Virus record (IMG/VR): IMGVR_UViG_3300021478_000014
From: a virus
Reading direction: 5' to 3' (one strand)
DNA length: 35,093 nt
Part shown: piece by piece, positions 1-35,093 of the stretch
How the letters are laid out: every line of letters begins with the position of its first letter
Position numbering within the stretch: the first letter of the stretch is position 1
Translations under genes and position numbers: made by a program
The notes under the pieces: generated by a model
The model's database searches: none
The model's input: the letters and a program-made list of their open reading frames with translations, nothing else
Told to the model about the DNA's origin: nothing

Positions 1-127
1 AAACTTGGGCAAGCTGATATTGTAATTAAGAAAGGCACGTTTAAAACTGATGGTTCTGGCGAGATGTGGGCAGATAGGAACGATGTTAAAGATTTTGTGG
101 TAACGGCTGATGGGAACGTTGTTAAGC
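1..127. repeat. Exact terminal overlap of the window (1..127 is identical to 34967..35093), marking circular contig closure
   Basis: Base-by-base reading shows aaacttgggcaagctgatattg...gggaacgttgttaagc at both ends. An ORF reads continuously across the junction. Confidence 0.95.
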
Positions 128-189
128 ATTCCCATGCAACTGTAGAGCCCCAAGTGAAACAGGAACTTGAAGACGATGTTCCTTTTTAA
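1..189 (+). CDS. 3' end of the wrap-around DUF669/SSB-like gene (same gene as 34661..35093; new sequence 128..189)
   Basis: The frame of the ATG at 34661 continues through the 127-bp overlap to TAA at 187..189. The joined product is 164 aa and ends ...QELEDDVPF. Confidence 0.7.
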   Translation, partial: KLGQADIVIKKGTFKTDGSGEMWADRNDVKDFVVTADGNVVKHSHATVEPQVKQELEDDVPF

Positions 190-203
190 AAAGGTGAAAA
201 TTA

Positions 204-344
204 ATGAATTGGAATAAAATTAATATTCGTACCATTATCGTTATTAGTGCATTGGTATCTATCTTTGTTTTGCTTTATATTTCATCGCCAAATCCAAATG
301 TAGATATTGATTCGATCATTACAAAAACAATGATAGCAGGATGA
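204..344 (+). CDS. Small membrane protein (46 aa), hypothetical
   Basis: ATG is preceded by AAGGTG with a 7-nt spacer. One hydrophobic helix (TIIVISALVSIFVLLYI). Too short for the ORF track. Last gene before the bidirectional terminator. Confidence 0.45.
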   Translation: MNWNKINIRTIIVISALVSIFVLLYISSPNPNVDIDSIITKTMIAG

Positions 345-350
345 CAATAA

Positions 351-391
351 AATTGATCACACAAAATATTTCGTAGTTTGTGTGATCAATT
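351..391. terminator. Bidirectional rho-independent-type terminator between convergent operons
   Basis: Perfect 15-bp stem (351..365 aattgatcacacaaa / 377..391 tttgtgtgatcaatt) with an 11-nt loop. A/T-rich runs lie on both sides. It sits between the + gene ending at 344 and the - gene ending at 417. Confidence 0.75.
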
Positions 392-416
392 TATACAAAT
401 CTTTATTGGTTGGGGG

Positions 417-2330
417 TTATGAAAATTCCCATACAACAATAAGACCGCCAGAACCATTACCACCAGATTGGTTTGATGCTTGGGAAGCACCACCGCCGCC
501 TCCGCTACCATAGTTTTGTGCATTTCCCCCATTACCGATTACGAGTGTAAGTCCTCCCCCACCGTAGATGCTGGATCCACCTTGCCCTGGTACGATTAAT
601 GCTAAAGCAAGTAATGCAAAAGTACCTTGTTCGCCTCCAGCATTAATATTGCCATTCGAACCGACCCCACCTGCTCCAGGTGCAGTATTCCCCCCCGCTG
701 CTGAGGTTCCGGCATTACCACCTACGCCTCCAGTACCACCTGTAGCTTGTAGCGAACTTGCACTGAATGTTGTTGTGCCACCGGAAGTTCCTGTGTTAAC
801 ACCGGCAGCTCCCCCCGCACCACCAGCACCAACCGTGTAGGTGTATGTGCTGGCGGCACTTGCAATCCAAAGCCTGGCATAACCACCTGACCCTCCGCCG
901 CCACCAAGTCCAAAACCTGCGCCACCTGCGCTACCACCACCACCACCACCACCACCAATAACTTCGACCATTATTGATGTAACGTTGGCAGGTTTCGTGT
1001 AAGTTTGTGCCGTTCCTGAGGTGAATACTTGAAAGCTTCTAAGGCCGCCTCCAGCTGTAGTATTCGTTAAAATTCCCGATGCAGGTGTTCCAAGTGCTGG
1101 TGTACCAGTAAAGGTCGGCAAACCAGCAGCGCCACCGGATTGCAATAAAAATCCAGAAGTGCTAGGTGTGACCTGTTGCATTGCTCCTGTTGTAGTAATC
1201 CCAGCTGTCATAATGCCATAAGCTGTAAAACTTGTTTGACCACTACCACCTTGCGCAACCGTTACAGGAATGACCAGTTCACCTTCGTTATATGAACTAT
1301 TCCAACTTGATGCTGAGGTTCCCGATGTTAATATTACTGTGAATCGTCCCTGAGTTCCCGCGCCAATGACAGATATAGTATTGCCGCCAGATGACTGCAC
1401 TGTCACCGCGCCACTTGAATTATTTACAATTAAATAATTCTGCCCTAATACTAGCGTACTCGTTACAGGTAATAATACGGTCTGAGTTGTAGCGCCTGTA
1501 AAATACTGCTGCCCAGCACTTGCTACTGTTAATGTTGTGGTGCCCGCAGCCGTAGCAGTAGTGGCATATCCTTGATTGAAATTGTTGGCTGATAAATTCG
1601 AGTTGGCATCCCAGCCAGCCCAGGCCGAAGCCGTAGGGGATATCGTAACGGATGTAACGCCAGTCCCTCCCTGAGCAATTGTTACAGGTATTACTATCCC
1701 ACTTGAACTGTATAATGTCGCTGTCCAACTTGCTGCGGCAGTTCCGGCCGTATTGTTAAACGTCACAAGCATGACAGTGTTCGCAGCCATTGCCTGGATG
1801 TTATTTAATCCCGATGATTGTACCGTAACAACACCACTTGATGTATTAATAATATAATATGACTGACCTTTAACAAGCGTTGCAACCACTGGCAAGATTA
1901 TTGTTTGAGTTGTAGAACCATTGACTAACTGGTAGTGAGTGCTCGCAACTGTCAAAGTCGTAGTTCCGGCTGCTGACACAATTACCGTCAGGCCATCAAG
2001 GAAGTTATTGGCAGACAAGTTTCCATTTGCATCCCAGGTTGCCAAGGCTCCAGCAGTTGGAGTGGTAATACCAGAACTTAAAGCCAATACTGATAAACCA
2101 AAAGCAGTAATTGGTGCAGTCGCAAAGGTATTCACGCCTGTGGTATAAATTATCTCATTTGCTGCGGTCGTAAGGCTTCCGATAGATAGCAATCCTGGAT
2201 ATGCCCCAATTAATCCAGCGATTGTAATTTGCACTTCATCAAAACTATTCGCGGAATCTGCTGCATAGATGAGATCCGCCGGGACTGGTGATGCTTTTGC
2301 GGTAAAACTTTTTAATTGAATATTAGCCAT
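417..2330 (-). CDS. Tail fibre / receptor-binding protein with an internal ~141-aa duplication and a glycine-rich C-terminal domain
   Basis: 637 aa. The module WDAN(G/S)NLSANNF...TTTLTVAS...LP(V)...GQ.Y.I.N.SSG.VTVQSSG...IPVT(I/V)AQGG(T/S)G occurs twice (aa ~99-222 and ~240-363). The C-terminus is dominated by G-runs (GGGGGGGGSAGGAGFGLGGGGGSGG...). The product is Thr/Ser/Gly-rich and probably beta-rich, as is typical of fibres. Confidence 0.7.
   Translation of the reverse strand: MANIQLKSFTAKASPVPADLIYAADSANSFDEVQITIAGLIGAYPGLLSIGSLTTAANEIIYTTGVNTFATAPITAFGLSVLALSSGITTPTAGALATWDANGNLSANNFLDGLTVIVSAAGTTTLTVASTHYQLVNGSTTQTIILPVVATLVKGQSYYIINTSSGVVTVQSSGLNNIQAMAANTVMLVTFNNTAGTAAASWTATLYSSSGIVIPVTIAQGGTGVTSVTISPTASAWAGWDANSNLSANNFNQGYATTATAAGTTTLTVASAGQQYFTGATTQTVLLPVTSTLVLGQNYLIVNNSSGAVTVQSSGGNTISVIGAGTQGRFTVILTSGTSASSWNSSYNEGELVIPVTVAQGGSGQTSFTAYGIMTAGITTTGAMQQVTPSTSGFLLQSGGAAGLPTFTGTPALGTPASGILTNTTAGGGLRSFQVFTSGTAQTYTKPANVTSIMVEVIGGGGGGGGSAGGAGFGLGGGGGSGGYARLWIASAASTYTYTVGAGGAGGAAGVNTGTSGGTTTFSASSLQATGGTGGVGGNAGTSAAGGNTAPGAGGVGSNGNINAGGEQGTFALLALALIVPGQGGSSIYGGGGLTLVIGNGGNAQNYGSGGGGGASQASNQSGGNGSGGLIVVWEFS
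933..956 (-). repeat. Perfect (ACC)8 = (GGT)8 trinucleotide microsatellite encoding Gly8 inside the fibre gene
   Basis: accaccaccaccaccaccaccacc read directly. It corresponds to VIGGGGGGGGSAGG in the product. Confidence 0.95.
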
Positions 2331-2333
2331 GAT

Positions 2334-2492
2334 TTAAACCTTAGCAATTACGAATGCGTTAAGATAAGTGACCACGAAATTCCCGTGGTAATCGATTACA
2401 CGGTCAAAACCTACAGGTGGTTGTTCCTCGTTTTGATTACCCAACACACAAAACGGAAACAATACGGTTATCAAATGCGAATAAAATTGCAT
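2334..2492 (-). CDS. Hypothetical small protein (52 aa)
   Basis: ATG is preceded by GGGG (ataggggtactatATG). It fills the gap between the 90-aa ORF and the fibre gene, and its stop lies 3 nt before the fibre ATG. Product: MQFYSHLITVLFPFCVLGNQNEEQPPVGFDRVIDYHGNFVVTYLNAFVIAKV. Confidence 0.4.
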   Translation of the reverse strand: MQFYSHLITVLFPFCVLGNQNEEQPPVGFDRVIDYHGNFVVTYLNAFVIAKV

Positions 2493-2501
2493 ATAGTACC
2501 C

Positions 2502-2774
2502 CTATGGCACGTTAGTTGAGCAATAAGTAATGTTGGTTGCCGTGGTCGTTCTAAGCGTTCCATTCACAGTTGCAGACGCTAAAATCATAGTTGCTGCAAT
2601 CGGATAAATATTGTTGCCCTGCGCATTAGAAAAGAACTGCGGCAAACCTGCGGTATTCAAATAAACAATGTCACCCGTGGCACCACTCACATACAAATAA
2701 CAACTTGGTTTAACGAAAGCCACGCCAACCGTTGCCAAATCGGAGTAACCAAATGCAAAGCCCCAACTAATCAT
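2502..2774 (-). CDS. Hypothetical protein (90 aa), probably virion- or fibre-associated
   Basis: Its start overlaps the large terminase stop (ATGA), indicating translational coupling. The composition looks beta-rich. Confidence 0.55.
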   Translation of the reverse strand: MISWGFAFGYSDLATVGVAFVKPSCYLYVSGATGDIVYLNTAGLPQFFSNAQGNNIYPIAATMILASATVNGTLRTTTATNITYCSTNVP

Positions 2775-4261
2775 AGTTCACCCTTATTTTCGTCTAAATA
2801 TACAACATCATACGTCATTTCGCTTATCAATTCACTGTCTAAAGCAAGTGCTAATGTTTGATAACTTTTGACTCCATGGCTCGACCAATCGTGCTTTGGA
2901 TGGTCTTTAAATTTTCCCATTTTTATGTCAAATTCTTTTTCATAATTCGACAAGCAATCAATCAATCTTTGTGTGTTTTCTTCGTTAAAAGTGGTCATAT
3001 AGAGCTTTTGGCGTATCGTTTCTATCGCTGTTTTGTGTGTGCTTGGTCTCTTTACGATAAAGCACATTTCACCCATTTCATTTAGGTAATCTTGCGTTGT
3101 TTTTAAGCCATCGCCAAAGTTGCGATTTGCGCCATCGTGAGGCACATAATGCGCTTTGACCACAAGGTTTCTAATATTGCAAAATGTCTTTATCTCAGAC
3201 ACATAAAACGCCAACGCTCGATTGTTGTTTTCAATGTATCCTATAATCGTAGGCCATAACTTGCCGTTCCTCGGTTCAAATTGCGTCAAACAAATTGCTG
3301 TACAGTCTGAAACACCGATATCGTAAAATGCATAAACTGCTCTGTTGGGTAAATAATGCCCCCTGATAATCCTTTCTGAATCATGTACCGCATTAATTGC
3401 GATAGCAAAATACTTGGTTTCCTCGTTTATCTGAACATTCCCGTAGTATTCCTGCTGAATAAGATATTCAGGCATTCCAGCGCGTCTATCTTCGTCAACG
3501 TCTGCATCAGTGATATAGGGATTTCCTTCTTCATCAACCAGGGTATTGATGCTTTCTTCTCGGCAAAACCAAAGTGGATCCTCTTGGTTCTTTTTAAGCA
3601 TCCAATAAAAATGGTTCATTCCGTTATACGTAGATTGACCAAAGAGCCAACCGCCATTTTGGCGCAGCACAGGCATCATGGAATAAAGGACTTTGGGATC
3701 GGAGAATGCGAGTTCACAATAGACAATACCACGGGGGTTAGTACCGCGAAGTTTTTCTGGATCAATGTCACACCCTACAATCCATATAAGGCTTCCATTT
3801 GTAAGGTGTATGGTCATGTCTGCATCGTTTGATTTACGCGCCATAAGCCGCTTAGGAATCATATCCAAAAACTTGATACTACTTCCTGTGCCTAAATCTA
3901 ACATAGCACCTTCCCATAGGATTTTACGCGCCCTTACGTTAGTCGGGTAAACCATCAAATACATCCCTGGATCGCTGATTGCAAAATCAAGTACTAAGTT
4001 CCAGGTCGTGACCTCTTTTCCCGCTCGCCGTGGCCACTCTGCCAATATTCTCTTAGATTCTTTATTAAGCAACACATCGCGTACTTCACGCTGATAAGGC
4101 CTAAAGTTAATAATGGGAATACGTACTTTATATCCATCTGACCATGTCACATGTAAATTATTTAATTCATCACGTGTTAATTCATAACTGCTCAACGATT
4201 GTTTGTGATAAGCCCCTAAGGCCTTATCACGTAAAGCCTTGGCTTCTTGGAGAACGCTCAT
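2771..4261 (-). CDS. terL: Terminase large subunit
   Basis: 496 aa. Walker A-like AEWPRRAGKE follows RPYQREV. The ATPase is followed by a nuclease region (YDIGVSDCTAI, VPHDG, KHDWSSHG). Size and motif order are typical of TerL. Confidence 0.9.
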   Translation of the reverse strand: MSVLQEAKALRDKALGAYHKQSLSSYELTRDELNNLHVTWSDGYKVRIPIINFRPYQREVRDVLLNKESKRILAEWPRRAGKEVTTWNLVLDFAISDPGMYLMVYPTNVRARKILWEGAMLDLGTGSSIKFLDMIPKRLMARKSNDADMTIHLTNGSLIWIVGCDIDPEKLRGTNPRGIVYCELAFSDPKVLYSMMPVLRQNGGWLFGQSTYNGMNHFYWMLKKNQEDPLWFCREESINTLVDEEGNPYITDADVDEDRRAGMPEYLIQQEYYGNVQINEETKYFAIAINAVHDSERIIRGHYLPNRAVYAFYDIGVSDCTAICLTQFEPRNGKLWPTIIGYIENNNRALAFYVSEIKTFCNIRNLVVKAHYVPHDGANRNFGDGLKTTQDYLNEMGEMCFIVKRPSTHKTAIETIRQKLYMTTFNEENTQRLIDCLSNYEKEFDIKMGKFKDHPKHDWSSHGVKSYQTLALALDSELISEMTYDVVYLDENKGEL

Positions 4262-4265
4262 ATTG

Positions 4266-5423
4266 TTAAATCTTAATTATTTTCAGCACCAATGCTGTGG
4301 GTTGGACAATTGTAAATGGGGTTGGTGTTGGGCTTCCTGTGACCTGTGTTGAAGCTGCACCAAAGCCGTTCAAAAAAGAAGTGGCTCCCGCAGGTGATTG
4401 AACAAAAGTTGGATTCAAACTCCCTGTTTGGCCAGTCAAAGCATGGCTATGGCCTATTAACTCGCCTATTGCCATTGTATGGTTAATTGAACCACCTACC
4501 GTTCCTACGGCATTAGTAATGCCAAATATAGAACCACCTGACCCCGCAGTTGCCCTATCTACCAGATTCGGCACATTAAATGTTGTGCTGCCATCCCCTG
4601 CCCCCCATAAAACGCCAATAGCTGCGAAAAGGTTTGCGTAGGTCGTTCTCGAAACTGCGGCACCATTACATAGTAAAAAACCTGCTGGTGGGGTGGTGCC
4701 ACCAAAATCAATTATTGCACCCGTTGGGAACGGCGCAACTACGGCCTCAGTGAGTAAGGTTAATTGAGCCGCAACAGTTGTTGGGTTTAGGTTTGTCGTA
4801 TCATAATAGCCAACAAGTGCCGCGCCATTCGTTGTTGGTTGATTGTTTGCAAGCTCTGAGCGCAATGTTGACGTGTCGGCAGATTGGTTTAAAGTTGCTG
4901 CTATTACACCACCGATTGCACCCAGCCAAACCTGCCCTGGTTGTAAAATAGGGATTTGAACATTTGCATTAAGCGTGTCATCAGGAAAAAATGTATTCAC
5001 AATGTATGACAAATTTCTATCTAAAGCATAAGATTTGTTTTGTTGTGCTATAAGCAATAATTTATCTAATGCCGCATCAAGCGTTACCCCTGAAAAATTT
5101 CGCGCGTCTGAAAATTCCGCGTCAAGTGATGCTGAAACATCACGTACTATAGTGACCGCAAAGCCACTTGGTGGTATGAAACCTGGGTTGAACGTTATAA
5201 CCCCGCCAGTAGTTGGATCGAGATAAGGTGTAAATGTATAGGCCACGTTCCAGATATTTATATCGGCTGCGGGGTTTGGCGTAGCCGTTGAAAGCTGCGT
5301 ATATACGTCAATATCTGGCGTGCCATCAATTTCAAGAGGCGTAAAAAAAGGCACGATATACATTGTAGTAATGCCATCGGCTAAATATTGAACAATGGTA
5401 TTTTGCTGAGGTAAATTTGCCAT
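4266..5423 (-). CDS. Tail fibre protein with a C-terminal phage tail-collar domain
   Basis: The N-terminus (YLADGITTMYIVPF...DIDVY) is typical of fibre N-termini. The C-terminus (PPAGFLLCNGAAVSRTTYANLFAAIGVLWGAGDGSTTFNVPNLVDRATAG) matches the Collar (PF07484-type) signature. Confidence 0.8.
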   Translation of the reverse strand: MANLPQQNTIVQYLADGITTMYIVPFFTPLEIDGTPDIDVYTQLSTATPNPAADINIWNVAYTFTPYLDPTTGGVITFNPGFIPPSGFAVTIVRDVSASLDAEFSDARNFSGVTLDAALDKLLLIAQQNKSYALDRNLSYIVNTFFPDDTLNANVQIPILQPGQVWLGAIGGVIAATLNQSADTSTLRSELANNQPTTNGAALVGYYDTTNLNPTTVAAQLTLLTEAVVAPFPTGAIIDFGGTTPPAGFLLCNGAAVSRTTYANLFAAIGVLWGAGDGSTTFNVPNLVDRATAGSGGSIFGITNAVGTVGGSINHTMAIGELIGHSHALTGQTGSLNPTFVQSPAGATSFLNGFGAASTQVTGSPTPTPFTIVQPTALVLKIIKI

Positions 5424-5433
5424 TTTTATGTCC

Positions 5434-7788
5434 TTAAAATAATGAGGTTTGGCCAGGTTCTACGTAAGGTTTGTTGCCAAGGAATGAATCAACAAAAGGA
5501 GAGATGCCAGGAACCGTGCTAATTGGGTTTGCGACGTTGGCAAATTCTCGTGCTGCGTGTTTAGCACCTTTAAAATCACCCGTAGTTAGCGCAAAGGCTG
5601 TTTTTACTGGATCGTACAAGAACTTCCAAGTAGGCGTACCAAATAGAGCACCCGCTGCCGTCTTTGATGCTGATTTGTCGCTTAGGATAGAGCCAAAAAC
5701 GCCGAGACCACCGCCTAACAATTTGGCAAAATATTTTGCCTGCTCTCCACGGCTCATATTTGCAGGATTTGGCGGCGTCAATCCATTGCTAATCGCGATT
5801 AAAGCTTCAGACAATGAAGCTAGCATTATAGTACCAAGGCTCTGATTTAACGCATACATCATCTTGCCTTGGAAACTATCAAAGTCTTGCATGCCACCTA
5901 CCCATACGCGCCTAAAATACTGTATAGGATAGGCCTTAAACTGTGCAAACATTCGCCATATTTCTCCCCCAACATGACCAGGCCTGAAATTGCCTGTTGT
6001 AATCATGTTAGTGTAGCCTGTTGGGTTTAAAACTGAGAACTCATGCGCCGTGTCAAACATCGCAAATACTTTCCTGTATAAAGTCGATCCATATTCCGAC
6101 AATGGAACGCTTTTATCTGAGTCTTGCCATAATTCCCGTATTTCGCTATCTGTCATGTTCGTGACATTATCGGTTGAGAATAAGCGTTTTTCTGTCTTTG
6201 AGCGGATTGCATCCCATTCAGGTTCGCTAATGTTAAAACGCTTTAAATATGCTTGCTGTTGATCGTCTAAGGCATTAAAAGTTTTCTTGGATTGCTTTCC
6301 ATAGACCTTCATAATCGGATCCATGGCAGATAATTTATTGCCACGGTCAAGCGCATGCAATCCTATTCTATGAAAAAACTTATTCGATAGCCGGTTGACT
6401 GTATCGCCAACGCCGCTTAAATCTGAAAACCTTGAAATTGTACCACTATGCACATTGATTGTTGCTGACATTATCCTTGATAGTTCGGTACGACTTTCAC
6501 TCGGCAATCTATCAAACATATTAACGATCGCATTTACGTAGGGTTTCCAGTAGCCCGCACCTGCACGTTGCGCGAACCCTGCAATGTTTGCGGTATCTGA
6601 GATACTTAACAAAGCAATCTTACCAAGCCTTGCAACGGATGTTATTGAGCGAATGCTCGCGCTAATGTTTGCAAAATTTGGGTTAACAGCACCTTTTGTA
6701 GCACCCAATAGATTATTAAATAGTGCGTCACTAGTTTGATGTTCAAGCCCATTCTTAATGGAATTTGCTTCAGCACCTTGTTTAGCAACTTGAACATGGC
6801 GCATTTCAAGCCACATCGATTGTGGGGCCGTACCAAATATTTCGGCCAAACCTACTTGCTGTCCTGAGGTTCTAATATCCATATGCCAAGATTCAACCAA
6901 CGACCCTTGGCCATAATCTTTGTTCGACATGCCCCAGCTTTTCCAGTCTTTGTACTTGTAGAACATATGGCGCGTACGCTCTATTGCTTGCCTGTCTCTT
7001 GATACCGCGGCTTTTGTGAACAATGGTCCATTTCCTTGGATGATATTATCGAAGGTATTTCCTATCATCTCATTAACAATTGCATCATCAATCTGGCCTT
7101 CTACAGTCATAGCTCTTGTATCTCTAAATGTCGCCGGAACATCAATTCTTGATTTATGCATTTCAATCCAGGCTTCCCGACCAATCTTGAGCAATTTTGA
7201 TTGATCGTAGGTGTTTCTAAAAAACCTATCTTGGTTCATCGCGCTTGCTTGCATCGCGTAGGATTTAATTAACATGGCATTACGTGGATCGATATAATCT
7301 CTTAAAGATTCCCCAATTTGCTGCACCATTTTGTTCTCATGTGTGCCTCCATCAGCTACAGCAAATATTGCATCATCAAAGGTTTTTTCTTCAAGCGCGT
7401 CTAAATGCTCTTTGGACATTTTATTGAATGCTTGAGTAGTCAATAGTTGTCTTGCGGCATTTGACGCAGTTTCTATATTGTAATCTGTGTTCTTTGCGGT
7501 CTTCTCCAAGAAAGCTCTTGGTGCAATATCAGCATCCATCTTGGTTTTTATTGTGTCCCACTTCCCAATGTTCCTCGCAGCACGAGCTGAATCTTCAAGC
7601 AAAATTTCCATGTGCGCTTTGTTTATTTCACCCATTGCAGCTTCGCGGGCAAAGGGAACACCTGCGGTTTGTAGCTCTCTTGCTCGGCTATTGACTTGCT
7701 TGATATATCCCTCAAGCTCTTCACCTGTAAATAAATTAAGGGCTTGTCTAGCAGTATCAATACATTCCGCTTTGTTTCTAGTCATCAT
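5434..7788 (-). CDS. Internal virion / ejectosome protein (784 aa)
   Basis: Large protein in the T7 gp15/gp16-equivalent position between tail tubular B and the fibre. Translationally coupled (ATGA) to the upstream gene. No enzymatic motif recognised. Confidence 0.5.
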   Translation of the reverse strand: MMTRNKAECIDTARQALNLFTGEELEGYIKQVNSRARELQTAGVPFAREAAMGEINKAHMEILLEDSARAARNIGKWDTIKTKMDADIAPRAFLEKTAKNTDYNIETASNAARQLLTTQAFNKMSKEHLDALEEKTFDDAIFAVADGGTHENKMVQQIGESLRDYIDPRNAMLIKSYAMQASAMNQDRFFRNTYDQSKLLKIGREAWIEMHKSRIDVPATFRDTRAMTVEGQIDDAIVNEMIGNTFDNIIQGNGPLFTKAAVSRDRQAIERTRHMFYKYKDWKSWGMSNKDYGQGSLVESWHMDIRTSGQQVGLAEIFGTAPQSMWLEMRHVQVAKQGAEANSIKNGLEHQTSDALFNNLLGATKGAVNPNFANISASIRSITSVARLGKIALLSISDTANIAGFAQRAGAGYWKPYVNAIVNMFDRLPSESRTELSRIMSATINVHSGTISRFSDLSGVGDTVNRLSNKFFHRIGLHALDRGNKLSAMDPIMKVYGKQSKKTFNALDDQQQAYLKRFNISEPEWDAIRSKTEKRLFSTDNVTNMTDSEIRELWQDSDKSVPLSEYGSTLYRKVFAMFDTAHEFSVLNPTGYTNMITTGNFRPGHVGGEIWRMFAQFKAYPIQYFRRVWVGGMQDFDSFQGKMMYALNQSLGTIMLASLSEALIAISNGLTPPNPANMSRGEQAKYFAKLLGGGLGVFGSILSDKSASKTAAGALFGTPTWKFLYDPVKTAFALTTGDFKGAKHAAREFANVANPISTVPGISPFVDSFLGNKPYVEPGQTSLF

Positions 7789-9830
7789 TCACCCAGCGCG
7801 CATGTTATTAACTCAGAAAGGGCTTTCTCGTTTTCAGTAAATTGCCTATACCGTCTTTCGCTTGATTCAAAATGTTCAGCCCCGTCTTTAAATTCAGACC
7901 TCTTGGCTTTCTCTATTGAGGCTTCATCATACAAAACTTCTGGTTTCATTGAGACATCAACGGCAGATTTTTCTTTTGCTATACGTTCTTTATATTCGAT
8001 TCCAGTTTCTGCAAATTCTCTAGCGTTTGGGATGGATGATTCCACTCTGCTAGAAAGGTATCTTTTAACAGCATCAGGATCAGCAAGGCGTGCGGCGCTA
8101 GTGTCAACCATATCCAGAAATTTTTTAAGAACGTTATTAAGCCCTGCTTGCTTTGCATTAGTAGCCTCCATATGAATTCTATCGAGCAAAACTTGTGCAT
8201 GTGCGTCGACTTGTGACAAGTCCTCTAGCCTATAATATGCCGCCCTATTTTTAAAATCATCGATTAATTTGCCATCCGGCATCAATTTATCTTTGATATG
8301 TAGCAACTCTTCGCCTGGTTTGATTAACTTTATCTCTTTTAATGCATCTTTAAGCGCTAAGTGTTCCCCCCTTTCATGCATAGCTCGAAACTTTGTCGTA
8401 GATTTGCCTTCAATCATTTTAATTTCATGCGCTAATCTTAGTTTTAACATTACTTTATTTGGTATATGGTGAGGTATTTCTGAACGTGATAATTTTTTAC
8501 CATTGAGAGTTGAACTTTGATAATCCTTTAAATTTTTATACATATTATCTTGCGTTAATATATGCTCTCTTCCAATTCCCTTTGGTAGTTTCCTAGTTAA
8601 AGCCTCGTCAAATGCCCTTAAAGCTGCACTGTGCGCCTCAATTTTCAAACCTAAATTGTGTGTCATTCCACTCATAGCTTGAAACAAATTAGGGTTGTCT
8701 CGCATCGTAGCTATATAGCCGTCAAGCTCGTTATGTACAATGTAGCTAGATAGCAATTGGTTTTCTTCATCACTGAAATTTGTTATGTGCTGGTCGAACA
8801 ACGCGCTTTTTACATCCTGAACGCCCTGGTGGGTCAATACCTGGTTCCATACGCGACCCGTGACGCGATCGTATGGAATTTGCAACGCCTGCATTATCTT
8901 TAGCCCCCCTTGATGAACCTTCCCCATATCATTGGGGTTTTCAAGGTAGTCTAGATACCATTTATGCATTTCAGGGGATATTAAGCCCTCGTCTTCCGCT
9001 TGTTGCAAATGATGTTGCAACTCTGATACTTTGGCCTCGCGTTTTGCGACTTCTCCCGCTTTGATCTCGTTCTCTTTTAATGTGGCTTCATGAGCCACGT
9101 GCAGTCGCGTCATTTCTGCTTCATGCGCTACTTTAGCAATCCCCGCCTTTCTTCGGCTTATGACCCCACCAACGCCTTTAAAGGCTATATATCCAGCTGC
9201 CAAAGGTGCCGCACCCAATAAGAAACCATAGTTATCGGATCCCCAATCTTGTATCGCGTGGCTTACATCAAGAGAATTTTCAACGGCGTTGTAATGCTCT
9301 GCAAAATGCTCTGGTATGATCATCCCCTTGTATCCCAAATAACCCTCTGTGGCTCCTGCGGCCAATGTACCAATACTAATATTTGGCACAAAATGGCTTG
9401 CAGCTTCAGGGACAAGTTTGGATATTGGAACTTGAGTTGATAGATATCTAGCTAATGCGTTCTCACTAGCCAAATCAAGTGCTAGTTCCCTCGCCCCAAA
9501 TCCTATTGCTCCCGCAACGCCCGCACCAACGGCACCTCCCGCTAATAAGAATGGTGCCGTTGGAACTAAACCGCCTACAAGACTACTAATCTGGTTTGCT
9601 ACTATCTGGCCAAATCCTTGCCGTGGATCGTTTAGGGTTTCATTAATTGTAGAAAGTCTCGCTGCACTTTCACGCCGTGTTTGTTCAGTCGAGAGTCCAG
9701 GAAAAATATAATCACCAATCTGTCCTACTTGTTCGTAGGGTTTTCTAAAAGCTGCGGATGCCGTTTGACCAATACCAGGTTTAGGGGCAACATCATTAAA
9801 TAACTCTCCTTGCCTTTCCCCGCCTAGCAT
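7785..9830 (-). CDS. Internal virion / ejectosome protein with glycine-rich hydrophobic segments (681 aa)
   Basis: Called by position. Has predicted membrane-inserting stretches (LVGGLVPTAPFLLAGGAVGAGVAGAIGFG; FLLGAAPLAAGYIAFKGVGGVI). Confidence 0.5.
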   Translation of the reverse strand: MLGGERQGELFNDVAPKPGIGQTASAAFRKPYEQVGQIGDYIFPGLSTEQTRRESAARLSTINETLNDPRQGFGQIVANQISSLVGGLVPTAPFLLAGGAVGAGVAGAIGFGARELALDLASENALARYLSTQVPISKLVPEAASHFVPNISIGTLAAGATEGYLGYKGMIIPEHFAEHYNAVENSLDVSHAIQDWGSDNYGFLLGAAPLAAGYIAFKGVGGVISRRKAGIAKVAHEAEMTRLHVAHEATLKENEIKAGEVAKREAKVSELQHHLQQAEDEGLISPEMHKWYLDYLENPNDMGKVHQGGLKIMQALQIPYDRVTGRVWNQVLTHQGVQDVKSALFDQHITNFSDEENQLLSSYIVHNELDGYIATMRDNPNLFQAMSGMTHNLGLKIEAHSAALRAFDEALTRKLPKGIGREHILTQDNMYKNLKDYQSSTLNGKKLSRSEIPHHIPNKVMLKLRLAHEIKMIEGKSTTKFRAMHERGEHLALKDALKEIKLIKPGEELLHIKDKLMPDGKLIDDFKNRAAYYRLEDLSQVDAHAQVLLDRIHMEATNAKQAGLNNVLKKFLDMVDTSAARLADPDAVKRYLSSRVESSIPNAREFAETGIEYKERIAKEKSAVDVSMKPEVLYDEASIEKAKRSEFKDGAEHFESSERRYRQFTENEKALSELITCALGE

Positions 9831-12313
9831 TATTCAACATCCCATTTGTTAGCGTCTCCTGACCATCCCATGCGCTCATGCAATTGCTTGTCGTATTTAT
9901 CGGCTTCTTTTCGTGTCTTAAATATACCCATGTGCTGGCCAGTTTTTAAATAATGTTCTGTGGCATCTTTAGCACTTACCTCTTTGCCATTGATAATCGT
10001 GGGCAATAAAACAGTTTTTCCATCAAATTCGCGCATGATAGTCTTTACCGTTTCATACTGCCCTTTTTCGTTCCAAACTTTTGGCCTATTCTCTAAATCA
10101 ATGTTCCCTTCAGTCAATGGCCTAATAATATTAGGCTCTCCACGCATGTACCTTTTATTTGCTTGGGTCAATAGTAAATCAGGTCGTCTTACTTGTAATG
10201 GGTTTTGGTTCAAACTCAATTGCGGTTCAGCTTCCTTATAAACAGATTTATCTTGCTCTGCATATTGCCATACTGACTCACTAAATATTTTACTAAATGC
10301 AGGATGGCCATACTGGTCTTTTATATAAGTACCATCTGGGTTAACTACCATTATTCGGCCACCAGGCGAGCTAACTAATCTAGGTGGACTTTGGCTAAAT
10401 ATCGCATCAACCTGGGATTGGCTTTTATATTCAAGTAATGCCTTTTTCGTTTCATTAATTGCATGTGATGCCAATACTTGTATTTGATCATCATCCAATC
10501 GCACATCATTTGTGCTCACCACAAAATTAAATCCTGTCTTGACACCATAGGCCGTGTCCATGTTTTTTTGAAATGTATTCAAATAATCATTAACGTTTTT
10601 AAATTGATAATCGCTGTTTTTATCAGCTACTTGTTTTAGATACCTAACTGCCTGATCAACTTTTGAAGACTTCAGCTTTCCAGGATTGGGCTGCTGACCT
10701 AAATAAGTCATAATTGATGTTAATTTTGGTGCAATTAATTGCTCAAGTCTTTTATCAGAATATCCTTCTTTACTTGTATCCAATTGCAGAAATTTGTCCT
10801 GGCTATCTTTTTTCCCATCTTTCGCACCAAGATGATCTACTTGCTGTGAAGCAAATAAATCAACCATAAAACCACGATCAGCTTTCCCTGCTAAGTTCCC
10901 AATTTCCATTACGGTCAATGCTTGTCTAGGATTATCTTGAAAGGCATTCATCATATAGACGCGATTTTTAGGGTTAAAGGTTAAGATATTTTGTATAGCA
11001 CTATTAATGTCGCCGCCTTTTTCAAAGCCATTTTGAACCGCCGTTATATACTGATAAGGAATGGGTTGCCTTAAATAGTCTGGATAAAGCATCCCAATCC
11101 CCAACGCATCTACTTTGCTTACTAGATTATTGAGATTGTCATTTGTTCTAATATGCTTCTTATTTTCTGCTTGCTCTGCTGTGCCAAAGTTCACATCTTT
11201 GTCAATCGCAGTTTGTGTTTGCGCAAAATCCTGATATATTCTTGAGCCCTCAGGCGTTCCTGCTACAAAGTTTTGATAGTGGCCTGGTTGGTGGGCTTCA
11301 TTAATGAAGTTATTTAATCTGTTCTTGTAGCCTTCCTCAACGGAACTTCGCTTCTCTTTTTTCTTCAATACATCTAGCTTATGGTTTAGTTCAATCCAAG
11401 ACATACCACTGTTGATATCCCCTGTGGCCTTTGCTGCTCCCATCCCATAGTTTAAAACGTGGTCAAGGTCTGATGTTTTCTTAATCGATACTAAATCACG
11501 TGGAGAAATACGCTCGCCATTGGCAATCTTAGATTGAATGTCATTTATAGTTAGTTGTCCAAAATGATGATCTGAATTCATGGCCGTACTATGATCCATC
11601 GGCAAATGAGCATTGCTCATCGGAACCTGCCCTGGTTCCGTAGCGTGATAAGCACTTAAATCCGCAGCACTTAAAACGCCTTCCTTCATGCCTGAAACCA
11701 ATTCGTGAGCAAATTCTAGTTCTTTTGCGAACTGCTTATGAATGTTAGCGCCCTCAACTGCTGTGATAATTCCAGCATTTACTTGGCCTTGCAGCGCTGC
11801 ATACTGTGCATTGATTAATGCATCGGCTTTTGTTGGATCGGTAAACAAGTCCTTTCGAATAGATTGAAGCGTATCACCAAGAGATGATAAAGCTGCATAC
11901 TTGGCGCGCTCTCTTGATAGTGATATAGACTTCTCAGCAGCAGTTAACTTCAACCCTCTGACAGTACTATCAGACATGTCCTTGAGGCTTAACCTGTCAC
12001 CACGGTTTAATGATGCATCCCTTTGTATTTTACTGACTGTGTTTTCAGCGTTTTTCGCTATCGTCTCAGCGTTGCCTGGGTTCTTTAGTATCTCAATCTT
12101 GCTTTGGGCTTCTACGTCTTGCAACATCCCATGGGTTTGCAATAGGTTGGCTTTTGAGGCCTCAGATTCATATTCCGTGGCTTTTACAATGGTACGCTCT
12201 GCAATCTGACCAAAGGCTTGCGCCATGTTGTTATAACCAGTTGCCGCAGATCGTGAGGCCGGGGGGTTGATGATTGGGTTTGTTTCTTTATTTTGGACAA
12301 TTTCAGCGGCCAT
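9830..12313 (-). CDS. Internal virion / ejectosome protein (827 aa) with a distinct C-terminal ~100-aa domain
   Basis: Called by position. Single-nucleotide overlaps with both neighbours. The C-terminal module is GNIDLENRPKV...DGKTVLLPTIINGKEVSAKDATEHYLKTGQHMGIFKTRKEADKYDKQLHERM. Confidence 0.5.
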   Translation of the reverse strand: MAAEIVQNKETNPIINPPASRSAATGYNNMAQAFGQIAERTIVKATEYESEASKANLLQTHGMLQDVEAQSKIEILKNPGNAETIAKNAENTVSKIQRDASLNRGDRLSLKDMSDSTVRGLKLTAAEKSISLSRERAKYAALSSLGDTLQSIRKDLFTDPTKADALINAQYAALQGQVNAGIITAVEGANIHKQFAKELEFAHELVSGMKEGVLSAADLSAYHATEPGQVPMSNAHLPMDHSTAMNSDHHFGQLTINDIQSKIANGERISPRDLVSIKKTSDLDHVLNYGMGAAKATGDINSGMSWIELNHKLDVLKKKEKRSSVEEGYKNRLNNFINEAHQPGHYQNFVAGTPEGSRIYQDFAQTQTAIDKDVNFGTAEQAENKKHIRTNDNLNNLVSKVDALGIGMLYPDYLRQPIPYQYITAVQNGFEKGGDINSAIQNILTFNPKNRVYMMNAFQDNPRQALTVMEIGNLAGKADRGFMVDLFASQQVDHLGAKDGKKDSQDKFLQLDTSKEGYSDKRLEQLIAPKLTSIMTYLGQQPNPGKLKSSKVDQAVRYLKQVADKNSDYQFKNVNDYLNTFQKNMDTAYGVKTGFNFVVSTNDVRLDDDQIQVLASHAINETKKALLEYKSQSQVDAIFSQSPPRLVSSPGGRIMVVNPDGTYIKDQYGHPAFSKIFSESVWQYAEQDKSVYKEAEPQLSLNQNPLQVRRPDLLLTQANKRYMRGEPNIIRPLTEGNIDLENRPKVWNEKGQYETVKTIMREFDGKTVLLPTIINGKEVSAKDATEHYLKTGQHMGIFKTRKEADKYDKQLHERMGWSGDANKWDVE

Positions 12314-12789
12314 TATATGTCCTCAACCTGTGGCAATTTAGGCGTGCCGCCTCTTGTTGGTACCTTTTCCCCGAAACTTACGAGATTTAACGCAAGATTT
12401 GACGCATCACCGAACAATTGGGCATGTAATGTATTTTTTACGTTCTGCTTTTCAATGCTTATGCCCTGCTGAGCCAGTGATTCTTCGGTCTTTTGGTTGG
12501 CTTCTTTTCTTGCCCCAATATTTATTGTTTCTCTTTGTATCGCATTAAAGCTTGGGCTATCAAATGCCACACCACGGGTTGCCATCTGGGCTGCTTGTCG
12601 GCTTAACATCTTGTCAGTCAATTCTAAATTGGCCAAAGTCTTTTGTTGGTACTGTAAAGCACTTAATTGTGATTGCTGATTAAGTGCAGATAGGTTCGCC
12701 TCTTCCGCTTCTTTTTCAGCACTCATTTTGCCTACGGTTGCACCAACTGAAATTGCAGCAAGTGCAAAACCTGCGGTTTCTAATCCCAT
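12313..12789 (-). CDS. Small internal virion protein (T7 gp13/gp14-position), 158 aa
   Basis: N-terminal hydrophobic segment (GFALAAISVGATVG) followed by a coiled-coil-like Q/A/E-rich region. Lies directly downstream of tail tubular B. Confidence 0.45.
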   Translation of the reverse strand: MGLETAGFALAAISVGATVGKMSAEKEAEEANLSALNQQSQLSALQYQQKTLANLELTDKMLSRQAAQMATRGVAFDSPSFNAIQRETINIGARKEANQKTEESLAQQGISIEKQNVKNTLHAQLFGDASNLALNLVSFGEKVPTRGGTPKLPQVEDI

Positions 12790-12799
12790 ATTTGCCTCA

Positions 12800-14911
12800 T
12801 TAAATTACTGCCATATCTATTTGATACCCAATCGAGAGTATTTGTAAATCAAAAGGTGATGATTGTGTTATCACAATGGCCGCACCATCAAACCTATTAT
12901 ACCCTTCAACAGGTGAAAATATCGCCGTCCCTGTCATTGGCGTTAAAGGCAGTCCTATTTGTATATCCGTGAAGTTTTGATAGTTTACTAATATACCGTT
13001 AATTTGAAAGTCTAAGGATTGATAGTAATCAATGTAAATTCGCTCGATATGTTTTTTAAAGGGGGAACTTGTCGCGCTAAAATAGGGATACATTGGGATT
13101 ATTTCTACGTCATAAAGTAGTCCTATTTGAACACTACCCACAATAAGCAATGGGTTGTTCACGGTAATCTCACCTTCTACGACCAAATAATCGTTACCAA
13201 AATCTTGCCCTTGATAGACAACTTGCACAGTATATCCATCAAACCTATCAAGCCCCGTTACGAGACCATTAGCACTCATTACATAGGTTTGCTGGCTGTC
13301 AATGAATACGCCCGTGTCTAGGCTTTCAATAGTAAATTGTCCGGTCAATGCATAGTATTTTAAAATATAGACTATATTTTCTACACTCACAATATCAATC
13401 AATTGTACGTTGGGCTCAAACATAATTGGTGTGAGGGCTGCAAGCTTAATCTCTGTTGCAAATTGAAACGCAGTCAAACTATTGTCTGGGTTTTGCAGAT
13501 AAATAAAATTGTCTTGCGATGTGTCTGTCCCCCTTAATAGCGCCCTGTTGTTTGGGTTCTTCATGAGGTTCTGGCTTTGTGGTGCTATGTTTGTTGATGC
13601 ATAAGCCAATCCAACTCCAGTGAAGTGGAAATTTACTAATGATTTGCCTGTCTTTTGAACAAAATAGGAATCGTTCAAATAGGTTTGTGGCTTTAATAAT
13701 GTTGATGAGCCATAAGATGATTGCTGTCTGATTGAGAATGTTCCAGGTGTTAGGCCAACGTCTTCGTTTTGAGGGCACGCAAATTCGAAGTTAGAACAAT
13801 ATATTTCAAGCTGCTTGCCGCCATTAAGCCATAAAATTGGCCCCGAGCTAGTTTGCCCAATCGTGTAAATAATTGCATCAGTATCAAGCCCCGTTCCTAC
13901 GTCAAATGATATCGGCTGGTTTATTTTAGAACCAAATATTGTACCTGGCAACAAGGCTGTTTGTGCAAACCATAATCTATTTTGAAAGTATAATACTTTT
14001 GCCGGATACCCTAGGTTATATGGATTTCCGAGAGTTGATACCCAAGCAGGTTGTCGTATTGACCATTGGCTCCCGACTGTTGAATAGGTTGCAACGTTGA
14101 ATGCTATTTGAACAAGCACCGTAAACAATACGTTTGTTGTAATCTGTGAAACGCTCGTTATTATCCCATAGCCAATTGGTGACAAATCTGTAGTACCACC
14201 ACCAACAATCTGTCCCCCTACCCATGCATTCGTAAACAATGGAATTCCAGCCCCAAAGGGCATATTTGCGAACCCAATTGATAATGTTGAACCGCTTAAT
14301 CCTGTACCTACTAGGGTTACAATCGTATTGTTATAGTTTATCTGGCTAAAATCGAATGCAGGCAGCGGATAAATATCTAGGTATTCAAATGCAAAATGCA
14401 ATGGTTCATAGCTGTCTATGAAGATACGACCAGGTGGATAGTTTGGGGATGTTAAAATTAGCGTGTCATTGTCTTGCGTATAGTCTATTCCAAACAAATC
14501 AGCTTGCGTATAGTCAACAGGAATTGCTTGGAAAAAGGTTACATTTTCATTGTTGTAGACTACATTGTTGCCTTGATAATCTATGACAAAGTTGTCATTG
14601 TAATCGATTACAAATTCTTGTGAGTTTGGTGTAGTAAAGACATAAAAGAACTTGTCTCCTCCCATCACAATGTAATAGTTGCCATTCCTATCTATAAATT
14701 CATACATGGTTGAAGTAAATACAGCTTCACCTGTGACATTGTTTCTAAATGTTGTGCCTTTGCGTTTTTTGGATAATCCCGTTGTTCCTACTTCGGTATT
14801 TAAAAGGCTTTGCGCAGCAGTTAGGTACTCTGGGATGTCAGAACGCTTCCAGGTAATCTCGTCAACTTGACCCGCAAGAAAGCTTGTTTGACGTACCATC
14901 TCATTAGCCAT
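12800..14911 (-). CDS. Tail tubular protein B (nozzle, T7 gp12-like)
   Basis: The N-terminus (QTSFLAGQVDEI..KRSDIPEYLTAAQSLLN...GLSKKRKGT) parallels the T7 gp12 N-terminal pattern. Size and position agree. The ATG at 14911 has GGTGG 8 nt upstream, so the GTG at 14923 in the ORF track is less likely. Confidence 0.75.
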   Translation of the reverse strand: MANEMVRQTSFLAGQVDEITWKRSDIPEYLTAAQSLLNTEVGTTGLSKKRKGTTFRNNVTGEAVFTSTMYEFIDRNGNYYIVMGGDKFFYVFTTPNSQEFVIDYNDNFVIDYQGNNVVYNNENVTFFQAIPVDYTQADLFGIDYTQDNDTLILTSPNYPPGRIFIDSYEPLHFAFEYLDIYPLPAFDFSQINYNNTIVTLVGTGLSGSTLSIGFANMPFGAGIPLFTNAWVGGQIVGGGTTDLSPIGYGIITSVSQITTNVLFTVLVQIAFNVATYSTVGSQWSIRQPAWVSTLGNPYNLGYPAKVLYFQNRLWFAQTALLPGTIFGSKINQPISFDVGTGLDTDAIIYTIGQTSSGPILWLNGGKQLEIYCSNFEFACPQNEDVGLTPGTFSIRQQSSYGSSTLLKPQTYLNDSYFVQKTGKSLVNFHFTGVGLAYASTNIAPQSQNLMKNPNNRALLRGTDTSQDNFIYLQNPDNSLTAFQFATEIKLAALTPIMFEPNVQLIDIVSVENIVYILKYYALTGQFTIESLDTGVFIDSQQTYVMSANGLVTGLDRFDGYTVQVVYQGQDFGNDYLVVEGEITVNNPLLIVGSVQIGLLYDVEIIPMYPYFSATSSPFKKHIERIYIDYYQSLDFQINGILVNYQNFTDIQIGLPLTPMTGTAIFSPVEGYNRFDGAAIVITQSSPFDLQILSIGYQIDMAVI

Positions 14912-14984
14912 GCAACGAACCACCTTTTAATATAAGTATACTTGCACTAAAAGACCATTTTAGTGTGTTTTGCCAATTAATCGT

Positions 14985-15017
14985 ATGTTATTTTAATGTT
15001 ATTTTAGTGTTATTCTA
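14985..15017. repeat. Three tandem 11-bp repeats (atgttatttta x2, then gtgttattcta) in the intergenic region
   Basis: Read directly. The period of 11 bp is about one helical turn. Lies between the start of tail tubular B and the start of the divergent endonuclease gene. Confidence 0.85.
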
Positions 15018-15080
15018 TTAATACTTTATTTTATTTATTCGTAATGATAGAATAACTTTTTGCTCATTTATAATATAATT

Positions 15081-15554
15081 ATGGCTCAAACTCCCGCGCA
15101 ACGCCAAGCTAAATATAGACTCAACAATCCCGAAAAATGTATCGCTGCTAAAAAAAAATCTTGGTACAAAAATCATGATAAAAATATAACTCTGTCTCGC
15201 GAAAAGTATCAAAAAAACAAACTTTCTTATCAGGAAAACAATCTTAAAACTTATCATTCAAATAGGCTGCGTCAATCAAACACCCGCTTAAAACGACTTT
15301 TTGGTATGACATTAATTGAATATAATTTACTCAGTGAATATCAAAACAATTTATGTGCAATATGCAATAATCCCGAAACCATTCTTGATAACAAACAATT
15401 AGGTGTTCGTAAGCTTGCTGTTGATCATTGTCACATAACAAATACCAATCGCGGCCTATTATGTTTTAATTGCAACATTGGTCTTGGAAAATTTAAAGAC
15501 TCTATCCAAGAACTCGAAAAAGCTATTTTATACCTTAAAAAACATACATCATGA
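15081..15554 (+). CDS. Endonuclease VII-family (HNH-like) nuclease: homing endonuclease or junction resolvase
   Basis: LCAICN...LAVDHCHITNTNRGLLCFNCNIGLGKFKD is the recombination endonuclease VII signature. It is on the opposite strand to all neighbours. TATAAT (15069..15074) ends 7 nt before the ATG and there is no SD. Confidence 0.85.
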   Translation: MAQTPAQRQAKYRLNNPEKCIAAKKKSWYKNHDKNITLSREKYQKNKLSYQENNLKTYHSNRLRQSNTRLKRLFGMTLIEYNLLSEYQNNLCAICNNPETILDNKQLGVRKLAVDHCHITNTNRGLLCFNCNIGLGKFKDSIQELEKAILYLKKHTS

Positions 15555-16124
15555 CTAAACATAAGTCAATCTATCGAAGTCATTGTATGGTGTAGTTGAA
15601 ACTGATCGTTCCATATCATCTTGCGTGATTGCCTTAGCAATCATTATTTCATATTCTTTTTGTAAGTATGTGGTCAATTGAATGTTGTTAGTCAGCGTAG
15701 GGCTCAACTTTGCTGCTGCATATAATACCAGGGCTCGTGCAAACAAAGGCGTGTAGACTTCGGGTATCGCTTGGTTAACAATATAATAATAACCCACGGG
15801 CTTTACTTGGGCCAATAACAGGCCATCTGTGAACTGATAAATAGGCCATTGAGAACTTGTATATTGCCACTTAAAGAAGTGTCCGAAGTCACCAGGCAAT
15901 TGATATGTGTAATTGTAATCTGGCGAAAAATTGTTTGTTAAGGGCGTATTGTCAAAAATATATTTTGTAAGAAAAGACCAATTGTAAACCAGATACAGTT
16001 CTGCCTCTAGTTCGAAAATCTTTGCACTTGCTTGCTGTGCGTCTGGGCTTTCATTGATTGAAGCAACCGACAACCTGCCGAGCTCAGATAGCGTGCGATT
16101 TACCAATTGCAAATGAGTGGGCAT
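15555..16124 (-). CDS. Tail tubular protein A (adaptor/gatekeeper, T7 gp11-like)
   Basis: 189 aa. The N-terminus (LVNRTLSELGRLSVASINESPDAQQASAKIFE...YNWSF) is typical of podovirus gp11-type adaptors. Its position upstream of gp12 agrees. Confidence 0.6.
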   Translation of the reverse strand: MPTHLQLVNRTLSELGRLSVASINESPDAQQASAKIFELEAELYLVYNWSFLTKYIFDNTPLTNNFSPDYNYTYQLPGDFGHFFKWQYTSSQWPIYQFTDGLLLAQVKPVGYYYIVNQAIPEVYTPLFARALVLYAAAKLSPTLTNNIQLTTYLQKEYEIMIAKAITQDDMERSVSTTPYNDFDRLTYV

Positions 16125-16140
16125 TCTTTCACCTTGAGAT

Positions 16141-16162
16141 ATTGGGGGATTTCTCCCCCAAT
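16141..16162 (-). promoter_or_regulatory. Intercistronic stable hairpin with a GAAA tetraloop on the mRNA strand
   Basis: Perfect 9-bp stem attggggga / tcccccaat with a 4-nt loop (gaaa on the minus strand). Lies between the stop of the 475-aa gene and the SD of tail tubular A. No clear U-tract. Confidence 0.55.
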
Positions 16163-16166
16163 CTTA

Positions 16167-17594
16167 TTAGACTACTTCAAACCCAAATATCAACGTCCCG
16201 TTTAGGGCAGTCCCCGCAACGTTGTTGTTATATAGGCTTAATGTCGCCGATCCAGCTCCCGGGATTGCCCTTAACTCAATACCACGAGTCGTATTTGTTC
16301 CACCCATTAACTGCAATATCACAATTGAAGATGTTGTAATTCTTGAGTTAGTTAGGGTAAAGGCATAGGCTGCGGCTGCTGCTGTTGTTAAAGCCTCAGT
16401 CGTGACAACGCCCGCTTGATGGTTGATTGTTGCGGCACCCGCTGTACTTGTAGCAGTACCTCGGTCAAGCAACAATGCGCCAGTCAATTGGCCACCAGAT
16501 AAAGGCGCACCACCCAGGTTTGATAATGATGTGCTAGCGCTTTGAACATCTGACAAGTTATTTACAGCAAGCAAAGAGTTAGATGAACTTGTAGTCTCAT
16601 TAACGGGAGTTGCCTGATAGTTAACAACTGACACGCCAGGATCGGCACTCGTTAATATCGTCAAAGTGCTGGAAGTAGCTGTCACTTTTTGAATATTAGA
16701 GGCATTCGCAGACGTTGAAAAATTCGCTACAACATCACTAGTTGCGGTTATTGTTGCATCTGTAATTGTAATGGTTGCGCTACCACCTGCATTGCTATAA
16801 GTCGCAGCATATAGTCCTAGGTTGGTCAATGCTGTTGAAATAGTCGTCGCTACATAACCAATTACAGATACCCCTGGATCGGCGCTACATAATATCGTCA
16901 AGGTCCCGGCCGTTGGTATCACTTTTTCAATGATTACGGAGTTTACCGAACTGATAATATTTGCATTTACAATCATAGTCGCGGTTATCAATGGATCGGA
17001 AATGACAATTGTCGCAGATCCACCGGCATTACTATAACGCGCAACGTGCACACCCAGGTTTTGTAAAGCAACTGATGGGTTAAACGCAAGGTATGTCAAA
17101 GTTGATGCACCAGGATCGCCTGATGACAAAACTGTGAACGTACCAATACCAGGCGTTACCTTTTCAATTGATACAGCATTTGCACTTGTTTGCCAGGCGG
17201 CCAATATCACCATATTTGGGCTAATCGCACTATCGGTCACCGTGGTAGTAGCTGAACCACCCGCATTTGTATAGCGAGTTGAACGCACACCATAAGCACC
17301 TATGCCGGTTGCCGTGGATGATGCTGCAATCATGTTCCAATTTTTAGCTACTGGATCATAACTCACATTAAACGTGGCCCTCAATGCTGATTCACCTGTA
17401 TCCAAAGGAAACAAGCTCGCATCGGTATAGTTAACATAGATGATATCGTTTAGCTTAACTTTCTTTTGGATATCGTTTAAATATCCTGCCACTAACATTG
17501 TAGCCAAGCTGTCTACCGTACTCGCTACAAAAATATTTGGCGCTGTACTCGTGTTGCCCTCGGTGACAACGGCAAAGGTTTCAAAATTTGACAT
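16167..17594 (-). CDS. Repeat-containing virion surface protein (head fibre/decoration or fibre), 475 aa
   Basis: Three tandem ~83-aa repeats, each starting (Y)(T/S)NAGGSAT..(V/I)(T/S)D and ending ..DPG(A/V)S... Strongest SD in the region (AAGGAG, 7-nt spacer). Immediately downstream of the capsid gene. Confidence 0.55.
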   Translation of the reverse strand: MSNFETFAVVTEGNTSTAPNIFVASTVDSLATMLVAGYLNDIQKKVKLNDIIYVNYTDASLFPLDTGESALRATFNVSYDPVAKNWNMIAASSTATGIGAYGVRSTRYTNAGGSATTTVTDSAISPNMVILAAWQTSANAVSIEKVTPGIGTFTVLSSGDPGASTLTYLAFNPSVALQNLGVHVARYSNAGGSATIVISDPLITATMIVNANIISSVNSVIIEKVIPTAGTLTILCSADPGVSVIGYVATTISTALTNLGLYAATYSNAGGSATITITDATITATSDVVANFSTSANASNIQKVTATSSTLTILTSADPGVSVVNYQATPVNETTSSSNSLLAVNNLSDVQSASTSLSNLGGAPLSGGQLTGALLLDRGTATSTAGAATINHQAGVVTTEALTTAAAAAYAFTLTNSRITTSSIVILQLMGGTNTTRGIELRAIPGAGSATLSLYNNNVAGTALNGTLIFGFEVV

Positions 17595-17605
17595 GATTTA
17601 GCTCC

Positions 17606-18490
17606 TTATGCGTTGGCAACGTATGGGTCGTTGGTTTCGATTAATGCAATACCGTTATACTGTATAACGTTTGCACCCGAAGTAATAACAGTCAATAATT
17701 CCCAACGGTCATTTTGTGGTACCCAGGTAATGCTTGTGGATACGTCACGGTTAAAAATCTGTACCATTGAATCCATGTGAACTAATGGCACTAAATAGGT
17801 ATTAGTTCCAGCAGCAGACGTGAAGGGGATTGTATTTATACCATTCGCGCCTAGGGTTCGTATGTCTACACCTAAGTATGACGACAACTTGTTATCAACT
17901 AATGGCCTAACATCATTGTAAAATATATTTACAACGCGATCATCATTAAGCATTGATTGCTTAGTAATTGCCGGCAACCAAAGGGAACAAGAATGTTCCA
18001 TGACGTTAACACCTTGGTTTTCCAAGTAAGACAATGCTTGGGCCATTTTAGCTTCATTCATACCCGTGTTAACGCCAACAGTTGTTGGAACACTGAATAT
18101 GGTACTGAAACCAGCTGAGGTAAACAGGGCATTAATCTTAATGTAATCCACCATTCGTGCAGCTGCTAAGGCATGCAATTTTGCATGGTCAACAATCTTG
18201 TCATAGGCAAATAGGGTCTTTTCACCGCCTCCAATAACAGTTTTGAGTGCATAGTTGTACGGCACAATCATAACGTTGGTAGGATTTACTGGTGTAATCG
18301 GGATATCAACAGGCGCGTAGGTCTGTGATTGCATTTCGATAATGTCAGAAACAGGCACATTGGTTGCTTCACCAGTTGTCCCGTGACGTTCTTCGATTGT
18401 ATCAGCCAGATATTGGCTATTTTGATATTTTATTGTGACTTCGGTATCAAACAATTGTGACGCCGTAGCCAAATCAATTTGATCGGCCAT
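17606..18490 (-). CDS. Major capsid protein
   Basis: 294 aa from the ATG at 18490 (GAGG 8 nt upstream). The longer ORF-track start has no SD. Position after the scaffold and before the tail genes, together with the size, is compatible with a small HK97-fold podovirus capsid protein. Confidence 0.7.
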   Translation of the reverse strand: MADQIDLATASQLFDTEVTIKYQNSQYLADTIEERHGTTGEATNVPVSDIIEMQSQTYAPVDIPITPVNPTNVMIVPYNYALKTVIGGGEKTLFAYDKIVDHAKLHALAAARMVDYIKINALFTSAGFSTIFSVPTTVGVNTGMNEAKMAQALSYLENQGVNVMEHSCSLWLPAITKQSMLNDDRVVNIFYNDVRPLVDNKLSSYLGVDIRTLGANGINTIPFTSAAGTNTYLVPLVHMDSMVQIFNRDVSTSITWVPQNDRWELLTVITSGANVIQYNGIALIETNDPYVANA

Positions 18491-18666
18491 GATGTTAACC
18501 TCAATAGTATAAACAAATACGCGCATGTGATCGCGTGCCTATTAGATAACTATTGGGTTGCGGCATGACCGGCCAATATTAAGTTTGATTCTAAAAAGAA
18601 AGGTTGCCAGTGATTGTTTGGGCTTTCAGTCAAGAATGCTTATATTTTATGTCTCAATGTCTCATA

Positions 18667-18915
18667 ATGTCAAATATGAACGATATTAATCAAATGCGCC
18701 TTGGTGTTTTGCGCGAGATCAAAAACATTAGAAAGTTTTTCGATATGATGGAAAAGGGCGTCAAGTCTCGCGATCCTATTAAAGTCCAACGAGCTTATTT
18801 TTTTATTATGACTATGGTTCGTCATATGGATGAGGGCGATTTGACCCCATTATCCATTGAATTATTTGAAGCATTGACTCTATATAATCAAAACAACTAT
18901 ATAGATAGTGGATGA
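18667..18915 (+). CDS. Hypothetical protein (82 aa) in reverse orientation inside the late block
   Basis: The only long ORF in the 18491..19209 gap, with a protein-like helical, charged composition. A possible promoter (TTGGGC-17-TATATT, 18618..18646) lies upstream. There is no good SD and the start is uncertain (18649, 18667 or 18676). Confidence 0.4.
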   Translation: MSNMNDINQMRLGVLREIKNIRKFFDMMEKGVKSRDPIKVQRAYFFIMTMVRHMDEGDLTPLSIELFEALTLYNQNNYIDSG

Positions 18916-19174
18916 CCAGTGTAGGCATTTCAGCCTAGAGGAAGTTTCGCACGGCAACTCAGGCTTAGGTCTCCGACTCCCTAGAATATAGCTCTAAGCT
19001 TTCAAGTACTATCTACGTTTTCGGTCGCACTGGTCATAATGTTCCACGTGGAACATAAGCCACGCCATTCAGGTGTCCTGGTCATTTGAATGTTCTCTTG
19101 TCGATTCGACGACTTCCCCGCGAAGCTTCTCACTTCCTAGGCTTATGGTTTACTTATAAACCAACTTCAAGTTG
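18912..19174. other. GC-richer non-coding island with dense long-range and local self-complementarity (candidate structured RNA or protein-binding/processing region)
   Basis: 10-bp pairing 18912..18921 / 19028..19037. A 7+10-bp helix 18932..18938 + 18941..18950 with 19120..19129 + 19137..19143. Local hairpins or palindromes at 19039..19056, 19100..19110, 19147..19162 and 19162..19174. No ORF of 60 aa or more on the late strand. Confidence 0.5.
19039..19056. repeat. Perfect 18-bp palindrome ATGTTCCACGTGGAACAT
   Basis: Read directly. A 17/18 copy lies at 23157..23174. Confidence 0.95.
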
Positions 19175-19209
19175 ATGTCTATAATCACTAAGTCTGGTTA
19201 TAATACTAA

Positions 19210-19398
19210 TCAGACTTTTGATAATTGTTCTTCAAGCTTAATAATTCTTTCTTCCATTGAATCCATAAAATCTTCAATTTCATTACCATATTCTAGGCCG
19301 TCTTTTACATGTAGGTCAGCCCATTTTTCTAGTTCCCTCACCCTCTCTTTTAGCTTTAAATTCTCACTTCTCAGTTCTTTAATTTCATCTTCCATCAT
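19210..19398 (-). CDS. Hypothetical coiled-coil protein (62 aa)
   Basis: Heptad-like, E/K/L-rich sequence (EIKELRSENLKLKERVRELEKW...). Tightly packed with the upstream genes. Confidence 0.5.
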   Translation of the reverse strand: MMEDEIKELRSENLKLKERVRELEKWADLHVKDGLEYGNEIEDFMDSMEERIIKLEEQLSKV

Positions 19399-19399
19399 C

Positions 19400-19612
19400 T
19401 CACCTTATCAATGTTCGCATCCACTCTCTTATTGTCGCCCAAAAATCGTCCATAGATGTTTCGGGGATAAATTCCCTATAGCCTAAATCCTTGCCTTTAA
19501 AAAAAACATTAATAACAATCAATCGTTCCTTGGCTTTTTGCTTTATCTCAAATTTATAGTTTGGATATATTGAACGAAGTTTATATTTAATTGCTGCTAT
19601 TGGTAGTGCCAT
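19400..19612 (-). CDS. Hypothetical protein (70 aa)
   Basis: GGTGA lies 5 nt upstream of the ATG. Ends 1 nt before the next gene. Confidence 0.55.
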   Translation of the reverse strand: MALPIAAIKYKLRSIYPNYKFEIKQKAKERLIVINVFFKGKDLGYREFIPETSMDDFWATIREWMRTLIR

Positions 19613-19907
19613 CTATTTCACCATTTACAGGTATGAATAAATCGTATAATTCATTAAATATTTCAGCTTTGCAAGGGTAAATCTCACCTGCGATCCCCTT
19701 GATGATATAGTCACCAAGGCAAGCACGCATTGCACCCTCTAGAGTTTGTATCATTATAAAGGGCTCAAGATATTCATAAGCATTTTTATCTTTATGAAAA
19801 AACGCTGTTTGATGTTCTATGTGTAGATTCATATTAAACCATTCTGGCTTGTCATGATGACCATATCGAAACGCCTCGATTACAATCGGTCTTTTAATGT
19901 ATTTCAT
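19587..19907 (-). CDS. Hypothetical protein, PGDYG-like small phage protein (tentative)
   Basis: The motif LGDYIIKGIAGEIYPCKAEIFNELYD resembles the PGDYG-family signature (GD(Y/W)...G..GE.YP...F...Y). Single-nucleotide overlap with the scaffold gene stop. Confidence 0.5.
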   Translation of the reverse strand: MKYIKRPIVIEAFRYGHHDKPEWFNMNLHIEHQTAFFHKDKNAYEYLEPFIMIQTLEGAMRACLGDYIIKGIAGEIYPCKAEIFNELYDLFIPVNGEIDGTTNSSN

Positions 19908-20530
19908 TATTCACCTGCATGTGCCATTTGTGCTGATAATGCAATGTAACGCCTCTGTGCTTCAACGCGAGCTTTACCGCGCGATTTAGTCATCACTTCT
20001 CGCGCTTTAATGATGTCTTCGTGTGTAACATTATTATAATTATTGCTGCTAACTCGCCCTAACCCTGGGGTACTTGAGTTTAACGCGGCTGTTCTCTCGG
20101 CCATTAGGGATTCCCGCACGTCTTTGTTCTTAATCGCCTCTTTCAATACGGCATCACGTAGCTTTTCAGGATAGGATTTGCTTATGAAGTCTTGCAAAAG
20201 ATTAAGATTATCAGCGCCAATCTCTTTCTTTGAGTTCTCAAAGGCATCAAGTTTTCCACGTACTTGCGAATCTTGCTTGGCTGCGAGCTTCTCAAACTGT
20301 GCTTGAGTCAATCCACTTTCTTTGGCTGATTGCTTAAGTTGTTGTACGTCATTATCGTGAAGTGCAACGTTTGCGGGGACTTGATAATCATCAGGCACGG
20401 CTGTAGCTTGGGTATATTTGGTTTTGAGATCGTCATTTTCTTGATACACCTTCGCAGCATTGTTATATCCCGCCTCTAGTTCTTCAATCGTTTTGAATTT
20501 TCCAGCGTATAGCTTTACATCTTCAGTCAT
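19907..20530 (-). CDS. Capsid assembly (scaffolding) protein
   Basis: 207 aa, highly charged and helical. The N-terminus (KFKTIEELEAGYNNAAKVYQE) is typical of T7-like scaffolds. Positioned downstream of the portal. Confidence 0.6.
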   Translation of the reverse strand: MTEDVKLYAGKFKTIEELEAGYNNAAKVYQENDDLKTKYTQATAVPDDYQVPANVALHDNDVQQLKQSAKESGLTQAQFEKLAAKQDSQVRGKLDAFENSKKEIGADNLNLLQDFISKSYPEKLRDAVLKEAIKNKDVRESLMAERTAALNSSTPGLGRVSSNNYNNVTHEDIIKAREVMTKSRGKARVEAQRRYIALSAQMAHAGE

Positions 20531-20533
20531 TAT

Positions 20534-20737
20534 TTATTCACTCTTGTTAACATTAAAAATTGCTTTCGTAGCCCACATAATACTCTCTTCTAGCTTTGTT
20601 TTAGCAATGGACATTTCCCTACATACTGGGATTTCCTCAAAAATACTCTCAAGGTTTTCTGCTGCCCCTTTCATGGTCACCGTAAACGAATGCAAATCAT
20701 GATTAGAGCTATATTGCTTCCTAAATGTATCTGTCAT
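20534..20737 (-). CDS. Hypothetical small helical protein (67 aa)
   Basis: AAGGA SD. Carries the motif SIAKTKLEESIMWATKAI, which is shared with the ORF at 24331..24600. Confidence 0.55.
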   Translation of the reverse strand: MTDTFRKQYSSNHDLHSFTVTMKGAAENLESIFEEIPVCREMSIAKTKLEESIMWATKAIFNVNKSE

Positions 20738-20866
20738 GCTTCATCCTTCAAGTTTTCTATGAATTCTCTTGTCAGTTCAAGCGCAATAATTGCACTAACA
20801 ACCTTGATTCTTGTTTCATTACATAATCGTAGTTCCGTGATAACTATTCCTTCAGTTATCCTTTGA

Positions 20867-21151
20867 TTAAGATATTGTAGTATCTTCTCTTTCATCCTGT
20901 ATCTCTAAATTTTGTTTATGAATTAAAGCCTCAACCTTATCAATAGTTGACTTAATTCCGCGCAATATAGAACGCCTTCCCTCATAAAATGCTAATAAGG
21001 TACATGTCATTGAACTATCTTCTGGTTCCTCCCAGAACAGTTCTTCTTTCATGTGGTTCAGACATTCTCGGCCTAAATCACTAGTGAACAACTGATATAT
21101 CTTAAGCTCATTTGGTGATATTAATTTTGCTTCCATTAACGTTTCAATCAT
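20867..21151 (-). CDS. Hypothetical protein, Bbp19-like (tentative)
   Basis: 94 aa. The pattern Y.LF.S.LGRE.L......AFYEGRRSILRGI resembles small Bbp19-type proteins found next to podovirus portals. Overlaps the portal stop. Confidence 0.45.
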   Translation of the reverse strand: MIETLMEAKLISPNELKIYQLFTSDLGRECLNHMKEELFWEEPEDSSMTCTLLAFYEGRRSILRGIKSTIDKVEALIHKQNLEIQDEREDTTIS

Positions 21152-22731
21152 ATTGTTACCCCCTGGTTTTCTGGAAACTTGACTTGACCCGCTGTTGTTG
21201 ATGGTTGCGCGCCAGTTGCAGCTTGTTGTTGTTCGGCACCTGCAGCTAAGGTTTTCTTCATTTGATCATCACTAGCTGATAACTTCGCTGGCAAATTAAG
21301 CTTGTCCATGATGAACCTATTGGTCTCAAACAAATCCATTGTTATCATCGGCGCGCTTTGTCCCCAAAACTGTTGTTTGGTTTGCAGTGCTGTAATAAGA
21401 TGGTTTAAATCTGTCTGGTTTTGGATGTCATAAAGTGGAGATTGAAACGCAAACTTTAGTTGTCTGGGGTCAAATCCTGGTATTACTTCTTTCGGCTTTA
21501 GCAGTAATCCTCTGCCATTTAGAATCTTCGCCGAGATTTCGAAAACCTGCCTTGGAAGTTCGTTTATTAGTCTTGATATGTCTGTGCTTGCTGTTCGCTG
21601 GGCTCTGTTTTCACGAATCGATATCTCTGTTGCAGATTTAACAGGGCTTTGTATTTCACCTAGTGGATCGACCATGAAAGCTCTTTGTATAGTTTCTTGC
21701 ATATGTACAATATGCTGAAACACGTCTGGATACTCAGGCATTTGCAAGGCTTCAAGAGGATTTCGGCCATTTGGTTGCCTGGCAATCATAGCCCCGGCCC
21801 ATTGCCTTACAGAATATGGATTAAAGTATGTTCCTGCATCGTAGAACATGGGCGGATTAGCTTTGAATGCCATGTTCTTTCTTGAGTATTGCACTATCCG
21901 GTTTAAGTCTTCTATTGTTGGCATCATATCAATAGCAACGCCGCGCCCTTCGGCTTCCCCTGGCCTTACTCTATCCCGATATACAATAATTTGGCGATAA
22001 TCGCTATACCTATCCCATAAGACAGTAAATGGATCGTTATCAAGTACAGCATAGATGTAATACTCCTCTTTTCCTACTTCCACTTGTCCGTAATTTACTG
22101 AGTATGTATCGTTTGGGTTGTCTTTGAGGTTATTGTATTGTGTGCCTTTGTAATCGGGAAATGTATCAAGTACCGCTCGCCCTGTCATTTTAGACACATA
22201 CCAACAATTTCTAATTAAGTCATCGTTGCAATACTCAATATAAAGAGCAACAGCGGGTATACTACGAAAATATAAAGGAACATCATCCGATGGCGATTCA
22301 ACCCAGATAACTCCAGTGCCCCCCACGAGATCAAGATTACTAGAACCCACAACACGAGCAAGATTTGATTCGTTAAGAAAAAACATAAGTCGTTCATTGA
22401 TTTTATCCAGTACTATTTGGCCTTTTTGTATGGCAGCTTCATCATGTTGATGAGGATCTAAAACATACTTACCCCATACGCGGTCTTTCGGCATGAGCAA
22501 ACCATGCAAATCATTTGCGCGCTGATATGCTGAAATCATCGCCGTATTGTCCCAAATCATTTGGGTCACAGGCTTGCCTGTATCCGTATAATTAAACTTG
22601 ATATTGAATGCATCGCGATCAGGTATTACATAAAGATAAAGGTTCTTATAAAGAGCGAGCCAACGGTCTTTATAGTAGCGTGCCTCTTGGAACCTTTCGT
22701 TTAGCTTATGGAAATTTTCAGGCGGTTGCAT
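21148..22731 (-). CDS. Portal (head-to-tail connector) protein, T7 gp8-like
   Basis: 527 aa. The N-terminus (RFQEARYYKDRWLALYKNLYLYVIPDRDAF), the size and the position upstream of scaffold and capsid are typical of podovirus head-tail connectors. Confidence 0.8.
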   Translation of the reverse strand: MQPPENFHKLNERFQEARYYKDRWLALYKNLYLYVIPDRDAFNIKFNYTDTGKPVTQMIWDNTAMISAYQRANDLHGLLMPKDRVWGKYVLDPHQHDEAAIQKGQIVLDKINERLMFFLNESNLARVVGSSNLDLVGGTGVIWVESPSDDVPLYFRSIPAVALYIEYCNDDLIRNCWYVSKMTGRAVLDTFPDYKGTQYNNLKDNPNDTYSVNYGQVEVGKEEYYIYAVLDNDPFTVLWDRYSDYRQIIVYRDRVRPGEAEGRGVAIDMMPTIEDLNRIVQYSRKNMAFKANPPMFYDAGTYFNPYSVRQWAGAMIARQPNGRNPLEALQMPEYPDVFQHIVHMQETIQRAFMVDPLGEIQSPVKSATEISIRENRAQRTASTDISRLINELPRQVFEISAKILNGRGLLLKPKEVIPGFDPRQLKFAFQSPLYDIQNQTDLNHLITALQTKQQFWGQSAPMITMDLFETNRFIMDKLNLPAKLSASDDQMKKTLAAGAEQQQAATGAQPSTTAGQVKFPENQGVTI

Positions 22732-22733
22732 AG

Positions 22734-22922
22734 TTACCTCTTAGGGTGCCAGTCTTGACCGCCCTGGGATTTAATAATATTGAGTCGCTCAGTGTATAAA
22801 GATTTCTTCTTTGCTTCAATCTCGGCCTGGTTTGCTTTAAATTGTTGGGATATTAACTCATCTGAGTTGGAACGCGGGCTTTCTTGACCGCCTGAGTTAC
22901 CATTACCGCCAAAAAACCCCAT
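22734..22922 (-). CDS. Hypothetical hydrophilic Gly-rich protein (62 aa)
   Basis: Tightly packed directly upstream of the portal. Product begins MGFFGGNGNSGGQESPRS... Confidence 0.5.
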   Translation of the reverse strand: MGFFGGNGNSGGQESPRSNSDELISQQFKANQAEIEAKKKSLYTERLNIIKSQGGQDWHPKR

Positions 22923-22923
22923 T

Positions 22924-23331
22924 CTATCGCCTCCAATGATACAGCACTCTATAATTATTGCCGTTCTTTCTTAAAAGCTTATTGTACAGTTGCTTAGGGT
23001 TAAACGTAAACCCAATGTTAACGCCTGATATATAACGGTCAAGTTCGTTACAGCTTCGTACAATGTATGGTTTCCATCTCGTTATGGCTCGATACTCAAC
23101 ATTAACAACGACTATTGCTACCAGGCTTTCTATGTACATCAATCCTCTTAGCAAAGATGTTCCACGTGAAACATTTATCTTTCTGTTATGTATGCCCTGC
23201 GAATCTAATTCAGTAGCTAGCCATATTTCGCCGTCAAATGTAATAATGTTGCAATGTTTAAATATTTTACTGAATGATAATCTTGCTTGAATTCCGGATG
23301 ATATATTATAAAAACAAAATACGTGGATCAT
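22924..23331 (-). CDS. Hypothetical protein (135 aa)
   Basis: An ORF with 4-nt overlap to the upstream gene. Contains the 17/18 copy of the 18-bp palindrome at 23157..23174. Confidence 0.5.
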   Translation of the reverse strand: MIHVFCFYNISSGIQARLSFSKIFKHCNIITFDGEIWLATELDSQGIHNRKINVSRGTSLLRGLMYIESLVAIVVVNVEYRAITRWKPYIVRSCNELDRYISGVNIGFTFNPKQLYNKLLRKNGNNYRVLYHWRR

Positions 23332-23789
23332 AGATTAACTGGGTTCTTGATACATGCGAAGATATGCGCAACATCCTCAATATTCTCTCTATGACAATGT
23401 ATGCAGTTCTTTGCCGGTGCAGGTATTAATTCCCCGTATGAATCGTGCCACATAAAGTGGTCTCTTATTGACTTGACCCATCTGTCGCACACTCTGCACC
23501 AATTATCTAATGGTGGCTTTATAGGTTTGTCGGTTCTTTCTAATGCGGGTAAATGATCAATCTCATTTTGTAAGTACCAAATAGCTTTTTGTAAATCTTC
23601 TTTTTTGTTGTGCTTCGAATCACAACGCCAAATATATTTGATTGCATTGCCTAGGTTGAAATTAAAGTGGCGTGTGATATCAATGCATTCTATAGGTTTT
23701 AATGGCAAGCACTCGCAATTACAGGGGCAATAAACTTCGCGAGATAAATAGTGTTTTGGATGGTTAACGTTATCAACTGGATTAGCCAT
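23328..23789 (-). CDS. DUF3310-family protein with a Cys/His-rich C-terminal extension
   Basis: HPKHY...IECIDITRHFNFNLGNAIKYIWRC..K..KEDLQKAIWYLQNEI is the DUF3310 signature. The C-terminus has CRVC...H..WH...CIHCH. Confidence 0.7.
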   Translation of the reverse strand: MANPVDNVNHPKHYLSREVYCPCNCECLPLKPIECIDITRHFNFNLGNAIKYIWRCDSKHNKKEDLQKAIWYLQNEIDHLPALERTDKPIKPPLDNWCRVCDRWVKSIRDHFMWHDSYGELIPAPAKNCIHCHRENIEDVAHIFACIKNPVNL

Positions 23790-23904
23790 GTAATAAATAC
23801 CACGCTATTGAGTTTGCTTGGATGAGCCCTACGAAAAGTAATGTTTTAATGCTGAATGTTAAGAAAAAGTCTACGAGTCCAACCGCTTTAAATAAGTCTG
23901 CCAT
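23782..23904 (-). CDS. Small hydrophobic protein (40 aa), hypothetical
   Basis: Product MADLFKAVGLVDFFLTFSIKTLLFVGLIQANSIAWYLLHG. AGGA lies upstream. The stop overlaps the start of the next gene. Too short for the ORF track. Confidence 0.35.
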   Translation of the reverse strand: MADLFKAVGLVDFFLTFSIKTLLFVGLIQANSIAWYLLHG

Positions 23905-23916
23905 AATCTATTGTTC

Positions 23917-24153
23917 CTAGTGCATGATATCCAAGACAACTTGCTCATGTTCAATTTCAGCATCGAGTAGACGCAAAAAACCATCTTCAATCTTGAATTG
24001 ACACTTATATCGATATTTCTTGTTTTCATGTGTAAAGCCACGCTCGTACCTACGCCAGTTTGCATACAATGGTTGGTCTTTAACGTCGTTCCATACCATA
24101 TTGACAATAGCACGTTCTAGCTCGCTCATCTCTTTTACGCTTTTAATCTTCAT
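23917..24153 (-). CDS. Hypothetical protein (78 aa)
   Basis: Preferred over the overlapping frame 23871..24113 because its start overlaps the stop of the upstream gene and its composition is protein-like. Confidence 0.5.
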   Translation of the reverse strand: MKIKSVKEMSELERAIVNMVWNDVKDQPLYANWRRYERGFTHENKKYRYKCQFKIEDGFLRLLDAEIEHEQVVLDIMH

Positions 24154-24331
24154 CTTTTGCTCTCACTGAGTTTACAGCGGCTTGGATCTTTTCTATTGGA
24201 ATTTTTCCAACAAACGGCGCTTTCTGTACGCGATTGATTACATAATCTTCTTTTGGTTCTTCACGCCGGATGCCCTCAAACGCATTTTTGAAGGCAAGAT
24301 ACATAGCTGGGTTTTTTGGTTTATCGCTCAT
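24143..24331 (-). CDS. Hypothetical protein (62 aa)
   Basis: ORF in the tightly coupled gene string. Confidence 0.5.
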   Translation of the reverse strand: MSDKPKNPAMYLAFKNAFEGIRREEPKEDYVINRVQKAPFVGKIPIEKIQAAVNSVRAKDED

Positions 24332-24600
24332 TATTCTGCTGATGGTTGTTCTTGTACTTGAGGTGCTGGATCGACATTAATAGCATGATGTTCAGCTAAC
24401 TCACTCGTTGGTATTGATTCGACAGGCGCGGCATAGCTCATAATACCGTTTTGCATCCACATATGCGCTTCATCGAACCTTAGCAACGCTTGTTGCTTTT
24501 GAATCTGTGCTGATGGTAATTGCATAACAACATTCATTAGGGCAATAAAACTTTGTCGCATAATTTCTAGATTGTTCTTTTTGTCTTCAATATTGTCCAT
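24331..24600 (-). CDS. Hypothetical small helical protein (89 aa)
   Basis: Contains ALLRFDEAHMWMQNGI, the same pattern as in the ORF at 20534..20737. Confidence 0.55.
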   Translation of the reverse strand: MDNIEDKKNNLEIMRQSFIALMNVVMQLPSAQIQKQQALLRFDEAHMWMQNGIMSYAAPVESIPTSELAEHHAINVDPAPQVQEQPSAE

Positions 24601-24602
24601 CG

Positions 24603-24749
24603 TTACTTCCCTTTTTTAGATTTGGTCTTTTTCTTTTTCACATGCTCAGGCAACGCTTTAATGTTAGGCGTAGCATCCGCAAACTCTTGCGCTACTTTTG
24701 GGTTCTTAGCCCATAAGGCCTTGGCCTGGGCTTTCGACTTGAAAGGCAT
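24603..24749 (-). CDS. Small basic protein (48 aa), KSKAQ-type phage protein
   Basis: MPFKSKAQAKALWAKNPKVAQEFADATPNIKALPEHVKKKKTKSKKGK. The N-terminal motif recurs in many phage genomes. Not in the ORF track. Confidence 0.45.
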   Translation of the reverse strand: MPFKSKAQAKALWAKNPKVAQEFADATPNIKALPEHVKKKKTKSKKGK

Positions 24750-24751
24750 GA

Positions 24752-24883
24752 CTACTTTTTCTTCTTCATCTTATCATCCATCATTTTAGCGTCTGACTTC
24801 ATGTCTTTTTTCTCAGACTCTTTGATCTTCTTGTCCATCATTTTAGATTCCATTTTCTTTGCATCTTTCTTTTGCATCTTCAT
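24752..24883 (-). CDS. Possible lysine-rich micro-protein (43 aa)
   Basis: MKMQKKDAKKMESKMMDKKIKESEKKDMKSDAKMMDDKMKKKK. The stop lies 2 nt before the next ATG. Weak SD. Overlaps the end of 24843..25109 in another frame. Confidence 0.3.
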   Translation of the reverse strand: MKMQKKDAKKMESKMMDKKIKESEKKDMKSDAKMMDDKMKKKK

Positions 24884-25109
24884 TTTTATTTGCCTTAAAT
24901 AGTTTATCTAGTGATTTAAACAGCTCGGACTCTATTATAATGATACTTTCATGCTCTTGGTTTTGTAAATGAAACCTATCTAACTCGGCATTTTCAGCAC
25001 TCAATCTATACTGTAATAAATAGCTTTTAGATGATTGTCTGTTTTCAAATACTTTAATGTACACAATAAGCCTATTTGGTAATGGACACTTTCTTCTCAA
25101 TCCAGGCAT
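24843..25109 (-). CDS. Hypothetical protein (88 aa)
   Basis: AGGTGA SD upstream of the ATG. Confidence 0.5.
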   Translation of the reverse strand: MPGLRRKCPLPNRLIVYIKVFENRQSSKSYLLQYRLSAENAELDRFHLQNQEHESIIIIESELFKSLDKLFKANKNEDAKERCKENGI

Positions 25110-25236
25110 TTAAATCACCTGCCAATAGCTTGACCTCAGCCAATAGTATTGCCTGAATTTCTGGCCCTGAGGTGATAAATTCGGATTCAATGCCTTTTAA
25201 AATATGAGTTGCTAAAAATTTAGTCAAGATACCCAT
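25072..25236 (-). CDS. Possible small protein (54 aa)
   Basis: AGGA lies 5 nt upstream of the ATG. Overlaps the next ORF by 38 nt in another frame. Confidence 0.35.
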   Translation of the reverse strand: MGILTKFLATHILKGIESEFITSGPEIQAILLAEVKLLAGDLNAWIEKKVSITK

Positions 25237-25246
25237 ACTAGTCCTT

Positions 25247-25429
25247 TCATTTATTAAGTTTCTTTAAAGTTTCAGCGAGTCGAGCTCGTTTGCCTTCTTT
25301 TCCAGGCTTCTTGGCTGCAGCGGCTAGTTTCTTCGCGGGGATTGGTTCACCAGGCTTTGCTTTTAGTTCTTTTCGCAATGCGCCAGGATGTTTTATCGCG
25401 CCCTTGATCCAATCCTTTTTAGCCGCCAT
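25247..25429 (-). CDS. Small basic protein, DUF3008-like (60 aa)
   Basis: MAAKKDWIKGAIKHPGALRKELKAKPGEPIPAKKLAAAAKKPGKEGKRARLAETLKK resembles DUF3008. The GGTG SD favours the ATG at 25429 over 25453. Confidence 0.5.
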   Translation of the reverse strand: MAAKKDWIKGAIKHPGALRKELKAKPGEPIPAKKLAAAAKKPGKEGKRARLAETLKKLNK

Positions 25430-25850
25430 GGTTGACACCTTTGTTTTGATCAATAAGTGATTGCATTAACATCTTATAATCTTCGAGCAATTCTCTATAT
25501 AATTCCGAGTCTCGCCCAAAATCTTCTGCACAGCATTTTTCTAACAACCATGACACGGCTTGCCAACCTTTATTCATAGATGCGACATCCCGCATAAACT
25601 CGCGAACTTTCAAGCCCTGTGCTTCGTAAAAATCATCAAGAAAGGCAGTATAAAGTGATTCAATATTGTCCGCTCTGTCTTCCTTTCCACGCGTAATCCA
25701 GTTTAATGGGGTCTGAGGGCTTAGGCGTGCAATTCTTGCGGCATTGGTCAATGATAAGTCACTGCGGACATTATCTATAACTATCTTTGATCTTTCAGGC
25801 GTGAGTTTGTAAGGGTCTCTAGGCTCAATTTTGTCTTTTTTCTTAGTCAT
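25419..25850 (-). CDS. terS: Terminase small subunit (tentative)
   Basis: 143 aa. N-terminal HTH-like segment (LSLTNAARIARLSPQTPLNWITRG), then WQAVSWLLEKCCAEDFGR, resembling the W.A..W.LER..PE.(W/F)G motif of small terminases. First gene of the long minus-strand block. Confidence 0.55.
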   Translation of the reverse strand: MTKKKDKIEPRDPYKLTPERSKIVIDNVRSDLSLTNAARIARLSPQTPLNWITRGKEDRADNIESLYTAFLDDFYEAQGLKVREFMRDVASMNKGWQAVSWLLEKCCAEDFGRDSELYRELLEDYKMLMQSLIDQNKGVNHGG

Positions 25851-25886
25851 AAGATGATTATCACAAAAAATCCAAATATTTAAACA

Positions 25887-25915
25887 ATATTATCTTGCTG
25901 TTTAGTTCTATGCAA
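25887..25915 (-). promoter_or_regulatory. Sigma70-type promoter for the minus-strand (terS to structural) block
   Basis: On the minus strand: TTGCAT (25915..25910), 17 nt, TAATAT (25892..25887). About 35 nt upstream of the terS ATG. Confidence 0.55.
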
Positions 25916-25920
25916 ACAAC

Positions 25921-25939
25921 TTTGTAAACTATTTACAAA
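25921..25939. promoter_or_regulatory. Operator-like palindrome TTTGTAAA-cta-TTTACAAA between divergent promoters
   Basis: Perfect 8-bp inverted arms with a 3-bp spacer. The 8-mer TGTAAACT recurs at 33000..33007 in the other control region. Confidence 0.5.
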
Positions 25940-25966
25940 ATAAATTAAATTAATGTTAAGTTTAAC

Positions 25967-25995
25967 TTGACACAAAGTTATCATTGCTCTATACT
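25967..25995 (+). promoter_or_regulatory. Near-consensus sigma70 early promoter (TTGACA-17-TATACT)
   Basis: TTGACA at 25967..25972 and TATACT at 25990..25995. The upstream and core sequence TGTTAAgTTtAACTTGACACAAAG is duplicated at 33009..33034. Confidence 0.75.
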
Positions 25996-26028
25996 TCACT
26001 CATACCAACAACATAGCGAGATAATAAA

Positions 26029-26181
26029 ATGAATGACTTCCACATAATGCTAAACGGTGAATTGTTTGAAGTTCACGGAGATGAAAAATCAGCAAAGGAC
26101 ACTGTAAAAGCGATGAAGAAAAGCGGTGACTGGGACAGCACGGATAAAATAGAAATAATAGAGATAGAGATGGCGGCCTAA
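26029..26181 (+). CDS. Possible first early protein (50 aa)
   Basis: MNDFHIMLNGELFEVHGDEKSAKDTVKAMKKSGDWDSTDKIEIIEIEMAA. First ATG after the promoter. Weak SD. Confidence 0.4.
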   Translation: MNDFHIMLNGELFEVHGDEKSAKDTVKAMKKSGDWDSTDKIEIIEIEMAA

Positions 26182-26187
26182 GGGTCG

Positions 26188-26216
26188 CTTCACTAACACA
26201 AAAGGATATAGCAATG
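26188..26216 (+). promoter_or_regulatory. Conserved translation-initiation cassette, copy 1 (cttCACTAACACAAAAGGATATAGCAATG)
   Basis: Near-identical sequence precedes three ORFs (26214, 26442, 27661). Confidence 0.7.
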
Positions 26217-26411
26217 ACTACAATAAACGATTTGACCCTAACAAAAGACCCTTACTTGGATGGTGATGTATATAGCGCACATGCTACGGACAAACAAGAC
26301 AATGAATACATGGTGCATTGGGAAATAAAGCCTAATGATTCTCCGGATGGCTGGGAAGATGAGCAAGAGGCATGTGACTGGGACAAGCCATTATTTATTA
26401 CCAAATTATAA
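26214..26411 (+). CDS. Strongly acidic early protein (65 aa), hypothetical
   Basis: Conserved SD cassette. 16 D/E against 5 K/R by my count. Confidence 0.65.
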   Translation: MTTINDLTLTKDPYLDGDVYSAHATDKQDNEYMVHWEIKPNDSPDGWEDEQEACDWDKPLFITKL

Positions 26412-26415
26412 TGTT

Positions 26416-26444
26416 CGACTAACACAAAAGAGGATATAGCAATG
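26416..26444 (+). promoter_or_regulatory. Conserved translation-initiation cassette, copy 2 (cgACTAACACAAAAGAGGATATAGCAATG)
   Basis: See copy 1. Confidence 0.7.
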
Positions 26445-26639
26445 AACGAAAAAGAATTTGCAGAATATGTATATAGCTACTACGGATATAAAGGAATATT
26501 CGATATGTATGTCAGCATGCCTGAAATATTAAGGGCAATTGAAGTTAGAAAATTATTTTACCAGGTGGCCTTTGAATGTGACAGCATTGATCGTGAGCTT
26601 ATTAGAGACATTATCCTGGCAATCAGGGGCGTACAATGA
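26442..26639 (+). CDS. Hypothetical early protein (65 aa)
   Basis: Conserved SD cassette. The stop overlaps the next start (ATGA). Confidence 0.65.
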   Translation: MNEKEFAEYVYSYYGYKGIFDMYVSMPEILRAIEVRKLFYQVAFECDSIDRELIRDIILAIRGVQ

Positions 26640-27121
26640 AACTAACCGATGCCCTATCAATCCTAAATATCACCGGCGACTATACCCCGGAAACAATCAA
26701 GACCGCATACCGCAAGGCGTGCAGTCAATACCATCCAGATCGCAACGCTTCAGGCCTTGAGATGATGAAAATGGTCAACCAGGCATATGACGCAATCAAA
26801 GAGCAAACAGGAACCGCGGCCAATGATAGCGAACAATGCTACGGGGATGAGATCAACAACGCTTTAAACCAAGTGATTAACCTTGGACTTGATATCGAAG
26901 TGTGCGGGGCATGGGTATGGCTGCACGGTGATACAAGACCTCATAAAGACATTATAAAAGCTGCGGGCTTTCGTTGGGCACCTAAAAAGACCCTATGGTA
27001 TTACAGGCCAGCAGATTACAAGAGCAATGGTCGCGGGAAGTTTTCAATGGAAGAAATTAGAGAACGTCATGGTAGCCAGAAGGTGACCATGAAAGAGCGT
27101 AATAAATTACGGGCTGCGTGA
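26636..27121 (+). CDS. J-domain (DnaJ-like) co-chaperone protein
   Basis: ILNITGDYTPETIKTAYRKACSQYHPDRN...MMKMVNQAYDAIK is a canonical J-domain with the HPD tripeptide. The C-terminal domain (VCGAWVWLHGDTRPHKDIIKAAGFRWAPKKTLWYY) is unrelated to DnaJ. Confidence 0.8.
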   Translation: MKLTDALSILNITGDYTPETIKTAYRKACSQYHPDRNASGLEMMKMVNQAYDAIKEQTGTAANDSEQCYGDEINNALNQVINLGLDIEVCGAWVWLHGDTRPHKDIIKAAGFRWAPKKTLWYYRPADYKSNGRGKFSMEEIRERHGSQKVTMKERNKLRAA

Positions 27122-27146
27122 GCGGCCTTAACCTAAGGATCATAAA

Positions 27147-27368
27147 ATGAAACCACAAATTGAAGCATACAAAATACTGAAACTAGAGCAAACCTTTTTT
27201 TTACTAGACCCATATGATTTATTTACCATGCCAGCTTTGAAAATCATAGGCCCTGGGCATATAGATAAAGTATCAGCAGAAAGTCACAAAGAATTAAAGT
27301 TTAAAGTTGACATGAAAGAATACGAACGACTCAAAGCAATGGGGCGCGGCTTCCCAGATAACGATTAA
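27147..27368 (+). CDS. Hypothetical early protein (73 aa)
   Basis: AAGGA SD. Confidence 0.6.
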   Translation: MKPQIEAYKILKLEQTFFLLDPYDLFTMPALKIIGPGHIDKVSAESHKELKFKVDMKEYERLKAMGRGFPDND

Positions 27369-27388
27369 CTAACCAAAAGGAAATAAAA

Positions 27389-27598
27389 ATGAATATAGTA
27401 GTAAAACTAGCAGAATTAGCAAAAGAATTAGATTCATATCTAACATATGAATATCGTTGTAGAGTGGATGCACCAGGGGAGTTACTGTGCAGTAGGAATG
27501 AAACATACCGCATTTATTCTGAGGGATATAAAACTATTTACTTGCCAACTTTTGAACAAGTTATGGAATTGAAATCCACAGACTTCATACCTGAATAA
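27389..27598 (+). CDS. Hypothetical early protein (69 aa)
   Basis: Preceded by AACTAACCAAAAGGAAATAAAAATG, a degenerate copy of the cassette. Confidence 0.6.
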   Translation: MNIVVKLAELAKELDSYLTYEYRCRVDAPGELLCSRNETYRIYSEGYKTIYLPTFEQVMELKSTDFIPE

Positions 27599-27603
27599 AA
27601 AAC

Positions 27604-27635
27604 GCCCTGGCAAACTATAGCGAGAGAACCAGGGC
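27604..27635 (+). promoter_or_regulatory. Intercistronic stem-loop (7-bp GC-rich stem gccctgg / ccagggc, 18-nt loop)
   Basis: Read directly. No U-tract follows, so it is more likely an mRNA processing or stability element than a terminator. Confidence 0.4.
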
Positions 27636-27663
27636 ATCACTAACACATGAGGAATATAGCATG
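27636..27663 (+). promoter_or_regulatory. Conserved translation-initiation cassette, copy 3 (catCACTAACACATGAGGAATATAGCATG)
   Basis: See copy 1. Confidence 0.7.
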
Positions 27664-27891
27664 GAACTTAACATTGTCAACCGTGGCCAGAAAATTAATC
27701 TGGCTGATTTAAGCGACACCCATTTTATTTTCAATTGTCAGCAAGAAATTGACGACCGCGAGTACTTTGATTATAACCTTTCAGCCCTTTTCAATGACTA
27801 TGAATACAATCGCTCTATGTCCCGCGAAGATATAATATATTTGAGGGAAAACTGCAAAAGAATCTTGGCGGCTACTGAGGGGGCATTGTAA
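27661..27891 (+). CDS. Hypothetical early protein (76 aa)
   Basis: Conserved SD cassette. Confidence 0.65.
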   Translation: MELNIVNRGQKINLADLSDTHFIFNCQQEIDDREYFDYNLSALFNDYEYNRSMSREDIIYLRENCKRILAATEGAL

Positions 27892-28013
27892 TGGGTGAAT
27901 ATCATGGGGATGAAGATGAAATCGAGCAAGAATTAAGGTTAATCAAAGAGGAACGATATCAGCTACAAGGTGATGAGGAAAACGAAGATTGGTATATTAC
28001 TGAGGATCGTTAA
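27891..28013 (+). CDS. Possible very acidic micro-protein (40 aa)
   Basis: TAATG overlap with the upstream stop. Product MGEYHGDEDEIEQELRLIKEERYQLQGDEENEDWYITEDR. The 3' end overlaps the convergent gene by 17 nt. Confidence 0.35.
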   Translation: MGEYHGDEDEIEQELRLIKEERYQLQGDEENEDWYITEDR

Positions 28014-28206
28014 TCAGCCCTAAATCATTTTTATTTTTCATTGCACCATTAGCTTTACTATCTCCCCTGGCCAGCAAGCTATTCATTTTGTCTCTTGCAA
28101 GTGAACCAGGGGGATTTTCTTCTTTTCCACCGTCATAATAGTTGACGGCATGACCAGACTTGAGGCGGTACTCTTGTACCGCCTCAAGGTATTGTTTGTG
28201 GTTCAT
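27997..28206 (-). CDS. Hypothetical hydrophilic protein (69 aa)
   Basis: Last ORF of the endolysin block. 4-nt overlap with the upstream gene. Confidence 0.5.
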   Translation of the reverse strand: MNHKQYLEAVQEYRLKSGHAVNYYDGGKEENPPGSLARDKMNSLLARGDSKANGAMKNKNDLGLINDPQ

Positions 28207-28403
28207 CGACCACCAGTAATCATATTACGTAAACGGCCATCACGGCGCATTTCTCGCATATCTTCACGGTTTTCACGCATGATTGATACTTGATCTTGAG
28301 AATCTTTTTTAGGCGCTCCAGCATCATTGTAAGTAATAGGATGATTCATCCTATCAGAAACAGCCTTCACCCTAATCTTATGTTCTTCGTGGTCAATAGC
28401 CAT
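28203..28403 (-). CDS. Hypothetical hydrophilic, charged protein (66 aa)
   Basis: Tightly packed ORF with no hydrophobic segment. Confidence 0.5.
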   Translation of the reverse strand: MAIDHEEHKIRVKAVSDRMNHPITYNDAGAPKKDSQDQVSIMRENREDMREMRRDGRLRNMITGGR

Positions 28404-28616
28404 TTAACGCCCCATCTTAGAACCGCCTGAGTAGTAACACGGCTTGCCAGGACCACCCTTGATACTTTCCATGGCTTTGTTTACTGCACTAGCGTTATAA
28501 CCATCCATGCCAGCACCTTGACCCATCGCGGCACCCATACGGGGCTTGTCTTTACCGGCTTTATGTTCGCCGCCGCCATAGCCTTTTTTCAGTTTTAAGT
28601 CTGTACCGTAGTTCAT
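28404..28616 (-). CDS. Hypothetical Gly/Lys-rich protein (70 aa)
   Basis: The ATG at 28616 has GGGG 5 nt upstream, whereas the ORF-track start is a TTG. Low-complexity product (KKGYGGGEHKAGKDKPRMGAAMGQGAGMDG). Confidence 0.5.
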   Translation of the reverse strand: MNYGTDLKLKKGYGGGEHKAGKDKPRMGAAMGQGAGMDGYNASAVNKAMESIKGGPGKPCYYSGGSKMGR

Positions 28617-28629
28617 GGGTGCCCCTTTT

Positions 28630-29175
28630 TCAAATATCAAAAGCTCTTGTAAGCCAGTCGTCTAAGAATAACTCATGGCGGGGATTCACTGCAACTAGTT
28701 GACGATAAAATCCTGTTCTTTGTGCAATCAGCGCAGGGATAAGCATGAAAGATGCTTGATTAATCGCTTGAAGCGTCTTAGAGCAAAACATGCCGTCGTC
28801 TTTAACATAGCCTTTCATCTTTTGAGCCGCGCAACATGCACGCTGGGTAATCTTAACAGCTTCGGCAATTCCAAGGTTCACTGACATATCAAAAATATAC
28901 TTGGCGAGCATATTGTTTATTATTTTCTCAAAAGGAGCTTTCAGCCAAAATTCAGAATAGTAAATCTTTTCAGCCTGGTCTTTCGTCAAATCGACAATGT
29001 CCTTTTCGGAAACATCATCGAAGATACCAACGCGCTTTAAGACAAGTGGATCGACTTCACGCAAAAACCGTAGGGAGATCCCAAAATTCGTAATCCCACC
29101 AGGATCGGCTGCATCTTTTGTCAATCCACCCTCATGCTTTAAAACATAATCAACGCAAGACTCAAACGTAGCCAT
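28630..29175 (-). CDS. Endolysin, glycoside hydrolase family 108 N-terminal domain plus PG_binding_3-type C-terminal domain
   Basis: VLKHEGGLTKDAADPGGITNFGIS is the GH108 signature with the catalytic EGG context. Length of 181 aa is typical. No signal or SAR sequence. Confidence 0.85.
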   Translation of the reverse strand: MATFESCVDYVLKHEGGLTKDAADPGGITNFGISLRFLREVDPLVLKRVGIFDDVSEKDIVDLTKDQAEKIYYSEFWLKAPFEKIINNMLAKYIFDMSVNLGIAEAVKITQRACCAAQKMKGYVKDDGMFCSKTLQAINQASFMLIPALIAQRTGFYRQLVAVNPRHELFLDDWLTRAFDI

Positions 29176-29184
29176 ACTAATCCT

Positions 29185-29424
29185 TTAAAACGATTGTGAT
29201 CCGCCATGGCTTCCGCCGTACTGTTGAGTAAATCTACTTTTCCAAAAGTTTTCAGTTTCTCGCATGTGACGCACGATCATTTCCCTGGGAACATCTTGCA
29301 TAGTCAATCCTGGCGCAACTTCAATGCCCCTATTCGGATTTACAAAGCCTGGGTGCTTCTTACGATTTGATTCAGTAACAACCGGAACGCGGGTCTTTTT
29401 TTCTGTGTTTTCTGGTCTAGCCAT
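29185..29424 (-). CDS. Hypothetical hydrophilic protein (79 aa)
   Basis: The ATG at 29424 has AGGA with a 7-nt spacer. The ATG at 29448 has only a 3-nt spacer. Confidence 0.5.
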   Translation of the reverse strand: MARPENTEKKTRVPVVTESNRKKHPGFVNPNRGIEVAPGLTMQDVPREMIVRHMRETENFWKSRFTQQYGGSHGGSQSF

Positions 29425-29481
29425 TTGATAGTCCTTATAAATTTTCATTTATCCTAGCAAACATTGTTAATCAGCACAAAC

Positions 29482-29508
29482 AAAAAAGCCCGCTAGGAAG
29501 ACGGGCTT
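29482..29508 (-). terminator. Rho-independent terminator on the minus strand, in the leader upstream of the endolysin block
   Basis: Minus-strand reading: aagcccg-tcttcctag-cgggctt followed by ttttttgtttg. 7-bp GC-rich stem, 9-nt loop, U6 tract. Confidence 0.7.
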
Positions 29509-29733
29509 AGTTAGGACAACTTGCGATAATCTGGAAAAACTGGGAAAACCAGACAATTTATACTGCAGTAGTTTTTTTAGATTTACAAGTAATTTCAATA
29601 GATTATTTAATTGATTCTGTTTAACATGGCAAGGTTGAACAAATGCCACGCAGACACGTGGCAACGTCAAGTCGAAGGCATCCAATCACTAACAACAACA
29701 CTCTCTCAAAGAGTAAGTGGATTTTAATGGATG

Positions 29734-29757
29734 CCTTGTGTTAATGCAACCACAAGG
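29734..29757 (+). promoter_or_regulatory. Hairpin sequestering the SD of the replication-initiator gene
   Basis: ccttgtg (29734..29740) pairs with cacaagg (29751..29757). The AAGG at 29754..29757 is the only SD-like element, 9 nt before the ATG at 29767. The 5' arm overlaps the 3' arm of a competing 10-bp helix (29675..29684 / 29728..29737). Confidence 0.45.
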
Positions 29758-29766
29758 TAAATAAAA

Positions 29767-30678
29767 ATGTCAGTTGATGCTACCCGTTACGTCTGGAAGT
29801 TACCAAAATCTGCAGTTTCCCCCTTTGAAAAACTAATCTTATTAGCAATTGCTGATCGCTGTGGTGAATCAGGAGAATGCTGGCCTAGCATCGCTAGAAT
29901 ATGCAAAGACACTAATTTGTCTGAAGACTCCGTAATAAAGTATCGCCAAAATCTGATTAAAAAAGGAATTTTAAAATATACCGGTATGTTTATGGGAAGA
30001 AGCAAACAAATCCCTGTCATGAAATTAATGGTTGATGATTGGCGTGAGGGAACACCTGGCTTAGATTCATTCGACCCCCCGCCAGTAGCGACGGGTCGCT
30101 GCCAGCGGGGGGTAGAAAAATTCATTTCACCACCCGGAGATGGCGGGGGGTACCACCCGCCAGTAGCGACACAGAACCTAAAAGAAGAACCTAAAAGAAA
30201 AGATCTCTTGTGTGCACACTTTTTTGAGACTTTCTGGACACTCTATCCCAAAAAGAAAGCCAAAGATTCTTGTAAAATAAAATGGAAAGCTAAAAATCTT
30301 GATAAGCACGCTGAAGAAATAATCGCTAAGCTTAAAGAACAAATCGACCATGATGATGAATGGCGACATGGCTTTATTCCAAACCCTCTCACCTATATCA
30401 ACCAGAACCGATGGAAAGACGATATAACGCCACCAAAACCCAAAACCCCGGCTATCCAGGAAAGAAGTCCAGTGGCTTTGAAAGAAATCTCACCCGCCAT
30501 CCGCTTCAATGGTTTTATGACCGATTTTACTTTATGCCAGAAAAGAGGTCACATCCAAAAAGATGCTACGCCACCTTCGATTAAACGTTGGGAAGAAGAA
30601 GGGTGTCCAGAACAAGCTACAGCCTACGCAAAGAAATATAATATATGGGGGGTCAGTCAGGTATCAAAAAAACCGTAG
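29767..30678 (+). CDS. Replication initiation protein (N-terminal HTH_36-type winged helix; C-terminal FxxFWxxYPKK...RW(K)DD domain)
   Basis: YVWKLPKSAVSPFEKLILLAIADRCGESGECWPSIARICKDTNLSEDSVIKYRQNLIKKGIL is the typical helix-turn-helix replication-protein N-terminus. FETFWTLYPKKKAKDSCKIKW...NPLTYINQNRWKDD is typical of phage and plasmid replication proteins. Confidence 0.7.
   Translation: MSVDATRYVWKLPKSAVSPFEKLILLAIADRCGESGECWPSIARICKDTNLSEDSVIKYRQNLIKKGILKYTGMFMGRSKQIPVMKLMVDDWREGTPGLDSFDPPPVATGRCQRGVEKFISPPGDGGGYHPPVATQNLKEEPKRKDLLCAHFFETFWTLYPKKKAKDSCKIKWKAKNLDKHAEEIIAKLKEQIDHDDEWRHGFIPNPLTYINQNRWKDDITPPKPKTPAIQERSPVALKEISPAIRFNGFMTDFTLCQKRGHIQKDATPPSIKRWEEEGCPEQATAYAKKYNIWGVSQVSKKP
30072..30170. 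repeat. GC-rich iteron-like island inside the replication gene (candidate origin)
   Basis: 15-bp direct repeat cccgccagtagcgac at 30078..30092 and 30156..30170. Inverted ccccccgcc (30075..30083) / ggcgggggg (30142..30150). Imperfect palindrome 30075..30112. Confidence 0.45.
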
Positions 30679-30718
30679 CGTTCAGCCACGGTCTTCTATG
30701 GAGTTTTTAGGCTATGGT

Positions 30719-30931
30719 TTATGAACAATTTAACGGTGGGCTTTTCTCTTTCGAGACTTTAATCTGAAAAGCTATCTTATCGTGAAATCCGTCAATAGCA
30801 TGACCGACGTACTTCAAAAATTCATAATGAGGTGATTTCTCATTCACCATCATGCGTGCGCCATAAATTTGTTCGGCCAGGTTGCCCATATCTTTTTTAA
30901 GATCAATGAGCACGCTAATTAGTTCATTCAT
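30719..30931 (-). CDS. Hypothetical protein (70 aa)
   Basis: Last ORF of the minus-strand accessory operon. Confidence 0.5.
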   Translation of the reverse strand: MNELISVLIDLKKDMGNLAEQIYGARMMVNEKSPHYEFLKYVGHAIDGFHDKIAFQIKVSKEKSPPLNCS

Positions 30932-31145
30932 CCATCAGCTCCCTAAGTAACTTAAAGCCATTTTCTACAGCAGCCGCACACGAATCAAAACATGCTTCTT
31001 CTCGTATGTAACTACACCCTTCACCCGAATATTTAAAGCCGTCGCGATCTTCCTTGATTGTATCTAAATCAAAAACACGTAATTGCGGTAAATTGTCCTT
31101 GTACTTAATCCAGTATAACTTTTGACCTACTTGATATTTCTTCAT
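30924..31145 (-). CDS. Hypothetical protein (73 aa)
   Basis: ORF overlapping both neighbours by a few nt. Confidence 0.5.
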   Translation of the reverse strand: MKKYQVGQKLYWIKYKDNLPQLRVFDLDTIKEDRDGFKYSGEGCSYIREEACFDSCAAAVENGFKLLRELMDE

Positions 31146-31345
31146 TCTGGTGCCTCATTCTCTTTAATCGAGTGGTAAATTTCAGCCGGTAAATCACAAA
31201 AATAAGCATAGGCAACTGGAATCTGTGTCCCATTCATTTTATTTAAACCTTTAAGCCTTGACTCATCTTCGCTAGACATTTTCCGACCACACACGTTTTT
31301 GCACCCAGGCGATGCACAAAAAGTCATATTTCTATAGCAATTCAC
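31142..31345 (-). CDS. Hypothetical Cys-rich protein (67 aa from GTG)
   Basis: The GTG at 31345 has GGAG 8 nt upstream and lies 1 nt after the upstream stop. The longer ORF-track version would overlap the upstream gene by 92 nt. The product has C-x6-C-x4-C-x3-C. Confidence 0.45.
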   Translation of the reverse strand: MNCYRNMTFCASPGCKNVCGRKMSSEDESRLKGLNKMNGTQIPVAYAYFCDLPAEIYHSIKENEAPE

Positions 31346-31346
31346 T

Positions 31347-31529
31347 TCACAATCTCCGTTCACATTTGGTACACACGTGCGCCGAATCAGGACAACCGCA
31401 ACACGGGTTTTCCCAGTCGTGCTCGCAATAGTTATCAATCATAGATTTGATTTTATCCATCAATTCTTGGGGTTCATTTTCCAAATAAAAATATATCTGC
31501 TCTAGCTCATCTTTAGTAAAGTCATTCAT
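31347..31529 (-). CDS. MNDFTKDEL-family paralog 3 with a Cys-rich zinc-ribbon-like tail (60 aa)
   Basis: MNDFTKDELEQIYFYLENEPQELMDKIKSMIDNYCEHDWENPCCGCPDSAHVCTKCERRL. ATGA overlap with the upstream paralog. Confidence 0.6.
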   Translation of the reverse strand: MNDFTKDELEQIYFYLENEPQELMDKIKSMIDNYCEHDWENPCCGCPDSAHVCTKCERRL

Positions 31530-31690
31530 TGAATATGCCCGCATTTTTCGCAATGCCATACCTTTATTGTTTTGGCATCATAGTTTTCAATCATAGATTT
31601 CAATTTATCTAATAGGCCTGGAAAAGTAGAATCAGAAGTCCAATAAGCACTAAGTAAGTATTGAAGTTCATCTTTCGTGAAGTCATTCAT
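31526..31690 (-). CDS. MNDFTKDEL-family paralog 2 (54 aa) with a C-terminal CxxC
   Basis: MNDFTKDELQYLLSAYWTSDSTFPGLLDKLKSMIENYDAKTIKVWHCEKCGHIQ. TAATG overlap with the upstream paralog. Confidence 0.6.
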   Translation of the reverse strand: MNDFTKDELQYLLSAYWTSDSTFPGLLDKLKSMIENYDAKTIKVWHCEKCGHIQ

Positions 31691-32130
31691 TATGTATCTG
31701 CCAATTCCTGAATCATTACTATTTTTGAACAATTTATAATACACCTTGTTCTTGACGTTGCAGATACAATAACATCATCATGAAAACCAATAGGACTTTC
31801 TTCCAATAATTCAGCATCTAACCAAGCATTTCCTAAACCATCTTTAGTAATATCATTTATCTGACTTATGGCAATCGTTTTTCCAGATTCAAGAAGAATT
31901 CCAAAATACCATACATCGGATAGCGCCCTAGAAAATAAGTGAAGCTGTTTAATTTCTTCAGCATTCGTGGAGAAATCATTCTTCTTCTTTTCTATAAGCA
32001 AATAGTTATCAATAATATATTGGATTTTACATTTTACCGGCAAAGTTATTTCAGTAGGATTTCCCTGCAATAATTTCCATTCGATGCAATCACGTAATTC
32101 TTTTAGTTCGTCTATAGTGAAGTCATTCAT
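31690..32130 (-). CDS. MNDFTIDEL-family paralog 1 with a longer C-terminal region (146 aa)
   Basis: MNDFTIDELKELRDCIEWKLL...KCKIQYIIDNY... The start is chosen by homology to the two downstream paralogs and lies 2 nt after the upstream stop. Confidence 0.55.
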   Translation of the reverse strand: MNDFTIDELKELRDCIEWKLLQGNPTEITLPVKCKIQYIIDNYLLIEKKKNDFSTNAEEIKQLHLFSRALSDVWYFGILLESGKTIAISQINDITKDGLGNAWLDAELLEESPIGFHDDVIVSATSRTRCIINCSKIVMIQELADT

Positions 32131-32132
32131 AA

Positions 32133-32375
32133 TCAAATCCAGTGAAATCCATGAGCCATTAAGCCCATCAAGCCAGTTCCGAATGCGATTACAATACAGA
32201 ATATCCACATATGATCGCCCCTGAACTGGATTAATTGGTCATCAACTTTATCAAGCCTTTTTTCTATCCTAATAAGGGTTTGGTTGATGTGACTTATAGA
32301 TTGCTCAAGCAATGCAACCTTTGTTTCCATATGAAACGGATATTCTGAAATATTATCTTCTGATTTTTTCTTCAT
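32133..32375 (-). CDS. Coiled-coil protein with a C-terminal transmembrane helix (XhlA-like / holin-candidate membrane protein)
   Basis: LEQSISHINQTLIRIEKRLDKVDDQL followed by the hydrophobic WIFCIVIAFGTGLMGLMAHGF. This architecture is like XhlA-type phage lysis-associated proteins. Confidence 0.45.
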   Translation of the reverse strand: MKKKSEDNISEYPFHMETKVALLEQSISHINQTLIRIEKRLDKVDDQLIQFRGDHMWIFCIVIAFGTGLMGLMAHGFHWI

Positions 32376-32542
32376 TTTTTATCCCTAGTTATTTTCTTAC
32401 TAACAGATCGGTATGCTATTTGGGACGCATCTATGAATCCTAAAATATAAGTTTGCATTTGCAGGGAGTCTAATGACCCTGGTTCTAATTTACTTAAATT
32501 AAGTTGCATCTCTCTTTTCCTAGTCTCTAATTTAAAAAGCAT
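32372..32542 (-). CDS. Hypothetical protein (56 aa), possibly the 3' part of a frameshifted gene
   Basis: ATGA overlap with the downstream gene. See 32527..32619. Confidence 0.4.
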   Translation of the reverse strand: MLFKLETRKREMQLNLSKLEPGSLDSLQMQTYILGFIDASQIAYRSVSKKITRDKK

Positions 32543-32619
32543 AAAACCCTCATTAATAAGTGATAACCGTCGAAAGTAACATAAGCCCCATCGCCTAAAT
32601 ACTCTTTTTCATCTTTCAT
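32527..32619 (-). CDS. Short ORF (30 aa) with a strong SD, possibly the 5' part of a frameshifted gene
   Basis: GAGGG lies 7 nt upstream. Product MKDEKEYLGDGAYVTFDGYHLL..., and the motif GDG.Y..FDG recurs in small phage proteins of about 80-90 aa. Overlaps the next ORF by 16 nt in another frame. Confidence 0.4.
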   Translation of the reverse strand: MKDEKEYLGDGAYVTFDGYHLLMRVLCFLN

Positions 32620-32683
32620 TTTTGTACCCTCTGTTTTTTTATTAACATTAATCTCTCACTAATCCCCATCAACTCTATAGGAA

Positions 32684-32926
32684 TCAGCTAACACCCTTAT
32701 CCACTAAATCTGTGGATAATTCTTTATTTTCTTTAAAGAAATCATTTGCATTTAAATTGACACCATTTGCCAGCGCAAAAGCTATCATTTTCCTAATCAT
32801 TTTAGAGCGCGGTATGCTATGCCCACACTCATATGAACTGATAATCGGCCGACTGACACCCAACATTTCTGCAAATTCCATTTGTGTAAGCAACAAACTA
32901 TCCCGTAACTTTTTAACAGGTGACAT
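32684..32926 (-). CDS. XRE-family (Cro/CI-type) helix-turn-helix transcriptional regulator
   Basis: LTQMEFAEMLGVSRPIISSYECGHSIP is a classical HTH_3 motif. 80 aa. Divergent from the + operon across a 172-bp control region. Confidence 0.85.
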   Translation of the reverse strand: MSPVKKLRDSLLLTQMEFAEMLGVSRPIISSYECGHSIPRSKMIRKMIAFALANGVNLNANDFFKENKELSTDLVDKGVS

Positions 32927-32953
32927 TATTTAACCCCTTATATTCTCCATCTC

Positions 32954-32982
32954 TTTATATATCAATGTTAACTTTATGTCAA
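32954..32982 (-). promoter_or_regulatory. Near-consensus sigma70 promoter for the XRE operon (TTGACA-17-TATAAA on the minus strand)
   Basis: tgtcaa at 32977..32982 and tttata at 32954..32959 on the + strand. The spacer contains AATGTTAACTTTA, which is also found at 25952..25964. Confidence 0.7.
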
Positions 32983-33023
32983 ATTAACCTTAACACGAAT
33001 GTAAACTTTTTGTTAATTTAAAC

Positions 33024-33052
33024 TTGACACAAAGAAAACACAATGCTACTAT
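33024..33052 (+). promoter_or_regulatory. Near-consensus sigma70 promoter for the replication/recombination operon (TTGACA-17-TACTAT)
   Basis: TTGACA at 33024..33029 and TACTAT at 33047..33052. Its upstream and core sequence duplicates that of the promoter at 25967. Confidence 0.75.
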
Positions 33053-33098
33053 GCATGAGTAACTTAACGAGACATAACAAAACATAACGGGGTACATC

Positions 33099-33356
33099 AT
33101 GACAATCAAATCTTTCGAGAGATCTATCATAGAAATTTCGGATCACTTAGTATTCAAAAAAGCCAAACTCATTGATAATGAATATAAACTTGATATTCGA
33201 GAGCTAAACGCAGAAGATAAACTTGCATTCGTTTCTAAGATTTTGAGCATCAATTCAAACTTAGACAACATCATGCAAGAGTATATCGACGACGCTTGTT
33301 CCAACCGTCTTTGTGCTGAATCGGACATTTTTGGGAGTTGGTACGATGACGAGTAA
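33099..33356 (+). CDS. Hypothetical protein (85 aa)
   Basis: GGGG SD 6 nt upstream. First gene after the promoter. Confidence 0.6.
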   Translation: MTIKSFERSIIEISDHLVFKKAKLIDNEYKLDIRELNAEDKLAFVSKILSINSNLDNIMQEYIDDACSNRLCAESDIFGSWYDDE

Positions 33357-33468
33357 CTTAAAGGATTTTATTACGTCAAAAGAGCGATTAAGCAACCATA
33401 GAACAAGCCGTTACAACTTAATCGCCATAGGTGTACTATTTTTTGTTGTTGGGAGTTTATTATCATGA
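33346..33468 (+). CDS. Possible small membrane protein (40 aa)
   Basis: MTSNLKDFITSKERLSNHRTSRYNLIAIGVLFFVVGSLLS. Overlaps both neighbours (ATGA with the ATPase start). Confidence 0.4.
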   Translation: MTSNLKDFITSKERLSNHRTSRYNLIAIGVLFFVVGSLLS

Positions 33469-34154
33469 GCAATACAATTTTGATACTGGGTGATTCAGGT
33501 ACAGGAAAATCAACAAGCCTAAGAAACTTAGATCCAACCAAGACTTTTATCATCAATATTTTAGACAAGCCATTGCCGTTTAGAGGCTACAAATCAAATT
33601 ATACAAAATTATCAGCGGATGGATTAACAGGAAACTATTACGAGACTGATGATCACACTAAAATCATGCGTGTCATTAAGCTAGTTAATGACAAAAGGCC
33701 TGAAATTATCAACTTAATTATAGATGATTTCGGCTTCACAATGACTAACACTTACATGCGCAGATCGAGAGAAAAAGGCTATGATAAATTTATCGATATC
33801 GGTAGGAATGCCTGGGAGATGATAGGATCTTTGCGTGGTCTCAGAGAGGACTTAAATTGCGTTATCACAATGCATGTTGACATAGATGTTCATGGTAAAT
33901 GTCGCCCCAAAACCATTGGAAAGATGATTGATGGGGCAAACATTATTGAGGGTTCTTTTACTTACGTTTTTCAATCAATAATTGTTGATAACAAATACAA
34001 GTTTATAACCGCAAATGACGGCCAACACATGGCTAAAACCCCGATGGGGTGTTTTGAGGAATTCTATGTTGATAACGATCTCAATGAAATATTACATCAA
34101 ATTGAAAACTATAATTTAGGCGATTACCAAGGGGCTTACCATGCAACTATATAA
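33465..34154 (+). CDS. AAA_24 / Sak4-like RecA-fold ATPase (recombination)
   Basis: Walker A ILILGDSGTGKST and Walker B NLIIDDFG. 229 aa. Genomic context with Gp157 and DUF669 is typical of Sak4 modules. Confidence 0.7.
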   Translation: MSNTILILGDSGTGKSTSLRNLDPTKTFIINILDKPLPFRGYKSNYTKLSADGLTGNYYETDDHTKIMRVIKLVNDKRPEIINLIIDDFGFTMTNTYMRRSREKGYDKFIDIGRNAWEMIGSLRGLREDLNCVITMHVDIDVHGKCRPKTIGKMIDGANIIEGSFTYVFQSIIVDNKYKFITANDGQHMAKTPMGCFEEFYVDNDLNEILHQIENYNLGDYQGAYHATI

Positions 34155-34632
34155 AATAACCAATGAATACGAAAATGTCTTTAGCCAAGTCGATGAGAAT
34201 GGCGAAATAACCCCAGATATGATGGATACGCTAGATGCCTTGACTGTAGATTTTGAAAATAAAGCTGTTGGTGTCGCAACGTACATTAAAAACCTAGAGG
34301 CCGAAGAAGCGGCCATTACGCAAGCCATGGAAGATATGAAGACTAGGAAGACCAGACTATCAAAGCAAGTTGGTTCACTTTCGGATTATTTGCAATTCCA
34401 CATGCAAAGGCTCTCAATCAAAGAGATAAAGAGCTGTCCTTATTTTAAAATCAGAATCAAACAGTGTCCGGCTTCAGTTGACGTTATTAATGAGGACTTT
34501 ATACCCGCGGAATATTGGAAGGAAAAAGTTGTAACGTCATTAGACAAAATAATGTTGAAAGAAGCACTCAATGAAGGGATTGAAGTCCCTGGGGCATCAA
34601 TTCAGCGCAGACTTAAACTTGAAATTAAATAA
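34141..34632 (+). CDS. Siphovirus Gp157-family protein
   Basis: LYKITNEYENV...DTLDALTVDFENKAVGVATYIKNLEAEEAAI...IPAEYW...LKEALNEGIEVPGASIQRRLKLEIK matches the Sipho_Gp157 pattern along its full length. Confidence 0.8.
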   Translation: MQLYKITNEYENVFSQVDENGEITPDMMDTLDALTVDFENKAVGVATYIKNLEAEEAAITQAMEDMKTRKTRLSKQVGSLSDYLQFHMQRLSIKEIKSCPYFKIRIKQCPASVDVINEDFIPAEYWKEKVVTSLDKIMLKEALNEGIEVPGASIQRRLKLEIK

Positions 34633-34660
34633 CATAACATAAACAATAAAAGGATCGACA

Positions 34661-35093
34661 ATGAAATACAAGCCATATACCGAAGAACAAATTCAAAGCC
34701 TAAATGTGATGGAACCTGGGATATACGGGTTCCAGGTCGTGGAAGTCATAACAACAGACAATTATGGCAACCAGTTGCGAGACAAAAACGGCAATGAGAT
34801 GGCAAAACTTAAATTGTCAATTTTAGGTTTTGAATCTCCACGTACTTTATTTACCTATATTTCAGGTGATGGCGCATTTGCTTTTAAGCTTCGACACTTT
34901 GCAAAGACCATTGGCATGGTCGATAAATACGAAGATGGTATATTTAACATTGCAGAAACCATTGGAAAACTTGGGCAAGCTGATATTGTAATTAAGAAAG
35001 GCACGTTTAAAACTGATGGTTCTGGCGAGATGTGGGCAGATAGGAACGATGTTAAAGATTTTGTGGTAACGGCTGATGGGAACGTTGTTAAGC
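34661..35093 (+). CDS. DUF669-type single-stranded DNA-binding protein (5' part; continues at 128..189 after circularisation)
   Basis: AGGA SD. N-terminus LNVMEPGIYGFQVVEV...LKLSILGF is DUF669-like. The joined C-terminus ELEDDVPF resembles the acidic SSB tip. Confidence 0.65.
   Translation, partial: MKYKPYTEEQIQSLNVMEPGIYGFQVVEVITTDNYGNQLRDKNGNEMAKLKLSILGFESPRTLFTYISGDGAFAFKLRHFAKTIGMVDKYEDGIFNIAETIGKLGQADIVIKKGTFKTDGSGEMWADRNDVKDFVVTADGNVVK

Follow-up and report, generated by a model that had tools for sequence, protein, structure and literature searches.

Two conserved structured-RNA families in the gap before the capsid gene of an uncultured phage

Results

Gene content of the gap

The sequence analysed here, hereafter the window, is the 35,093-nt IMG/VR virus record IMGVR_UViG_3300021478_000014, in which a gap of ~700 bases precedes the capsid gene. 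A first-pass annotation had reported no late-strand ORF of 60 aa or more in this gap, and we indeed find none on the minus strand in 18527-19209, the longest ones being 51, 38 and 43 aa; likewise, the GC-rich island it had noticed is genuine, with a G+C content of 0.46 at 18900-19099 versus 0.32-0.37 in the flanks. Among relatives the scaffold-capsid gap is an insertion hotspot, its size varying from 190 nt to 1.9 kb. In the window it holds a small protein gene, orf82, on the plus strand, plus two back-to-back structured-RNA genes, designated modules B and A, most likely on the opposite strand. The features of the locus are:

18644 to 18673, minus strand: near-consensus sigma-70 promoter of the capsid gene, TTGACA, 18 nt, TAAAAT (11/12 matches)
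18676 to 18915, plus strand: orf82, conserved small protein gene (48 protein clusters, E 1e-46 to 6e-10)
18909 to 19037, minus strand: module A, structured RNA of ~125 nt, tRNA-derived (covariance model R2 and covariation)
19039 to 19056, no strand: perfect 18-nt palindrome with halves ATGTTCCAC and GTGGAACAT (inverted-repeat search and folding)
19049 to 19147, minus strand: module B, RNA of ~95 nt with four helices in cloverleaf topology (covariance model R1 and covariation)
19153 to 19181, minus strand: sigma-70-like promoter, TAGACA (19181-19176), 17 nt, TATAAG (19158-19153) (promoter scan)
19190 to 19217, plus strand: hairpin AAGTCTGGTTA / TAATCAGACTT, then TTTTG (inverted-repeat search and folding)

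The minus strand runs through module B (19147 to 19049) before it reaches module A (19037 to 18909). The two are separated by the 19039-19056 palindrome, which overlaps the 3' end of module B together with its CCA. Each module occurs once in the 35-kb window, where we found neither tRNA genes nor genes for RNA-repair or tRNA-related proteins. When the region and the module B consensus were compared by BLASTN with 50,697 phage records no match was obtained; for the capsid there is only a 24%-identical relative. A literature search for the invariant 14-mers found none, and the five matches of a gapped module B pattern in representative genomes were all due to chance, with non-homologous flanks; no host was identified in this way.

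The antisense ORF previously proposed at 18667-18915 is a real gene, to which the 48 protein clusters are homologous. Its frame is open from 18667, and translation probably starts at the ATG at 18676 (MNDINQMRL...), judging from the homologues. Alignment A1 has six invariant residues (E29, Y44, H53, D58, L59 and P61), and the predicted fold is a three-helix bundle (AF2 mean pLDDT 81.7). The protein matches nothing in Pfam or PHROG, nor does its fold significantly resemble any in the PDB. The gene is convergent with both RNA genes. Beyond them lies the 19190-19217 hairpin, which overlaps the stop codon of a minus-strand gene of 62 aa. The suggestion that a weak hairpin with a T-run could end a plus-strand transcript here has held up, in that substitutions preserve plus-strand pairing: in homologous hairpins of three relatives (L211 and L212 among them) all five transitions (5/5) give plus-strand G-U pairs. 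The hairpin is therefore likely to terminate the plus-strand transcript of orf82 or to form its 3' end.

The minus-strand promoter at 19153-19181 scores 7.9, above the 95th percentile of background, and its predicted start, near 19146, coincides with the beginning of module B. Equivalent promoters in the syntenic relatives L009, L013 and L023 score 7.3-8.4; outside this clade no equivalent was found, and no promoter consistently adjoins the modules in either orientation. In the late-strand direction the capsid promoter follows the island, and its boxes are the same in L210 and read TTGACA-18-TACAAT in L013. The earlier proposal that the island is a structured 5' UTR of the capsid mRNA, or an RNase III site within it, is therefore difficult to maintain, since the capsid gene has its own near-consensus promoter (18673-18644) further downstream. 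A T7-type RNase III site, which would be a single long irregular hairpin with an internal bubble recurring at several intergenic sites of one genome, was rejected as well, both modules being multi-branched and found only once in a genome.

Two independent modules with covariation-supported folds

The main complementarity on which the first-pass annotation had drawn is present. ATGACCAGTG (18912-18921) pairs perfectly with CACTGGTCAT (19028-19037), a second CTGGTCAT lies at 19078-19085, AGCCTAG (18932-38) is complementary to CTAGGCT (19137-43), as is GAAGTTTCGC (18941-50) to GCGAAGCTTC (19120-29) save for a single U-G on the plus strand; the two long-range helices do cross each other, and local hairpins exist at 19039-56, 19100-13 and 19190-19217. 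A perfect 10-bp inverted repeat arose in only 2.7% of 300 dinucleotide shuffles, and folding gave z-scores of -3.5 (plus strand) and -2.6 (minus strand). What this complementarity was taken to mean has, however, to be revised in part. The idea of a conserved structured RNA is borne out by strong covariation, but in two independent modules rather than in a single unit, and the pseudoknot built from the two long helices does not survive, because the 18912/19028 pairing is the closing stem of module A whereas the 18932/19143 pairing is not conserved. The latter is a window-specific alternative, the arms of which belong to conserved local helices, namely the module A hairpin (18922-26/18933-37) and P4 and P1 of module B; a fold that contains the long-range helix gains no more than 1.4 kcal/mol over the modular one.

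Module A scores 149 bits with covariance model R2 in the window and is represented by 17 distinct copies, in which 96.3% of paired cells are indeed paired and 19/24 pairs have changed on both sides, values reached by 0/500 shuffles. Its fold is thus proven by covariation and it constitutes a conserved family. The closing, acceptor-like stem joins 19028-19037 with 18912-18921, and its 3' strand is adjoined by a hairpin equivalent to a T-arm, UAGGC-UGAAAU-GCCUA (18937-18922). The minus-strand RNA is predicted to have its 5' end between U19036 and G19035, and the window tail reads A-U-CCA (18913-18909). Where a tRNA would have its anticodon arm there is a conserved domain of ~80 nt comprising two helices, P3 (18939-18945 with 18976-18982) and P4 (18952-18954 with 18973-18975), both supported by covariation, and the invariant loops of the module read UAGUACUU..AAG..CUGAGC.AUAUU and GAGACCU...GAGUUGC. 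The D-arm is lost in most copies. A canonical T-arm (5 bp with a UUCRANN loop) and a D-arm with GG are found in L219b only; the other copies, including that of the window, have a 5-bp stem, a U-GNRA-U loop and no D-arm, the L215 loop being UGCAAUU. Module A is best read as a tRNA derivative, its acceptor-like closing stem stacked on the T-arm-equivalent hairpin.

Module B, which scores 91 bits with model R1 in the window, was studied in 15 copies plus 3 variants, making 18 distinct copies. Its closing stem P1 (19054-19061 with 19140-19147) encloses a P2 arm (19066-19075 with 19083-19092) built around the invariant block 19068-19083, a short P3 (19100-19103 with 19110-19113) and P4 (19122-19125 with 19133-19136), the loop of which is UGAGAAG on the minus strand; the invariant loop reads AUGACCAGGACACCUGAA and the window copy ends in a UU-CCA tail (19053-19049). 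Paired cells amount to 95.2% versus 77% in shuffles and 31-46% in slid controls, half of the pairs (14/28) have changed on both sides, and the covariation score is 0.485 as opposed to 0.142; none of 500 shuffles reaches the observed values. Covariation thus proves the fold of this second conserved family too. Canonical members have a 7-bp closing stem and none of the canonical tRNA arms. Both modules are distributed sporadically and occur as a single copy per genome, with one paralogous pair in L219 as the sole exception.

Tests against known RNA classes

In line with the by-eye impression of the first-pass annotation, no tRNA, tmRNA or common ribozyme model matches the region. The Rfam 15 collection, applied to the window and 20 related loci at gathering as well as permissive thresholds (E<=10, E<=5), returned no family, and modules A and B are thus two families absent from Rfam 15. 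ARAGORN called 0 tRNA genes in the window, and the Rfam tRNA model found nothing at E<=10 in 18400-19400. At the family level, an acceptor stem beginning with G1-C72, a purine at 73 and a 3' CCA are seen, with the window copies deviating; a location in tRNA arrays, in the same direction and with short spacers, is seen for module A in six loci but not in the window. No tmRNA was called by ARAGORN, and the reading frames after the UAGUAC motif are not conserved. The Rfam C4 model matched neither module, and with up to 3 mismatches allowed no further copy of the invariant 16-nt block of module B was found on either strand of the 35-kb window.

A riboswitch or gene-specific 5' leader was rejected because no common gene class follows the modules (capsid, RtcB, TerL-like and J-domain genes, an orf82 homologue and small ORFs are found there), and no conserved terminator or Shine-Dalgarno-sequestering hairpin was seen. 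A Y RNA was dismissed for want of an Rfam match, because the module ends form an acceptor-like stem and because RtcB is adjacent in one locus only; a repeated phage promoter was set aside because the motif occurs once per genome. Likenesses to boxA/boxB nut-like sites or a put-like antiterminator are of sequence only, with the pieces on different strands or the cores mismatched, and the same holds for hammerhead or twister cores, kink-turns, C/D boxes and the 11-nt GNRA receptor, in which strands were split or cores mismatched. A small peptide on the gene strand (..HGEVV..NDQDT*) was abandoned because its frame is disrupted by indels in P3 and lacks a start codon in the window copy. More generally, no reading frame survives the indels, which measure +1, +2 and +14 nt, and the substitutions are pairwise compensatory, which argues against the island being a decayed protein gene.

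Strand and tRNA ancestry

The functional strand of both modules is most likely the minus, late-gene strand. This preference rests on the adjacency of tRNA genes, the GNRA loops, the termini (a U/G junction at the 5' end and RCCA at the 3' end) and the G-U counts. Canonical tRNA genes lie 0-15 nt from module A on the same strand in L214, L217, L218, L219, L220 and L221; none was seen next to module B, the nearest being 1.2 kb away, in L096. For L219b, ARAGORN with its intron option calls a tRNA, and the Rfam tRNA model gives 22.7 bits on the gene strand, which is below threshold, this being the only copy that scores at all. The ARAGORN reading as an intron-containing tRNA-Phe was rejected because its anticodon stem clashes with two covariation-supported helices.

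On the gene strand the T-arm-equivalent loop of module A reads U-GAAA-U, U-GUAA-U, U-GAGA-U, U-GUGA-U or U-GCAA-U, with one UUCGAUU and one UGCAAUU, and the P4 loop of module B varies similarly (U-GAAA-AU, U-GAGA-AU, U-GCAA-AU and U-GUAA-AU). In module A a U precedes the first base in 12/16 copies, the first base is G and the discriminator a purine in 16/16, RCC is present in 11/16 and the full RCCA in 6/16; among 17 copies of module B, RCCA occurs in 8 and RCC in 11-12. RNase P uses the RCCA motif and processes phage RNAs that are not tRNAs, such as C4 and M3 (PMC11143913, PMC12710915). Of the internal non-Watson-Crick pairs of module A, 7 are G-U when read on the gene strand and 1 when read on the opposite strand. 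Furthermore, in nearly all contexts free of orf82 both modules are co-directional with the flanking genes.

Several observations weigh in the opposite direction. The window copies are non-canonical, module B starting with C and ending in UU-CCA, and module A carrying in its AU-CCA tail two nucleotides before CCA, not one. As for the choice of strand, upper P2 of module B is better paired when read as plus-strand RNA, in which it has two invariant tandem G-U pairs and in which one U-A pair has become U-G in 5 sequences, and RNAalifold as well as single-sequence energies slightly favour the plus strand. An assignment to the plus strand based on these P2 pairs was given up after the tRNA adjacency, GNRA loops and RCCA tails had been found. 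Similarly, the hint that the single U-G on the plus strand, which would be A-C on the minus strand, marks the plus-strand RNA as the folded one is outweighed by the family-wide minus-strand evidence.

Discussion

The reading that we prefer, and to which we assign a probability of roughly 0.6, is that the island is a minus-strand cluster of two tandem genes for tRNA-derived small RNAs. Transcription through B and then A would be driven by the promoter at 19181-19153 or by read-through from the upstream late genes, and the RNAs would be cut from a longer transcript, as tRNAs are in phage tRNA arrays. By analogy with tRNAs, the module RNAs are probably matured in the same manner. With the sequence determinants U-1, G+1 and RCCA, RNase P would cleave at the conserved U/G junction, the 3' end could be trimmed or repaired to purine-CCA, and the products may accumulate as stable trans-acting RNAs, the invariant loops of which would bind a conserved partner. 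The orf82 mRNA would run antisense over both RNA genes and end at the 19190-19217 hairpin.

The resemblance to tRNAs is partial. As in a tRNA, the closing stem starts with G1-C72 after U-1 and many members have a purine discriminator followed by CCA; the 5-bp hairpin of module A is stacked against its closing stem at the 3' strand, and module B has the topology of a four-helix cloverleaf. Unlike tRNAs, the modules lack an anticodon arm and their RNAs are 92-135 nt long, and in module A the T-loop is replaced by U-GNRA-U and the D-arm is lost in most copies. Both families have kept tRNA ends and a stacking core while the decoding part has been replaced by invariant domains, which means that the modules cannot decode; strong structural selection nonetheless acts on them. 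As in phage tRNA arrays, module A sits inside arrays with tRNA-like spacers, and the window modules stand in tandem.

Other phage RNAs offer parallels. The tRNA cluster of T4 encodes two small stable RNAs that are not tRNAs, C and D (species 1 and 2), which are matured with the tRNAs and are not known to have a function. T4 belongs to a different phage group, and these RNAs serve as an analogy only. GOLLD and ROOL are large structured phage ncRNAs that often adjoin tRNA genes, but they are 5-8 times larger than the modules and have no tRNA-like termini, and their Rfam models do not match. C4, CI and M3 are non-tRNA phage substrates of RNase P by virtue of a closing stem and RCCA (PMC11143913). 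Like C4 of P1/P7, CI of P4 and M3 of phi80, the modules are small, operon-embedded phage RNAs with a closing stem and RCCA, their processing being presumed by analogy; they differ in fold and size, and no cis target complementary to the 16-nt block was found in the window with up to 3 mismatches. Partial tRNA architecture put to a purpose other than decoding is also known from the tRNA-like domain of tmRNA, the tRNA-like structures of plant viruses and YrlA, although in contrast to tmRNA the modules contain no conserved tag reading frame. The bacterial Y RNA YrlA is encoded beside rtcB (PMC4201824), and module A of L218 likewise lies directly upstream of an RtcB gene; YrlA, however, ends in a Ro-binding stem rather than an acceptor stem and has no CCA, and no Ro gene was noticed.

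As to what the RNAs do, our preferred guess, which is pure inference, is that they act by mimicry or sequestration on a factor recognising the acceptor end or the elbow of tRNAs. Such a factor could be a host protein of tRNA-targeting immunity, a toxin or a processing enzyme; alternatively, the RNAs could act as base-pairing regulators of the C4/CI type. Recent work has identified the tRNA genes of phages as counter-measures to host immunity that cleaves or modifies tRNAs (PMC11555353), and toxins acting on the acceptor end of tRNA have been described (PMC7450476). One specific form of the idea, tentative and rather unlikely as it stands, is that the modules are phage tRNA-mimic decoys of two new classes that titrate a tRNA-targeting immune effector or toxin of the host, or else hijack a processing or repair enzyme such as RtcB. 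Once matured like a tRNA, each RNA would expose its acceptor stem and CCA end together with an elbow-like surface bearing the invariant loops, which could titrate, for instance, enzymes that cleave acceptor stems or modify CCA ends. If true, this would be an RNA-based counter-defence distinct from the carriage of spare functional tRNAs.

A minority possibility is that the modules are tRNA-like punctuation, i.e. structures acting only in cis at which RNase P (or RNase E/Z) cuts the late polycistronic transcript and sets message stability, the excised RNAs being functionless. The tRNA-like termini and the intergenic, co-directional placement upstream of many unrelated genes are what one would expect of such signals, and entries in the reference list of PMC11143913 point to effects of RNase P on polycistronic operon mRNAs. 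On the other hand, ~35 invariant nucleotides in internal loops and junctions far exceed what a cleavage signal needs, for which a plain tRNA or minihelix would suffice, and the capsid gene of the window has its own downstream promoter.

It is less likely still that the functional RNA is the plus-strand one, that is, a structured 3' UTR of orf82 or a small RNA derived from it and ending at the 19190-19217 hairpin. The modules do lie between the orf82 stop codon and a hairpin with plus-strand-preserving substitutions, and the G-U pairs in upper P2 of module B, the slightly better folding energies and the z-score of -3.5 all fall on the plus side. But the modules also occur without orf82, where plus-strand RNAs would be antisense to the neighbouring genes; in L220 orf82 differs both in its strand and in the side of module A on which it lies; and the tRNA genes adjoining module A are on the opposite strand. 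In addition, on the plus strand the loops would take the form UYNC, corresponding to no known loop motif, the junctions would be rich in C and U, and A-C mismatches of module A would outnumber G-U pairs 7 to 1.

Base-pairing regulators of the P1 C4 or P4 CI type, excised by RNase P and pairing through their loops with phage or host mRNAs to control expression or immunity, appear improbable. Their general design is matched by an operon-embedded phage RNA with a closing stem, RCCA and invariant exposed loops. Nevertheless, the Rfam C4 model does not match, the 16-nt block of module B lacks the second (target) copy sought in the window, and the loops are invariant across phages that differ in gene content, which argues for a partner that is not of phage origin. 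Finally, an island without any RNA function, be it decaying tRNA pseudogenes or a DNA element such as an origin, pac site, MITE or recombination hotspot, would accord with the insertion hotspot and the sporadic occurrence of the modules but is very improbable indeed, because compensatory changes keep four helices per module across 17-18 diverged copies, which pseudogenes would have lost, and because there is one copy per genome (bar the L219 pair), with no target-site duplications. The MITE once proposed to be bounded by the 18932/19143 repeats fails for the same reasons, these repeats belonging to two different modules and target-site duplications not having been found for either, and no evidence was found for a pac or ori site.

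Returning to the tandem tRNA-derived genes that we favour, the modules provide two well-supported new RNA motifs with explicit folds and 17-18 diverged copies each, and they illustrate that the seemingly empty gaps of uncultured phage genomes can hide RNA genes missed by tRNA finders and Rfam. The copies of module A, moreover, form an evolutionary series that leads from a recognisable tRNA, in L219b, to a derivative without a D-arm.

Two conserved RNA modules between the scaffold and capsid genes

The gap of about 700 nt to which the first-pass annotation drew attention is real, since no minus-strand ORF of at least 60 aa lies within 18527-19209; its G+C is higher than that of the flanks, and the inverted repeats described there are present at the coordinates given. 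A perfect 10-bp inverted repeat occurs in 2.7% of shuffles, and thermodynamic folding is better than in shuffles on both strands (z = -3.5 plus, -2.6 minus). The finding nevertheless needs re-interpretation: the island is best read as two tandem late-strand genes for tRNA-derived small RNAs, together with an unrelated convergent small protein gene, orf82, and both RNA families are new to Rfam.

By BLAST against relatives the island is a composite, its halves being conserved with different contigs. Module A, the left half (18910-19040), is kept in some contigs only, and module B, the right half (19054-19147), in others, which have neither orf82 nor module A. Pattern scans and two covariance models yielded 18 distinct module B copies and 17 distinct module A copies, in which standard pairs form in 95.2% and 96.3% of cells, respectively, and 14/28 and 19/24 pairs have changed on both sides. 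In neither case did any of 500 shuffles equal the observed values, and pairing in slid-partner controls was 31-46% for module B and 32-41% for module A. Compensatory changes in relatives thus preserve the helices of two separate modules, each a conserved fold. One loop of module B varies in length by +1, +2 and +14 nt, which excludes a conserved reading frame. Scans of both modules on both strands, in the window and 20 other loci, matched no family in Rfam 15, and the module B motif was not found in 185,579 bacterial and archaeal representative genomes, bar five chance matches.

The two long-range helices of the first-pass annotation fared differently. One is the 10-bp closing stem of module A, backed by compensatory changes in relatives (GACCAGUG, GACAAGUG, GACAAGCG, GGCAAAUG and others). 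In the other, the 3' strand of module A's U-GAAA-U hairpin, together with part of helix P3, pairs with P4 and P1 of module B, and each of these arms is committed to a conserved local helix. The modules are adjacent in no relative, and on the minus strand the fold that includes this helix gains only 1.4 kcal/mol over the modular one. We take the helix to be an alternative specific to the window or a coincidence. A plus-strand pseudoknot, a MITE and a pac site were all rejected in favour of the two modules.

Features of the island and its late-gene surroundings (all minus strand)
21148-22731: portal, late gene
19907-20530: scaffold-like gene, late gene
19181-19153: sigma-70-like promoter TAGACA-17-TATAAG, conserved in syntenic relatives
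19147-19054: module B; closing stem, three hairpins and invariant block 19083-19068, then UU-CCA
between modules B and A: spacer, an 18-nt palindrome
U19036/G19035 boundary: predicted 5' end of module A
within module A: conserved 5' region, P3/P4 arm and U-GAAA-U hairpin
18913-18909: AU-CCA tail of module A
18673-18644: capsid promoter, near-consensus sigma-70, TTGACA-18-TAAAAT, downstream of the island
17606-18490: major capsid gene, late gene
downstream of the portal, scaffold-like and capsid genes: tail tubular proteins, late genes

Transcription from the promoter at 19181-19153 is predicted to start at the first bases of module B.

The window covers most of a podovirus-like genome of ~35 kb, which encodes a lambda-O-like replication initiator and a GH108 endolysin; no RNA polymerase gene was found in the window. 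BLASTN of the region against phage records gave no match, there is no cultured relative, and the closest match to the capsid protein is just 24% identical, while IMG/VR holds 62 related contigs. In these (L001-L062) the stretch between the scaffold and capsid genes can be as short as about 190 nt or as long as 1.9 kb, and its small genes differ from lineage to lineage, which marks it as an insertion hotspot with accessory-gene turnover; inserts include zinc-ribbon and coiled-coil proteins. One 106-aa protein (19587-19907, minus; PHROG 4502/419, motif GDYIIKG..GE.YPCK) has homologues in L119 (730-1014) and L189 (2273-2512), and in these three contexts, which otherwise differ, the family member precedes module B and shares its strand. 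In L095 an HNH endonuclease immediately precedes module B and a J-domain protein, also encoded in the window (26636-27121, plus), follows it; module A in L216 and L223 is flanked by p70-like small proteins.

The RNAs are probably read from the gene strand

The first-pass annotation saw a weak hint of the plus strand as the folded species. In favour of that strand are two invariant G-U pairs and one U-A/U-G pair in the upper P2 arm of module B, but these are outweighed by the remaining evidence. In contexts without orf82, the window-plus reading places both modules antisense to every flanking gene and the minus-equivalent reading places them in their neighbours' direction. In the hairpin that neighbours the 3' side of module A's closing stem, the gene-strand loops follow the GNRA pattern (U-GAAA-U, U-GUAA-U, U-GAGA-U, U-GUGA-U, U-GCAA-U), with UUCGAUU and UGCAAUU as exceptions in one copy each, and the module B P4 loop shows the same GNRA-type variation. 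Among the internal non-Watson-Crick pairs in module A, seven are G-U on the gene strand and one is G-U on the other. ARAGORN places canonical tRNA genes on the gene strand at six loci, separated from module A by 0-15 nt. One module A copy, L219b, has a canonical D-arm (CCGC-AGUUGGGUUA-GCGG) and T-arm (GUAGG-UUCGAUU-CCUAC) and is called a tRNA by ARAGORN when introns are permitted; with the Rfam tRNA model its gene-strand score is 22.7 bits (E = 0.14). The termini of both families also resemble those of tRNAs on that strand: module A has U at -1 in 12/16 copies, G at +1 and a purine discriminator in 16/16, and RCCA in 6/16 (RCC in 11/16); module B has a 7-bp closing stem, with RCCA in 8/17 and RCC in 11-12/17. 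Together these lines of evidence assign the RNAs to the minus strand, with high confidence for module A and as likely for module B, where the P2 observation points the other way.

The 16-nt block of the module B P2 arm (19068-19083; TTCAGGTGTCCTGGTC, gene strand GACCAGGACACCUGAA) does not vary in 15 copies, and the remaining three have one substitution each, compensated in the P2 partner. A helix with tandem G-U is possible solely on the non-gene strand, the gene strand offering a CAGG-ACA-CCUG mini-hairpin alone.

In L218 (6609-8205) the order is tRNA-Asn, tRNA-Met, tRNA-Met, directly followed by module A, and then an RtcB RNA ligase gene (Pfam E = 7.6e-117), a layout that resembles, in this one instance, the bacterial rsr-Y RNA-rtcB arrangement. 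A tRNA-rich region of L219 holds two paralogous module A copies ~2.3 kb apart (5910-6051 and 8313-8445), of which one resembles a tRNA, D-arm and T-arm included, and the other has the derived form without a D-arm; the pair may be a snapshot of the family's origin.

orf82 and the capsid promoter

The antisense ORF is a genuine gene: orf82 (18676-18915, plus) has 48 homologous protein clusters with six invariant residues, and the start of its homologues corresponds to the second ATG of the window's ORF, 18676. The AlphaFold prediction is a three-helix bundle (pLDDT 82); searches gave no significant match to a PDB fold and placed the protein in no Pfam or PHROG family. The hairpin at 19190-19217, proposed earlier as a plus-strand transcript end, has homologues in L211 and L212 whose five differences are all transitions giving G-U on the plus strand (chance about 0.03 under strand neutrality). 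The orf82 transcript probably ends at this hairpin and would in that case run antisense to both RNAs.

orf82 is no obligatory partner of module A, which lacks it as a neighbour in L095, L214-L219 and L223. The family occurs in the window, L063-L092, L210-L213, L220 and L222, and its position and orientation relative to module A vary: it is convergent with both RNA genes in the window, convergence being the arrangement of the window's clade, and lies directly downstream on the same strand in L220.

That the island is the capsid 5' UTR is contradicted by the capsid gene's own promoter, conserved in L210 and L013, which sits downstream of it. A conserved leader of ~110 nt (18527-18640, minus) precedes the capsid gene. 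The capsid -35 box overlaps the orf82 start on the opposite strand, so the two promoters are intertwined; just upstream of orf82 a tandem direct repeat, ATGTCTCA ATGTCTCA (18649-18664), falls inside the spacer of the capsid promoter.

A proposed role for the RNAs

The tRNA ancestry or mimicry of the RNAs and, for module A, the placement in tRNA arrays are evident. Judging from RNase P and tRNA-maturation rules, they would be excised and end-matured in the manner of tRNAs: RNase P RNA interacts with RCCA, U at -1 and G at +1 are preferred, and the phage C4 and M3 RNAs are processed by this enzyme (PMC11143913, PMC12710915). More speculatively, the mature RNAs might bind a conserved partner through their invariant loops. 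We favour, equally speculatively, a protein recognising the acceptor end or the elbow of tRNAs, for which the RNAs would act as decoys, because the loops are invariant across phages of differing gene content and no complementary target was found in the window, in a scan with the 16-nt module B block allowing up to 3 mismatches. The latter weighs against regulation by base pairing, a less likely alternative, as is a pure cis "punctuation" role of the modules.

Related elements in other loci

On the gene strand, L023 (about 3330-3410) and L120 carry a ~58-nt tRNA-like fragment shortly after module B; it has an acceptor-like stem of 7 bp, a canonical T-arm (UGGG-UUCGAUC-CCCA) and a tail of ACC, lacks an anticodon arm and is not called by ARAGORN. 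Related GGCCGGAGCG motifs lie near module B in L094 and L116. Six loci (L095, L096, L123, L125, L142, L189) have extra covarying hairpins that precede module B by 8-60 nt on the gene strand and share the U-GNRA-NN heptaloops of P4 (e.g. GAGGG-UGAGAAA-CCCUC, GCGGG-UGAAAAU-CCCGC), and L095 and L123 have further conserved blocks, GGCCGACGAUACUAGGA and CCGUGGGAAAAUAGGCC, downstream, so that some lineages may have a larger RNA.
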